Part shown: in pieces, positions 1 to 64,000 of the stretch
How the letters are laid out: every line of letters begins with the position of its first letter
Numbering within the stretch: the stretch's first letter is position 1
NCBI GenBank assembly: GCA_039815375.1
Contig: JBCBZJ010000005.1
Location: 32,001 to 96,000, forward strand
Source of the DNA: Verrucomicrobiota bacterium
Lineage (GTDB): Bacteria > Verrucomicrobiota > Verrucomicrobiia > Opitutales > Coraliomargaritaceae
Direction of reading: 5' to 3'
DNA: 64,000 nt
Translations under genes and position numbers: made by a program
The notes under the pieces: model-generated
What the model saw: the letters and a program-made list of their open reading frames with translations, nothing else
The model's database searches: none
What the model was told of the DNA's origin: nothing

Positions 1-867
<867 letters not shown>

Positions 868-937
868 TATCTATTTCTTTGAAATGAGTGGCTCTGAATT
901 TCTGAACTGGAGGTGACTGTTATAAGTGGTGCCAGGA

Positions 938-1129
938 TGACGCTAAATTTAACAGGAGGAAGCAGAGAAAACAGAGGGTTTAGTGACGCTATCTCTAACA
1001 GGAGGAAGCAGTTAGAATTGAAGCATGGATTGATGCTATTTCTAACAGGAGGAAGCAGAGATAGCAGAGGAGTTCGTGATGAATACTGTGTGGTGATTTA
1101 TAAACAGGAGATAACAGAGAGAGCAGAGG
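938..1129. repeat. Four degenerate direct repeats, consensus approx. TGA(C/T)GCTAxxTxTAACAGGAGGAAGCAGAGAxAGCAGAGG
   Basis: Copies start at 938, 984, 1031 and 1094 (spacing 46, 47, 63); TAACAGGAGGAAGCAG is exact in the first three copies. Confidence 0.9.
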
Positions 1130-1552
1130 CTAGGCTGACGCTGTTGCGGAAGAATGTTTATTGTAGAGTCGGCTCACGCCTTCGGTGAGGCGGGCGACGT
1201 TGAAGTTGATTAGAAGTCCGACCGGGAATCGGAGGAGTCGGAGGTAGGAGAGGGTTTGCGCTTTATGCACGGGAGTGACTGCTTCGACGGACTTAAGCTC
1301 GGTGAGGACTTTATCATCGACGATTAGATCACAGCGCAGGCTCTCCTCAAAGACGAGGTCCTTGTATGCGATATTGACCTGTGTCTGTTGCTCGACCTGA
1401 TGCCCGCGAAGTTGCAGTTCATGAATCAAGCAACGCTCATAAATCGATTCCAAGAGACCAGGCCCGAGCGCACGGTGCACTTCGATCGCCGCAGCAATCA
1501 CTTTGTGTGTGAGCTCAGGATAAATGTCCTGGTTGTTGGATACGTCGTCCAT
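1130..1552 (-). CDS. GxxExxY family protein (PD-(D/E)XK-like nuclease fold)
   Basis: AAIEVHRALGPGLLESIYE (GxxExxY motif), RCDLIVDDKVLTELKS, AQTLSYL, GLLINFN. Confidence 0.93.
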   Translation of the reverse strand: MDDVSNNQDIYPELTHKVIAAAIEVHRALGPGLLESIYERCLIHELQLRGHQVEQQTQVNIAYKDLVFEESLRCDLIVDDKVLTELKSVEAVTPVHKAQTLSYLRLLRFPVGLLINFNVARLTEGVSRLYNKHSSATASA

Positions 1553-1578
1553 CTCTGTTCTCTCTGCTATCTCCTGTT
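1553..1578. repeat. Inverted copy of the 938-1129 repeat unit, between the gyrB stop and the GxxExxY start
   Basis: CTCTGTTCTCTCTGCTATCTCCTGTT is the reverse complement (24/26) of AACAGGAGATAACAGAGAGAGCAGAG at 1103-1128. Confidence 0.92.
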
Positions 1579-1583
1579 AGAAT

Positions 1584-4136
<2,553 letters not shown>

Positions 4137-4302
4137 TTATCCTTTTTGGTGCGATCTGACTACTAAAAAGTGCCCAAAAGTGTCGTTTTTTTATTGTTTA
4201 GAGGCGCTTGTAGAAGCGACTTATGCAAAGAACTACGATTGCTGCTGGGGGTGTTCAGAGAATCAAGTTTACTTCTTGAGTAAAGAGCCTAACTTAAGCG
4301 CC

Positions 4303-4716
4303 GTGAAACTTTCGCATAAGCTCGAATATGCCTGCCGTGTTTTGGCTCAATTGGCCCGTTTTCAGGGCCAGTCGAAGCTGGCGCATATTGACACTCTGGC
4401 AGAGGCCGAGAAGATACCGGCGAATTATCTGGTCCAGATCCTTAACGAGTTGCGGACTGCGGGGCTGATTACGAGCAAGCGCGGCAAGCAGGGGGGCTAT
4501 GCGCTCGCTAGAGCGCCCGAAAAGATCGGTTTGGTCGAGATTGTGGAAGCGGTCGATCCGGAGCTTCTGGAGTGTAATTTCGATGCGGTGGGCCATTCCG
4601 GCGAACGCGTGGCCGAGCTCTGGAGTGAGATCGGCAAGAGCTTTGAGGCGAAAATCAAAGATTATACGCTGAGCGATTTCGTCGTCTCCGACCCGGGTGA
4701 GATGTATTATATCTGA
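4303..4716 (+). CDS. Rrf2 family transcriptional regulator (CymR-like, no three-Cys Fe-S motif)
   Basis: MKLSHKLEYACRVL...IPANYLVQILNELRTAGLITSKRGKQGGYALARAPEKI; start placed at GTG 4303. Confidence 0.9.
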   Translation: MKLSHKLEYACRVLAQLARFQGQSKLAHIDTLAEAEKIPANYLVQILNELRTAGLITSKRGKQGGYALARAPEKIGLVEIVEAVDPELLECNFDAVGHSGERVAELWSEIGKSFEAKIKDYTLSDFVVSDPGEMYYI

Positions 4717-4743
4717 GCTACGCTTAGATGTTCTTAATCTTAA

Positions 4744-4870
4744 TCATGCTCCTAATCGTTCCCTTTTAGTTCCGTACTCTGATTGCTCCTCGTCTATGCG
4801 GTCAGATGAGTTGCTTTGGATTAGACCGATCAGCATCGCGACGATTTCGAAGAGGCTTTCTCCGGCTGCA
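4744..4870 (-). pseudogene. C-terminal remnant resembling a four-helix-bundle (23S rRNA IVS-like) protein
   Basis: AAGESLFEIVAMLIGLIQSNSSDRIDEEQSEYGT resembles the C-termini of this family (recalled, not searched); followed by GATTAG/GATTAA hexamer repeats; no recognisable N-terminal half. Confidence 0.5.
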
Positions 4871-4994
4871 AAACCGATAGGGCCTTGAATGGCGTAGCAA
4901 AGCCTCTGGAGGCTGCGATACAGGAGTTGCCGATCAATATGGCTTGTCGCTCTATCGACGCCTATGCGGCATTCTCCGGCCTCATCCTCAAAGA

Positions 4995-5029
4995 AAAACG
5001 CCACGGAGTTCAGGACTCCGTGGCGTTTT
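4995..5029. terminator. Rho-independent terminator (likely bidirectional)
   Basis: AAAACGCCACGGAGT-TCAGG-ACTCCGTGGCGTTTT perfect 15-bp stem with A/T tails, 20 nt after the PEP-CTERM gene stop. Confidence 0.9.
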
Positions 5030-5049
5030 CGTAAAAGTGTTTGAAACAG

Positions 5050-5856
5050 TTAGCTGTTTCTTGAGAGTCTTCGGCGGGATAGAGACAAAGACACGGCCAA
5101 GATACCACTGATCAGTCCAAAGCTGGATGGTTCGGGGACAGCGCCGTATACAAAAGCATTGGTTCCGTCACTCAACGCAGTCAAGGTTGTCCATTCGGTA
5201 TCGCCGGGGTCATTTGTTACGGTTTCTGTCGCTGCATAGTTCCAACTGCCACCTCCAAAAGTGAAGAGGTTGAGAGCACTCCCCACCTGACCGTTTGCCC
5301 ATCCATAAATGATACTATCCGAGCCGTTGTTTAAGGCGGCAATGCCTGCAGTCCAGTCTGTACCGGGGTCTCCTGTGATTGACTCGGTACCACCGGTGAA
5401 AGTCCAGGTTCCTGCACCGAAGGTGTAAACATCAAGAGCAGTGCCAATACTACCGCTTTCCCAGCTGTAGAGAACGGCAACTGTTCCATTGTCCAGGGTT
5501 GCAAAACCTGATGACCAATCTGTTCCGGAGTCGGCGGTAACTGTTTCGGCATTGTTAAATACCCAGTTGCTACTGCCGCCCAAAATGTAAACATCCAAGC
5601 TGCTTCCCACGGAACCGGAACTCCAGCCATAGCGGACGCTGTCTACGCCGTTATGCAATGAAGCGGCACCGCTATTCCATTCGGTGCCGGGATCACTTTG
5701 CGTTACATCCGTTGTTACGTAGTCCCATTCGGAAGGTGCGGATGCCGCAAATTGAAATACATTCAAATCGGGGTTTGTATTTATGGCACCGTGCAAGGTT
5801 GCTCCCAAAGCTGGTATCGCAAAAAGTAATGAGAGGGGTTTATATCGAACAATCAT
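5050..5856 (-). CDS. PEP-CTERM sorting domain protein with four ~54-aa internal repeats
   Basis: Signal peptide MIVRYKPLSLLFAIPALGATLHG; C-terminal VPEPSSFGLISGILAVSLSLSRRR. Confidence 0.92.
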   Translation of the reverse strand: MIVRYKPLSLLFAIPALGATLHGAINTNPDLNVFQFAASAPSEWDYVTTDVTQSDPGTEWNSGAASLHNGVDSVRYGWSSGSVGSSLDVYILGGSSNWVFNNAETVTADSGTDWSSGFATLDNGTVAVLYSWESGSIGTALDVYTFGAGTWTFTGGTESITGDPGTDWTAGIAALNNGSDSIIYGWANGQVGSALNLFTFGGGSWNYAATETVTNDPGDTEWTTLTALSDGTNAFVYGAVPEPSSFGLISGILAVSLSLSRRRLSRNS

Positions 5857-6098
5857 AGTGTCTATTATTTTTACGGTTAGTAAGTACCTATTAATTAAAT
5901 AGGTAATATAACCCTTTAACATATAGTAATGGCGACAAGAACTATTCTTAAATCTGATATTATTTACATTTGTTTTACATTAAAATGCCAGTGGTATGCT
6001 TCGTTAGCGAATGTCTGGATGCAAGGCTCCGGGTAGTCGGACGAATACCTCTTTAGCCTAAGCAATTATACGATTGCTCTTTCCCGCGGATCAAAGAC

Positions 6099-7916
6099 CT
6101 AGAATTCCCAGAACATTGGAACGACGAGCACGGTGACGGTGAAGCAAATCAGATTAAGTGGCAGGCCGACTTTGGTGAAGTCGAGGAATTTGTAGCCTCC
6201 GACGCCGTAGACATAGGTATTGGTCTGGTAGCCGATCGGTGTGGCGAAGCTCGCTGAAGCGGCGATACAGGAAGCGACGACAAGAGGGCGCGGGTCGACG
6301 CCCAGGGTGGCGGCTATTCCCAGGGCAATAGGTACCATCAAAGCGACTGCGGCGTTGTTCGAAAGGAACTCGGTAAAAGTCGAGGTAATGGCATAGACCA
6401 CGGCAAGCATGACGACGGCCTGAAGGTGTTCAGGGGCGATGCTCCGAATCAGTCCGACCATGCTGTCGGCGATCAATTGGCTGGCTCCCGTGCTATCCAT
6501 GGCCTGACCGAGGGCGAGCATGCCAAAAATAATGATGAGGATGGACCACTCGACGGAGGCATAGGCATCTTTTGGCTTGATGCAGCCTGTTAACATCAGT
6601 GCCGCCACGCCGAGGGCTACTGCGGCCACGATGGGAACGACATTCATGGTTGCGAGCGTAACGATGGCGGCGGCCGTCCCAATTGCAACAGGCATGCGGG
6701 TGCGGACGCTGCGGGCCGGCACCCGTGGCCGGTCGAGAATGATGATCTCGTCACTGTTGGCTAGGGAATCAATGGCTTTAGTCGAGCCCATCATGAGGAG
6801 CGTGTCACCCTCCTGGAGGCGTAGGCTGGCGAGGCGTTCCCGTTGGTTGGTCCCTTTGCGGTGAAGTGCGACGACAACCATCCGGAACCGTTGGCGGAAG
6901 TTAATTTCACCGAGGGTTTTCCCAACGATAGAAGCATGTGGAGCGACTACACCTTCAACAATGGCACCTTCATCTGTTGCGATGGTCTGGAGGCCTTCGG
7001 AAAGCTCTTCGGGCAGACTGATTCCTTTGTTTGAGTGAGCTTCGGCAACGCCCGAAGGTCGGCAGGAGAGGACGAGTCGGTCGCCGTATTGGAGCTTCTG
7101 CTCCTTTGGATTGCCGGGAACCGCAACGCCGTGACGCACAATTTCAAGAAGCCGCACGCCGCGACCTCGAAGGAGTTTACTCTCGGATGCGATTTGCCCG
7201 TGAAGCTCGGACCCGGGTTCGACGAAGGCTTCGGTGATAAACTCTTTGCGCTCTTCATCGCTCAGGATCGAAGTCAACGTTTCCCGGTGCGGCAGAAGCT
7301 TGTTGCCGAAAATAACGAGGTAAATCGAACCACAGGCAAGAATAGGCAGGCCGACGGCCGCCAGCTCGAACATTCCGATCGGAGCATGCCCTGAATCACG
7401 AAGTATTCCGCTGGCCAGAAGATTGGTGCTGGTGCCAAGAAGTGTGCAGGTGCCGCCAAAAATGGATGCATAGGAAAGCGGTATGAGCAGTTTTGAGGAG
7501 GCAACTCCCATCTCTCTGGCCAAAGAGAGCATGACCGGCATCAACACGATGACGACGGGTGTGTTATTTACAAAAGCAGATACGCCAGCCACTCCGATGA
7601 CCATGATGAAAAGAAAGCCACGGTATGGCAGGCGAACCAGCTTACGGAGCGCAGCAGTAATCAGGTCGATCGCGCCGGTCCGTTCGAGTGCCGCGCTGAC
7701 AATGAACATACCGGCAATGGTGATCGGTGCTGAATTCCCAAATACTCCGAGTGTTGCATCGAGGGAGGGCAACTCGGTGCTTCCGGTCAGCATACTGACA
7801 AAAATGAGCACACCAAACACCGTCAACGAGGTGAGGTCCGCTGAAATCTTTTCCAGAATAAAGCTGATGATGGCAAAGCCCAGAAGTCCGAAGACAAAAA
7901 CGATTTCCCAGGTCAT
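6099..7916 (-). CDS. SLC13/CitMHS-type permease with two TrkA-C (RCK_C) domains
   Basis: [49 protein letters not shown]; central soluble RCK_C region. Confidence 0.92.
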
Positions 7917-8729
7917 TTAGAGTGTGGTTGCTTGGATATGTGCAGAATTGGCGGGGTCTTCCTTTTCCTCATGTCTTGCCCAAAAATAGAAGCAAGAGCC
8001 GATTATTGTAAGCGAAAATCCCATATTCACGACTTTCATGATGATGCCGCCGAGGATTTGGTCGTTCAGCGGGTCTAGATCAATGATACGTGGTGCCCAA
8101 ACATAAGTTGGGTAGATTGCCTCGCCGGCAAAGGAAAGAAAGGCGAACACGGGGATTTGGCCGACCATGAGAAGGAAGATAGTAACAATACGAACCGGGT
8201 AGCTCCGTTTCGGAACCAGCTTTGACGGAGTGAGAAAAGGCCAAAGCATAAGCATACCGAGTCCGAACATCGTCCAGTGCTCCAGCACGTGAATGAGCTT
8301 GTCCTGAAGTGCGGCTTCGTAGAGTGCAGGGATGTGCCAGACGGTGTAGACGAAGGTAAAGAGGAGTCCGCCGCAGGCAGGGTGGGTGAGAGTGCGTACG
8401 ACTCGCCGGATTAGGCCCGGTTGCAGCAATCGGTCGATCATCCAGTGAGGCGTGCCAGCATAGAAAAGAATGGGAGCGAAATAGATGAGCAACATGTGTT
8501 GTGCCATATGGGCCGAGAAAAGGAACTGTTCACCAATTTGATCGAGTGGTGAACCGACTGCGAGATAGGTTAGCACGAGCCCGGAATAGAAGGTGATTGC
8601 CCGACCCATCGGGAAACCAATTGATCCTGCAAGGCGCTCACGGAAGGGGCCGACGCCGAGTGCGTAGAGCCAGCCCACGCCGAGGAGTGTGATGAGGAGG
8701 AGTGGTTCCGTATGCCAATGAAGTTGCAC
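7917..8729 (-). CDS. ctaG: Cytochrome c oxidase assembly factor CtaG (caa3 type)
   Basis: SPLD...[37 protein letters not shown]. Confidence 0.88.
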
Positions 8730-8745
8730 GAAAAGAAATAAAAAA

Positions 8746-8769
8746 GACGACAGAATCTATCCTGTCGTC
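8746..8769 (-). terminator. Probable intrinsic terminator after coxIV
   Basis: GACGACAG-AATCTATC-CTGTCGTC stem; the adjacent A-run on + gives a U-tail on the minus strand. Confidence 0.65.
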
Positions 8770-8796
8770 CCTTGAAAGCTAGAAATTAAATTCAGT

Positions 8797-9153
8797 CTAA
8801 AAGCCGGTAATTGCGTCGAAATCGACTTTGCTTCTGGAAAAGAGAAAGAGTAGCGCCGTGTAGGTGCCCGTCGCGATGGCCATGCCGGTCATAAATGCGA
8901 GGGTGAGGATGAGTTTATCGTAGATCAGGTGCATGAACCATGCAATGACCGCGCCGAATTTGAAAAGAGAGAGCGCAAGCAAAGTGCTGAAGACGAAAGC
9001 CTCGTGAAAGGGCAGGTAGACCAGAACAAGCTCTACACCCGTGATGGCCGCGAGTGCGAGCGCCAGATTGACGAAGGTATGATACTTCTCGTTCTCGGCG
9101 TTCTTACTTGAGTCCGGTGAGATGGGGATAGGTTCGTAAGCTACGTCTGTCAT
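8797..9153 (-). CDS. Cytochrome c oxidase subunit IV family protein
   Basis: [27 protein letters not shown] motif; three TM helices; cox cluster context. Confidence 0.88.
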
Positions 9154-9409
9154 TGTCAGTAGGCTGTGCTTGGTTATATTCAAGTCCGAGAAAAATACTA
9201 CCAAGCCGGAGGTCAATTTAATTGCGAAGCAGTCGATGTTTAACACTCAAAATCAATATAAGAGCTTCGACTGATTTATCTTCGCGATTGGAACAAGAGA
9301 TCATGATCTGCGAAAAGTGAGGTCGGGATTGCTAATTTGGTGAAGTTTTGAAACGATCACGTTCGATAATTGATCCGTTTTAAATTTCATATCTCAACAT
9401 TAGTTCGGT

Positions 9410-11395
9410 TTGAGTATAATTGAATCATTTCGAGCACCGCTTGTGCTCGCAGCAGTAGCAGGCCTCTCGTCCGGGCTCGAAGCTCAGCGCTTGATTGATA
9501 GCGATGGATCAGACATGACTTTTCGCGAGACGCGGTATGTGGAGAAGGTCGCTGCCGAACGTGTCGCTTCGAAAGAAAAACGATTGCCGATCGTCACGCC
9601 TCGGATTGTAGGTGGAGACGACGCAGAAGCGGATGCGTATCCGTGGATGGTTGGTTTGCTGACTCGTGGCGAGACCGATAGGTTTCAGGCACAGTTTTGC
9701 GGGGCCGCTTTGATCCATCCGTATTGGGTACTCACTGCGGCACACTGCCTGGAGGGGGATCGCCCAGAGAATATCGATACCCTCATCGGTGCGACTGATC
9801 TGGGGGTAAATAATCAGGGCGAGCGGATCCCTGTTGTTGAGATCATTATGCACCCTGAATTCGACAATATCACTTTCGAGAATGATGTGGCGCTTCTGCG
9901 ACTTGCGACACCTTCATCTGCGCCGATCTTAAGGCTGATTAGTGACGTTGCCCTCGAGCAGCCTGACACCGCGGCCACTGTTCTTGGTTGGGGCGCATTG
10001 GACGAGGACAACACAAGCTTTCCGGCAGATTTGCAGGAGGTAATGGTTCCTCTGGTTTCTCTTGGCGATGCGAATGCTGCCAATCGTTACGACGGTGAAT
10101 TGACGTCGAACATGATTGCGGCAGGCAACATCAGCATTGGCGGGGTCGATAGCTGTCAGGGAGATAGCGGCGGTCCGCTGGTGCTGGAGGATATAGATGG
10201 GGAGTGGGCGCTTGCTGGAGTCGTGAGCTTTGGTGAAGGCTGTGCCCGGGCCGATTTTCCCGGAATTTATACGAGAATCAGCCAGTTCCGTGGCTGGGCT
10301 TTACAGTTTGTGATGCCGGAATATTACGGATGGGAGCTTTCGAATAACGTATTCGGCGAAGCGCGTGATTTCGAGGGTGATCGGCTTGTTAACTTTACCG
10401 AGTTTTCGATGGGGCAGGACCCCCAACAGGGAGGTGGAGCTGGGGTCGAAGTGAGCCATGTGCAAGGGGCTGCTTTTTTCAGTTTCACACGCCCGGATGC
10501 AGCACGCTCGGAGTCGAGCTACAGGCTGCTCTATAAGTCCGATCTGAATGTTACGACTTGGACGGAATTGGATTTTGAGGAGACTTTGTCCGCAACTGAG
10601 GACTTAACCACTGAGGAGCGCCTGACTTTTGAATTTCCGGCTGGAGATCAAGGCTTCGTTCGGGTCGATCCGGAGTGGGCGGAATATCTGAGTCATGCGA
10701 CGCGTCCTCTTCCGCCCTTTCAGACTGCTTACTCTGCTTTGACCGACAATCTACGCTTTGATTCGGTGAATCGACCGTATCAGGATTTTTTGCTCGAGGA
10801 GGTCGATGGCAGCTCCCGCTATGTTTATGGCGAATCGGATGAATTCGATATACGCTTGGAGCTCTACGATTCGTCGAATGGCCAACTTCTTGCCAGTGCG
10901 GTTGGCGACAATTATAACTCTACCGACGAATTGTTGGAATTCACTTCTGCGACTCCAGTCGTGTTGCGTGTTCTACCGGATTTTGCTTCCGGTCGAGGAA
11001 GCTATTCGGTGTTTTTCTCAGATCGGGAAAGGGCTCCAAATGAGAGCATCGGGCAGAGCCAGACAGTGACCGGTCAGCTGACGAGTGAAAGCGAGTTGGA
11101 TCCACTGTTTTTGCCGAACGACTCGTATTACAAGCAGGACTATATCCTCGAAGTGCCCGCTGGCTTTTCTACACCCATCGTTGTGACACTGACTTCAAAT
11201 GATTTCGATACCTACCTCGAGTTGATCGACATTGAAACAGGCAATCTGCTCGACGAAAATGATGATATCAGTTCCCTTAATCTGAACTCACGCTTAACCG
11301 TACAACCCTTTGATTTCGGTTTTGTGCTGATCCGGGTGACGACTGCCTTTGAATTTGAAACCGGTAGCTTTTCTCTGGAGACACGTCCGGAGTAG
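9410..11395 (+). CDS. Secreted S1A (trypsin-like) serine protease with C-terminal PPC-like domains
   Basis: Signal peptide; R-IVGG activation site; LTAAHC, NDVALL and DSCQGDSGGP triad motifs; two C-terminal FD(I/T)xLEL...ND modules. Confidence 0.93.
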   Translation: MSIIESFRAPLVLAAVAGLSSGLEAQRLIDSDGSDMTFRETRYVEKVAAERVASKEKRLPIVTPRIVGGDDAEADAYPWMVGLLTRGETDRFQAQFCGAALIHPYWVLTAAHCLEGDRPENIDTLIGATDLGVNNQGERIPVVEIIMHPEFDNITFENDVALLRLATPSSAPILRLISDVALEQPDTAATVLGWGALDEDNTSFPADLQEVMVPLVSLGDANAANRYDGELTSNMIAAGNISIGGVDSCQGDSGGPLVLEDIDGEWALAGVVSFGEGCARADFPGIYTRISQFRGWALQFVMPEYYGWELSNNVFGEARDFEGDRLVNFTEFSMGQDPQQGGGAGVEVSHVQGAAFFSFTRPDAARSESSYRLLYKSDLNVTTWTELDFEETLSATEDLTTEERLTFEFPAGDQGFVRVDPEWAEYLSHATRPLPPFQTAYSALTDNLRFDSVNRPYQDFLLEEVDGSSRYVYGESDEFDIRLELYDSSNGQLLASAVGDNYNSTDELLEFTSATPVVLRVLPDFASGRGSYSVFFSDRERAPNESIGQSQTVTGQLTSESELDPLFLPNDSYYKQDYILEVPAGFSTPIVVTLTSNDFDTYLELIDIETGNLLDENDDISSLNLNSRLTVQPFDFGFVLIRVTTAFEFETGSFSLETRPE

Positions 11396-11405
11396 AGCTT
11401 CGAAA

Positions 11406-12008
11406 CTAGATAAATTCGATGAGATAGACGGCCGTGAAAATCACAATCCAAACGATGTCGACGAAGTGCCAGTAGAGTCCGGCTACCTCGACATCAACAG
11501 CACTGTGATGCGCATCCATCTTGCCCGAGTAGGAATAGAAATACATGCACAGCAGCCAGAAAATTCCTATGGCTACGTGGACCCCGTGAGTGCCTGTCAT
11601 TAAATAAAAAGTCGAACCGAAGGTATTGGTCGAGAGCGTGAGACCTTCATGAACGAAATGAGCGAATTCATAGACCTGACAGCCGAGGAAGATGAGGCCG
11701 AAAAAGATAACGCCAATGACATTACGGCGGAAGCTCTTTAGCTCGCCCTTATGCATCGCCGAAACGGCGAGTGCCATGAGGAAGGAGCTCATCAGGAGGA
11801 TGAAGGTCGAGAAAGAGGTCAGCTCAAGGCTAAAGATATCTGTCGGCTCGTAGGCTTCCGGATAGAGCTTCCGGTAGATCAGGTGGGTCGAGATCAAGGT
11901 GCCGAAAAACATGCAATCGGAACCAAGAAAGAACCACATAAAGAGCTTTTTGTTGTCGATGAGAAGACTCTCATGAGCGTCATCGTGATGTGCTGCAGCT
12001 TCAGACAT
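11406..12008 (-). CDS. ctaE: Cytochrome c oxidase subunit III
   Basis: MWFFLGSDCMFF, FYLMTGTHGVHV, GLYWHFVDIVW. Confidence 0.95.
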   Translation of the reverse strand: MSEAAAHHDDAHESLLIDNKKLFMWFFLGSDCMFFGTLISTHLIYRKLYPEAYEPTDIFSLELTSFSTFILLMSSFLMALAVSAMHKGELKSFRRNVIGVIFFGLIFLGCQVYEFAHFVHEGLTLSTNTFGSTFYLMTGTHGVHVAIGIFWLLCMYFYSYSGKMDAHHSAVDVEVAGLYWHFVDIVWIVIFTAVYLIEFI

Positions 12009-12037
12009 GTTCAAAAAATGATAAGATTGACCGAGGT

Positions 12038-14020
12038 TTACGCGCCTTCTTCCGGGTGCAGGTGGTAACCGCCGGGCCCTTCGACTGCCCATAGAGCAGT
12101 AAACAGGCAAGTCATGACAAGGCCGAAAATGGCAACCCAACCCATACCTGGGATACCAGCCTGCATGAGTGAGATTCCGAGACCAAGGGGGACAAAACCG
12201 ATGGATGCAAAGAGCGGGAACCAGGATTGACTTGGCATATGAATGCCTTGGCCGTGGTCGTCTTCGTAGGTGATCTTACGATTTTCGGGGCCATGCTTAT
12301 CCTCCCAAAGTGCGTCGCGTGCTGGAATGACAGGTGTCTTGCCAAAGTTGTAGACCTGCGGTGGTGAAGTCGTCGTCCATTCCAGGGTCCGAGCATCCCA
12401 TGGGTCATTGCCTGCCGGTTCACCGCCCTTGAGTAAGCGGATAATATCAACAACAAGAAGGAAAATACCGAAGGCGAGAATGTAAGCACCGATGGTGCAG
12501 ACCAGATTATAGGTTTCCCAGCCGAAGCCTTCCAGATAGGTGTGTGTGCGACGTGGCATGCCCAGCAATCCGAGGAAGTGCATAGGGAAGAAAGTGATAT
12601 TCAGGCCGACGGTTGAGAAGGCCGCTACCAATATGCTGAGTTTACCCTTCCACATTTTACCGACCATTTTCGGTAGCCAAAAATAGATGCCGGCGACGAC
12701 AGCGAGGAAGATGCCGCCGATTGCCACATAGTGGAAGTGGGCGATGACGAAGTAGCTGTCCTGCTGCTGGGCATCGGCTGGAGCTGCAGAGTGCATGATG
12801 CCGGAGAACCCCCCCATCATGAACATCCAGACGAAACCAAGGGAGAAAATCATTGGCGGTGCAAAGCGCACCCGACCGCCCCAAATCGTGCCAACCCAGT
12901 TGAAAATCTTGACACCCGTTGGCACCGCAATCGCCATCGTCAGCAAGGAGAAGGCCGCAGTGGCGACCTTTCCGAGTCCAGTCGTGAACATGTGGTGAGA
13001 CCAGACTGCGAAACCAAGGAAGCCAATTACAGCACCGGAGAAAACTACGATAGAATAACCGAACAGCGGTTTTTTGGAAAAGGTTGGAAGCACCTCAGAG
13101 ACGATTCCCATCGCAGGAAGGACCAGAATGTACACCTCGGGGTGTCCGAAGATCCAGAAGAGGTGCTGCCAGAGGATAGGCTGGCCGCCGCCTGCAGTGA
13201 CGAAGAAGTTTGTGCCGAATAGACGGTCGAACATCAACTGGCCAAGTGCGACGGTGATCGCGGGAAAGGCGAAGATGATGAGCAGGGAAACGATCAACGT
13301 CATCCAGGTGAAGACGGGCATACGCATCATCTTCATGCCGGGAGCACGCATATTGATGATGGTGACCGCGAAATTCATTGAAGCAGTCAGCGATGCGATA
13401 CCGAGAATCTGTAGCCCCATGATCCAAAAGTCCGTGCCTGCACCGGTAAATTCGAGCCCGGTTATCGGAGCATAACCAAACCAGCCCATGGCAGGAACGA
13501 AGTCATTGTTGCCCGCAGTCGGGCCGGAAGCAGCAAAAAGCCCCATCATTTCGAGGGCTTCTAGCACCCATCCAAAGTTGATCACCAGCGCGCCCGCAAT
13601 AAAGGCCCACAGACTGAAGCTGTTGACTCGTGGGAAAGCAACATCTCGTGCGCCGATCTGTAGCGGCACGAGGAAATTGAAGAAGGCTGCGTTGAGCGGC
13701 ATAACGGCGAGGAAAATCATCGTCGTGCCGTGCATCGTGAAAAGCTGGTTATAACGCTCGGCGGAGATGAGATCATTCTCCGGAATCGCAAGCTGTGTGC
13801 GGATAATCAGTGCCTCGAGACCACCGACGAGGAGAAAGAAGAGTGCGACTGCCCCATACATCAGACCGATCTTCTTGTGGTCGACAGTCGTCAGCCAGTC
13901 GATGATGATGCTTTTGCTGTGGTCGGGACGCATGAGCCCGAGGTTGCTGCGCTCGGGTTTGAGCTCGTGCGGGTGGTGGATGCTTTCGTCCGTTTGGATC
14001 TCAGTTACCGTGCTGCTCAT
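12038..14020 (-). CDS. ctaD: Cytochrome c oxidase subunit I (A1 type)
   Basis: TVDHKKIG, FTMHGTTM, WIFGHPEVY, VWSHHMF, IAHFHYV, GMPRR. Confidence 0.98.
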   Translation of the reverse strand: MSSTVTEIQTDESIHHPHELKPERSNLGLMRPDHSKSIIIDWLTTVDHKKIGLMYGAVALFFLLVGGLEALIIRTQLAIPENDLISAERYNQLFTMHGTTMIFLAVMPLNAAFFNFLVPLQIGARDVAFPRVNSFSLWAFIAGALVINFGWVLEALEMMGLFAASGPTAGNNDFVPAMGWFGYAPITGLEFTGAGTDFWIMGLQILGIASLTASMNFAVTIINMRAPGMKMMRMPVFTWMTLIVSLLIIFAFPAITVALGQLMFDRLFGTNFFVTAGGGQPILWQHLFWIFGHPEVYILVLPAMGIVSEVLPTFSKKPLFGYSIVVFSGAVIGFLGFAVWSHHMFTTGLGKVATAAFSLLTMAIAVPTGVKIFNWVGTIWGGRVRFAPPMIFSLGFVWMFMMGGFSGIMHSAAPADAQQQDSYFVIAHFHYVAIGGIFLAVVAGIYFWLPKMVGKMWKGKLSILVAAFSTVGLNITFFPMHFLGLLGMPRRTHTYLEGFGWETYNLVCTIGAYILAFGIFLLVVDIIRLLKGGEPAGNDPWDARTLEWTTTSPPQVYNFGKTPVIPARDALWEDKHGPENRKITYEDDHGQGIHMPSQSWFPLFASIGFVPLGLGISLMQAGIPGMGWVAIFGLVMTCLFTALWAVEGPGGYHLHPEEGA

Positions 14021-14029
14021 GGTTATAAA

Positions 14030-15346
14030 TTACTTCAAGGTTTGTAGATAGACGGATAGCTTGTGAATTTCGTCGTCTGTAAGCGGGGCAGGATCACCGT
14101 TTTCATCAATAAGTTCGGCAATGCCGCCGCCATTGGCTTTCCACATTAGGTTGCCCGGCTTAACAACATCAGTCTCCTTAATCCATTTGAAAAAGTTCTG
14201 GTATTGCAGCTCTTCGTCGATTTCGAGCGAGTCTTCGCTGGCCCGGTGATTCAGCCAGCCGGCTGCAATGGAAAGACGCTCGGCGACATTCGTAAGGTCC
14301 GGACCGGCTACGCCCAAGGCCCTTGGGTTGCCTTTAACTGCATGGCAGGTTGCACATTTTGCCCGTCCCATAAATAGCTTCAGTCCCTCGTTCGCATCGC
14401 CGGTCAGTTTGGTTGGGGCGTTGGTATAATCGTCATACCACTCGTCCCAGCTTTGCCCATCAGGTGTGCCGTGGCCGGTTTTCTGGCTGGTGATCCAATC
14501 GGCAAATTCCTGATCACTGACGACCGTTGCACGAAAGAGCATGCGGGCGTGGGAGTCGCCGCAATATTCAGCGCACTGCCCATAGTAGTAATCATGAATG
14601 TCGTTTTCGAGATAGGCCTGATAAGCTGTTTCATTGCCCTGGCCCTCGTTCTTGGCCAGCCAACGCTCGTAGCTGTCGCCAGCCTGAATCCACATCGAGT
14701 TGGTGCGCCCGGGGATGAGGTCGACCTTGCCAGCTATGCGTGGGAGCCAGAATGAGTGGATGACGTCTACAGAACGAAGATCGAGATGGATGGCTTTGCC
14801 GGCCGGGATGACCATCTCGTTTCCGGTTGTGACACCGAGCTGAGGATATTCAAAGGCCCACCACCACTGGTAGCCGATGACTTTAATAACCAGTGGGTTT
14901 TCCTTTTCCTCTTCGGCCAGATCGTCACCCGGATACCAGACACCCATATCACTGGCGGGATCGTTTGGAATCTCCTGGGTAAACCAAATCGCTTCGAGGG
15001 TGGGCACAGCAATGATGACCAGCAGTAGAACTGAGAATCCGATCAGGCCGATTTCGATAAGTGGGTTTCCATGGCCTTGTGAAGGGAGCGGGCGATCGTC
15101 ATTCGGACGTTCGCGGAATTTGATGATCGCGACGACATAGGTTCCGCCGACGAGAATGAAGATTCCGAACGTAACCCAAACCGTAATCATGAAGAGGTTG
15201 AGTTGTTCCTCAGCGACCGGTCCTTTCGCCACGAAAGTGGACATGCGTGTGTTTAATTCACAGCCACAAAGAAAAAACAGCGTGAAAAAAACTGAAATGG
15301 TTACGATGAATCGGGAGAGGCCGCGATTTAGCTGCTTCACAGGCAA
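14030..15346 (-). CDS. ctaC: Cytochrome c oxidase subunit II with fused cytochrome c (caa3 type)
   Basis: GYQWWW, DVIHSFW, CAEYCGDSHARM (CuA site), CATCH heme c motif; lipobox-like LCGC. Confidence 0.96.
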   Translation of the reverse strand: MPVKQLNRGLSRFIVTISVFFTLFFLCGCELNTRMSTFVAKGPVAEEQLNLFMITVWVTFGIFILVGGTYVVAIIKFRERPNDDRPLPSQGHGNPLIEIGLIGFSVLLLVIIAVPTLEAIWFTQEIPNDPASDMGVWYPGDDLAEEEKENPLVIKVIGYQWWWAFEYPQLGVTTGNEMVIPAGKAIHLDLRSVDVIHSFWLPRIAGKVDLIPGRTNSMWIQAGDSYERWLAKNEGQGNETAYQAYLENDIHDYYYGQCAEYCGDSHARMLFRATVVSDQEFADWITSQKTGHGTPDGQSWDEWYDDYTNAPTKLTGDANEGLKLFMGRAKCATCHAVKGNPRALGVAGPDLTNVAERLSIAAGWLNHRASEDSLEIDEELQYQNFFKWIKETDVVKPGNLMWKANGGGIAELIDENGDPAPLTDDEIHKLSVYLQTLK

Positions 15347-15487
15347 AGTTCGTCAAATTTTAGTAGTAAGCTGGTTATTAGAAAACCAAGAGGAATGAAT
15401 AAAGGCGGGTAATAAGAAGTGACAAGTTTAACTTCGATTCAGGAGATGTATCAGATTTTCTAATCCAACTATATTGAATCTTGTGCG

Positions 15488-15916
15488 TTACCACCAGACG
15501 TAGAGGAAAAAGTAGATGAGGACACCGGTAAGAGAGACGTAATACCAAATTGGAAAGGTCCACTGTGCCCAGGCCTTGTGGCTTTCCCGTTTTCCACGAA
15601 TGGCCAGTGTCAGTGTAGTCAAAACCAGCGGCACGATGAGCATGGCCAGTGCAATATGTGTGGCCAGCATGGTATAATAAAAGCTTCGCCATAAGCCTTC
15701 GCCCTCGAAGGGAGTATGCACCCCCTGAACGAGCCATTTGTGCAGCACATAGAAAAAAAGAAATGCAGCGGAGACGGCAAAGGCCGAGAGCATGCAGGCT
15801 CGGTGCTGAATTTCCCTTCCGGATTTTATAAGGATGAAGCCGGCAGTCAACAAGACCGTGGCGGTGCCGTTTAGAGCCGCGTTCAGTGTTGGCAGTGCTT
15901 CCGTAAACGAAGCCAT
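15488..15916 (-). CDS. DUF420 family membrane protein (cox-associated)
   Basis: LPTLNAALNG, HRACM, FYVLH, LATHIALA, PIWYYVSLTGVLIY. Confidence 0.9.
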   Translation of the reverse strand: MASFTEALPTLNAALNGTATVLLTAGFILIKSGREIQHRACMLSAFAVSAAFLFFYVLHKWLVQGVHTPFEGEGLWRSFYYTMLATHIALAMLIVPLVLTTLTLAIRGKRESHKAWAQWTFPIWYYVSLTGVLIYFFLYVWW

Positions 15917-15918
15917 CT

Positions 15919-16842
15919 TTAGAGCAGCCAGAGGTCCAGAACCAGAGGGAAGAGAAGGGCGGGCAGATAGAAAATTGAAGCAAAAAAGAGTTTACGGGCT
16001 GCAGCGTCACGTTGCTCGGCCTTGAGGAATGCAATCGAAGGACGCAGGATGTAAACCCCACATGCGGCCGCAACGATACCGTAAAGCCAAGTAGTGTAGC
16101 CTAGTAAAAATGGGAGCAGAGAACCGAGCACGAGAGCCCCGCTGAAGGCAAAGGCCTGAAACGCAACTTTTCTACCTGTTGTATCTGCATTGGACAGCAT
16201 GACAAACCCGCCTTGCGCATAGTCATGCCGATGCGTCCATGCGATTGCGAAGAAATGTGGTAGTTGCCAAAGGAATATGATGGAAAAGAGAATCCAACCG
16301 AGCGCGCTGATGCCGCCTTCGGCAGCAGCCCAGCCAATGAGTGGGGGTAGTGCTCCGGGAACTGCACCAACTACAGTGTTCCAGGTCGTGAAGCGCTTAA
16401 GCGGTGTGTAGAGTAGAACATAGGATGCGATCGTTGAAGCGGTGAGACATCCAGCAAGAAGATTTGCACCTGAGCTCAGCAGAACGCAGCCGATAAAGCT
16501 GAGAATGAGTCCGTAAATGAGGGCGTGTAAGGGATCGACTCTTCCCGCTGGTATTGCACGGTCCTTTGTGCGGATCATTTTCGCATCTGCTTCGCGCTCC
16601 AACCACTGATTGAGCACGGCTGCCCCGCCGGCCGCGAGTGAAGTGCCGATCAGAAGGCTGAAAAGAACGCTAAGGTCTCGGGCAGGATCAGCTGCAAGAT
16701 AACCGACAATTGCGGTAATAACCGATAGGAAACTGAGGCGAGGCTTTGTCAGCTCGTAGAAATCGCGCGCGCGGACGCGGACTGAAATTACAGCTGTTTT
16801 GCCACCCGCATACTGGGATGTGCCTGTCGTGGTTTGATTCAA
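15919..16842 (-). CDS. ctaB: Heme o synthase (protoheme IX farnesyltransferase)
   Basis: ELTKPR, NQWLEREADAKMIRTKDR, YTPLKR, GALPPLIGW, WQLPHF. Confidence 0.95.
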   Translation of the reverse strand: MNQTTTGTSQYAGGKTAVISVRVRARDFYELTKPRLSFLSVITAIVGYLAADPARDLSVLFSLLIGTSLAAGGAAVLNQWLEREADAKMIRTKDRAIPAGRVDPLHALIYGLILSFIGCVLLSSGANLLAGCLTASTIASYVLLYTPLKRFTTWNTVVGAVPGALPPLIGWAAAEGGISALGWILFSIIFLWQLPHFFAIAWTHRHDYAQGGFVMLSNADTTGRKVAFQAFAFSGALVLGSLLPFLLGYTTWLYGIVAAACGVYILRPSIAFLKAEQRDAAARKLFFASIFYLPALLFPLVLDLWLL

Positions 16843-16883
16843 CAGAAATAGTTCGTCTTGGTGAGTAGTCGCTCGTCCGAAAG

Positions 16884-17864
16884 CTAGTTACACGCCTTTT
16901 CAGAGGCTGAACCGTCAGGACGATGAGAGAGCAAAGTTAGCGCCCACGTGGTGGCAAGTAGAAAAGCCCCGATTAAATGATGAGCGGTTGCAGAGTATGG
17001 ATTCTTTGCGGTCCAAATGGTAAGTGCGCCGAGGTATATCTGGAGGCTGAGGATGAAAGTCAGCCCGATAACACCCCATTTGTAGACGGTCTGATCGGAT
17101 TTTTCCTTCCAGAGGCGGTAGAGGTAATAAACCAGAATTAGCAGAACTGCTAAAGCGCCTATTCTATGGGCAAAGTGGATACTGACGTCGAAATTCCAAT
17201 ACGCAGGCAGCAGGCTATTTGCGGATGCAAGCGGGAATTTTGCGATGGCTAGACCCGCATCGGCATGTCGCATGATTGCGCCGATAAGAATCTGGAGGAA
17301 GACAGTAGTTGTCGCAATGGCGCCCCAGCGCCGAACGTTTATTGTGCCCGGCAGTGCATGACTCCGCTCAATCCAGAGTCTGGAGGAAGCGATGGTGATG
17401 GCGACGAGCAGACCGAGAACGATCATTGCTCCGCAGGCATGGATCACAGCAAAAGTCTGAGCGAGCAGGTTGTGCTCTGTCATCAGATTGAGCTGATCAA
17501 AGCGGACGCGGGCTCCGCCAAGCACACCTTGGAGAATAACAACCAGAAGTAGTATGCGGGACAACATACGGATCCATTTTCGTTCTTCGCGCAGCCAAGT
17601 CCAAATAAACAGACCGATTGAAAGGAATCCGATCTTCATTCCAAGCAGGCGATGGCTGTGCTCAGCAAGTTTATCCGTTTCGGAAAGCCAACCTTCCGGG
17701 TTGACCGAGCCGTTGGAAAGCGGCCAATCCAAAAAAGCCATCCCTGCCTTAATACTGGTCGTAAATCCACCTGCATAAAGTAGAAGAGTGATCCAGCAGA
17801 GAGAAAAGATACAGTAGAGCAGGAGCAGTGGCTTATAATCTGAACTGCGTCGGAGAAGTGGCAT
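16884..17864 (-). CDS. ctaA: Heme A synthase (COX15/CtaA)
   Basis: AGMAFLDWP, EHSHRLLG, QGVLGG, HFAHR; multi-TM. Confidence 0.9.
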   Translation of the reverse strand: MPLLRRSSDYKPLLLLYCIFSLCWITLLLYAGGFTTSIKAGMAFLDWPLSNGSVNPEGWLSETDKLAEHSHRLLGMKIGFLSIGLFIWTWLREERKWIRMLSRILLLVVILQGVLGGARVRFDQLNLMTEHNLLAQTFAVIHACGAMIVLGLLVAITIASSRLWIERSHALPGTINVRRWGAIATTTVFLQILIGAIMRHADAGLAIAKFPLASANSLLPAYWNFDVSIHFAHRIGALAVLLILVYYLYRLWKEKSDQTVYKWGVIGLTFILSLQIYLGALTIWTAKNPYSATAHHLIGAFLLATTWALTLLSHRPDGSASEKACN

Positions 17865-17926
17865 GGGGGAACTTGTTTAAGGTATTGAAAATTTTTTTAA
17901 GAATGTGATTCTTTTTTGCTTACCCC

Positions 17927-18397
17927 ATGGACAAATCACAATTTTTCAACCGCTTACTTGAAACACTCCGTGAGGAATGCATCCATGCTGTTAAAGCATC
18001 GAAGGACGCGGCGGACTACGCGACGAATGAACAATCGCGAGCTGAGTCCCAGTGGGACACGCAAGGTTTAGAGGCTTCCTATCTGGCTGCCGGTCAAGCC
18101 GGCCAAGCGAGGCAATGGGCTGATGCCGTTGAAGAACTCCAGTCCGAGCGGGAGGATTTGCTCAAGTCGCGGTCCCGCATTTCGCTGGGCGCGCTCTTTT
18201 GTTGCGATTATGGCCGTAGCGTGGATTGGTTCTTTTTTGCCGGGGTAGCGGGCGGCCATATGGTGGCGATGGAGCAGGGTGATGTGACCGTCATTACGGC
18301 GCAATCGACCTTGGCCTCATCATTACTCGGCTTGAAACCGGGTGAGGCATTCACTCTACCAAATGGCAGTTCCGGCAGAGTGTTATCAGTTGAGTAG
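17927..18397 (+). CDS. GreA/GreB-like C-terminal domain protein
   Basis: AESQWDTQGLEASYLAAGQ, VITAQSTLASSLLGLKPGE. Confidence 0.75.
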   Translation: MDKSQFFNRLLETLREECIHAVKASKDAADYATNEQSRAESQWDTQGLEASYLAAGQAGQARQWADAVEELQSEREDLLKSRSRISLGALFCCDYGRSVDWFFFAGVAGGHMVAMEQGDVTVITAQSTLASSLLGLKPGEAFTLPNGSSGRVLSVE

Positions 18398-19513
18398 CTA
18401 GATTTTGATCTGCTCAACAATTTCCAGATCGTAGCCGTCAAGTCCGACGACCCTTCGCTGTGTACTGGAAAGGAGACGGATTTTCTTCAGGCCGAGCTCG
18501 ACCAGGATTTGTGCGCCGATGCCGTAGTCGCGGAAGTCCATCTTCATGGGTCCGACTTCTTTTATGTCGGCGGCACCTTCGCCTTCTATTACCCGAATGC
18601 CTCCCATCGGCTGTTCGATGTAAAGCAATACGCCGTGCCCCGCTTCTGCGATAAGCTCCATCGCGTTATTGAGAGAATTGTATCCACCAAGAGCGGTAGA
18701 CCTGAAGATGTCACCTAGCAGATTTTCGCTTTGCACGCGCACCAGTGTTGGACTGCCTTCAAGTGCGCCCATACTCAGCGCGATATGCTGGCGATCGTCG
18801 AGAACGCTCCGGAACAGGTGCAGATCAAAGGTGCCGAAGTCGGACGCGAACGGACGTGTCAAAACATGCTCGATCAACTTATCTCGTGTATGGCGATATT
18901 CGATCAGGTCTGCGATGGAAATGAGTTTTAGGTCGTGCTTGGCTTTGAATTCGATCAAGTCCGGGAGGCGCGCCAGCGTGCCGTCTTGGTTAAGAATTTC
19001 GCAGATCACCCCGCTCGGGTTGAGCCCGGCGAGCTGCGCTAAATCGACTGCAGCTTCGGTATGACCAGCCCTTTGGAGAACGCCCCCGGCTTTTGCCCTT
19101 AATGGGAAAACGTGCCCCGGCTGGACCAGCATGTCCGGGTCGGAAGTCGGATCGCCGAGAATGCGTATGGTCTCTGCGCGGTCGTAGGCGCTGATACCAG
19201 TGGTAATGCCTTCCGCTGCATCGACAGAAACTGCAAAGTCCGTCTGGTGTGACTCCCGATTCTCTGAAGCCATTGGGTTGATCCCGAGTTTGCGTAACTG
19301 GTGTCCCAGCATGGGCACACAGATGAGGCCTCGGGCATGGAGTATCATCTGGTTGATCGACTGGGGTGTGGCTTTCGATGCAGCCATGACAAGATCGCCT
19401 TCGTTTTCTCGCGATTCGTCGTCTGTCACGATTACCATCTTACCTTCGGCAATATCGCGAACGGCAGCTTCGACTTCGTCGAATACATCTGGCTCTGTCT
19501 GTTTTTCTGTCAT
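18398..19513 (-). CDS. ribB: 3,4-dihydroxy-2-butanone 4-phosphate synthase fused to a degenerate GTP cyclohydrolase II domain (RibBX)
   Basis: [40 protein letters not shown]-domain [13 protein letters not shown] lacks the Zn-binding Cys residues. Confidence 0.93.
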
Positions 19514-19618
19514 GTCTCTAAACCTTTCTATTATCCTCATGGTGATCCCCGGCGCAATCGCGTTTTCATGATTCACATACTTGCATTCGTGCGGATGGTG
19601 GAAATGCTCTCGCTTACC

Positions 19619-20761
19619 ATGTCTGAATTTGACCCTCATGCGAAAGTCTACCGAGCTCAGGGTGGACAACACAGTATCATCGATCTTCTTGGTAGCTTCG
19701 CCGACCCTGACCTCGAAGTTGATGGTATGCCGCGCGTGTCTGATCTCCACATGAAGGTAGGTGAACCGGTGCGTTACAGGTATGATGGTCAGCTTCAGAC
19801 AATCAAAGACGGTGAGCCTCTGACAGATTCGATCATTCGCCAATTGATTTTTCCTTTGATCGGCGAAGAACAACGCCGGAGTTTTACAGAAAACCCCACG
19901 CTCGATATCGATGCCGGCTACTCATGGGAGGCCGAAAAGATCAACTTCCGACTGAACCTCTTCCGTGACCGTGATGGCATGGCCTGTGTGATGCGAATGC
20001 TCCCGAAGCATATCCCCGAGATTGATGAAATCGGGTTTCTTCACGAAAAGGTATGGCAGGATTTGGTTACTCTGAAACAGGGACTTGTTCTCGTCACCGG
20101 TGTGACAGGTAGTGGAAAATCAACCACAATCGCCAGCATTCTGGACTACATCAACAAGAGTCGAAAAGTTCGTATCATTACTCTGGAGGACCCGGTTGAA
20201 TATGTATTTTCCAGTGAACAGGCGCTCATCTCACAGCGTGAGTTGGGAAAACATCTGACAAGCTTTTCCTCCGGGCTGCGGAGCGCGCTCCGTGAGAACC
20301 CCGATATTATCTACGTCGGTGAAATTCGTGACGCGGAGACTGCCCAGCTGGCGCTGACTGCCGCGGAGACTGGCCATCTGGTGCTCTCGACACTCCACAC
20401 TAAGGACGTGAAGGGCAGTTTCAGCCGGATTGTAGACATGTTTTCGGGCGAACGTTCGAAAGAAATATCCGCACAGCTCTCCTTCTCTTTGGCTTATGCG
20501 ATCAGCCAGAAGCTGTTATCCCGGAAATCGGGTCGTGGCCGGGTCCCTGCTTTTGAGGTTTTAAAGAACAATTCTGCTGTGGGAAATATTGTGCGGACCG
20601 GAAAGCTTCATCAAATCTACGGTAAGATTGAGACCAGTCAAAACGAAGGCATGAACACACTCGAACAACAGCTGATCACGATGGTTGAGAATGGGTTGAT
20701 TACCACGAACGAGGCTGTCGTCCATGCGAACGATTCCAATATCGTAAGCCGCTTGGATTAG
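19619..20761 (+). CDS. pilT: PilT-family type IV pilus retraction ATPase
   Basis: [53 protein letters not shown]. Confidence 0.9.
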
Positions 20762-20798
20762 ATTTGCAAAATGGTCACTGCGTAAAATCCTTGCGCAC

Positions 20799-22193
20799 AT
20801 GGCTAATGAAAAAAAGCAGGCGACCTGGGGTGGTCGGTTCTCGGAAGGACCGGCAGAGCTCATGCTGCGGATCGGAGAATCGGTTTCGTTCGATCACCGG
20901 CTTGCGCCCTTCGATGTGCAAGGCAGTAAGGCGCAGGCATCGATGCTTGCGCATGTCGGTATCCTTAGTTCTGAGGAATGTGACTCGATTCGTGCTGGCC
21001 TGGATGCAATTCTTTCAAAAATCAAAGCGGGTGATTTCATTTGGGACCCTGGTTTTGAGGATGTCCATATGAACATCGAGCAGGCGCTGACTGCTGAAGT
21101 CCCCGCTGCCGCGAAACTCCACACTGCGCGTAGCCGGAACGATCAAGTCGCGACCGATATGCGACTCTGGTTCAAGTTCGCTGCGGATGAAGTTACTGAC
21201 TGCCTCAATCGGGTGGTTGCGGCACTCGTTGACCTTGCGGATAAGAACCAACAAATCATCATTCCCGGATATACACATTTACAACGGGCCCAGCCCGTTT
21301 CCATGGCGCATCATTTGCTGGCCTATGTTGAAATGTTCGATCGGGATCGTAAGGCGATTGAGACCTTGAAGACTCAGGCCAACGTCTGTCCGCTCGGTTC
21401 AGGCGCGATTGCCGGCACCACGCTTCCGATCGACCGGGAGTTTGTTGCCAAAGAGCTCGGATTCGTTGACGAGGCGGGTGAGCCGCAGATAACCCAGAAC
21501 AGTATGGATGCGGTTAGTGACCGCGATACCTTTATTGCCTTCGCTTCCGCGTGTGCAACGATCGGGGTGCATCTTTCACGGCTCTCGGAAGACTTTATTT
21601 TATGGAGTAGTGCTGAGTTCGGCTTCGTGAAATTACCGGATGCTTTTACGACCGGTTCCAGCTTGATGCCGCAAAAGAAAAATCCGGATGCCTTTGAACT
21701 GATCCGGGGCAAATCTGCTCGGTTAAACGGTAATCTGCAGATGCTTCTTACCATGGTGAAGGGCTTACCCCTGACCTACAATCGTGACCTGCAGGAGGAT
21801 AAACCACCGGTTTTCGATAGCTTTGATCAGGTTACGCTGATGCTCGACTCCGTTGCCGCCTGCCTTCCGGGAGTTGAAGCCGATGCGGCAAAGTGCGCTG
21901 CCGCCGTGGCCGACCCGGCGTTGCTCGCGACCGATGTCGTTGATTATCTCGTTAACAAGAGTGTGCCCTTCCGAGAAGCCCACCACGTGGTCGGTGCACT
22001 CGTTGGACTCTCGGAAAAACTTGAAACACCGCTCAACGAATTACCCTTTGTCGAAGTTTCGAAGATCCACGATGCGCTCGGCGAGGATTGGGTTGAGGTC
22101 TTTGATTTGCAAAAAGCACTCGCTGCTCGGGAAAAGCCCGGCATGCCCGGGCCGGGGCAAGTTGCTGCACGGATTGCGTATTGGCGGAGCTGA
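20799..22193 (+). CDS. argH: Argininosuccinate lyase
   Basis: [55 protein letters not shown]. Confidence 0.98.
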
Positions 22194-22919
22194 ATGGTCA
22201 TGCGATTTGTGCTACTTGGTCTTTTCCTGTTCGCTTTTACCGCTTGCGCTAAAGACAAGGATGTCGGCTTTCTCGTCGACTGGCTGCTGGAGGATGAAGA
22301 ACGGCTGGAAGATGTTCGCTTCGCCGATGTCGTTGCAGCGGTTTCGGGTAAAAGTGTTTTTGCCGTAAATCCGGAGAATGGAGTGGATGCACTGCTCCTA
22401 GCGCAGCTGCAAGATGTTCTGGGTGAGATGCTCCTCACGCTCAACGCGGCCGAGCATCCGGTTCAGAAGGTGGGTCGGGTCAACGAAGTGAGCCGGCACG
22501 TTGAGGACTTTTTACTCAAAGAGCTTGATCTGATTGATGGCCAAAGTTGCGGGATTCCTCCAAATGCGTCGGGTGAGTTGCAACGATCTGGCTATCCCGA
22601 TTTGCGCTTCGAGCACGATGCGAGCGGACGCATCTTTTATCTCGACCCAAAAGTCTACAAGGCCGGCAGCGAAACAAGCAGCTTCCGCACCTTCTATTTC
22701 GAGCCGAAGAAGGAAACCAACAAGATACTCGATGATGCCAGCCACCTTATCATAGGCATCGCGCATTCCGGTAAGGTAGATGGCCTTTGGAAATTTGATT
22801 CCTGGAAAGTTGTTGACCTGATTGACTTCCGCGTCCGGCTGAAAGCCGAGTTTCAGTCGAGTAATCGTGAGCTCTACCGCGAGGATGCGGTGCTCCTGAA
22901 AAGTCAGCTGGAAGAGTAA
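22194..22919 (+). CDS. Putative lipoprotein with a restriction-endonuclease-like (PD-(D/E)XK) motif
   Basis: LFAFTA-C lipobox; RVNEVSRHVE...SGYPDL...YLDPK. Confidence 0.6.
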   Translation: MVMRFVLLGLFLFAFTACAKDKDVGFLVDWLLEDEERLEDVRFADVVAAVSGKSVFAVNPENGVDALLLAQLQDVLGEMLLTLNAAEHPVQKVGRVNEVSRHVEDFLLKELDLIDGQSCGIPPNASGELQRSGYPDLRFEHDASGRIFYLDPKVYKAGSETSSFRTFYFEPKKETNKILDDASHLIIGIAHSGKVDGLWKFDSWKVVDLIDFRVRLKAEFQSSNRELYREDAVLLKSQLEE

Positions 22920-22966
22920 AATACGCTACAGAGCCAAATTGATATATTTATGTTTTAGCCGTAAAT

Positions 22967-23226
22967 ATGGCTAATCCGAAAACGACTCTAAATTTGCGCG
23001 ATGACATCTTGCGGCGAGCTAAAGCCGGGGCAGCACGATGTGTCTAGCCGCTCGCCCGTTACATCGAAGAAGGTCTGGGGCAGCGGCTGCAGAAAGAGGA
23101 AGCATAGCCAGTTGGCACAAGCGATTGGTTAGAGTCACTGCCGAAGGTTTCGAAAGTAAGCGCGATAGAGCTGGAATCAGTTATTGCAGCTGATGACTCC
23201 CGCGAAAGTAACATAGATCGATGGAA
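22967..23226 (+). pseudogene. Decayed ribbon-helix-helix antitoxin (VapB-like)
   Basis: Manual translation MANPKTTLNLRDDILRRAKAGAARCV*PLARYIEEGLGQRLQKEEA*...; in-frame TAG at 23045 and 23105. Confidence 0.7.
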
Positions 23227-23751
23227 TTACGAATGCTCCCGTCCCCAGAGCCAGAGTAGGTCGGCGAGGCGGTTGAGGTAGGCAATCAGCTCGGAGCGGA
23301 CGGTGGCTCCGGACTCCTGCAGGGTGACGAGGCCACGTTCACATCGGCGGCAGGTGGTGCGGGCGAGGTCGAAGAAGGCATCGGCGGGTGCGTTGCCCAG
23401 ATAGCTCCAGCCTTTGAAGCCGCCTTCACGAGCCTCGAGTTCGTGAACCAAGTTAGTGAGTGCCTCGACCTTTTTGCTGTCGATTAGCTTGCCATTATAC
23501 TTCTCTGCAAGCTTGGCCTGATCAGCCTCTTCAGTCGAGAGTTCGGACATCATGTAGACCAGCTCTTTCTGAATTTTCAGGATGTTTTTTTGGATGACAT
23601 GATGCGCTGCATGAGCGCGGCAAAGGCCCAATGTCGAGTTAAGCTCGTCGACACGTCCGTAAGTCATAACACGTGGGTGATTCTTGGGCACGCGTTTACC
23701 GAATAGTAGGGCAGTCGTGCCGTCGTCGCCTCGTTTGGTGGAAATGGACAT
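23227..23751 (-). CDS. PduO-type cob(I)alamin adenosyltransferase
   Basis: TKRGDDGTT, YGRVDELNS, ARTTCRRCER, YLNRLADLLW. Confidence 0.93.
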   Translation of the reverse strand: MSISTKRGDDGTTALLFGKRVPKNHPRVMTYGRVDELNSTLGLCRAHAAHHVIQKNILKIQKELVYMMSELSTEEADQAKLAEKYNGKLIDSKKVEALTNLVHELEAREGGFKGWSYLGNAPADAFFDLARTTCRRCERGLVTLQESGATVRSELIAYLNRLADLLWLWGREHS

Positions 23752-23905
23752 TTTAAGAAGTCAGAAGCTAGGAGTTAGAAGTTAGGCCAATCAAATAGTT
23801 CGAGCACCTCAATAACCAGCCTGATTCTCGAAATCGAAATCAGCGAAGTGGAAATCGGATTCGTCATCGATTTCGGTTTGGATTTTGTATGTTTGTGAGA
23901 CGCAG

Positions 23906-26074
23906 TTAGTGATCTTCTAGTAAGAGTTGAAGCATCTTCCTGGCAGAGTCAGGGATCACTGTGCCTGGACCGAAGATAGCTTTTGCACCGTACTCGTAGA
24001 GATAATCGTAGTCTTGTTGAGGAATGACACCACCGCAGACGACCATGATATCCTTGCGGCCGAGCTTCTCCAATTCCTCAACAAGTTGTGGGAGCAGGGT
24101 CTTATGACCTGCGGCGAGGGAGGACATCGCAACGACATGGCAGTCATTTTCCACGGCCTGACGGGCGGTCTCTTCAGGAGTTTGGAAGAGCGGGCCGATA
24201 TCGACGTCGTAACCGAGGTCCGCGTATCCGGTGGCAACCACCTTCGCGCCGCGGTCGTGTCCGTCCTGCCCCATTTTTGCGATCATGATACGAGGGCGGC
24301 GGCCCTCTTCTTCTTCAAATCTGGCGATGAGTTCCTTAATGTCGTTCATAGCGTCACTGCTCCCGAATTCCTTGGCGTAGACGCCGGAAATGGAGCGTAT
24401 GTTGGCCTTGTAACGACCGACCACCTTTTCGACGGCGTTAGAGATTTCACCGAGGGTCGCGCGTTTTGATGCTGCGTCAACCGCAAGCGCAAGCAGGTTG
24501 CCTCTGCCGGTCTTGGTCGCTTCGGTGATGGCTTTGAGCGCCGTCTTTACGGCTGTATTGTCGCGACCGGTCTTGAGCTCTTTGAGGCGTGCGACCTGAG
24601 ACTCGCGGACAGCGGTGTTGTCAATGTCGAGAATTTCAAGCGGGTCCTCCTTTTCGAGGCGGTATTTATTGAGGCCGACGATGGTTTCTTTGCCGGAGTC
24701 GATCCTTGCCTGACGACGTGCGGCGGCTTCCTCGATGCGAAGCTTTGGAATGCCTTCCTCAATCGCTTTGGTCATGCCGCCATAGCCTTCACACTCCTCG
24801 ATGTGTCCCCAGGCCTTGTGCATGAGCTCGTGGGTAAGGGCTTCAACATAGTAGCTGCCTCCCCATGGATCGATGAAGCGGCACATGCCGGTCTCTTCCT
24901 GAATAAAGAGTTGTGTGTTCCGTGCGATACGTGCTGAGAAGTCAGTCGGTAGGGCGATCGCTTCGTCAAGCGCGTTGGTGTGGAGCGACTGGGTATGTCC
25001 GCAGGCAGAGGCCATCGCTTCAATTGCTGTGCGAGTGACGTTGTTGAAGGGATCCTGCTCGGTGAGGGACCATCCGGATGTCTGCGAATGAGTTCGGAGT
25101 GCGAGCGACTTCGGATTCTTCGGATCGAATTGCTTTACAATCTTTGCCCAGAGCAGACGTGCGGCGCGCATCTTGGCGATTTCCATGAAGAAGTTCTTAC
25201 CGATCGCCCAGAAGAAGGAGAGACGTGGGGCGAAGGCGTCGATGTTAAGGCCGGCGTTCACCCCGGTGCGGAGGTATTCGAGGCCGTCTGCAAGCGTGTA
25301 ACCGATTTCAAGGTCGGCGGTCGCGCCAGCTTCCTGCATGTGGTAGCCGGAGATCGAGATCGAGTTGAATTTCGGCATCTGCCGGGACGTATACTCGAAG
25401 ATGTCGCCTATGATCTTCATCGATGGTGTGGGCGGATAGATGTAGGTGTTCCGCACCATGAACTCCTTGAGGATATCGTTTTGAATGGTTCCCGCCAGTT
25501 GGTCGAGGGTGCATCCCTGTTCGAGACCTGCCTGAATATAGAAGGCGAGGACTGGGAGAACCGCGCCATTCATAGTCATGGAAACGGAGACTTTGGACAG
25601 GTCGATTTGGTCAAAGAGCACCTTCATGTCTTCGATCGAATCGATCGCGACGCCCGCCTTGCCGACATCACCGACAACACGGGGGTGGTCGGAATCGTAT
25701 CCTCGGTGGGTCGCCAGATCAAAAGCTACCGAGAGGCCCTGCTGGCCCGCTGCAATATTACGACGATAGAATGCGTTCGATTCCTCAGCTGTGGAGAAGC
25801 CTGCATACTGGCGAACCGTCCATGGACGGAAGGCATACATGGTTGCATAAGGCCCGCGTAGGTTTGGAGCGATTCCTGCCGTGTAGTCGAGGTGCTCCAT
25901 GCGTTCATAGGCGTCCTTGCCGTAGAGCGGGTCGACCTTGATCTGCTCCATTGTCTCATTGACAAAATCGTCAGGGTTTTTGCCGGTTTCAGCTTTAACC
26001 TGCTCGGCCCATTCTTTCCGTGTTGCTGAAGGTTTTGGTGCTTCGTAGCCGATAGTGGAAAAGTTCGGTTTCAT
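23906..26074 (-). CDS. mutB: Methylmalonyl-CoA mutase, catalytic (large) subunit
   Basis: [30 protein letters not shown]12-binding motif, SSLAAGH. Confidence 0.97.
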
Positions 26075-26121
26075 TTTCTACCTATTTCTGTATTTGAATT
26101 CTGAATACTTCCTTCGGTTTT

Positions 26122-28269
26122 CTACAGAACGCCCAGACCTTCGAGGTAACGGCGGTTGATCTCGTAATTATTCGATTTCACAAAGATGTAGTCATCCATA
26201 CCAGCGGCTTTGAACGTCTCCTCGTTGTCTCCGGGAAAGCCAGCAAGGACGACCTGCATCTCAGGTATGGCGGTCTTGATCGCTCGAGCGAAGTCAGCAA
26301 ATTTCTCCGCATAGTCCGAGTCTGTGCCGCAGACCACGGTGATGCCTGATCCGGATTCCTTTAGAGCGGTTACAGCGTCTGCCGGCTCATCGAATCCAGG
26401 TGGCGAGATGAGCTCGAAGCCGCCTGCGGCAAAGAAACCTTTGGTGAAGTCAGCGCGTAGCTTGTGGCGACGGAGCGGCCCTAGATTGGTAAGAAATATT
26501 CTTGGTGCGCTGCCGGTTTTTTGGGCGAATTCCGCGGAAGCAGAACGGAGGTCTTCGTAGCCTGCGGCAAGGCGGATACTGGGAAGCGGTGTGATTGCTT
26601 CGGTCGGTGCAGCGTGGGCACGGATGGTGCGTGTGACCTCGCCGATCGTTGCGCCGTTTAGGATTGCTTCGACTAATGTATCGAAAGCGTTCGTGCGTGT
26701 TGACTCGAGGATTTTTCCGAGCGCAGACATGACTTTAGCATCGGTATCTTCGTCGGTCGCGGTCCGTGCTTCGGCGATTTCTTTGGCTCGGAGGTCGCGG
26801 AGCTCGGCGTAATCTGGGATAAGGCTTTCGAGTTGTTCTTCTTCGAGATTCGGGTAGACGTTGGTGCCAATCAGGCTCGTGCGGCGTTGATTGAGCTGCC
26901 TACTGTTAACGGCATTAGTCGCGGCGAGCTTTTCCGCGATAAAGCCAGAGGCCAGGGCATCGGTCATGCCGCCCTTGGCTTCGATTTCTTGGAAGAATGC
27001 CCAGGATTTCTCGCTGACTTCATTGGTCAACCACTCAATGGCCCAAGATCCACCGGCTGGATCGACCACGGAGGTGAGCTCACATTCTTCTTGTAGGATG
27101 ACTTGCGTGTTGCGGGAAATTCGGCGGCTGAATTCATCCGGAACGCGTGTGACTTCATCGAAATTACCGACACATAGACTATCAACACCACCGATCACGC
27201 CACTGAGCGCTTCTGTCGTGGTGCGCAGCATATTTACATAAGGGTCCCTTTGGGTTTTATTGTATAGACCAGTGCGGGCATGCATGTTGATCTTTTGGGC
27301 CTCAATGCTGCCTCCGAAGGCTGCTACGACTTGTGCCCAGAGCACGCGAGCGGCGCGAAGCTTGGCGATTTCAATGAAGAAGTTTCCACCGATCGCGAAG
27401 CTAAAGCGAACTTGTTTGGCTGCTAAGTCGACACTCAGGCCCCGTTCAGTCAGCTCCGTCAAATAGGCGACGCCGGTTGCCAGTGCGATACCTAGCTCCT
27501 CAACTGCAGAACCGCCTGCCTGGTGATACGGCAAGGTGGAGATGCCGACTGATTTTACACCGGGAGCATGTTTGGCACAATATTCAGCGAGAATAGCTTG
27601 TTCTTCAAATAGTGTGTCGAGATCTGCAGGCAACTGTCCGGCTGCTGCTTTTACAGCGAGCGGGTCCATGCCGAGGCTGCCTTTTAATCTGCCCGGATCC
27701 ATGCCCAGCTCCCTTAGCCAAGCAAAGACGAGAGCACCGACTGCCATGCCGGAGCATCCGGTGCGGATGTGGAAACTTATAGCCTCCGGGATGATACCCT
27801 TAAATGCGGTCCTGATGTCGTTGAGGCAGGCGAGCGAAAGACCGCAGGCTCCGACTTCGCCGGCGTTTGCTGCGTCGGGGTCGAGGCCTTTCAAGGTTGC
27901 GATATCCAACGCGACATTGAGCGAGTTTTGACCACGCATGAGGTCGGATGTTGCCGCGCGGTTAAATTCGAGCGGTGTGCCGTAGGGAAGCTCCTGGGCG
28001 ATTTCCCAAGGATCTTCACTGTAGCCGGCAGCGCTCGTGCCGCGAAGGTAGTTGTCGAAACCGGGCAGCGTCTCGGCTGCGGGTAAACGATCTAGAACGT
28101 CCTTCCAGAGCATTGGTTCCAAGAGGATGCCTTCCGGAGTTATGCGCTTCATGATCTTATCGAATGGAGCGCCTTTGAGGAGCTTTTCTGCAGCTTCCCG
28201 CCACTCCTCTTTCGTGGGTGCTTCAAACTCATCGAGGAGGGTCATGTTGTCGTCAGCTTGCTCTTTCAT
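26122..28269 (-). CDS. mutA: Methylmalonyl-CoA mutase, small (non-catalytic) subunit
   Basis: EIAKLRAARVLW, DPYVNMLRTTTEA, VDPAGGSW; lacks DxHxxG. Confidence 0.93.
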   Translation of the reverse strand: MKEQADDNMTLLDEFEAPTKEEWREAAEKLLKGAPFDKIMKRITPEGILLEPMLWKDVLDRLPAAETLPGFDNYLRGTSAAGYSEDPWEIAQELPYGTPLEFNRAATSDLMRGQNSLNVALDIATLKGLDPDAANAGEVGACGLSLACLNDIRTAFKGIIPEAISFHIRTGCSGMAVGALVFAWLRELGMDPGRLKGSLGMDPLAVKAAAGQLPADLDTLFEEQAILAEYCAKHAPGVKSVGISTLPYHQAGGSAVEELGIALATGVAYLTELTERGLSVDLAAKQVRFSFAIGGNFFIEIAKLRAARVLWAQVVAAFGGSIEAQKINMHARTGLYNKTQRDPYVNMLRTTTEALSGVIGGVDSLCVGNFDEVTRVPDEFSRRISRNTQVILQEECELTSVVDPAGGSWAIEWLTNEVSEKSWAFFQEIEAKGGMTDALASGFIAEKLAATNAVNSRQLNQRRTSLIGTNVYPNLEEEQLESLIPDYAELRDLRAKEIAEARTATDEDTDAKVMSALGKILESTRTNAFDTLVEAILNGATIGEVTRTIRAHAAPTEAITPLPSIRLAAGYEDLRSASAEFAQKTGSAPRIFLTNLGPLRRHKLRADFTKGFFAAGGFELISPPGFDEPADAVTALKESGSGITVVCGTDSDYAEKFADFARAIKTAIPEMQVVLAGFPGDNEETFKAAGMDDYIFVKSNNYEINRRYLEGLGVL

Positions 28270-28397
28270 CTCGATTTTATTTTCTAATAGTTCGATGAGA
28301 TAGTATTAGAAATGTTTAGTCAATAAGTAAGTTTAATATAAAAATATATTGACGTAAGTTATTCTAATTATAGATTTCACTCTGAACCTGACAATTA
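28270..28397. promoter_or_regulatory. AT-rich divergent promoter region between the mutAB and mce-mmd operons
   Basis: Very AT-rich; TTGACG followed by TAGATT on +; inverted GTCAATA...TATTGAC. Confidence 0.55.
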
Positions 28398-28802
28398 ATG
28401 ATTACGAAAATTGACCACATCGGCATTGCCGTAAGCAAACTCGACGAGAGCGTTGAATACTATGAAAACGCCCTCGGGCTTCATTGCTACGGACGCGAGG
28501 ACGTTAGCTCGCAGAAAGTGAAAACTGCTTTCTTCAAAGCAGGTGATGCGCACATTGAACTGCTTGAGCCGACTTCTGAAGATAGCCCGATCGCTAAGTT
28601 TCTAGAAAAGAACGGCGAAGGGATTCATCACATAGCCTTCGCTGTCGACGACATCGATGGGCAGCTTAAGAAGGCATCGGATTTTGGAGTTCGTTTGATT
28701 CACGAAGTCCCGTTTGAAGGTGCAGCTGATAAGCTTGTCGCCTTTCTTCATCCGAAGTCGACTCACGGCGTGCTAACGGAATTTTGCATGAAGACGGACT
28801 GA
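28398..28802 (+). CDS. mce: Methylmalonyl-CoA epimerase
   Basis: IDHIGIAV, IELLEP, GEGIHHIAF, FLHPKSTHGVLTE. Confidence 0.96.
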   Translation: MITKIDHIGIAVSKLDESVEYYENALGLHCYGREDVSSQKVKTAFFKAGDAHIELLEPTSEDSPIAKFLEKNGEGIHHIAFAVDDIDGQLKKASDFGVRLIHEVPFEGAADKLVAFLHPKSTHGVLTEFCMKTD

Positions 28803-28841
28803 GTTGGATGGTTAGAAAAAAATTTAAACGAGGAGATTGTA

Positions 28842-30392
28842 ATGGCAATTGATCCAAAATTACTTGAAGAGCTGCGGACGCGTCGCGAGACAGCACGTAA
28901 GGCCGGAGGCGAAGCGAAACTAGCAAAACGCCACGAGAAGGGAATGATGGACGCGCGGACGCGTTTGGAGTCGTTCTTTGAGCTCGGCACATTTCAGGAA
29001 TTTGGAATGCATGCTGAACATAGCTGCCATCGTTTCGGTATGGCGAAAAAAGACCTTCCCTACGATGGTGTGGTTTGTGGAACCGGTCTTGTGAATGGAC
29101 GTGCAGTCGCGGCTTACTCACAGGATTTTACTGTTAGTGGTGGGTCGCTTGGTCGGATTCACGCAAAAAAAATCTGCGACCTGATGGATTTTGCCCACGA
29201 GTCCGGCATGCCGGTTGTTGGTGTAAACGATTCCGGGGGTGCGCGTATTCAGGAGGGGGTTGATTCGCTAAGTGGTTATGGCCAGGTTTTCTTTAAGAAT
29301 GTCCTGCTCTCCGGAGTGGTTCCGCAGGTTGCTATTATTGCCGGACCCTGCGCGGGCGGTGCGGCTTATTCGCCGGCGCTGACGGACTTCCTCATTATGA
29401 CGCGCGACAACGCAAATATGTTTATTTGTGGTCCGGACGTGATAAAGGCCGCTACGGGTGAGAGCGCTAAGCTTGAGCAATTCGCCTCGGCTGCTGCACA
29501 TGCAAGTATCTCTGGAAATATTCACCTCGTGGCTGAAGACGATAAGCATGCCATGGAGCTCACTACAAAGCTGCTGTCTTTCCTGCCGAGTAACAATATC
29601 TCGGACCCACCTCACAAATTTCCAGACCTCGACTTATCTGATGACTTAAAGCTCAACGAAATCGTTCCAGCCAACGGTAAGGACGCTCTCGATACGATGG
29701 CGGTGATTGACCGGATAGTCGACAACGGAGATTTCTTCGAAATCATGCCCGATTTCGCGCGAAATATCATCGTGGGCTTTGCCCGTATCGAAGGTATTGT
29801 TGTGGGTCTTGTGGCGAACAATTCGATGGTCAAGGCCGGCACACTCGACATTGATAGCTCGGACAAGGCAGCTCGCTTCATCCGGACCTGCAATATTTAC
29901 AACATCCCAATTGTCTCGCTCGTCGACATTCCCGGCTTCATGCCGGGACTCGCGCAGGAGCAGGGCGGCATCATACGGCACGGAGCGAAAATGCTCTTTG
30001 CATATGCAGCTGCCACGGTGCCGAAGATTACTCTAATTATGCGTAAAGCCTATGGCGGTGCATATCTTGCGATGTGCTCGTCCGACCTCGGGGCAGACAT
30101 GGTTTTTGCCTGGCCGACCGCAGAGATTGCAGTGATGGGTGCTGAAGGCGCAGCCAAGATCCTTTTTCGTAAGGAGATTAGTGAGGCAGAGGACCCGAAG
30201 GCAAAAGCAGTTGAGCTTTGCGAAGGTTATCGTAGCGAGTTCTCTTCACCTTATCAGGCGGCGTCCAATGCCATGATTACCGATGTCATTGAGCCAGCAC
30301 AGTCGCGTGCAGCCGTTGCTCTGGCTCTTAGAAATACACTTAGCAAGCGCGACACCCGTCCGCCGAAAAAACACGGTAACATTCCTCTGTAA
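28842..30392 (+). CDS. mmdA: Methylmalonyl-CoA decarboxylase alpha / acyl-CoA carboxyltransferase subunit
   Basis: DSGGARIQEG, GPCAGGAAYSPA, RKAYGGAY, PPKKHGNIPL. Confidence 0.9.
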   Translation: MAIDPKLLEELRTRRETARKAGGEAKLAKRHEKGMMDARTRLESFFELGTFQEFGMHAEHSCHRFGMAKKDLPYDGVVCGTGLVNGRAVAAYSQDFTVSGGSLGRIHAKKICDLMDFAHESGMPVVGVNDSGGARIQEGVDSLSGYGQVFFKNVLLSGVVPQVAIIAGPCAGGAAYSPALTDFLIMTRDNANMFICGPDVIKAATGESAKLEQFASAAAHASISGNIHLVAEDDKHAMELTTKLLSFLPSNNISDPPHKFPDLDLSDDLKLNEIVPANGKDALDTMAVIDRIVDNGDFFEIMPDFARNIIVGFARIEGIVVGLVANNSMVKAGTLDIDSSDKAARFIRTCNIYNIPIVSLVDIPGFMPGLAQEQGGIIRHGAKMLFAYAAATVPKITLIMRKAYGGAYLAMCSSDLGADMVFAWPTAEIAVMGAEGAAKILFRKEISEAEDPKAKAVELCEGYRSEFSSPYQAASNAMITDVIEPAQSRAAVALALRNTLSKRDTRPPKKHGNIPL

Positions 30393-30422
30393 ATCTGTGC
30401 GCGAACCGGAGACTAGGAACTC

Positions 30423-30851
30423 ATGACTGATTCAATAACAGTGGTTGCCCAAACAGGGTTTCAGGCTGCATCCGATCCGGCTGGTGTCGTTGTGGTTGGC
30501 TTTCTCTTTGTCGTTGTGGTGCTTGCTCTTTTGGCTGCTGTGACCTCTGCGATGGGATCCTGGTTTACCAAGCAGGCCGCTCGTGATCTGGCGAAGGCAG
30601 CCGAGGCCTCAAAACAAGCAGCTGAGGCTTCTACCAAAGCAACCGCATCGTTGGCCGTCGAGACATCCTCTGTAGCTCCGGCCAAGCCGTTGGTGAACAA
30701 GGAAGATCCTGCCCTTATGGCCGTGGTCGCCGCCGCCGTCCATGCGGTTTTTGAGGACACTCCTCACCGTGTTGTTTCCGTCCGTTCGGTAGGCTCGGGT
30801 TGGGCCCAGGAGGGACGTCGTCAAATCTTTTCCTCACATCGCGTGCGCTAA
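30423..30851 (+). CDS. OadG/MmdD-like decarboxylase delta/gamma subunit
   Basis: Single TM GFLFVVVVLALL, Ala-rich linker, AVVAAAV, WAQEGRR. Confidence 0.85.
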   Translation: MTDSITVVAQTGFQAASDPAGVVVVGFLFVVVVLALLAAVTSAMGSWFTKQAARDLAKAAEASKQAAEASTKATASLAVETSSVAPAKPLVNKEDPALMAVVAAAVHAVFEDTPHRVVSVRSVGSGWAQEGRRQIFSSHRVR

Positions 30852-30881
30852 CTCTAAACAGAACTCTATTTTAAGAAAATC

Positions 30882-31274
30882 ATGAAACGCTTACGTATCA
30901 CTGTAGAAGGCAAAGCCTATGACGTCCAAGTCGAGCTTCTTGATGAAGACAATGCAGTGTCGGTCCCTGCGCCACGCCAAGCGGCCGCGACGCGCCTTGC
31001 TACTCCGGCTCCCGTTAAGGTTGCTGCGCCTTCAGCTAAAGCCTTGCCCGCCAATGTCGGCGAGGGTGTAGTGACAAGTCCGCTTGCTGCTGTGGTTGTC
31101 TCTATTGATGTGTCCGAGGGTGATGCTGTCGAGGAGGGTCAAAAAGTCATTACACTTGAAGCCATGAAGATGAATACGATCATCTCCTCACCAGCTGATG
31201 GAACGGTGAAGACGATCCTTGCAAGTGCGGGAGATGGTGTTGAAGAGGGGCAGGCTCTGATAGAGATCGCATAG
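30882..31274 (+). CDS. mmdC: Biotin carboxyl carrier subunit (MmdC-like)
   Basis: ITVEGKAYDVQVE, Ala/Pro linker, EAMKM biotinylation motif. Confidence 0.93.
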   Translation: MKRLRITVEGKAYDVQVELLDEDNAVSVPAPRQAAATRLATPAPVKVAAPSAKALPANVGEGVVTSPLAAVVVSIDVSEGDAVEEGQKVITLEAMKMNTIISSPADGTVKTILASAGDGVEEGQALIEIA

Positions 31275-31297
31275 TCAGGCCTTGTTCAAGGTGCGGC

Positions 31298-32470
31298 ATG
31301 TTTGAACTCCTACATCATCTCTACGACAACACGGGCTTCAGTCATATTGACTGGCAGATGCTACTGATGTGGTTGGTCGTCGCAGGCCTCCTTTATCTGG
31401 CGGTCTACCGGAAATTCGAACCACTGCTGTTGATACCTATCGCATTCGGTGCGCTTCTGGCGAATCTACCGACCGAAGGGATTGTGGAGGGGATGGAATT
31501 TGCAGGCCAACACGTGCCTTTCAAAGAGGATGGAACTGGGGGATTGTTCTACTACTTCTTCCAGGGCATTCATCTCGAGCTCTTCCCACCCATCATATTT
31601 TTAGGGGTGGGTGCATTGACTGATTTTGGCCCGTTGATCGCGAACCCAAAAACATTTCTACTTGGTGCGGCTGCCCAGTTTGGTGTCTTTGGCGTCTTTA
31701 TTGCCGCATTCTTAATGACTTTTGTCGGGATTGACTATAGTCTACAAGAAGCTGGCGCGATCAGTATTATTGGTGGGGCTGATGGACCTACTTCCATTTT
31801 TCTCGCAAACAAACTCGCCCCGCATCTCATCGGTGCGATTGCAGTCTCGGCCTACAGTTACATGGCCCTAGTTCCCGTCATTCAGCCACCGATTATGCGG
31901 GCCCTGACTACGGAAAAAGAACGCGAGATCAGGATGCAAAGTCTCCGTAAGGTTGGAAAGCTCGAGAAGCTCATCTTTGCCGTAGCCATTATGATGGTTT
32001 GTATCGTTCTTGTGCCAGCTGCGTCGCCGCTCATGTTCATGCTTTTTCTTGGTAACTTCATGCGCGAATGTGGCGTTGTCGATCGTCTGAGTAAGGCTGC
32101 ACAAAATGAGATCATCAATATTGTAACCGTCTTTCTTGGTGTCAGTGTCGGTATTACCATGGATGGCCACTACTTCCTGACTGCGCAGACACTTGGCATC
32201 CTGGCCCTTGGTGTGTTGGCATTCGCTCTGGCGACTGCCTCAGGCATCTGGATGGCAAAGCTCCTGAACCTCTTTTCCAAAAACAAGATCAATCCGCTTA
32301 TTGGCTCAGCGGGTGTGAGCGCTGTGCCTATGGCTGCTCGTGTTAGCCAGGTCGAAGGGCAGAAAGCCGACCCCGGAAACTTTCTCCTGATGCATGCAAT
32401 GGGGCCAAACGTTGCTGGCGTCATCGGCACCGCGCTTGTGGCGGGTTTTTTTATGACAGTGCTTGGCTAG
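31298..32470 (+). CDS. mmdB: Na+-translocating decarboxylase beta subunit (OadB/MmdB)
   Basis: EPLLLIPIAFG, TDFGPLIANP, IIGGADGPT, SAVPMAARV, HAMGPNVAG. Confidence 0.95.
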   Translation: MFELLHHLYDNTGFSHIDWQMLLMWLVVAGLLYLAVYRKFEPLLLIPIAFGALLANLPTEGIVEGMEFAGQHVPFKEDGTGGLFYYFFQGIHLELFPPIIFLGVGALTDFGPLIANPKTFLLGAAAQFGVFGVFIAAFLMTFVGIDYSLQEAGAISIIGGADGPTSIFLANKLAPHLIGAIAVSAYSYMALVPVIQPPIMRALTTEKEREIRMQSLRKVGKLEKLIFAVAIMMVCIVLVPAASPLMFMLFLGNFMRECGVVDRLSKAAQNEIINIVTVFLGVSVGITMDGHYFLTAQTLGILALGVLAFALATASGIWMAKLLNLFSKNKINPLIGSAGVSAVPMAARVSQVEGQKADPGNFLLMHAMGPNVAGVIGTALVAGFFMTVLG

Positions 32471-32516
32471 TTGATGTATCTAAAATATAAATACAAAATC
32501 GAAAATTAATACCGTT

Positions 32517-34031
32517 ATGTTGAGCACAACTGAAATTCCAGAGATGACTGCCGATGAGGCAGCTGCACTGATTAACGACGGTGATACAATTGGATTCAGC
32601 GGTTTTACTCCTGCTGGTGCCGCTAAAGAAATCCCCAAGGCTATCGCCAAGAAGGCAAATGCCGAGCACCGGGCGGGTAAGTCTTTTAAAATCGGCGTGG
32701 TCACCGGCGCGTCGACTGGAGACAGTCTGGACGGGGAGCTGGCACGGGCAAACGCGGTGCTTTTCCGCACACCATACCAAAGCGACAAGTTCCTTCGCGC
32801 GCAGATCAATAAGGGCGAGACGCATTTCTTTGATATGCACCTTTCTATGCTCCCGCAGGCCGCGCGCTACGGATTTCTAGGTAACGTAAAATTCGCGGTT
32901 ATAGAAGCAGCCTCTGTCAGTGCTGATGGTGAGATCGTACTCAGCACCAGCGTCGGTGCGACGAACACATTTTGTAATGTAGCCGACAAAATTCTTATTG
33001 AGCTTAATGATCAACACCCGCCTGAATTGAATGGTTTGCACGACATTTACGAGCCGCTCGATCCACCGTATCGGAGGGAGATTCCCGTCTACAAGGCCAG
33101 CGAGCGCATTGGTTCTCCGGTGTTGAAAGTCGACCCTGCCAAGATCGCAGGTATTGTTAGAACCAGTGCGCAGGATGAAGTAGGTGTATTCAAGAAAACC
33201 GATCCTGTTACTCAGAAGATCGGAGAAAACGTGGCTGATTTCCTGGCTGAAGAGCTCAAGGCCGGGCGCATCCCGAAAGAGTTTTTGCCGATCCAATCCG
33301 GGGTCGGGAATATCGCCAATGCGGTGTTGGGTGCTCTTGGCTCCAACGATGCGATCCCTCCCTTTGAAATGTATTCCGAAGTGATTCAGGACAGTGTTGT
33401 TGACCTGATGAAGAGTGGCGACATCAAGTTTGGTAGTGCCACTTCTCTGACTCTTTCACCTCCGGTTCTCAAGCAAGTTTATGAAGACCTTGAGTTCTTC
33501 AAAGATCGCATCCTGCTGCGCCCGCAGGAGATCTCCAATCACCCGGAAATTGTGCGCCGCTTGGGTATCATTTCCATCAACACGGCGATCGAGGCCGACA
33601 TCTGGGGCAACATTAACTCCACTCATGTGATGGGCTGCAATCTCATGAACGGCATCGGCGGTTCGGGTGACTTCACCCGTAATGCCTACATTTCCATTTT
33701 CACTTGTCCATCCACCGCGAAGGGTGGGGCGATTAGCACTATTGTGCCGATGGTCGCTCACCTCGACCACAGTGAACATAGCGTGCAGGTCATTATTACC
33801 GAGCAAGGTATTGCCGACCTTCGTGGGAAGGACCCGATTGAACGTGCTCGAGAAATTGTCGATAACTGCGCCCATCCCGATTATCGTGGTCAGCTACATG
33901 ACTATTTTGGCGATGTGAAAGACGGTCATACTCCGCAAACGCTTCGCACTGCGTTCGCCATGCACGAAGCTTTCATGGAAAAGAAAGACATGCGTGGTGT
34001 CGACTGGAGTAGTAAATACAGTAGTTCGTAG
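32517..34031 (+). CDS. Succinate:propionate/acetate CoA-transferase (acetyl-CoA hydrolase family)
   Basis: SGFTPAG, DMHLS, QSGVGNIANAV, YSEVIQD, MNGIGGSGDFTRN. Confidence 0.92.
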   Translation: MLSTTEIPEMTADEAAALINDGDTIGFSGFTPAGAAKEIPKAIAKKANAEHRAGKSFKIGVVTGASTGDSLDGELARANAVLFRTPYQSDKFLRAQINKGETHFFDMHLSMLPQAARYGFLGNVKFAVIEAASVSADGEIVLSTSVGATNTFCNVADKILIELNDQHPPELNGLHDIYEPLDPPYRREIPVYKASERIGSPVLKVDPAKIAGIVRTSAQDEVGVFKKTDPVTQKIGENVADFLAEELKAGRIPKEFLPIQSGVGNIANAVLGALGSNDAIPPFEMYSEVIQDSVVDLMKSGDIKFGSATSLTLSPPVLKQVYEDLEFFKDRILLRPQEISNHPEIVRRLGIISINTAIEADIWGNINSTHVMGCNLMNGIGGSGDFTRNAYISIFTCPSTAKGGAISTIVPMVAHLDHSEHSVQVIITEQGIADLRGKDPIERAREIVDNCAHPDYRGQLHDYFGDVKDGHTPQTLRTAFAMHEAFMEKKDMRGVDWSSKYSSS

Positions 34032-34144
34032 ATCATTTATTTGAATCATAGACTAGCAAAGATTAGCCTTCTGTTAGATTGATCCGTGCGCATCAGCAGT
34101 ATGTTTTTTTCATTCTGAATTCATCTTCAAGGCCAAGATCAACT

Positions 34145-35110
34145 GTGCGCAACCTGCCTGATATCGACCAACTTGTTGAAGGCGTTCTTGCTGGTGACCG
34201 GGCCGTGCTAGCCAAAGCGATTACGCTCGTCGAGAGTCGAGCGACCAGGCATGTTCCGCTGGCGCGCGAGTTGATTAGAAGGATCCTTCCGCATAGCGGG
34301 GGCGCCCTACGTATCGGTCTTACTGGCACCCCTGGTGCAGGAAAAAGCACTTTTATCGAAGCGATGGGGCTCTATCTCTGTGGTCTTGGAAAGAAGATTG
34401 CCGTGCTCGCTGTTGATCCGAGCAGCTCAATAACGGGTGGTAGCATTCTTGGCGACAAAACCCGTATGGAAGAACTCTGCCGCGAGGAAAACGTCTTTAT
34501 ACGGCCTTCACCTTCGGGCGATTCGCTTGGCGGTGTCGCGGCACGAACCCGGGAAGCCTTGCTCGTCTGTGAAGCGGCAGGTTATGGTGTGATTCTGGTC
34601 GAGACTGTTGGTGTTGGTCAGAGTGAAACCGCAGTCCGCACAATGACCGATTTCTTTTTATTGCTGCAGATCTCCGGTGGTGGTGACGAGTTGCAGGGTA
34701 TTAAGAAGGGTGTGATCGAGCTTGCTGATGCCATCGTCGTCAACAAAGCCGATGGCGAGAACAGAGTCCGTGCCCGTCAGGCCTGCGTTCAGTTTACCCG
34801 TGTGATGCAGGTGCTGCAACCTTTCACCTCCGGATGGACACCAAAAGCCTTAACCTGTTCTGCGCTCGAAAGAGAAGGTATCGAAGAGATTTGGAATCTC
34901 ATTCTCCGGTTCCGTGATCAGCTGAACGAGAGCGGGGTGTTTGAACAACGTCGTCGCGCGCAGAGCATCGACTGGTTCCGCTCACTCTTGCATCAATCGG
35001 TCATCAACCGCTTCATAGCCGAAAACAAGGAGCGTATTCAAAATATGGAGACGGCTATAGAACGTATTGAGCTGCCGGTGAGTAGTGCATTGGACGAATT
35101 ATTGAAATGA
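34145..35110 (+). CDS. meaB: Methylmalonyl-CoA mutase-associated GTPase MeaB
   Basis: LAKAITLVES, GTPGAGKST, VDPSS, GDKTRM, ETVGVGQSE, NKAD; start uncertain. Confidence 0.95.
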   Translation: MRNLPDIDQLVEGVLAGDRAVLAKAITLVESRATRHVPLARELIRRILPHSGGALRIGLTGTPGAGKSTFIEAMGLYLCGLGKKIAVLAVDPSSSITGGSILGDKTRMEELCREENVFIRPSPSGDSLGGVAARTREALLVCEAAGYGVILVETVGVGQSETAVRTMTDFFLLLQISGGGDELQGIKKGVIELADAIVVNKADGENRVRARQACVQFTRVMQVLQPFTSGWTPKALTCSALEREGIEEIWNLILRFRDQLNESGVFEQRRRAQSIDWFRSLLHQSVINRFIAENKERIQNMETAIERIELPVSSALDELLK

Positions 35111-35674
35111 GCGCCTCGCGTTCGAATGGGTTTCGCGATCAATAATGGATCGGATCTCCTTGGCGAGTGGCAGCGCATCGGTGTATTGCTTCCCGTAATC
35201 GAGGTTGAAGGCGTAGTCGAATCCCTCCGGGTTTTTGCCCTGATTGTGTTGAATAAGTGTTTCGATTTTATCGAAGGCCTTGGCGATGCGAGCTTCTGTT
35301 GATTCGACATTTTCGTATTCGTCCCAGAGCGAGAGAAATTCCGTCTGCATTGTATCCGGTAATACATCTAAAAGAGATCTGAAATCGTTTCGCTCTTTAT
35401 CGGATTTAGGAGCTGTCGCGTCCTGTTCAGGAGCCGGTATATCGCCATCAATCGCCTCCCCGAGATCATGGAGAATACAGATCTTGAGCAGCTTCAGCAG
35501 GTCGATGCCTTCCAGCGCATCGGAAAAGACAAGAATCAATAGCGTCAGGCGCCAGGTGTGCTCCGCTACACTCTCTGGTCGGCCTTCAGTGGTGTGTGCA
35601 CTACGAAGTGTATCTTTAAGGCGTTCAGCGCTTTGTATGAACTTCAGGCGTCTCAGATATTCGATTTCTTCCAT
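35099..35674 (-). CDS. HD domain phosphohydrolase (YfbR/HDDC2-like)
   Basis: ESVAEHTWRL, LHDLGEAIDGD, LWDEYE, AFDKIE. Confidence 0.92.
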   Translation of the reverse strand: MEEIEYLRRLKFIQSAERLKDTLRSAHTTEGRPESVAEHTWRLTLLILVFSDALEGIDLLKLLKICILHDLGEAIDGDIPAPEQDATAPKSDKERNDFRSLLDVLPDTMQTEFLSLWDEYENVESTEARIAKAFDKIETLIQHNQGKNPEGFDYAFNLDYGKQYTDALPLAKEIRSIIDRETHSNARRSFQ

Positions 35675-35755
35675 TCTGTAAGGTATTGGCTGGCAGGTTT
35701 TGAAACGACTTGTGGTGCAGAACGAATCCTGCGTTCTCTCTTCTCACGCGTCATG

Positions 35756-37384
35756 CTACTGGGCTTTGGTTTTGGTGTGGTTCTTATTTGGCATTGGGCC
35801 GGCCATGGGAGGTGTTTCGAAGAAGCGCCCATCATCTATCAAACGCGGGTCTTCGGTCTCGGCGAGCTCGGTCATCAATTGTTTTCGGAGCGCTGTCACA
35901 ACCGACGCGTATGCCGGATCGGCGGCGAGATTTTCCATTTGGTCCGGATCTTTATTAAGGTCGAAGAGTTCTTCGCGAGGGCGTTTACCATAGGCGTTTT
36001 CAAAGAAGGGTTTCACTGCGGTATCATTTCGATTACTCACGATCCAGGCTTTAGTTGGACCGGCGTCCTCGTCCGGTAGCGTGACGAAGGTATTCATGGT
36101 CAGTTGCTCAACACTTGGCTCAGGTCCCGACTCCAGCCCATATGGATCGCCAAGGGGAAAACGGTCAGGTTTGAAGTTGATAACAAATAGGTAGTCCTTG
36201 GTCCTGATGGCTCTTTGGGGATAGGGTAGCATTCCAGCGCGTGCTTTTGCTACGTGCCGTTCTCGGCCTAAGAAAACGCTAGTTCGTTTCTTGTCGACCA
36301 AGCCGCTCTCTTCCGACTCCAAGGTCGGCCAGATCGATTGGCTGGTCATCACCTCAGGAGGGTCGACTTTTCCAGCTTGAAGAAAGGTTGCGGCAAGATC
36401 CGGTAAAGAAACAAAATCATCGACAATACGGCCACCTTGGACTCCGGGCCCTTTGATCGCGAGCGATACCCGTGTGCCGAAATCATAGAGATTACACTTT
36501 CCGTGAGGAAAACCTGCAGGTCCGTGGTCGCCTGAGATCGCGATCAGTGTATTTTTGTATTCGCCGGTTCGTTTCAGTTCCTCAACGAGAATGCCGAGTG
36601 CCATGTCGAAGGCCATTGCTTCGCCCAGATAATCGGCTAAATCCTGCCTTATTTCGTGAACATCAGGGAGAAAGGCAGGCATCTTGCCTTCGAGCTCGTC
36701 GGGATCAATTTTCCAGAGTGCCTTTCCCGAACCTCTAGTCCACTTCCTATGAACGTTTGTGGGACCAAACCAATAGGCAAAGGGTTGACTGTCTTTACGG
36801 GCTGCGAGCATGCCGCGGAAGTTTCGGCGAATTTCTTCCCCCATTACTTCTTTGGCTTCAGCAAGAGACATGTCTTCTGCTATCAACCTTGTGACCGACT
36901 GTGAGAAGTTGTTGTATCTTCTTCCGCCCTTAACGTGAGCATGTTTCGACGGATAGAAAGGTGCGTTAATAGGACGGCCTGGCCCCCAAACTTTCCATGT
37001 GTAGGCGATGTGGTATCCATTCTTTTCAAGCAGAATAGGCCAAGACTGAAGCGAATCATCCCAAACTGCACCTTGGAGAATTGATGCTGTTCCGGTGCGC
37101 CAGAAATGCTGACCGGTGAGGATGGAGCTGCGGCAAGGTGTGCAGGAAGGAGCGTTTACGAAGGCGTTCGTGAAGAGAACTCCTTCGGCTGCGAGTGCGT
37201 CAAAATTCGGCGTTCGGATCGCGTCATTGATGGTTCCCGATCCGTCAAGCTTGGCGTAGATTGACGCATGCCGCCCCCAGTCATCAGCGAAGGCAAAAAG
37301 GATATTCGGGCGCTCCTGAGTCCATCCGATTGAAGCAGCGAGCGATGTAAAGAGGATAAGTAATTTGTGAAGGAAACGGCACAT
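35756..37384 (-). CDS. Formylglycine-dependent sulfatase (secreted)
   Basis: RPNILFAFADD, CTPCRSSILTG (CxPxR), GDHG, GKCNLY, EELFDLNKDP. Confidence 0.95.
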   Translation of the reverse strand: MCRFLHKLLILFTSLAASIGWTQERPNILFAFADDWGRHASIYAKLDGSGTINDAIRTPNFDALAAEGVLFTNAFVNAPSCTPCRSSILTGQHFWRTGTASILQGAVWDDSLQSWPILLEKNGYHIAYTWKVWGPGRPINAPFYPSKHAHVKGGRRYNNFSQSVTRLIAEDMSLAEAKEVMGEEIRRNFRGMLAARKDSQPFAYWFGPTNVHRKWTRGSGKALWKIDPDELEGKMPAFLPDVHEIRQDLADYLGEAMAFDMALGILVEELKRTGEYKNTLIAISGDHGPAGFPHGKCNLYDFGTRVSLAIKGPGVQGGRIVDDFVSLPDLAATFLQAGKVDPPEVMTSQSIWPTLESEESGLVDKKRTSVFLGRERHVAKARAGMLPYPQRAIRTKDYLFVINFKPDRFPLGDPYGLESGPEPSVEQLTMNTFVTLPDEDAGPTKAWIVSNRNDTAVKPFFENAYGKRPREELFDLNKDPDQMENLAADPAYASVVTALRKQLMTELAETEDPRLIDDGRFFETPPMAGPMPNKNHTKTKAQ

Positions 37385-37408
37385 GTGGAACGCTCCGCTT
37401 ACTCTCTT

Positions 37409-38005
37409 TCAGCTAAGCGCTATTTTGATTAGCGCTTCAGTTGTGGCTTCTCCGCCGAGTTGATTGGTGGCCTTTCGGACGAGCTTATCAGCGTCGGCAG
37501 GCTTGTAGCCAAGGATCATGAGACTGCTGACGGCATCCTGAAAGGCGCTGGGCTCCGTTGAGGAAGACGCATTGCTTGCAACAGCTTCGCTTGAAGTCGG
37601 CAAGCCAACCTTATCCTTAAGCTCAATGACAAGTCGCTCCGCGGTTTTCTTGCCGATGCCTGGGCACTTTGCGAGTAGGGCGACATCGGAACCGGCGATA
37701 GCGCTGCGAAGCAGTTCGGGTGACATGCGGCTTAGCATACTGATCGCGATCTTAGGGCCGATGCCGGATACTTTTTCGACTAGCAGTCGAAAGAAATCGC
37801 GGTCGTCGCGAGTGGCAAAGCCATAGAGTGTAGCGTTGTCCTCACGGTAGACTGCGTGGATAAAAAGACGACACTCCTGACCAGTCTGTGGGATCTTTTC
37901 GGCAGTCGTGATAGGGATGTTGACCTCGTAGCCAACGCCGCCTGCTTCAATCACGACTTGTAGCGGAGTGCTTTCGAGAACGGTGCCTTTTAGACGGGAA
38001 ATCAT
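37409..38005 (-). CDS. ruvA: Holliday junction branch migration protein RuvA
   Basis: GGVGYEV, LYGF, VSGIGPK, PGIGKKTAERLVIELKDK. Confidence 0.97.
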   Translation of the reverse strand: MISRLKGTVLESTPLQVVIEAGGVGYEVNIPITTAEKIPQTGQECRLFIHAVYREDNATLYGFATRDDRDFFRLLVEKVSGIGPKIAISMLSRMSPELLRSAIAGSDVALLAKCPGIGKKTAERLVIELKDKVGLPTSSEAVASNASSSTEPSAFQDAVSSLMILGYKPADADKLVRKATNQLGGEATTEALIKIALS

Positions 38006-38086
38006 GTGTTGGAAGCATTCATGAATCACAGATTACACGGATCTATCCATGCATGTTTTACTCTGTGTTTATCTTTGGTTGATTAT

Positions 38087-38824
38087 TTAGTTGGTGAGTC
38101 CGAGCACGTCTTCCATATTGTAAATAGCAGGCACTTTGCCAACAGCCCAGTGGGCGGCGCGGACGGCACCTTGGGCAAAAATCTTTCGGTCTGTCGCCTT
38201 GTGGGTGAGCTCAATGCGTTCGCCGTCGCCAATGAAATAGACGGTGTGTTCGCCGACGATATCGCCGCCGCGGATGGCATGGACGCCGATCTCTTTCTCC
38301 GGACGTGCGCCGATCAGGCCTTCGCGGCCGTGAATGACATTTTCGTCGGTATAGGCGTAGGCATCTTTCAGGATTTGAATGAGTCGCTCGGCCGTGCCGC
38401 TCGGTGCATCTTTCTTGTGACGGTGATGCATTTCCATTACCTCAGGCTCATACTTATCGCTGAGGATTCCGGCAGCCTTACGGGTCAGGTAATTCAAGGT
38501 ATTGACGCCGACCGAGTAGTTGCCTGCCCAGACAACAGGAATCTTTCCCTCAACGGCAGTGAGAATTGCACTGCGTTCTTGCGGTGTGTGGCCCGTAGTC
38601 CCGATGACGAGGGGTAGGTTGTTCTCGGCGGCAAGCGCAGCGATTCCGGCCGTTGCTTCGTGGAAGCTGAAGTCGATAACCGCTTCACATTCGACAATCG
38701 CTGCAGACGCGTCGTCGCCCGCATCGCAGGCAGCAGCAATGACAGCATCGTTGGCTTCGGCGTGGTCGGCAATGGCGATGCCCATACGACCTCTGGACCC
38801 GTTGAGTAGTATTTTGAGCGGCAT
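38087..38824 (-). CDS. dapB: 4-hydroxy-tetrahydrodipicolinate reductase
   Basis: GSRGRMG, IGTTG, EMHHRHKKDAPSGTA, RGGDIVGEH. Confidence 0.97.
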   Translation of the reverse strand: MPLKILLNGSRGRMGIAIADHAEANDAVIAAACDAGDDASAAIVECEAVIDFSFHEATAGIAALAAENNLPLVIGTTGHTPQERSAILTAVEGKIPVVWAGNYSVGVNTLNYLTRKAAGILSDKYEPEVMEMHHRHKKDAPSGTAERLIQILKDAYAYTDENVIHGREGLIGARPEKEIGVHAIRGGDIVGEHTVYFIGDGERIELTHKATDRKIFAQGAVRAAHWAVGKVPAIYNMEDVLGLTN

Positions 38825-38826
38825 AG

Positions 38827-39717
38827 TTAGACGAGGCTGAGTTCAGCCATAAGCGCGTCGAGTATGGCGCGTGTCTCCGGCGTGAGTTGAGCGAGAGGGA
38901 GGCGGACTTCGTCGGATACGATGACACCGGCTTTTTGCAGGCAATACTTGATCGGCACAGGATTAGGCTCGAGGAAGATGGCCTTGAAGAAAGGATAATA
39001 TCTAAGGAAAGCTTCGCGTGCTGCGGCAAAGTCGTTGCGATTGGCTGCGGCAACGAGCTCAACCAGCGGGCCAACGATGAGATTGGATGCAACGCTGATG
39101 ACCCCAGTGGCACCCGCAGACATAAATGGCAGAATGAGTCCGTCGTCGCCGCTCATGACAGCGTAGTCGGGCCCAAGAGCGCGCACGTATTCGATGACTT
39201 TTGCACTCGAGCCCTCAGCCGCCTTCATGCAGCAAACATGTGGATACTTCTCATAGAGGCGGGCAGTCACGTCGACCGAGATCTCAATGCCGCATCGGGA
39301 AGGGATCGAGTAGAGGACGATTGGTTTTTCCGTGACTTCCGCAACGGCGCTAAAGTGCTGAAAAAGTCCTTCCTGGTTCGGCTTGTTATAATAAGGAGCA
39401 ACCACGAGAAATCCGTCCGCACCGGCCGCCTCGGCTTGCTTTGTCAGCTCAACAGCTTCGACGGTTGAGTTTGAACCTGTGCCTGCGATGACAGGGACTA
39501 CGCCGTTGGCTGCGTCTACAGTGGCGCGGACGACTTCGATATGCTCCTGATGATTCAGCGTCGGCGATTCACCTGTCGTGCCCATTGAGACGAGGCCGTT
39601 GATACCGTCTTTTATTTGATTCGTCACGAGCGACTCCAGTCCTTGGAAATCGACTCCTCCGTCGCGCATCGGTGTCGCGAGGGCGGTGAAAACGCCGGAA
39701 AATTGGTTTGAGTTCAT
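38827..39717 (-). CDS. dapA: 4-hydroxy-tetrahydrodipicolinate synthase
   Basis: GTTGESPTL, GTGSNST, PYYNKP, SGDD, PNPVPIK. Confidence 0.97.
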   Translation of the reverse strand: MNSNQFSGVFTALATPMRDGGVDFQGLESLVTNQIKDGINGLVSMGTTGESPTLNHQEHIEVVRATVDAANGVVPVIAGTGSNSTVEAVELTKQAEAAGADGFLVVAPYYNKPNQEGLFQHFSAVAEVTEKPIVLYSIPSRCGIEISVDVTARLYEKYPHVCCMKAAEGSSAKVIEYVRALGPDYAVMSGDDGLILPFMSAGATGVISVASNLIVGPLVELVAAANRNDFAAAREAFLRYYPFFKAIFLEPNPVPIKYCLQKAGVIVSDEVRLPLAQLTPETRAILDALMAELSLV

Positions 39718-39828
39718 GTTATCTTCAAAAAAGGATGTAAAAACAGGTGCAGATACGATTTCTCCCTAGCAGGTCCATAAGGTTCTGACTATTCAACAGA
39801 AAAATTTTTTCATCAATTACCACCTTTT

Positions 39829-40929
39829 ATGGCAGTCCTTGAAACAATACATGGTCTTCTGACTCTTGCGGTTGAGAATGGAGCCAGTGATATTCATATC
39901 AAATCGAACAAGCCGGCCTTCCTTCGATTAAGCGGACGCCTTGAGCCTGTCGAGATGGAGCCGATATCGCCGGAGGATGTGCAGGAGTTTATTGAGCAGA
40001 GTGTTCCTGAGCAGTTTTTTGAGGAATGGCAAAATAACCGGCAGGTCGACTATTCCTATCGGGTCGAGAATATTGGCCGTTTTCGTGTAAACGGATTCCT
40101 CCAACGTGGTATTCCAAGTGTGGTGATGCGCCATGTTAATGACCATCCACCTACTTTTGAGGACTTGAATATTGACGGGGGAACGTTGACGAATCTTTGT
40201 CGGGAGAAGGACGGTATCGTCCTTCTCTGCGGTGCTACGGGTTCTGGTAAGAGTTCTACGCTTGCTGCGATGATCAATCACATCAATCGGAACTACGATA
40301 AGCATATTGTTACGCTCGAGGATCCGATTGAGTTTACCTATACAGATGCGCAATCGATCATCAATCAACGCGAGGTCGGCATCGACTGTCCGGATTTTGC
40401 ATCCGGCATGAAAGCAGTGCTCCGCCAAGATCCCGATGTTATTCTGGTCGGTGAGATGCGGGACAAGCACACGTTCGAAACCGCACTACAAGCTTCCGAA
40501 ACGGGCCACCTTGTTTTTGGCACACTCCACGCCTCAAATGCGCAGCAGGCGATCCAGCGCCTTTTTGAATTTTTCCCGGAAGAACGCCGCGTCGCGCTTC
40601 AGAGGCAGATTGCGTCCGCCCTTTGCGCCACAATTACGCAGAAGTTATTGCCTGCTCTGGAGGGGGGAGGGCGTTATCCCGTTTCGGAATCATTCATTCT
40701 CGATTCCCTCGCACGTAAGACGATTATGGAGGGTAACTTTGAGAAAATTGAGGCTGTTATCGAAGCGAATGAAGACAATGGTTCGAAGACTTTTAATCAG
40801 GATCTGTATCGCTTGGTTAAAGCTGGTTTAATTACTCGTGACGATGCTCTTAGCAATTCGCCAAACCCGCGTCAGTTGGAAATGAACCTCAAGGGGATCT
40901 TTCTCAGCAGCGGTGGCATTGTGAACTAA
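39829..40929 (+). CDS. PilT/PilU-family ATPase (PilU-like)
   Basis: ASDIHI, GATGSGKSS, EDPIEF, QREVG, RQDPDVILVGEMRD, ETGHLVFGTLH. Confidence 0.9.
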   Translation: MAVLETIHGLLTLAVENGASDIHIKSNKPAFLRLSGRLEPVEMEPISPEDVQEFIEQSVPEQFFEEWQNNRQVDYSYRVENIGRFRVNGFLQRGIPSVVMRHVNDHPPTFEDLNIDGGTLTNLCREKDGIVLLCGATGSGKSSTLAAMINHINRNYDKHIVTLEDPIEFTYTDAQSIINQREVGIDCPDFASGMKAVLRQDPDVILVGEMRDKHTFETALQASETGHLVFGTLHASNAQQAIQRLFEFFPEERRVALQRQIASALCATITQKLLPALEGGGRYPVSESFILDSLARKTIMEGNFEKIEAVIEANEDNGSKTFNQDLYRLVKAGLITRDDALSNSPNPRQLEMNLKGIFLSSGGIVN

Positions 40930-41810
40930 GCTTCCAGCACTTGCTCCAAACGCTGGATGAGTTCGCCTCGCAGAGGCATCGCTTCATCGCTTAGAATACG
41001 TTGGCGCTCTTCGTATATCTTTCGGCCGGCTGCGGTTTCGATTTGTACAGCCTCATAGCCGAGCGAGCGGCAATCGTAGGGACTGGCCTGCATGTCGAGC
41101 TGACGGGCGCGAACTGCCAACTCAAAGCACTGCCATAGCAATTCCGATCCGATCCAAGGCATGCATTGTCCGGATAGCTTATACAGGTCCATATTGGTGT
41201 GGAGGCAGCCGCACTGCTCGTTACTGATCCGTTCTGATTTAGTTGGCTGAATGCGGTTCATTGGCTGGGCACCTCGGCTGAAGAACCTAAAGGCGTCGAA
41301 GTGGCTGCAACTGATCGGTCGGCTGCGCACAAAAGCATCGATTTCCTCTTGAGAAAGACGAAGTGGTAAATTCTCGGCATGCCGTATCTCTCCACCAGTA
41401 TCTCCACGATAGACCATGGCCCATTCATGGACCCCAAAACAACCGTATTGTGGGGGACGACTGGCAATAGAGCGAGAAAGACGGAGTGCCATTTTCAAGC
41501 GGTGCTTCGTTGCCTGTTCCATCTGGTTAATATCCAAAGAACGGATCCGACCTGTTGTGGTGTAGTATCGCGATTGATAGCTGGGTTCCTCGTCGGCGTC
41601 CTCTAGTTCGCAGTCGAAACCAGGGTGCCAGCTTTCGAGCTGCGAGGCTTTCACCCGGTAGTATATGAAAAGAAAGTCAAGGATCGGATGAAGCGATCTA
41701 TTCGCCCTCCTTTCTCTGAAAGGTTCGGTCCATTCCTGCGCTCGTTTCAAGTGGCGAGCAGTTCGTTCTTGCCAGACATTTTTCTGCAAAGTTGTGACTG
41801 CTTCTAGCAT
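40926..41810 (-). CDS. Conserved protein often annotated '3-methyladenine DNA glycosylase' (function uncertain)
   Basis: HPILDFLFIYY, GCFGVHEWAMVY, CSHFDAFRFF, EQCGCLHTNMDLYK, DMQASPYD. Confidence 0.75.
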   Translation of the reverse strand: MLEAVTTLQKNVWQERTARHLKRAQEWTEPFRERRANRSLHPILDFLFIYYRVKASQLESWHPGFDCELEDADEEPSYQSRYYTTTGRIRSLDINQMEQATKHRLKMALRLSRSIASRPPQYGCFGVHEWAMVYRGDTGGEIRHAENLPLRLSQEEIDAFVRSRPISCSHFDAFRFFSRGAQPMNRIQPTKSERISNEQCGCLHTNMDLYKLSGQCMPWIGSELLWQCFELAVRARQLDMQASPYDCRSLGYEAVQIETAAGRKIYEERQRILSDEAMPLRGELIQRLEQVLEA

Positions 41811-42222
41811 CTTTGATTTAACTATGAATCGTTGATTATGAGATCGAATTCTTTTGTTTGGTAAGCGCCAACGTTTCTCCTTCAGCAAGTCAGTAAGAAA
41901 ATTAGGTTGGTCTGTTATTTAAGTAATATTACGTATTAATATACGAAAAAAAGTTTATTGAGTTCAAATTAAGAAACCAGATGTGAAAACATAAGGAGGG
42001 TATTTTCTTCATTTTTCATTACGTATTATAAGGGTATTTTTTCAGGCCTTATACTCATTTTTCCTCTATATTTGCTACTTTGACCCTATTAGTATAGCGG
42101 TCGGTTTAAGAAAGTGTAAAAAAACCACCGCTGGTGCATTGCGTCTTTACGCATATATGGCTTGCAAGGCATAAAGTAAGGCGTGAAGGGCTAAATCGGT
42201 TCTCTCACAAAACCCCTTACAC

Positions 42223-42570
42223 ATGACAAAATATCTGACATTGCTCAGCTCGAAATCTCAAAAGGATGAAGTTGTTGAGACGGAGCTACCGAAGCTTAAT
42301 TTGTTTAAGACGGTAGAAAGGTTAGAGCGTATGCGTTTCGTTCAATCCGCTTCCGGTTTGACTCGATTGTTGAGTTTTACCCCTTTGAAGTTTAGACAAC
42401 TCTGTCTCCCCGCACTGCTTGTTTTTAGTGAACTGAAAAGTGAATCGGTTCAGCTCTCTAAAACATTAGGCGCTTCGTGCTTTAAATGGTTGCCTCTGCC
42501 ACAGCTTAAATGGAGCGCAGTCTCACCGGCCATACCGGTTCCACTAGACGGTTTCAATGGCTCCGGTTGA
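42223..42570 (+). CDS. Hypothetical protein (first ORF of the kinase-ParA cluster)
   Basis: 115-aa ATG ORF filling the gap ahead of the kinase; no recognised motif. Confidence 0.45.
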   Translation: MTKYLTLLSSKSQKDEVVETELPKLNLFKTVERLERMRFVQSASGLTRLLSFTPLKFRQLCLPALLVFSELKSESVQLSKTLGASCFKWLPLPQLKWSAVSPAIPVPLDGFNGSG

Positions 42571-42614
42571 GCCCAAATAACGCATCGAGCTTCAAGTATT
42601 AACCCCAAACTTAA

Positions 42615-43562
42615 ATGGATATTTCAAAAATGAGATTTACCGACGAAGTTTCTTCGCTCCAACCTGGTATGGCCATCGGCAACCTGCACATTGTCAGTTT
42701 TATCGGCAAGGGTGCAATTGGTGAAGTTTACCTCGCGCAGCACGAGATATTAGGAAAGCAATTTGCTATTAAGGTGATTCCGAAAGGTTTTTCCGGTAGT
42801 GATGGACCGACTGCATTTAAACAAGCAGCCCGTATTCAGACTAAACTGGATCATCCCCATATACTTCGGATCGATGATCTGGGAGAGGAGGAACTGTTTT
42901 ACTGGCTTCGGATGGAATACATCGAAGGCGAAGAAACCGCTGAAAAGGCTCGTATCCGCACACTTCAAGATTTGATGCGGAACAACAAGGGCCCGCTCAG
43001 CGAGGAGGAGGTAAACTACTACCTCTATTATCTCTTGCTCGGTATCGATTACGCCCACACCCAAGGTATCATTCACCAAGATCTTAAACCGGCTAACATC
43101 ATGATCGCGGAAGAGGGAGTAAAGATTGCCGAGCTCGGTGTCACCGAACTCATCGGGCACGCTTGGGATGACTTTCATATTCAGCGCCGCGAGGTCCGTC
43201 TTGATCCGACTCCGTTTGATCCTCTACCCGGCTACAGTCGTGCGCTTCCTTCTCTATTAACTGCATTTGAATACTACAGCCCTGAGCAGCGCGCTGGTAA
43301 ACAAGCTGATTTCGTTAGTAACCTTTACAGTGTTGGGCTCATTGCCTACCGCATGTTGACGGGTCGCCACAGTCTTTCGCTTGATATGCCCACCCGTGCT
43401 GTCAACGGGATCAATCCACGCTGGGATGCGTGGATTGCCCGTGCGCTGGCTTACGACACTGAAGACCGCTTCCAGTCTGCGGCTGAAATGCTGCGGGCAA
43501 TGCCCGGGCTCGAAACCGAAACCGCCGAGAACTCCGGCGCTGTCCAGGAGGTCGCAGGTTAG
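42615..43562 (+). CDS. Hanks-type Ser/Thr kinase-like protein, probably atypical or a pseudokinase
   Basis: IGKGAIGEVY, FAIK, HQDLKPANI, KIAELG in place of DFG, YSPEQ; soluble. Confidence 0.88.
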   Translation: MDISKMRFTDEVSSLQPGMAIGNLHIVSFIGKGAIGEVYLAQHEILGKQFAIKVIPKGFSGSDGPTAFKQAARIQTKLDHPHILRIDDLGEEELFYWLRMEYIEGEETAEKARIRTLQDLMRNNKGPLSEEEVNYYLYYLLLGIDYAHTQGIIHQDLKPANIMIAEEGVKIAELGVTELIGHAWDDFHIQRREVRLDPTPFDPLPGYSRALPSLLTAFEYYSPEQRAGKQADFVSNLYSVGLIAYRMLTGRHSLSLDMPTRAVNGINPRWDAWIARALAYDTEDRFQSAAEMLRAMPGLETETAENSGAVQEVAG

Positions 43563-43600
43563 TTAATTTTTAAACTCAACCCATCCAACCTAACATCGTC

Positions 43601-44326
43601 ATGTCTATCCAACGCAAATTCAAAGTCACCACTACCGTCACTCAATATATGTGGGCTTCTTCGCGGAATGATGCCGCTAAATTCCAAGAGGAACTGATTC
43701 AAAAAGGAAAACTTGATATTATGCGTGATGGCGAAACGGATGTGAAGTTCTGCTTCACGGGTGGTCGCGATTTTGTTGAAGCGCCCGAGGATATTTCCAA
43801 GACACGTGATCCGGTCGATCAACCAAGACGTGGTGATTGGCTCGAAATCGCTCATGGTGATGTCAAAGCATTTGCACTTGTTCGTCGGCTTAGCAGGCGC
43901 AAGGTTTATTATTATGAAGCACTTTCCCGCACCGAACGTTCGGTTGATCGCGAGCGTTGGCAACGTTGGGCGACGCAACACTCGATCCATCCCTGCTACG
44001 ATGGAATCGTGCCTCCGTTCATTGTGGACGAAGTCATTCAGGCTCACGAAGAGCGTGGTATGCTCAGCGGATTCAATGCCACACCGGACTCTTCGCTGAT
44101 TCTCGAAATCCTCGATAAATATGGCTATGTGCCGGACGACTATGAGGTTGAGAACGGCTACTGGGCTGAGATTTACATCGACCGTGCGCTTTCCGACAAA
44201 ATTTTAGCTAGCCAGCAAGAGCCATCGATGAAGACTGGGACTGGTGGTGACGATGAGTTTGGTGATTTCTCTGTAGGGTTCTCCGAAGAGTTGCCTACTA
44301 TCGATGATTTTGAATCTAAATTCTAG
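43601..44326 (+). CDS. Hypothetical protein with an acidic C-terminal tail
   Basis: 241-aa ORF, co-oriented and closely spaced between the kinase and parA. Confidence 0.75.
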   Translation: MSIQRKFKVTTTVTQYMWASSRNDAAKFQEELIQKGKLDIMRDGETDVKFCFTGGRDFVEAPEDISKTRDPVDQPRRGDWLEIAHGDVKAFALVRRLSRRKVYYYEALSRTERSVDRERWQRWATQHSIHPCYDGIVPPFIVDEVIQAHEERGMLSGFNATPDSSLILEILDKYGYVPDDYEVENGYWAEIYIDRALSDKILASQQEPSMKTGTGGDDEFGDFSVGFSEELPTIDDFESKF

Positions 44327-44375
44327 CGCTGAGACTAGCGCATACGCACATTTTCAATACTTTAAGGGATAGCCC

Positions 44376-45305
44376 ATGGCACGCAAACTAGCATTTATCA
44401 ATTACAAGGGTGGAGTCGGTAAGACTTCTCTCATTGTCAACATCGCTTCCTGCCTCGCGAAAAGCGGTAAACGTGTCCTTCTGTGTGACCTTGATACTCA
44501 GTCGAATTCCAGTATCTGGTTGATGCGTATTGAGCGCTGGAACCGTATTAATATGGAAAAGCGTGGCTCGGTTTACTCTATTTTTGATCCAGGCGAAGAT
44601 AGAATCAGCGATATTATCGTTAAGGACGTGCTTCAAGACAACCAAGGCAAAGCACTGTTACCGGGTCTGGATCTCCTGCCCACGACCTTTAACCTTATCG
44701 ACATAGAGAATGAGTATAAAATCAACCCGCAGAATCCTCATTACCTGATTTACAATGAGCAGATTCGTGAGGTCGAAAAAGACTACGACTTCATCCTCTA
44801 CGACTGCCCGCCCAATGTTCTCAACGCTTCTCAATGTGGCATATTCAGTGCCGACGAGCTCTACGTTCCAGCCAATCCCGATGCGCTCTCTCTCATTGGT
44901 TTTACTCTGATGATCGAGAAGCTTCTTCTATTCTACCGTCGTTCTGCCGGATTCCGTGTGCCTGAAATGGGCAACTTCGCTCGTGTTTCTGGAGTGATTT
45001 TCAACTCAATTAAAGCCAATGTCGACATAGGTGTGCCTAAGATGCGTATGCAGCTTCGTCTCAACCAGTTCAAGAAGCAGCGCTTGGTATCAAACGAAGC
45101 GAAGATTTACGATGCCTGTGTGCGCGACGCAACTATTGTTCGTCGGGCTGTGACACTTGGTTTGCCAGTCTGTCTGGTTGAAAGTCGTGATGTTATCGAT
45201 GGTGTTGGTAAGGATTACAACGATCTGGCAGAGGAGATACTGGCCCACGATGTCAATTCGCCTGCGGCCTCCCAAACGACGAACCCGATGGCTAGTGCAT
45301 CCTAA
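44376..45305 (+). CDS. ParA/Soj-family ATPase (orphan)
   Basis: NYKGGVGKTS deviant Walker A, DLDTQSNSS, YDCPP. Confidence 0.93.
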   Translation: MARKLAFINYKGGVGKTSLIVNIASCLAKSGKRVLLCDLDTQSNSSIWLMRIERWNRINMEKRGSVYSIFDPGEDRISDIIVKDVLQDNQGKALLPGLDLLPTTFNLIDIENEYKINPQNPHYLIYNEQIREVEKDYDFILYDCPPNVLNASQCGIFSADELYVPANPDALSLIGFTLMIEKLLLFYRRSAGFRVPEMGNFARVSGVIFNSIKANVDIGVPKMRMQLRLNQFKKQRLVSNEAKIYDACVRDATIVRRAVTLGLPVCLVESRDVIDGVGKDYNDLAEEILAHDVNSPAASQTTNPMASAS

Positions 45306-45311
45306 TCTGAT

Positions 45312-46355
45312 ATGAGTAAATTTCTCCAAAAACAATCCATTCAGGAACCAAGTCAGGAACAAATTGAGGCCCTCGCTGCGCGTTGGGACAAAGTAGCCTA
45401 TCGCGCCCAAGGTTCTCCTTTTGAAGACCTCAGCATCGCTTGTCTGGCCAAGAATACAGGCACACGTGTCTGGCATAGGCCTGGTGCCAAGGTAAAGAAC
45501 GATACTATCGGGCGCTACATCTACTTCAGCTTTGAGGAACTTCTCGAGGTCGAGAAGCTCGACTTTAAAATCGCCGCACACTTAGTTGAAGTTTGCGAAG
45601 CAACTTTCCTTTTTGAAGAAGAGTGCGATGAAATCGGCACTTTTGATGAGATCGACATGCAGGCCTATAAGCAACGCATGCGTTTCGTGGAAGAGTTTGG
45701 GCTGAACCATGACTTCCCGGTGGCTCTCGCAAATCTCGAGCCCGAGCTGCGTGAACTCTGCACAGTTGAAGAGGTCGTTACCTTTATTGATTTAATGAGT
45801 TTCCTAGATCGGCTGACTGACGTCGCTTGGATCGGTGGAACGTATCGAAGCCTCCAAAACGCCTTTGCTCATGGCGATGAGAAGGGCCTAACAAGATACT
45901 TCCCCTATCGATTGGGCCATCGTGGCTTCCATTTACCGGAAGCACTTTCCTTTATTTTGAGCCGCCTAGCTCAGAAGGATTTGAACGAGGTGTTCGAGTA
46001 TCATGAACGCCGTCGCCGCCGGCATAGACTCGGTGGTAAGCGCATGGAAATGCCTGCTTGTGTTGAGAGCAGTCTACTGCCTGAGATTTTCAAATGCATG
46101 CACTATTTCGGTAGTCGACAGCCACGTCTGCTTGTTCGTTTGCATGATTCCGCTTACCTTTGCCGGGAGCTCATGTTTCTGAATGATCCTCAGACTGAGG
46201 GTGTATTGCATTGGTTAATACACCTTTCTCTTGGAGTCTTCCGTCCGAACCAATTCAAAGACCTTTCCGAAGAAATCAAGGCTGTGGGGAGCGCTCGGAA
46301 TGATGAACTCGTTCAAGAGCTTCGCCGTATGTTGTCGGACGAAGCTACAGCTTAA
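45312..46355 (+). CDS. Hypothetical protein, possibly with RNA polymerase alpha-CTD-like segments
   Basis: 347-aa ORF 6 nt after parA; DTIGRYIYFSFEELLEVEKLDFKIAAHL and PVALANLEPELRELCTVEEVVTFIDL. Confidence 0.7.
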   Translation: MSKFLQKQSIQEPSQEQIEALAARWDKVAYRAQGSPFEDLSIACLAKNTGTRVWHRPGAKVKNDTIGRYIYFSFEELLEVEKLDFKIAAHLVEVCEATFLFEEECDEIGTFDEIDMQAYKQRMRFVEEFGLNHDFPVALANLEPELRELCTVEEVVTFIDLMSFLDRLTDVAWIGGTYRSLQNAFAHGDEKGLTRYFPYRLGHRGFHLPEALSFILSRLAQKDLNEVFEYHERRRRRHRLGGKRMEMPACVESSLLPEIFKCMHYFGSRQPRLLVRLHDSAYLCRELMFLNDPQTEGVLHWLIHLSLGVFRPNQFKDLSEEIKAVGSARNDELVQELRRMLSDEATA

Positions 46356-49300
46356 GCTGTAGCTTTTTCGCCCGAACGATTCTTTGCGATCAGCATATAG
46401 ATGCTGGGCAAAAAGATTAAGGTAAAGATCGTTCCGATTGCCATACCGCCGACGAGGACAAGGCCGATCGAGTTACGTGCTGCGGCGCCAGCACCCGTGA
46501 CTAGTGTCAGCGGGAAATGACCGGCAACTGTCGCGACAGTTGTCATAAGGATCGGGCGTAGTCGCACCTCGGAAGCGCGTTGCACAGCATCGAGTTTTGA
46601 GAAGCCCTGGCGCTGGAGTTCATTGGCGAACTCGACAATGAGAATGCCGTTTTTCGCAACGAGTCCAACGAGAGTGACGAGTCCGACCTGCGAGTAAATA
46701 TTAAGCGAAGTCGTCCAGCCATTTGTCCAAAAGGGCATGGTTGGATCAAACATCTTCAGGAAGGTAAAGATGAGCGCACCAAACATAGCCAAAGGCACCG
46801 AGCCAAGTAGAATGATAAAGGGATCGCGAAAGCTGTTGAATTGGGCAGAGAGCACGAGGAAAATCAGCACTACAGCTAGCATGAAGGCAGGTAGGAAAGT
46901 ATTCCCTTCTTTTCTTAGCTGACGCGATTCTCCGGCATAGTCGATACGGTAACCGTCCGGTAGAATTTCATCGGCGGTCTCTTCGAGAAAAGCTAAGCCA
47001 CTTTCGAGTGGTCCCTTATAGACTCCGCTCATCTTGACCGCGTTAAATTGTTGGAAACGATTCAAGGAACGTGCTTTGACCGATTCTTCGATGGAAGCGA
47101 TAGTGCTAAGTTGAACGAGTTGTCCTTCCGGACCCTTGACGTAGATTTCTTCCAATTGATCCGGTGTGAGGCGTCCGATGCGCTCAATTTGGGGGATGAC
47201 CTTGTAGCTGCGTCCGTCGATGTTAAATCGGTTGACGTAAGCACCGCCGACGAGCGAGCCGAGATCGGCGCCAACATCGCGGAGGTCCAGACCAAGTGTG
47301 CTTACCATGTCACGGTCGATCTTAAATTCGCTCTGCGGTTGGTCGACTTTGGTATCGATGATTGGAGGGAAGGCAAAGTCGCCACTCTGCATCGCTCTGG
47401 TATTCAGCTGGTTAACATATTGGAGGATTTCCTCGGGCTCGTCCGTCGATGCGATGATGAATTCGATTGGAAAATCGCTTCCTCCTGGGAGTGCGGCGGG
47501 AGTAGCTGGGAAGATGTTGATCCCGGAAATCCGGCTGAGACGCTCTTGCGCGATCTGTTTGATGTCCTGGACGGTTCGATCACGCTGGCTCCACGGGCTA
47601 AGGATCATTCCACTGAAGCCGGAGTCAGGCAGTGTGACTTGGAAAGTATAATCGGTTTCTTCAAAACCGAAAAATATGCTGTTGGCGGATTCAGCGAAAC
47701 GACTCATCTCCTCCATGGAGAAATTTGCTGGGCCATCAACAATTCCGAAAATGACGCCTTGGTCCTCCTCGGGAGCGAGCTCTTTCGGTGAGAGCACGAA
47801 CATCGGGAGGCAGAGTAGGGTCAGTAAGATCCAAATCAGGTAGGTCGCCCAGCGGGTTGACAGGGCAACACGAAGAATCTTTCCATAGACCACGCGCAGC
47901 TTGTCGAAGCCTCTGTTGATATGAAGCGCGAGTCCTTTGTGGGCTCCTGCCTTGAGAACTTTGGAAGAGAGCATGGGGCTGAGGGTCAGCGCCACAATTG
48001 TCGAAACAATCACCGCCCCGGAGAGGGTGAGGGCAAACTCTCGGAATAGGGAACCGGTCAAGCCACCCTGGAAGCCGATTGGAAGATAAACCGCGATCAG
48101 AGTGAGTGTCGTAGCGATGACGGGACCGATCAATTCGCGCACTCCGGTGAGAGCAGCATCCGTTGCAGACATACCTTCCTCAAGATGGCGTTCGATGTTC
48201 TCTACTACAATGATAGCATCGTCCACCACGATGCCAACTGATAAGACGATCGCCAAGAGTGTGAGTAGATTGATCGTAAAGCCGAAGATCTGCATCAGGA
48301 AGATTCCACCGATAAGCGAAATCGGGATCGCGACAATCGGCACAAGCACGGTGCGGATACGGCCCATGAAAAGGAAAATCACAATCATCACGATCATGAG
48401 TGTTTCAACCAAAGTGATGGTAACCTCTTTGATCGATTCTTCGATATATATGGTGGAGTCGTAGCCGATGTTTGCCTCGAGCCCTTCAGGTAAGGTTTTC
48501 TTGATGTCCTCAAGTTCTTCGCGAACTGCCCGTATGACATCAACCGTATTGGCGTTCGGCATCACGAAAATGCCGAAGAAGACCGCCTTCTCTCCAGAAA
48601 AACGGACCTCAGCATCGTAATTCTCTCCACCCAATTCGACAGTGGCGATGTCTTTGATGCGGATGATTGTATCGCCCCTGTTGAATACTGCCAATTGCTT
48701 GAAGTCTTCGACGGAATTGAGGTCCGTATCTGCAGTAAGATTGATCGTAACGAGGTTTCCCTTAGTTCGGCCAACAGCGGAGAGGTAGTTGTTGGCAGCG
48801 AGTGCATCACGGACCTGTGCGGGATTGACCCCTAGCGAGGCCATACGATCTGCATCGAGCCAGATACGCATCGCAAAAGTTCTGCCGCCCAGAATTTCAG
48901 CTTCTTGCACGCCGGGAATTGCAGTAAGGCGGGGCTGGATCTCTCTCACCAGAAAGTCCGTTATCTCGTTTGCCTCCAATATACTTGATGCAAAGGAAAG
49001 GTAGGATGCGGCACGGTCTGTGTCAGCAGATTCAACCGTGATAATAGGGACTTCAGACTCGGGTGGCAGGTCTCCTCGAACCTCGTCAACCTTGGCGCTG
49101 ATTTCAGCAAGCGCCTTTGTCGAGTCATAGTTGAGCTCTAGGCGCGCGGTAATAGTTGAAACTCCGAGTGTGCTGCTCGAAGAAACATATTCGATCCCGT
49201 CAGCTGTAGCAATGGCCCGCTCAAGTGGAGTTGTAATGAACCCACGGACGAGTTCCGCGCCTGCCCCGGTGTAGACTGTAGTGACAGTGACTCTCGCATT

Positions 49301-49429
49301 TTCACTTTTTGGATATTGGCGGATAGTCAATGACGAGATGGCCTGCAAGCCCGCGATCACGATCACCATGCTCACAACAATCGAGAGCACAGGTCGTTTG
49401 ACGAAAATATCGGTAAAAGCAGTAGGCAT
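46352..49429 (-). CDS. RND efflux transporter permease (AcrB/MexW-like)
   Basis: FVKRPV, GIVVDDAIIVVEN, AKNGILIVEFA, RLRPILMT. Confidence 0.97.
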   Translation of the reverse strand: MPTAFTDIFVKRPVLSIVVSMVIVIAGLQAISSLTIRQYPKSENARVTVTTVYTGAGAELVRGFITTPLERAIATADGIEYVSSSSTLGVSTITARLELNYDSTKALAEISAKVDEVRGDLPPESEVPIITVESADTDRAASYLSFASSILEANEITDFLVREIQPRLTAIPGVQEAEILGGRTFAMRIWLDADRMASLGVNPAQVRDALAANNYLSAVGRTKGNLVTINLTADTDLNSVEDFKQLAVFNRGDTIIRIKDIATVELGGENYDAEVRFSGEKAVFFGIFVMPNANTVDVIRAVREELEDIKKTLPEGLEANIGYDSTIYIEESIKEVTITLVETLMIVMIVIFLFMGRIRTVLVPIVAIPISLIGGIFLMQIFGFTINLLTLLAIVLSVGIVVDDAIIVVENIERHLEEGMSATDAALTGVRELIGPVIATTLTLIAVYLPIGFQGGLTGSLFREFALTLSGAVIVSTIVALTLSPMLSSKVLKAGAHKGLALHINRGFDKLRVVYGKILRVALSTRWATYLIWILLTLLCLPMFVLSPKELAPEEDQGVIFGIVDGPANFSMEEMSRFAESANSIFFGFEETDYTFQVTLPDSGFSGMILSPWSQRDRTVQDIKQIAQERLSRISGINIFPATPAALPGGSDFPIEFIIASTDEPEEILQYVNQLNTRAMQSGDFAFPPIIDTKVDQPQSEFKIDRDMVSTLGLDLRDVGADLGSLVGGAYVNRFNIDGRSYKVIPQIERIGRLTPDQLEEIYVKGPEGQLVQLSTIASIEESVKARSLNRFQQFNAVKMSGVYKGPLESGLAFLEETADEILPDGYRIDYAGESRQLRKEGNTFLPAFMLAVVLIFLVLSAQFNSFRDPFIILLGSVPLAMFGALIFTFLKMFDPTMPFWTNGWTTSLNIYSQVGLVTLVGLVAKNGILIVEFANELQRQGFSKLDAVQRASEVRLRPILMTTVATVAGHFPLTLVTGAGAAARNSIGLVLVGGMAIGTIFTLIFLPSIYMLIAKNRSGEKATA

Positions 49430-49446
49430 CTTGAGTCGCGTGGCCT

Positions 49447-50571
49447 TTACGTGTTATCGGGTGTGGGCGCCAGCTCGGGTTTCGGAGCCATATCATTTTG
49501 GAGGCTGACCGGTGCCCCGTTGAAGAGTTTAAAGGTGCCTGCAGACACAACTTGCTCTCCAAGGCTCAAACCCTTGGTAATGCTGACATAGTCTCCTAGT
49601 GTGCGTCCCGTGCGAATGAATTTCTGAACAGCGACCTGCATGCCTTCTTCGCCGGACTCAATGACAAAGATCGAATTGCCGTAGGGAGCATAAACGATGG
49701 CCGTTGCCGGCACCGCGATGACGGTATCCTTTTCTGGAAGCACCACAGAGACTTTGACAAACAGGCCGGCCTTGAGGGAACCATCGGGATTGTCTAGTGT
49801 TCCCTGTAGCTCAACTGTCCGGGTGACCGGATCAACCTGCGGACTCATTGCAGTCACGACCCCTTCGAAGCGACGTCCGGCGTGAGCATCACTTTCAAGA
49901 ATGACCGGCATGCCGGCATCGACTTTGCCAAGGGCTTGCTGGGGGAGGGTAAAATTCACGTAGACCTGCTCGTTGGCCTGGATCGAAACAAGTGGTGCGC
50001 CCATCGCGACGTATTGACCCAGATTAACCTGCCGGATTCCAACCATACCTGTGAAGGGCGCACGGATGGTCTTTCGATCGATGATTGCCTGAATGTTCTC
50101 AACATTAGCGCTAGCTTGATCCAGCGTTGCGATGGCCCGATCGAGTTCGCTCTGCGAAACGTTGCCACTTTTCTGTAAACGTTTGGCACGCTCAAATTCG
50201 ATTTGGGCAAGTCTTGCACTGGCTTTGGCAGACTTCAACTCGGCCTTCTCGACATCGACGTCGAACTGAATGAGTAGGTCGCCGTCTTCAACCATTTGAC
50301 CGTTGGTGAAGTTAATCTCGTCGACTACGCCTGCGGCCTCCGTTTCGAGTGTAACTCCCTGAACCGGCTCGATTGAGCCGACGGCTTTGAGTTCATTGGA
50401 CCAGATCTGCTGTTGTGCCTTATAGCTGGAAACACTGACCGGCGGCAGCACCATTTCTTCCGCTGCCTTGGCCATGGCACCAAACTGCGAACCCTTTGTT
50501 GTGATGATCGCAAAAACCAGTAATCCAATCGCCACGAATAGCAGGACAACGAAAATGATCTTGTTTTTCAT
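49447..50571 (-). CDS. RND efflux periplasmic adaptor (membrane fusion protein)
   Basis: N-terminal anchor, IRAPFTGMVGIR, DPVTRTV, LKAGLF. Confidence 0.95.
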   Translation of the reverse strand: MKNKIIFVVLLFVAIGLLVFAIITTKGSQFGAMAKAAEEMVLPPVSVSSYKAQQQIWSNELKAVGSIEPVQGVTLETEAAGVVDEINFTNGQMVEDGDLLIQFDVDVEKAELKSAKASARLAQIEFERAKRLQKSGNVSQSELDRAIATLDQASANVENIQAIIDRKTIRAPFTGMVGIRQVNLGQYVAMGAPLVSIQANEQVYVNFTLPQQALGKVDAGMPVILESDAHAGRRFEGVVTAMSPQVDPVTRTVELQGTLDNPDGSLKAGLFVKVSVVLPEKDTVIAVPATAIVYAPYGNSIFVIESGEEGMQVAVQKFIRTGRTLGDYVSITKGLSLGEQVVSAGTFKLFNGAPVSLQNDMAPKPELAPTPDNT

Positions 50572-50643
50572 GTTCTGAATGATAACCGCCCGAGTAATCG
50601 CCCAAGCCTAGGACGCATTACTAAAGGGGCGGATTTTCTAAAA

Positions 50644-50659
50644 TCAAACAATTGTTTGA
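50644..50659. promoter_or_regulatory. Perfect 16-bp palindrome, candidate repressor operator of the RND operon
   Basis: TCAAACAATTGTTTGA, about 70 nt upstream of the adaptor start codon. Confidence 0.65.
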
Positions 50660-50768
50660 ATCTGACTGAAAAAAGTCACAGATTAATTGCTTCGAATTAG
50701 ATAAAAAATCCAAAAACTCAGTTGACGGGTAGAAGTCCGATTCCCTTAATCGCGCGTTTTCCGAGTGT

Positions 50769-50844
<76 letters not shown>

Positions 50845-50851
50845 CTTTTTT

Positions 50852-50872
50852 CCCACTTCCGGTGGGCTTTTT
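50852..50872 (+). terminator. Intrinsic terminator after tRNA-Phe
   Basis: CCCAC-TTCCG-GTGGG followed by a T-run. Confidence 0.6.
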
Positions 50873-50928
50873 GTTTCCGAGGTATTTCAGAGGTTGCTTT
50901 AGTACTTCTTCACCTTAGTCCAAAAACC

Positions 50929-52332
50929 ATGTCGGGTCGAAAGATACTCAGCACCTACGAAAAAGCGCTCGCGATCAATTTAGATGCGAAACGTTACGGG
51001 GTGTTTGCAGAAATTGGCGCAGGTCAGGAAACAGCAAATTGGTTTTTTCGAGTATCCGGAAGTGCGGGAACCGTGGCTAAAACGATTTCGGCCTATGATA
51101 TGACGATGAGCGATGCGCTCTATGGCAAGTCGCAGCGCTACGTCTCCGAATCACGGCTGGGTTCCATGCTTGAATATGAGTATGAGATTTTGAGAGAGCG
51201 GTTGAGTGAAAGTCGTGGTGCAGATTCTACCTTCTTTGCCTTTTGCAATACGGTTCGTGCACGTGGCTATAATGATACGGGAGAGTGCTATGGCTGGTTG
51301 GGAATAAGGCTACAGCTCAAGCCGAAGACCGAGCCATGTGATATTGTGATCCATGTTCGCTTGTTGGATGAGACCAACTCCGACCAGATGGAGGCGTTGG
51401 GTAAAATCGGTGTCAACCTGATCTATGCCGCATTTTACTACCGCGATAGCTTGCAGGACTTCGTCGACTCACTGGCCGATGAAGTTTCCTCCGAGAGTAT
51501 GGAGGTTGATATGCTGCGCTTTTCCGGTGATGGCTTTCGCTATGTGGATAATCGACTTTGTGCGCTGCAGCTCGTCCAGAGTGGTTTGACCGACGCTGCC
51601 ATGTTCAATGAGTTTGGCAAAGTGGTTCAAGCTGCCGACGCACTTTACAAAAGACCTATCCTCCTTCTGCGCGGTAGCTTCAACCCTGTCCTTAAGTTGC
51701 ATTTAGACATGATTCGTCAGTCCCGTGCAGTTTTCTCGAGAGCGATGGCTGAGGAGCAACTTGAGCGCTCGATCGAAGTCTGTGAGATCAGCACGAACAA
51801 TTTGCTGCGTGATGACGGTGCGGTAGATCATGAGGATTTTATTGATCGGGCTGATGTGCTTCAAGCCCTGGGCAAAACCGTTTTGATTACCCGCAGCGCG
51901 GAGTTCCACCGTATCGCGACCTATCTAAGCCGGTATACTGCCGAACCGATTGCCATTATCCTCAGCATAGGTCTTTTGAACGAGCTCTTTAAAGAAAAGT
52001 GGTCGAAAAATCTGGCTGGCGGTATCCTCGAGTCCTTTGGCCGTCTATTTAAAAATAGAGTTCAGCTCTATGTTTATCCCTGGCATAATATGCACAGCAT
52101 GGAATTGGTGACTGCGGAGAACTTTAATGCTCCCGAGAATTGGGATCATTTCTATCAACACCTAATTCAAAATAAGCGAGTGATTCCAGTGGGTGTGGGC
52201 GACCCATCGCTGCTCGCTTACACGGGCCGCAAGATTGTAAAAATGATCGAGTCCAGCGATGGCGACTGGTCGAACTGGGTGCCTGAGGAAGCCCATGATA
52301 TGGTGCATCGCAAGATTGGCCGTGTAGGCTAG
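50929..52332 (+). CDS. Conserved protein with a nucleotidyltransferase-like C-domain (family often labelled 'TonB-dependent receptor' or nicotinate-nucleotide adenylyltransferase)
   Basis: KALAINLD..YGVFAEIGAGQE, KTISAYDM, RGSFNPV; no signal peptide or beta-barrel pattern. Confidence 0.75.
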   Translation: MSGRKILSTYEKALAINLDAKRYGVFAEIGAGQETANWFFRVSGSAGTVAKTISAYDMTMSDALYGKSQRYVSESRLGSMLEYEYEILRERLSESRGADSTFFAFCNTVRARGYNDTGECYGWLGIRLQLKPKTEPCDIVIHVRLLDETNSDQMEALGKIGVNLIYAAFYYRDSLQDFVDSLADEVSSESMEVDMLRFSGDGFRYVDNRLCALQLVQSGLTDAAMFNEFGKVVQAADALYKRPILLLRGSFNPVLKLHLDMIRQSRAVFSRAMAEEQLERSIEVCEISTNNLLRDDGAVDHEDFIDRADVLQALGKTVLITRSAEFHRIATYLSRYTAEPIAIILSIGLLNELFKEKWSKNLAGGILESFGRLFKNRVQLYVYPWHNMHSMELVTAENFNAPENWDHFYQHLIQNKRVIPVGVGDPSLLAYTGRKIVKMIESSDGDWSNWVPEEAHDMVHRKIGRVG

Positions 52333-52333
52333 C

Positions 52334-53092
52334 ATGGCGGTTCTATGGAGTAATGTGGTCGACGGGAACCACTACGAAGTTCGTTCGGCTGGAGCGACCT
52401 TGCGGCTCTACCGCAATGGTGTAAACCACTCACAATGGAACCCGATTCGTCCTTTGGCAGGCTCGATTTGGGATTTGATTGTTTTACCCGCTCTGCAGCG
52501 ACCGCAAGGAAGCCTGCATGATGCTCTGATACTTGGCTTTGGTGCAGGCACTGTTGGTCGTCAATTACGAGATATAGTTGGTATTGAGCGAATCGTCGGT
52601 TTAGAGATGGACCCGATGCATCTTTCGATCGCGGACGGCTTTTTCGACTGCTCAGAGGGTTGTGAGCTGATCGCGGGAGATGCTGTCGAGTGGGTCTACG
52701 AGGAGGGAATAGAAGGCACTTATGATTTGGTTATTGATGACTTATACGCGGAAGAAGATGGAATTCCGGTCCGTAGTGCACCGTTGGATACAGATTGGTG
52801 TCGTAAATTAGCCGCTTTATTACGTCCCGGTGGCCTGTTGGTCTTTAATCTAATCGAGCCTGATAAAGTGAGCTCCATACCCCCCGTGCGTGATTCACAG
52901 TTAAACGAGAGATTCCCATTTAAGGTCGTGTATCATATTGACGGATACGAGAATCGGGTGCTTGCGCTAAGTGATGCCCCTTTTGCAGCCAAGGAGCTTG
53001 ATGCCGCGTTGAAGCAGACCTGTCAGCGCTTCCCGAGGTGCTACGGTGTGGCCAAGCGCTACCTGTCCTATGTGCCTCAGTCCTTTGGCTAA
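52334..53092 (+). CDS. SAM-dependent methyltransferase, spermidine-synthase-like
   Basis: YEVRSAG..RLYRNGV, LILGFGAG, GDA, YDLVIDDLY, LRPGGLLVFN. Confidence 0.85.
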   Translation: MAVLWSNVVDGNHYEVRSAGATLRLYRNGVNHSQWNPIRPLAGSIWDLIVLPALQRPQGSLHDALILGFGAGTVGRQLRDIVGIERIVGLEMDPMHLSIADGFFDCSEGCELIAGDAVEWVYEEGIEGTYDLVIDDLYAEEDGIPVRSAPLDTDWCRKLAALLRPGGLLVFNLIEPDKVSSIPPVRDSQLNERFPFKVVYHIDGYENRVLALSDAPFAAKELDAALKQTCQRFPRCYGVAKRYLSYVPQSFG

Positions 53093-55014
53093 AGGGGTTC
53101 TCTTTTGAGCGAGGTAATTACAATCTGCCCATCCAGCACACCTTCAAAACGAAAGAGGTAGTTTTCGCCATTATACGTACGCTCGATCTTCTCACCTGAA
53201 CGGTAGGCAACCCCGTCTACGAAAATAGTCCCCTTATTTTCCGGGCTATTTCCTTCGAACCAGGCATCGACTTTGATCGACTTTGAGGCCGCATTCCAGA
53301 GTTCAGCTTCTCCCGGAGATCGAGGCACTTTAAAGATATATTCGTCGGTGAGTTTTGTGCTCAGTAAGTTACTCGGAAAATACTCGCTTTCGTCTTCCCA
53401 AATGATTTCCAGGTCCGCGAGTGGCTCAGGTTCTAGGCTGGAGGGGATCGGTAAAGGGGCATTTGGAAAGTCGCTGAATTGCCAGGTCGGCGTATAGTAA
53501 CTCACTTTACTTTCGCCGCTTGGTAGAGAGCCGTCCAAAGCTAGACTTGGATTGAAACTACTTTCTAGTGCAAATGATGCAGCATTTTGACTGGCAAATG
53601 TATTGTTCGGGATGAAGCCACCTAAGCTTCCATTCGTTGCAAGACTTGCGATTCGTGAAGAAAGGTCTGCATCGAGCCATTGCTTTTGTTCCACGCTTGC
53701 ACGAGCGGTGGCTGGCTCCTGAAAGATCACGATGTCCGTCAGCTTCTGGTCGATACTCTGGGTATTGGTGAATGCAAAGAATCTTGCAGGAGCAAATGAA
53801 CCCATACTCCCGGGCGAGAAATTGACGGGCATACGCTCGCTGCGATCCTCCGGCAAGTCCCCATCTTTCCGATAGGAAGGCACATCGGGATTTAGATTGA
53901 TGCCGTTTAATCTACCGCTGCCTCCGGTTGCGGATTCCAGACTCTGTGCCATACCCCTTAGGTCGGCTCTTCTAAACGTTTCGACGAGTTTGCCCGAGTT
54001 TGCCTGAAGATCTGAAATCTGGCTTCGGACTTTATACATCTCCTCATCAAAGGCTTCGTCGCCGAACATGTCCTTTAGGAGTCCGGCGAATTGCTCGCTG
54101 TTTTCGCCACCAATCTTAACGCCTTTGAGGTTTTTAGTAATCTGCCTAAGTGATTCCAGAGTCGGAGGCATATCATTTGGTTCAGTGCTGCCTTCGGGCA
54201 GATCATCCGTGAAACCATAGACCTTGTTCATATCCTTCATGAAGCTGGCTAGATTCTGCAGATCCTCAGGAGTGGCATTCTTAAGATTCTCGAGCGAGTA
54301 GCGGTTTTCGAGGTCCACGCCTTGCTCCTGCATAAACGCACTCATTGCTGCGCGATACTCGGCAAGCTCGTCCTCTGACATACTCTCCATAAAAGCTCTT
54401 CGCTCCTGAATGAAGTTGATTCCGGACGCGAGATCCTTCGATAAAACCTCCTGTTCTTTATCGGATGACAGAAAAGCAATTGTCGAGAGGGCTTCGCGCA
54501 GAATTCTACCGATGTTGTTGCGACTTTCACCTTGGTAGTTTTTAGCCTGTTCCATCAGCATTTTCGTCTTCTCGTTTGAAACACCGGCGTATTCCGCAAA
54601 ACGCTGGCCCTCCGGCATAATTTTGAGAGAGAGGATCGGCGTGTAGTGGGCGAGAGCTAACTGTGCTGCGACGATTGCGATAGAACTTAGGATGCTACCA
54701 ATTACCGGGATCGAGACTAATTTGAAGACCAGAACAAAAGAAGTCAGAAACAATATGATCGCGATCAAAGCCATGATCACAGTCAAATCGACCGATCCGA
54801 GATAGTGGGTGTTGTTGAGTAGGAAGACTCGGGTGATGACTAAGAGAGTCGCAATCATCAGACCAGTGAAGAGCTTCGCATCGCCAAAGCCTTTGGAGAG
54901 AAGCTTGCAGGCTAAGACGACGACTATCCCCAGAACAAAGACTGAAGTAAGGTGCAATAGCCCATCAAGTGCCAACACTACAAATTCGTTCGAGAGTAGG
55001 GCTTTAAAATTCAC
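53089..55014 (-). CDS. Hypothetical membrane protein (four N-terminal TM helices, large soluble domain)
   Basis: 641-aa ORF with a hydrophobic first ~125 aa. Confidence 0.75.
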   Translation of the reverse strand: MNFKALLSNEFVVLALDGLLHLTSVFVLGIVVVLACKLLSKGFGDAKLFTGLMIATLLVITRVFLLNNTHYLGSVDLTVIMALIAIILFLTSFVLVFKLVSIPVIGSILSSIAIVAAQLALAHYTPILSLKIMPEGQRFAEYAGVSNEKTKMLMEQAKNYQGESRNNIGRILREALSTIAFLSSDKEQEVLSKDLASGINFIQERRAFMESMSEDELAEYRAAMSAFMQEQGVDLENRYSLENLKNATPEDLQNLASFMKDMNKVYGFTDDLPEGSTEPNDMPPTLESLRQITKNLKGVKIGGENSEQFAGLLKDMFGDEAFDEEMYKVRSQISDLQANSGKLVETFRRADLRGMAQSLESATGGSGRLNGINLNPDVPSYRKDGDLPEDRSERMPVNFSPGSMGSFAPARFFAFTNTQSIDQKLTDIVIFQEPATARASVEQKQWLDADLSSRIASLATNGSLGGFIPNNTFASQNAASFALESSFNPSLALDGSLPSGESKVSYYTPTWQFSDFPNAPLPIPSSLEPEPLADLEIIWEDESEYFPSNLLSTKLTDEYIFKVPRSPGEAELWNAASKSIKVDAWFEGNSPENKGTIFVDGVAYRSGEKIERTYNGENYLFRFEGVLDGQIVITSLKREPL

Positions 55015-55159
55015 AGCAGTTCCTAAGACTTTGTTTTTGTCTTATTTTCTCGGCAAGCCCAAACGGAAACCTTGCTAAGGCGGTTTGTAGGCTACGGTAA
55101 AATTCTTAAGAAATCCCTTTACAGTGTCTCACGAGGGACCTTTAGTCCTCCGTTTCACT

Positions 55160-55241
<82 letters not shown>

Positions 55242-55275
55242 ATTTAAGGTCGTCACTGATGTGGCGGCCTTCTTT

Positions 55276-55626
55276 GTGCATGTTGTGGATAATTCTTACA
55301 AAGTATACGTTTTAGAGAATCCAAATGGAAAGCGCTACATTGGTCTATCGGCTGATGTTGTCGAAAGGCTTCATCAGCACAACAATGGTGAATCGAAATG
55401 GACCTCTAGGTATTGCCCTTGGGAGTTGGTTTGGGCCAGCGATGAGTTGAGTCTTTCGGAAGCCCGTAAACTCGAAAACAAATTGAAGCGCCAAGGTCGA
55501 GGTTCAGGATTCTATTCGATAACCGGTCTGGACCGACTTAATCTAAGGCCTTTGTTGGAAGAAAAGGGTATTTCTGCATCTAAAGATCTGCAAACCGGTA
55601 AGTCTTTTCCGGCGCCGTTTCGTTGA
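55276..55626 (+). CDS. Small GIY-YIG nuclease family protein
   Basis: YKVYVL...RYIG...RLHQHN.G.SKWTSRYCPWELV...ARKLENKLK; start uncertain. Confidence 0.9.
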   Translation: MHVVDNSYKVYVLENPNGKRYIGLSADVVERLHQHNNGESKWTSRYCPWELVWASDELSLSEARKLENKLKRQGRGSGFYSITGLDRLNLRPLLEEKGISASKDLQTGKSFPAPFR

Positions 55627-55939
55627 TGGCAAGGCGATCTTTGTTGATTGGAAGTGTCAGAACAATGGAAGGCTTGTCGTCGGACCGCCCCGTGTAAGTC
55701 AATTGTCCAAGCCATGGACTTTTTTTCTCGGTGAAGTTGTAACTGCGACTCTCAAGGTCTTTGCCTAGTGCGACCATTTTTCCACGACTCATTCCGGTTC
55801 CGGCAAAATCGAGTATGAGGTAGCCATTATCGCCCTTATCTTCATCGAAGACGCAATTTACTTCCGGCGTGTGCTTCTGGACGATGACCAGTAATTTAGA
55901 AGTTTTTTCAAGTCGGTGGCGCAGGCTTCGAGGCTTCAT
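55580..55939 (-). CDS. Hypothetical protein
   Basis: MKPRSLRHRLEK... 119-aa ORF filling the gap, convergent with and overlapping the GIY-YIG gene. Confidence 0.65.
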   Translation of the reverse strand: MKPRSLRHRLEKTSKLLVIVQKHTPEVNCVFDEDKGDNGYLILDFAGTGMSRGKMVALGKDLESRSYNFTEKKSPWLGQLTYTGRSDDKPSIVLTLPINKDRLAINETAPEKTYRFADL

Positions 55940-56012
55940 TGAGCGAATATGAATAGCAGAGTTTTGATAATCAAGATTCGCCTTTGTTCCCAATTATGCT
56001 TTAGTCATTCAA

Positions 56013-56552
56013 ATGATTTCTATACTCGTTGGAACCAACCGTCCTGACGCAAACAGCCGTAAAGTGGCTGGCAAGTTACTCGAGCTCTACCAGTCTGCCG
56101 GTTTTGATGCGCAGGTGATTGATCTTGAGGAGTTGCCTCCAGAGATCTTCAAGCCGGAAGCTTACAGCGATAAGCCGGCCTCCTTTAAACCTTTTGCCGA
56201 TGCGGTTCTCTCTTCATCAGGGCTTCACGTTGTGACACCAGAATACAACGGCGGTTTTCCGGGCGTATTAAAATACTTTATCGATATGTTACCCTTCCCC
56301 GAGAGTTTTGAAGGACGCCCTGTCGCTTTTAACGGAGTTGCTGCCGGTATGTTCGGTGCACTGCGTCCCATCGAGCAGCTACAACAGATTTTCGGTTATC
56401 GAAATGCCAATATCTTTCCGAACCGGGTTTTCATCATGAAGGTTCATGAGAGTTTCAATGATAGTGGTGAGATAGTAGATGAAAAGCTTCTCGCCCGTCT
56501 GGATTCCCAAGCCAAAGGGTTCGCCGGCTTTGTTGGTCAATTGAAAGGCTAG
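56013..56552 (+). CDS. NADPH-dependent FMN reductase
   Basis: GTNRPDANS, TPEYNGGFPGVLKYFID, GALRPIEQL. Confidence 0.93.
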   Translation: MISILVGTNRPDANSRKVAGKLLELYQSAGFDAQVIDLEELPPEIFKPEAYSDKPASFKPFADAVLSSSGLHVVTPEYNGGFPGVLKYFIDMLPFPESFEGRPVAFNGVAAGMFGALRPIEQLQQIFGYRNANIFPNRVFIMKVHESFNDSGEIVDEKLLARLDSQAKGFAGFVGQLKG

Positions 56553-57421
56553 ATGTGCTGGAATAGTTGTTGTGCGTTCCAGCGGAAAAGCATCTCAAGT
56601 TCAGTATCCGACAGGCTGCCTTCGTTCTGGATCTGATCGATGAATTTTTTCATGTCTGCTTGTTTTTGTAGACGAGGGTACAGGCGTAAGGGGTAGTCGG
56701 AACCAAAGAGAATTTTCTCGGGCCCAACTCGTTCAATCACTTCGCGAAACTTGTCCACATCATAGAGCAGGGGATTGGCCGAAGAATCGAAGTAGAGATT
56801 TTTCGGCAATGGCTGATCGGTGAGCCACGGAATACCGCCGCCCCAGTGTGCCAGAATGATTTTCAGCTCGGGTGTTTTCTCAGCCATCCGTAAATAGTCA
56901 TCGAGAGGCGTTGCAACAGCACTGGGATGGTCGCCCGAATCGGCCGAAGCATGGAAGTTGACGGGCCAATCGTGCGTCGCGCACCATGTGGACATGCTCA
57001 GCCAATGTGGATCTTGTGAATCGAAGCCTTGAATTCCCGGGTGGAGTTCGCCGGCACCACAAAGGCCGAGCTCTTGAGCATATTCCAATTGCTCAATCAC
57101 ATCGACGTTCGGAAGAATCGATGCAAATCCAATAAAACGATCCGGTGCCTGCGCAACCCAATCTGAGATGATTCTATTGTGCCAACGACAAGTCGCTTCG
57201 TTTTCCCAATACCAGCCAAGCAAGGCGGCCTTATCGACACCGGCTCGGTCCATTTGGACCAACATTTGCTCGGGCGTGGCCCAGTCCTGAATACTCTTCC
57301 TGTCAGTCGGAGTAACGAGCTCGGCCCAATGGAGCTCATTGTTCGCCTCTGCCCATTTTCGTGGCGCCGAGCTCACCTCTTTGGGGTAGCAATGGGTATG
57401 GCAGTCGATGATCATGCTCAT
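56549..57421 (-). CDS. Amidohydrolase family 2 protein
   Basis: IIDCHTH, GELHP, AHWGGG, ILFGSDYP. Confidence 0.92.
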   Translation of the reverse strand: MSMIIDCHTHCYPKEVSSAPRKWAEANNELHWAELVTPTDRKSIQDWATPEQMLVQMDRAGVDKAALLGWYWENEATCRWHNRIISDWVAQAPDRFIGFASILPNVDVIEQLEYAQELGLCGAGELHPGIQGFDSQDPHWLSMSTWCATHDWPVNFHASADSGDHPSAVATPLDDYLRMAEKTPELKIILAHWGGGIPWLTDQPLPKNLYFDSSANPLLYDVDKFREVIERVGPEKILFGSDYPLRLYPRLQKQADMKKFIDQIQNEGSLSDTELEMLFRWNAQQLFQHI

Positions 57422-57467
57422 TCTTTTGAGGAATCTGCCTTTTTCGTTTCCATCTACAAGCACGCAC

Positions 57468-58280
57468 ATGCCTGAACTCGCTGAAGTTGAATATTATCGC
57501 AAGCAATGGTCACCCGGGATCGGACTGATGGTCCGATCGGTTCACTTAAATGAGAAGAAGAGGATTTTTCGAGGTGAGGACACTGAAGCCCTTCAAAGTA
57601 GTCTAGTCGGACAGACACTTGAGCGGTCAGAAACGCATGGAAAACAGATGCTATTTGTTCTTGGGGAGCGTCACTGGCTTGGTATTCATCTTGGCATGAC
57701 GGGAGAGACCTCCGTTCAACCCGTAGACTATAAGCGGCAGAAACACGATCATCTGGTTCTGGAAATGGAGTCGGGTCTAAGGCTCGTCTATTCGGACCCG
57801 CGTATGTTTGGGCGTATTCGCTATGCAACCGGTCTGGAGGCTCCCGATTGGTGGGCGATTCTTCCGCCGCAGATTTTATCCGAATCATTTACGATCGAAT
57901 ACATGCAGGCTTTTCTGAAACGGCGTGCCAAAGCTCCAATCAAAGCCGTCCTGCTCATGCAGGAGGCATTTCCTGGAGTCGGGAACTGGATGGCTGACGA
58001 GATTCTTTGGCGCTGTCGTATCTATCCTGCTGTGCCTGCCGGTTGCATCGGTTCGAGCAAGCGTATTGAATTGTTTGATACACTAAAGGAGGTCTGTCGC
58101 GAGGCCATCCGTGTGATTGGCACGGATTGGAACAGGCCTCCGGATAATTGGCTTTTCAACCACAGATGGAAAGACGGCGGCACATGTCCAGCTACGGGAA
58201 AGCCGTTGTGTCGGGAGCCCATCGGTGGCCGAACCACCTGTTGGTCACCTAGTTGGCAGACCTACCGTGGAAAAAGCTAA
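57468..58280 (+). CDS. mutM: Fpg/Nei family DNA glycosylase
   Basis: MPELAEVE, HGKQM, HLGMTG, DPRMFG, GVGNWMADE, GGRTTCWSP. Confidence 0.9.
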   Translation: MPELAEVEYYRKQWSPGIGLMVRSVHLNEKKRIFRGEDTEALQSSLVGQTLERSETHGKQMLFVLGERHWLGIHLGMTGETSVQPVDYKRQKHDHLVLEMESGLRLVYSDPRMFGRIRYATGLEAPDWWAILPPQILSESFTIEYMQAFLKRRAKAPIKAVLLMQEAFPGVGNWMADEILWRCRIYPAVPAGCIGSSKRIELFDTLKEVCREAIRVIGTDWNRPPDNWLFNHRWKDGGTCPATGKPLCREPIGGRTTCWSPSWQTYRGKS

Positions 58281-58322
58281 GTCTCAGCAGTTGTCATTCC
58301 TCCAGAATCGGCTTTGAATGCC

Positions 58323-59159
58323 ATGATGAACTGGCAAACTGCCCGCAAATTTGAAGACATCCTCTATGAAAAGTGTGATGGCATCGCTAAGGTGACGATT
58401 AATCGACCGCATCGTCGCAATGCCTTCACGCCGGACACAGTTGCAGAGATGATCGAAGCTTTCTCTGATGCGAAAGACGACACTTCGATCGGCGTTGTTC
58501 TGTTAACTGGCTTCAATCCGCAGACAGATGGAAGATTCGCCTTTTGTGCGGGTGGCGATCAGAAGATCCGTGGTCATAAGGCCGGCGGTTATGTCGGGAA
58601 GGACGGCGTGCCACGGCTTAATGTGCTTGATCTGCAAAAACTCATCCGCTCGATGCCCAAGGTTGTCATTGCACTCGTGGCGGGTTACGCAATTGGAGGC
58701 GGTCACGTTCTGCATGTCGTGTGTGACATGACCATTGCGGCGGACAATGCCGTTTTCGGTCAAACCGGCCCTAAGGTGGGTAGTTTCGACGGTGGCTTTG
58801 GTTCAAGTTATCTGGCTCGGATTATCGGTCAGAAGAAGGCACGTGAAATCTGGTATTTGTGCCGCCAATACAGTGCTCAGGAGGCACTCGATATGGGCTT
58901 GGTCAATAAGGTTGTGCCCTATGAGCTGCTCGAGTCAGAGGGCGTGCAATGGGCGAGTGAAATTTTGCAGCACAGTCCGCTGTCGATTCGCTGTTTGAAA
59001 GCTGCTTTTAATGCAGACGTTGACGGGCAGCAAGGACTGCAGGAGCTCGCCGGTAATGCAACGCTCCTTTACTATTTGACCGAAGAGGGCGAAGAGGGGC
59101 GAAAGGCCTGGAATGAAAAGCGCCCGCCCGAATATAAAAAGTATCCTTGGCTCCCATGA
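58323..59159 (+). CDS. menB: 1,4-dihydroxy-2-naphthoyl-CoA synthase
   Basis: [50 protein letters not shown]. Confidence 0.96.
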
Positions 59160-60655
59160 TTTTAATAAGATACCACCACTTGTTTCTTCTACTTTTAGTA
59201 TGTAGCCCTCTTTTTATCGGTTGCGCGGCCGAAGAGGAGACCAAATTCACAGTCGTTGCCTACAATGTGGAGAACTTCTTTGACATCGATGGAGTCGCGA
59301 TGTTTGACGACTACAAGGTTCCTGACGAGCCCGGTGCTTTTACCTACTCTCGCCATAAGCTTGCTACCAAACTGAACAATGCAGTTGCCGTTTTGAAGAC
59401 GCTGGACAGCGGTGCGGGGCCGGATGTTATTCTCTTTCAGGAGTTTGAAAACGACTTCACACCTGAATCCTCGGTAGAAGACTTCGATGCTTTTCTTTCT
59501 GCACACATCGAGACGACTGTAAACGAGATGCTTCTTGAAGGATGGAAGGAAGAGTTTGCCGGAATCCCTTCGGTCGCATGGATGGTCAAAGCAATGGCTG
59601 ACGCGGGAATGTCGGGTTATGAAGTGGCGGTTGCTCCGGTCAAGACCTTCGACTCGGGGATCGCCCATGTGAACGCGATCTTTTCACGATTTCCAATTCA
59701 GCAGGCCATCTCTCATCCCACACCGGATGCTCGGGATATCCTTGAGGCGCAACTATCAGTCAACGGGAACGCTATTTGGGTTTATTGCAATCATTGGAAG
59801 TCGGGTGCCTCAAGCCCTTCGAGGGAACCGATCCGGGTGGAAAATGCGAAGACTCTGCGTGCTCTGGTAGATGCACGGCTGGCGGAAGACCCGCAGGCTG
59901 ATATCATAATCGGCGGCGACTTGAACTCGCATTACAATCATTCAATTCTCTTTCCGGAAATCGAAACTGGAATAAACGACGTGCTTGGTTCTCACGGCAG
60001 CGAGGCCTTTGCCGAGAATGACCTCTACAATCTATGGTTTGAGCTTCCGGTTCCAGAGCGCTACTCTGAAGTCTGGAGAGGGCGCCGGGGCACACTCATG
60101 CATCTTCTCGTTTCTTCCGGGCTCTATGATGGAGCCGGGGTAAGTTACGTTGATCAGAGCTTCGATAAACTTGTAATCAAAGGGCTTAATGCGGATCAGC
60201 TTGGTCGGCCGCGTAGCTGGCACTTCGCAGGCAAAACTGGCGGTGGCGTTTCAGATCACTTTCCGGTTTTTGCCAAATTCTCGACGGCCTCATTTTCTCC
60301 TGTTGCTGATCTTTCAACTGGTCTTGATGCACCTGCCGAAGAGATTCCGCTTGGCTTCGAATCGGAAAATGTCCGTATCGGAGCGCTGCCGGATGGCGAA
60401 TATCTTGCCGAGCTAACGGATGACGAGCTGGCAGCGAAAGTGGACATACTGCACGTTGTGGAAGCAGAAGTAACCAGTTTCCGGCCTCTTCGATTACGAG
60501 TGAATCAGAATGACTGGGCTGCTTATGCGCCAGCGAGCCGTAATGTGGATCAGCTTCGTCGGATCGGACTTCGTAAAAAGACTCCGATGGTTGTCAGTCC
60601 GGGCTTCTGGAGGGGTGAGCGCCAGTTGATTGTCGAGGGAATAGTCACACGCTAG
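59156..60655 (+). CDS. Endonuclease/exonuclease/phosphatase family lipoprotein
   Basis: FIGC lipobox; [30 protein letters not shown]. Confidence 0.88.
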
Positions 60656-60711
60656 ACTTCTCGAAGTGGGCTTGCACCGATGCGCCATTTCGCGCAACTT
60701 CCACCGCTTCC

Positions 60712-62247
60712 ATGGATAAGAAGTTCTATATCACCACTGCCATCGATTATGCCAATGGCTCGCCACACCTCGGCCATGCCTATGAAAAAGTGCTGACGGA
60801 TATCGTTGCACGCTTTCGTCGAATGATGGGTGATGAGGTTAAATTTGTCACTGGTCTTGATGAGCATGGGCAGAAAGTTCAAATGTCGGCACAAAAGGCA
60901 GGAGTGCCACCGATTGAGATATGCGACCGTCTTGCAGAGGAGTTTCAGGCTCTCTGCAATCGCCTTGAAATTTCGAACGACGACTACATCCGTACCACAC
61001 AGGAGCGCCACAAGAGAGTGGTTCAGGACATTCTGCAAAAGCTCTACGACAAAGGAGAAATTTATAAAGCCGACTACAATGGTTACTACAGCGTCCGCCA
61101 GGAACAGTTTGTGACAGAGAAAGAGAAGGTCGATGGCGAGTGGCCCGAGATCTACGGTGATGTGGTCGAAGTCACTGAAACGAACTATTTTTTCAAGCTC
61201 GCGCAGTATCAGGATTGGTTACTCGATTTCATTCAGAGTAACGAGGACCTTATCTACCCGCGCTTTCGCAGTGCGGATGTGTTGCAGTTCCTTAAAGAGC
61301 CGCTCAATGATCTTTGCATTTCACGCCCGAAAGAACGTCTGGAATGGGGCATAGAACTTCCGTTCGATACCGGCTTCGTAACTTATGTCTGGTTCGATGC
61401 GCTTACCAACTACATCACCGCGGCCGGCTATGGTGCTGACGACTTTGAGCAACATTGGCCCGTTGACTACCATGTCATCGGTAAAGACATTTTAGTGCCG
61501 CCGCACGCAGTCTATTGGCCGATCATGCTCAAGGCGCTCGATATCCCACTGCCGAAGCATTTTCTAGTCCACGGTTGGTGGCTCAGCTCAGGTGCGAAAA
61601 TGTCTAAAAGCACAGGTGACGTGGTCAATCCGCTTGATCTCATCGATCAGTTCGGAGCCGATGCCTTCCGCTACTTTGTCACCCGCGAGATGAACGTTGG
61701 GCAGGACAGCGAATTTTCACAGGACTTATTCATGAGTCGCTATAACAGCGACCTCGCCAATGACCTAGGTAACCTCGTCAGCCGTTTGCTCAACATGGGC
61801 GGCCGCTATACCGAAAGCAAAGTTCCAGAGGCCAGACTTGAGGAAGCTCCTGAAAAAGAACTCAAGGCGCTTTGGAATACAACTGCTCAGGAGCTCATCC
61901 CGCTATACGAGGGTTTCCAATTCCACAAAGCGCTCGACCGGATCTTTACCTTTATCTCCGGTATCAACAAATATGCCGAGACTCGGGCACCCTGGAAGCT
62001 GGCAAAGTCAGATACACCTGAAGATCAGGAAGCGCTTAAGACCTCTCTGGCTACGATGGCAGAGGCACTGCGTCTTTCGGTTGTACTGCTCACTCCTGTT
62101 ATGCCCGATATTTCCTCAAAGGTGCGCAGCTTGATTGGCGCTGTGGACTTCGATTTAATTGAAGGACAATTGGAGTGGGGTAGTTCGCTCGAAGGTCAGG
62201 CACTCGGTGAAAAGACGATTCTCTTTCCCCGTCCAGAGAAAAGCTAG
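60712..62247 (+). CDS. metG: Methionine--tRNA ligase (short form, no C-terminal tRNA-binding domain)
   Basis: YANGSPHLGH, DEHGQK, YVWFDAL, IGKDI, KMSKS. Confidence 0.97.
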   Translation: MDKKFYITTAIDYANGSPHLGHAYEKVLTDIVARFRRMMGDEVKFVTGLDEHGQKVQMSAQKAGVPPIEICDRLAEEFQALCNRLEISNDDYIRTTQERHKRVVQDILQKLYDKGEIYKADYNGYYSVRQEQFVTEKEKVDGEWPEIYGDVVEVTETNYFFKLAQYQDWLLDFIQSNEDLIYPRFRSADVLQFLKEPLNDLCISRPKERLEWGIELPFDTGFVTYVWFDALTNYITAAGYGADDFEQHWPVDYHVIGKDILVPPHAVYWPIMLKALDIPLPKHFLVHGWWLSSGAKMSKSTGDVVNPLDLIDQFGADAFRYFVTREMNVGQDSEFSQDLFMSRYNSDLANDLGNLVSRLLNMGGRYTESKVPEARLEEAPEKELKALWNTTAQELIPLYEGFQFHKALDRIFTFISGINKYAETRAPWKLAKSDTPEDQEALKTSLATMAEALRLSVVLLTPVMPDISSKVRSLIGAVDFDLIEGQLEWGSSLEGQALGEKTILFPRPEKS

Positions 62248-62258
62248 TGCAATTGTAG

Positions 62259-62288
62259 ATGAAGGGGCTGCTTCAAAGGCCTCTTCAT
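62259..62288. terminator. Hairpin between convergent metG and DUF4032-like genes
   Basis: ATGAAGGGGC...GCCTCTTCAT inverted repeat. Confidence 0.55.
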
Positions 62289-62294
62289 GAACGC

Positions 62295-62549
62295 TTACTT
62301 CTTGTCATTTAAGCGATTGTTGCGGGTCTGTCGCCAGCTTTCGCGATGTTTGCGTATCCAGTCAAGGAGTGCACGCTCGAAGCCTATGTCCTTGCCGAGC
62401 TTCTCAGACTCCAGCCATTTGTGTTTTAAGATTTCTTCGCGTTCCGCGAGGAATTCCTGATAAAGACTGGAGCGTTGTGCAAAATCTTGCTTCGAACTGG
62501 GTGCAGCTACGGATGCGGGCATTTTTTTTTCGTTTTCGTCCTGACTCAT
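62295..62549 (-). CDS. DUF4032-like small protein
   Basis: SLYQEFLAEREEILKHKWLESEKLGKDIGFERALLDW. Confidence 0.8.
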   Translation of the reverse strand: MSQDENEKKMPASVAAPSSKQDFAQRSSLYQEFLAEREEILKHKWLESEKLGKDIGFERALLDWIRKHRESWRQTRNNRLNDKK

Positions 62550-62636
62550 GCAGATGTGGTGGCAATTTGTGACAGAATGGTAAAACTACCATTCTGAATC
62601 ACTTAGGCTAGTCCAAAAACACCACTAGGCTATTTT

Positions 62637-63710
62637 TTATGGAAGTTTTGCTAATATCGCCTCAGCCACTTTAAAAAATTCTTTTGCAGCATTGGACTCT
62701 GGGTCACTGATCACAATGGGTATGCCGTTGTCACCGCCTTGGCGGATGTGCGTGTCGAGTGGGATCTGACCTAAAAGACTGGCTTCCAAGCTCTTCGCGG
62801 TCTCCGTGCCGCCGCCTTCGCCAAAAATTGCCTGCTTCAAGCCATCTGGTCCTTCCAAATAGCTCATGTTTTCGACGACACCCAGGATCGGGACGCTGAC
62901 CTTGTCGAACATACGTGCTCCGCGGCGAGCTACATTGAACGCAGCAGGCTGAGGGGTGGTGACAATGACAGCGCCCTCCAGTGGTATCGTCTGCACGAGA
63001 GAAAGTTGAGCATCGCCCGTGCCGGGCGGAAGGTCGACAACAAGAATCTCCAGTTCGCCCCAGTCCACATTTTGCGCGAATTGCTGGATAGTCTTCATAA
63101 TCATCGGACCGCGCCAAACAACGGGGGTGTCTTCGTCGATCAAAAAGCCCATCGACATACTGCGAACACCGAAATTTTCGATCGGCATGATCATCTCTTT
63201 AGCAATCTCGGGCCGTCCGGCCGCACCGAGCATTAAGGGAATGGAAGGCCCGTAAATATCGCAGTCCATAATACCGACTCCCGGCTTTCCGGCTTCTTCA
63301 AGCTTCCGCTGAAGTGCGCATGCTAGATTGACAGTGACAGTGGACTTGCCGACACCACCTTTACCACTGGCTACCGCGATGGCGTATTTCACCTTTTGCA
63401 TCGAGGTTGCTCCGGTCGGCTGTGAGTTTGCCGAACCGGAGGCTGCGGGTGAGGGCTGCTGCTGTGGCTTGGAAATTTCCATTCGCACCTTGACCTCGTG
63501 AACACCCTCCAATGCACCGGCTGTCGCTTTTATGTCGGCGGCGATTTTCTCTGGCACTCTATCATCACCGGTCGTTATCTCAATTCCGATCAATGCGTTG
63601 CCGTCAGCGTCGATTTCGATATCACGGACCAACCCGAAAGAGACGATGTCTCGACTGAATCCGGGATATTTTACTTGCTTAAGGGCGTCTTTGATCTGGT
63701 TGCTGTCCAC
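62637..63710 (-). CDS. mrp: Mrp/ApbC (NBP35) Fe-S cluster carrier ATPase
   Basis: VKYPGFSRDIVSFG, ASGKGGVGKST, DIYGPSIP, VVWRGPM, DLPPGTGD, VENMS. Confidence 0.95.
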   Translation of the reverse strand: MDSNQIKDALKQVKYPGFSRDIVSFGLVRDIEIDADGNALIGIEITTGDDRVPEKIAADIKATAGALEGVHEVKVRMEISKPQQQPSPAASGSANSQPTGATSMQKVKYAIAVASGKGGVGKSTVTVNLACALQRKLEEAGKPGVGIMDCDIYGPSIPLMLGAAGRPEIAKEMIMPIENFGVRSMSMGFLIDEDTPVVWRGPMIMKTIQQFAQNVDWGELEILVVDLPPGTGDAQLSLVQTIPLEGAVIVTTPQPAAFNVARRGARMFDKVSVPILGVVENMSYLEGPDGLKQAIFGEGGGTETAKSLEASLLGQIPLDTHIRQGGDNGIPIVISDPESNAAKEFFKVAEAILAKLP

Positions 63711-63873
63711 GTTCTACAAATGGTTTAAAGCTCACTACACTGAAAGGCTTGTGGTCCGACACAAGCTGTATCGAATGTTTTTCAACAAATGCTGAATTAG
63801 TCGGTCCGAATTAGTCGGTTCTCTTGCGATTTGCATTTGCGATTTGATCCACCATTCGGCTATCTCCCAAATC

Positions 63874-64000
63874 ATGCGTTTTCTTTCGTTTTCTGTTCTT
63901 TCGGTTCTCTCCTTTTTTATACTCTCAACAGGCGCTCAGGCTCAGATTTCGATCGGCGAGGCGATTCGGAAAGGGGATAAATTGGCAATTACGATCCAGG
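63874..64000 (+). CDS. Secreted protein N-terminus (runs off window end)
   Basis: MRFLSFSVLSVLSFFILSTGAQAQ signal peptide; frame stays open to the window end. Confidence 0.6.
   Translation, partial: MRFLSFSVLSVLSFFILSTGAQAQISIGEAIRKGDKLAITIQ

Follow-up and report, generated by a model that had tools for sequence, protein, structure and literature searches.

A GxxExxY nuclease-family gene framed by inverted repeat arms between gyrB and gyrA

Results

The gyrB-gyrA junction

Near the start of the window, by which we mean the whole stretch of 64,000 nucleotides analyzed here, gyrB and gyrA are separated by a gene of the GxxExxY family set between inverted copies of a 26-nt repeat, the arms (Table 1). 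A preliminary description of this DNA had an open reading frame (ORF) stapled by 26-nt inverted arms between the two gyrase genes, and that anatomy is exact: its coordinates and its pairing were both reproduced. Of the 26 positions at which the left arm and right arm copy 1 face each other, 24 form Watson-Crick pairs, one a G-U pair, and one an A-C mismatch. The inventory of arms given with it stands for the two that bracket the gene but overlooked three right-arm copies farther downstream and eleven copies in the rest of the genome. The arms around the gene exceed what chance would provide, as a comparable inverted-repeat score was reached, at a lower threshold, by one of 300 control genes.

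Table 1. Parts of the gyrB-gyrA junction, in window coordinates
Feature	Position	Strand	Remarks
gyrB, 846 aa	1584..4124	-	upstream host gene; stop TAA 1584-1586
gyrB last 24 codons	1587..1658	-	tract in common with second carrier G059; putatively co-transferred with the cassette
5-nt spacer between gyrB stop and left arm	1579-1583	-	
Left arm, 26 nt	1553..1578	-	three CNRAG-type words, 9-bp pitch; abuts ATG
GxxExxY / PDDEXK_3 gene, 140 aa	1130..1552	-	ATG 1550-1552, TAG 1130-1132
Right arm copy 1, inverted	1103..1128	+	stop codon, then one base, then arm
Right arm copy 2	1044..1069	+	
Right arm copy 3, partial	997..1012	+	outer 16 nt
Right arm copy 4	951..976	+	predicted pairing partner of left arm in full transcript
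gyrA first 15 codons	823..867	-	0/45 bases different in G059, 3/45 in G100
gyrA	1..867	-	downstream host gene; continues beyond window edge

Neither a sigma-70 promoter nor an intrinsic terminator was found between positions 800 and 1800 of the window. The spacing of the right-arm copies (46-59 nt) might call to mind a CRISPR, a reading that was rejected, there being four degenerate copies of an arm that is also dispersed. Rfam matches in the 64-kb window were two tRNAs only. Far from the junction, two tRNA genes (50769-50841 and 55165-55238) lie either side of a 4.3-kb block of three ORFs, and a 72-nt direct repeat (25136-25207 and 27325-27396) falls within two neighboring long ORFs (23906-26074 and 26122-28269) that are probably paralogous genes.

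A small protein of the PD-(D/E)XK kind

The ORF matches TIGR04256 (GxxExxY; E 1e-42, 145 bits against a curated cut-off of 35) and PF13366 (PDDEXK_3; E 6e-41, 140 bits against a curated cut-off of 22). Pfam and NCBIfam returned PD-(D/E)XK families only, and neither database gave evidence of an HUH tyrosine transposase or of any other transposase gene in the cassette. The motif that names the family reads G32-x-x-E35-x-x-Y38 in this protein, which retains E35, D75, E85, K87, and Q99-Y103; across 110 aligned sequences the catalytic residues D75, E85, and K87 are invariant, as are G30, Y38, and Y103. Compared with the same gene at L061 (see below), dN/dS is 0.14, indicating purifying selection.

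A structure model built from the 110-sequence alignment has a pLDDT of 91 (50 when predicted from the single sequence) and resembles Cas4, lambda exonuclease, Hjc, and restriction-like folds, with modest scores and each match weak: Foldseek E-values were 5e-3 or worse, none reaching 0.001, and the best Z was 7.5 (rmsd 4.0, 120 aligned). By sequence, the search for a solved relative yielded none, the best E being 0.42. Going by the model, the protein looks like an intact minimal nuclease.

GxxExxY matches are present in 163 of 301 genomes of the phylum, and a single scan of viral_contigs produced 43 pattern matches, none of which was confirmed. In its accessible text, PMC3424549 gives the function of PDDEXK_3 as 'Unknown' and reports multiple transfers; the accessible part of 10.1101/2021.01.26.428298 names GxxExxY merely as a Cas4 look-alike.

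Arms at other GxxExxY loci

The preliminary description supposed that bracketing inverted repeats should recur at other GxxExxY loci, and they do. From 209 gathered loci (an uneven sample, mostly from this phylum and from metagenome relatives of this protein), 205 with a near-full domain were reduced to 164 below 90% identity and then to 149 with sufficient flank. Arms were scored as an inverted match joining the two flanks, with a score of at least 14. By this test the gene is bracketed in 108 of the 149 non-redundant loci. The same test picks out 1 of 300 control genes, and 34 of 300 pairs in which upstream and downstream flanks had been mismatched. Matches in direct orientation reach the threshold in 42 of the 149 loci, because arms exist in both orientations. 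The design common to the arms is a T-rich lead followed by three CNRAG-type words 8-9 bp apart.

Laid on a quick and weakly resolved protein tree, arm type requires 40 changes, while shuffled labels require a mean of 90.5, and none of 200 shuffles was as low. The AACAG-type arm is a case in point: all 58 loci that have it are on this protein's side of the tree. Since kin share arm labels, such clustering shows co-inheritance rather than co-evolution. There is some association between residue 15 and the words, T15 going with G-type words in 31 of 43 instances and S15 with A-type words in 42 of 55, but with just four independent pairs it is unable to reach significance.

Gene and arms also occur together. 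A pattern for other arm types was found in 65 of the 75 family genomes with TIGR04256 and in 1 of the 25 without it. Most of the latter are small, related genomes, but the contrast persists within genus g12, where the figures are 10 of 10 and 1 of 9. A genome may carry up to 13 GxxExxY copies, at unrelated housekeeping junctions, and some genomes have many more arms than genes, as in G079, where 48 matches to the arm pattern accompany 6 GxxExxY genes. Relative to their neighbors the genes are oriented no differently from others: by a crude frame caller, both neighbors have the same orientation at 55 of 110 loci, the opposite orientation at 14, and a mixed or unclassified arrangement at 41, which equals the result for control genes (60 both-same and 12 both-opposite of 200). 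Searches of the main text of mostly open literature turned up no description of a link between gene and repeat. GxxExxY gene and repeat arms together make up a widespread and, as far as that literature goes, apparently undescribed element.

Arm copies within this genome

Fifteen copies of the arm in strict frame are found in this genome, in three clusters (the reversed pattern, as a control, gives none): four at gyrB-gyrA, eight as doublets, and three singly on another contig. The eight make up four inward-facing doublets, 9-14 kb from the cassette on the same contig (C12) and of the cassette's polarity. They sit within a larger duplicated unit, amid toxin-antitoxin-like genes and other repeats, and so are not independent insertions. 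Arms are also found singly and far from any GxxExxY gene. The genome's two other GxxExxY genes have inverted arms too, of different sequence, and one of these two genes lies between metK and ahcY (gene names read from translations).

The surroundings of the doublets are of interest in themselves. Locus L340 (G000:C12:17000-23500) is a variable region in which several pairs of toxin-antitoxin-like genes are found and arms belonging to other families adjoin one another. A unit of 200-400 bp occurs there four times, each time with an arm doublet and an ORF of 64 codons; comparable pieces are found in G017 and G058. A second, unrelated family of 80-bp palindromic repeats, starting GGTAGGGAC, has at least nine copies (G000:C12:18072-18159, and on C11, C14, C33, C54, and C59) and looks like a GTAG-type REP doublet.

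Occupants of the gyrB-gyrA junction in related genomes

Of 93 family genomes, two have the cassette at gyrB-gyrA: the genome described here and G059, a member of another genus (L061 is the same DNA as G059 and was counted once). None of six loci of other families has it, and contig ends interrupt 2 of the 93 junctions. In G059 the array is complete, with four right arms. This agrees with what the preliminary description had proposed, a transposase-free, patchy cassette in an essential operon that is not vertically conserved at its site.

The two carriers are much closer in and around the cassette than elsewhere. Codons for the same amino acid differ at 30 of 121 positions in the ORF, compared with 246 of 567 in gyrB and 144 of 256 in recA. 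Over the last 24 codons of gyrB only 2 of 72 bases differ, the lowest value among 600 pairs of like distal divergence (median 18%), for an edge window picked after inspection of the data, and the beginning of gyrA is identical. G059 differs more than this from its own congeners, by 11-13 of 72 bases at the gyrB edge and 11-12 of 45 at the gyrA edge. A cassette and adjoining gene edges far closer than the remainder of the genes bear the mark of transfer by recombination; the spread by recombination that had been suggested beforehand gains positive evidence here, and a second case at gatA-gatB (see below). An exact empty allele, a target-site duplication, or a cut site could be defined at none of gyrB-gyrA, gatA-gatB, and dxr-ispG. 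The outer flanks are T-rich at both ends, extending the inverted repeat (there being no empty site for comparison).

Other things may occupy this junction. In 6 of the 93 genomes it holds a gene of the four-helix-bundle family TIGR02436, or its remnant, with hexamer repeats, and in many others it holds other short repeats. The six (G007, G017, G058, G046, G100, and G110; loci L268, L266, L265, L272, L269, and L284, respectively) belong to five genera, and the TIGR02436 gene is framed by inverted runs of the hexamer repeat. About the last 20 bases before gyrA in G100, G017, and G058 are common with this window. It is as if, of the four-helix-bundle and GxxExxY cassettes, one had taken the place of the other at gyrB-gyrA. 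The four-helix-bundle gene is equally patchy here, so host recombination alone can shuffle the junction even where no nuclease takes part. Over its last 100 residues (window 1587-1886), gyrB is 97-98% identical to that of G100, G045, and G014, which are of other genera, but only 85-93% identical to that of congeners; this may be read as one more indication that gyrB ends are mosaic.

Other junctions

At gatA-gatB, where 30 loci were examined of 94 matches, 12 of the 30 hold GxxExxY genes, of two subfamilies with different arms. Others contain cassettes reduced by deletion, or doublets that lack the gene and belong to several arm types, among them a doublet in G059 (L396) with the arm type of the gyrB-gyrA cassette. 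G018 and G004 have doublets that derive from a full cassette by deletion. The cassettes of G107 (genus g12) and G066 (g9) differ by 5/125 in the ORF and 3/24 at the gatA edge, compared with 47/94 in distal gatA, which is a clear case of recent transfer between genera. In the other 24 of 25 orthologous gatA-gatB pairs, the ORF has diverged about as much as the flanks or more (in one pair, slightly less), and since these pairs are without clear recent transfer, long residence is the rule. Near-identical GxxExxY proteins are encoded at unrelated junctions, gatA-gatB and pheS-pheT.

In one genus, 4 of 21 dxr-ispG loci are filled (gene names read from translations). At L348, L349, and L351, which are dxr-ispG loci of genus g36, the frame of the upstream gene contains the left arm among its final codons. 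In L350, L353, L354, and L362, close relatives of GxxExxY carriers, a different repeat family, of tandem units of about 44 bp with a palindromic core, is expanding at dxr-ispG. At L374 and L375, the gatA-gatB loci of G081 and G085, toxin-antitoxin-like genes or their remnants lie between arms, an arrangement that suggests that arms can bracket cargo besides GxxExxY.

RNA stem or DNA sites

The ORF had been described beforehand as the loop of a long RNA stem. A stem is indeed predicted: the left arm forms duplexes of -44, -42, -33, and -44 kcal/mol with right copies 1 to 4, and the junction region folds better than its shuffles (z -4.8, 20 shuffles). In the predicted fold of the full gyrB-gyrA transcript, however, the left arm pairs with the farthest copy, number 4 (probability 0.92), and with the adjacent copy 1 (0.945) only in a transcript ending there.

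If the stem were under selection in mRNA, its mismatches should favor G-U over A-C. On the mRNA strand, there are 102 G-U and 101 A-C mismatches over the 108 loci, 28 and 38 in 32 framed pairs, and 18 and 19 in 15 orthologous gatA-gatB cassettes; as a control, the tRNA acceptor stems of this genome have 20 and 0. Both arms come within 3 nt of start and stop in 14 of the 108 loci, and at many loci the place of a single long stem is taken by arms that are doubled locally or repeated in tandem to either side. The claim of an mRNA intervening sequence is not supported by these counts, nor is the accompanying expectation that arms would abut start and stop with covarying bases; the preliminary description was probably wrong about RNA excision. 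The gatA-gatB cassettes have four columns with two Watson-Crick types and recurrent non-pairing mismatches at the word's free base. In L061, the sole change in arm 1 relative to this genome turns a C-G pair into U-G, which keeps the pairing.

The positions of the words are fixed, while the spacers match between left and right arms at just 0.61-0.68. At free positions, arms of the same locus are somewhat more alike than arms of different loci (0.68 and 0.59, p 0.01), a likeness that pairing would produce too. Fixed words with loose spacers at constant pitch resemble protein-binding sites, to judge from their sequence. The genome encodes RNase III (rnc), and the predicted stem may silence translation or be cut as a side effect.

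Discussion

We incline, by a little, to the view that this is a selfish cassette acting at the level of DNA, whose nuclease binds its own arms and promotes its own copying by recombination. At the level of genome comparison, the layout, its generality, the co-inheritance of arm and protein, the co-occurrence of gene and arms, the many junctions, the transfer across genera, and the decay to doublets are demonstrated. The rest might proceed as follows. The cassette, having no promoter of its own, would be expressed from the operon of its host. The protein, several copies together, would bind the words of the cognate arms on double-stranded DNA and would nick or cut at or near the arms, giving recombinogenic ends. 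By homologous recombination within the conserved ends of the two neighboring genes, the cassette would then be copied into that junction in other genomes and, more rarely, would reach a new junction. Perhaps the same nuclease activity spreads or maintains gene-less arms. Later, internal deletion would reduce the cassette to gene-less hairpin doublets, and the RNA stem would be a by-product that may damp translation.

Passive movement by host recombination is the strongest rival. Here the gene would be a passenger or domesticated, its protein using the arms as an operator or working for the host; the cassette would move only through the exchange of short operon junctions by ordinary host recombination, and the nuclease would have no part in the spread. 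We think this unlikely, but there is a good deal that agrees with it: the gene is under purifying selection (dN/dS 0.14) and has long been resident in 24 of 25 gatA-gatB pairs, it is oriented as ordinary operon genes are (55 against 14 of 110; controls, 60 against 12 of 200), and at gyrB-gyrA a four-helix-bundle gene, which is not a nuclease, is just as patchy, with the gyrA edge of G100 common with this genome. A passenger would not be expected to reach as many as 13 copies in a genome, spread over unrelated housekeeping junctions, with subfamilies that replace one another at a single junction and decay by deletion, nor to be so outnumbered by its arms (6 to 48 in G079), nor to keep its catalytic residues invariant. 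An mRNA intervening sequence, whose stem hides the start codon and whose ORF RNase III removes from the gyrB-gyrA message, strikes us as improbable. The duplex is strong enough (-44 kcal/mol; fold z -4.8 against 20 shuffles) and is comparable to the 28-bp stem of the Coxiella 23S intervening sequence (PMC4990558, in the portion consulted), rnc is present, no promoter-like or terminator-like site is found in 800-1800, and the only change in arm 1 at L061, C-G to U-G, is one that RNA would tolerate as a pair. Yet G-U is not preferred (102 vs 101, 28 vs 38, 18 vs 19; tRNA 20 vs 0), non-pairing mismatches recur at the word's free base, stapling from start to stop is seen at just 14 of 108 loci, doublets or tandem copies stand on either side in many, the partner predicted in the full transcript is copy 4 and not copy 1, and arms occur singly or distant from GxxExxY genes.

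Two further accounts keep the nuclease and alter its task. Classical free-standing homing would have the protein cut a cassette-less gyrB end or gyrA start, repair then copying the cassette, with the arms as accessories. Short flanking tracts were co-transferred in two cases, as this account would have it, a PD-(D/E)XK homing endonuclease exists, and free-standing homing endonucleases of phage cluster near essential genes (PMC10448857, so far as its accessible text goes). We nevertheless give the account very little credence: near-identical proteins are found at unrelated junctions (gatA-gatB, pheS-pheT), it is the arm and not the flanking gene that tracks the protein, and the cassette is rare at gyrB-gyrA (2/93). 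Equally hard to credit is a role like that of a RAYT, a fairly stable resident gene that chiefly copies gene-less arm doublets in trans. Gene and arms do co-occur, and doublets with the polarity of the cassette are found in this genome and at gatA-gatB of G059 (L396). But there are only 15 framed arms in three clusters, with four doublets in one duplicated unit, the doublets of G018 and G004 derive from a deleted full cassette, and the GxxExxY gene is itself multi-copy and mobile.

How does a DNA-level cassette of this kind compare with known elements? Insertion sequences with terminal inverted repeats, and Tn7, have inverted ends with repeated binding words, and TnsA of Tn7 is a PD-(D/E)XK nuclease serving transposition. 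The cassette differs from insertion sequences in its size (about 0.5 kb) and in having no DDE, HUH, or serine transposase and no target-site duplication that could be found. REPtrons/TIRtrons and the REPIN-RAYT system, as portrayed in the accessible portions of PMC3733652 and PMC3116915, are like it in placing a nuclease gene between inverted copies of a repeat that is dispersed as singlets and hairpin doublets, its type matching the enzyme. The enzyme that defines the REPtron is, however, an HUH tyrosine transposase (PMC3733652), and that of the cassette is PD-(D/E)XK. The cassette's arm, moreover, is three words at 9-bp pitch and not itself a GTAG/CGTC-tagged palindrome, its gene is multi-copy and inside housekeeping operons, and repeat copies are far fewer here. 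Intervening sequences of 23S rRNA that carry an ORF (S23p, a four-helix bundle) likewise place it in a loop closed by a stem of 26-28 bp and are sporadic, according to the available part of PMC4990558; the related four-helix-bundle family, TIGR02436, is itself at gyrB-gyrA in 6 of 93 genomes. The cassette, in contrast, lies outside rRNA, encodes a different protein, and shows nothing to suggest that RNA pairing is under selection. Free-standing homing endonucleases are similar in being intergenic beside essential genes, replaceable at the spot, with flanks that move along (accessible part of PMC10448857), and differ in that the cassette has inverted arms cognate to its protein, recurs with near-identical proteins at sites that are unrelated, and belongs to cellular chromosomes. 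Within the PDDEXK_3 account of PMC3424549, the cassette's protein is a member, and the accessible text makes no mention of flanking repeats or of a habit of settling at operon junctions.

It is conceivable, and we advance it only tentatively as something rather less than probable, that GxxExxY cassettes form a separate class and are, of all nuclease elements that propagate themselves in bacterial chromosomes, the smallest. A PD-(D/E)XK protein of 130 aa would then read the three words at each end of its cassette, cut there, and drive replacement of junction content via the ends of host genes, competing with four-helix-bundle cassettes and leaving behind widespread hairpin repeats.

New from this locus are the G-U test and two transfers across genera with their flanking tracts. 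The arms offer a very common family that lacks a function, GxxExxY, a testable substrate together with natural variants in specificity. If the nuclease does drive its own spread, this would be a new chemistry for mobile elements and would account for a large family of intergenic hairpins. It would also be an unrecognized reason for marker genes such as gyrB, gyrA, and gatA to have mosaic ends.
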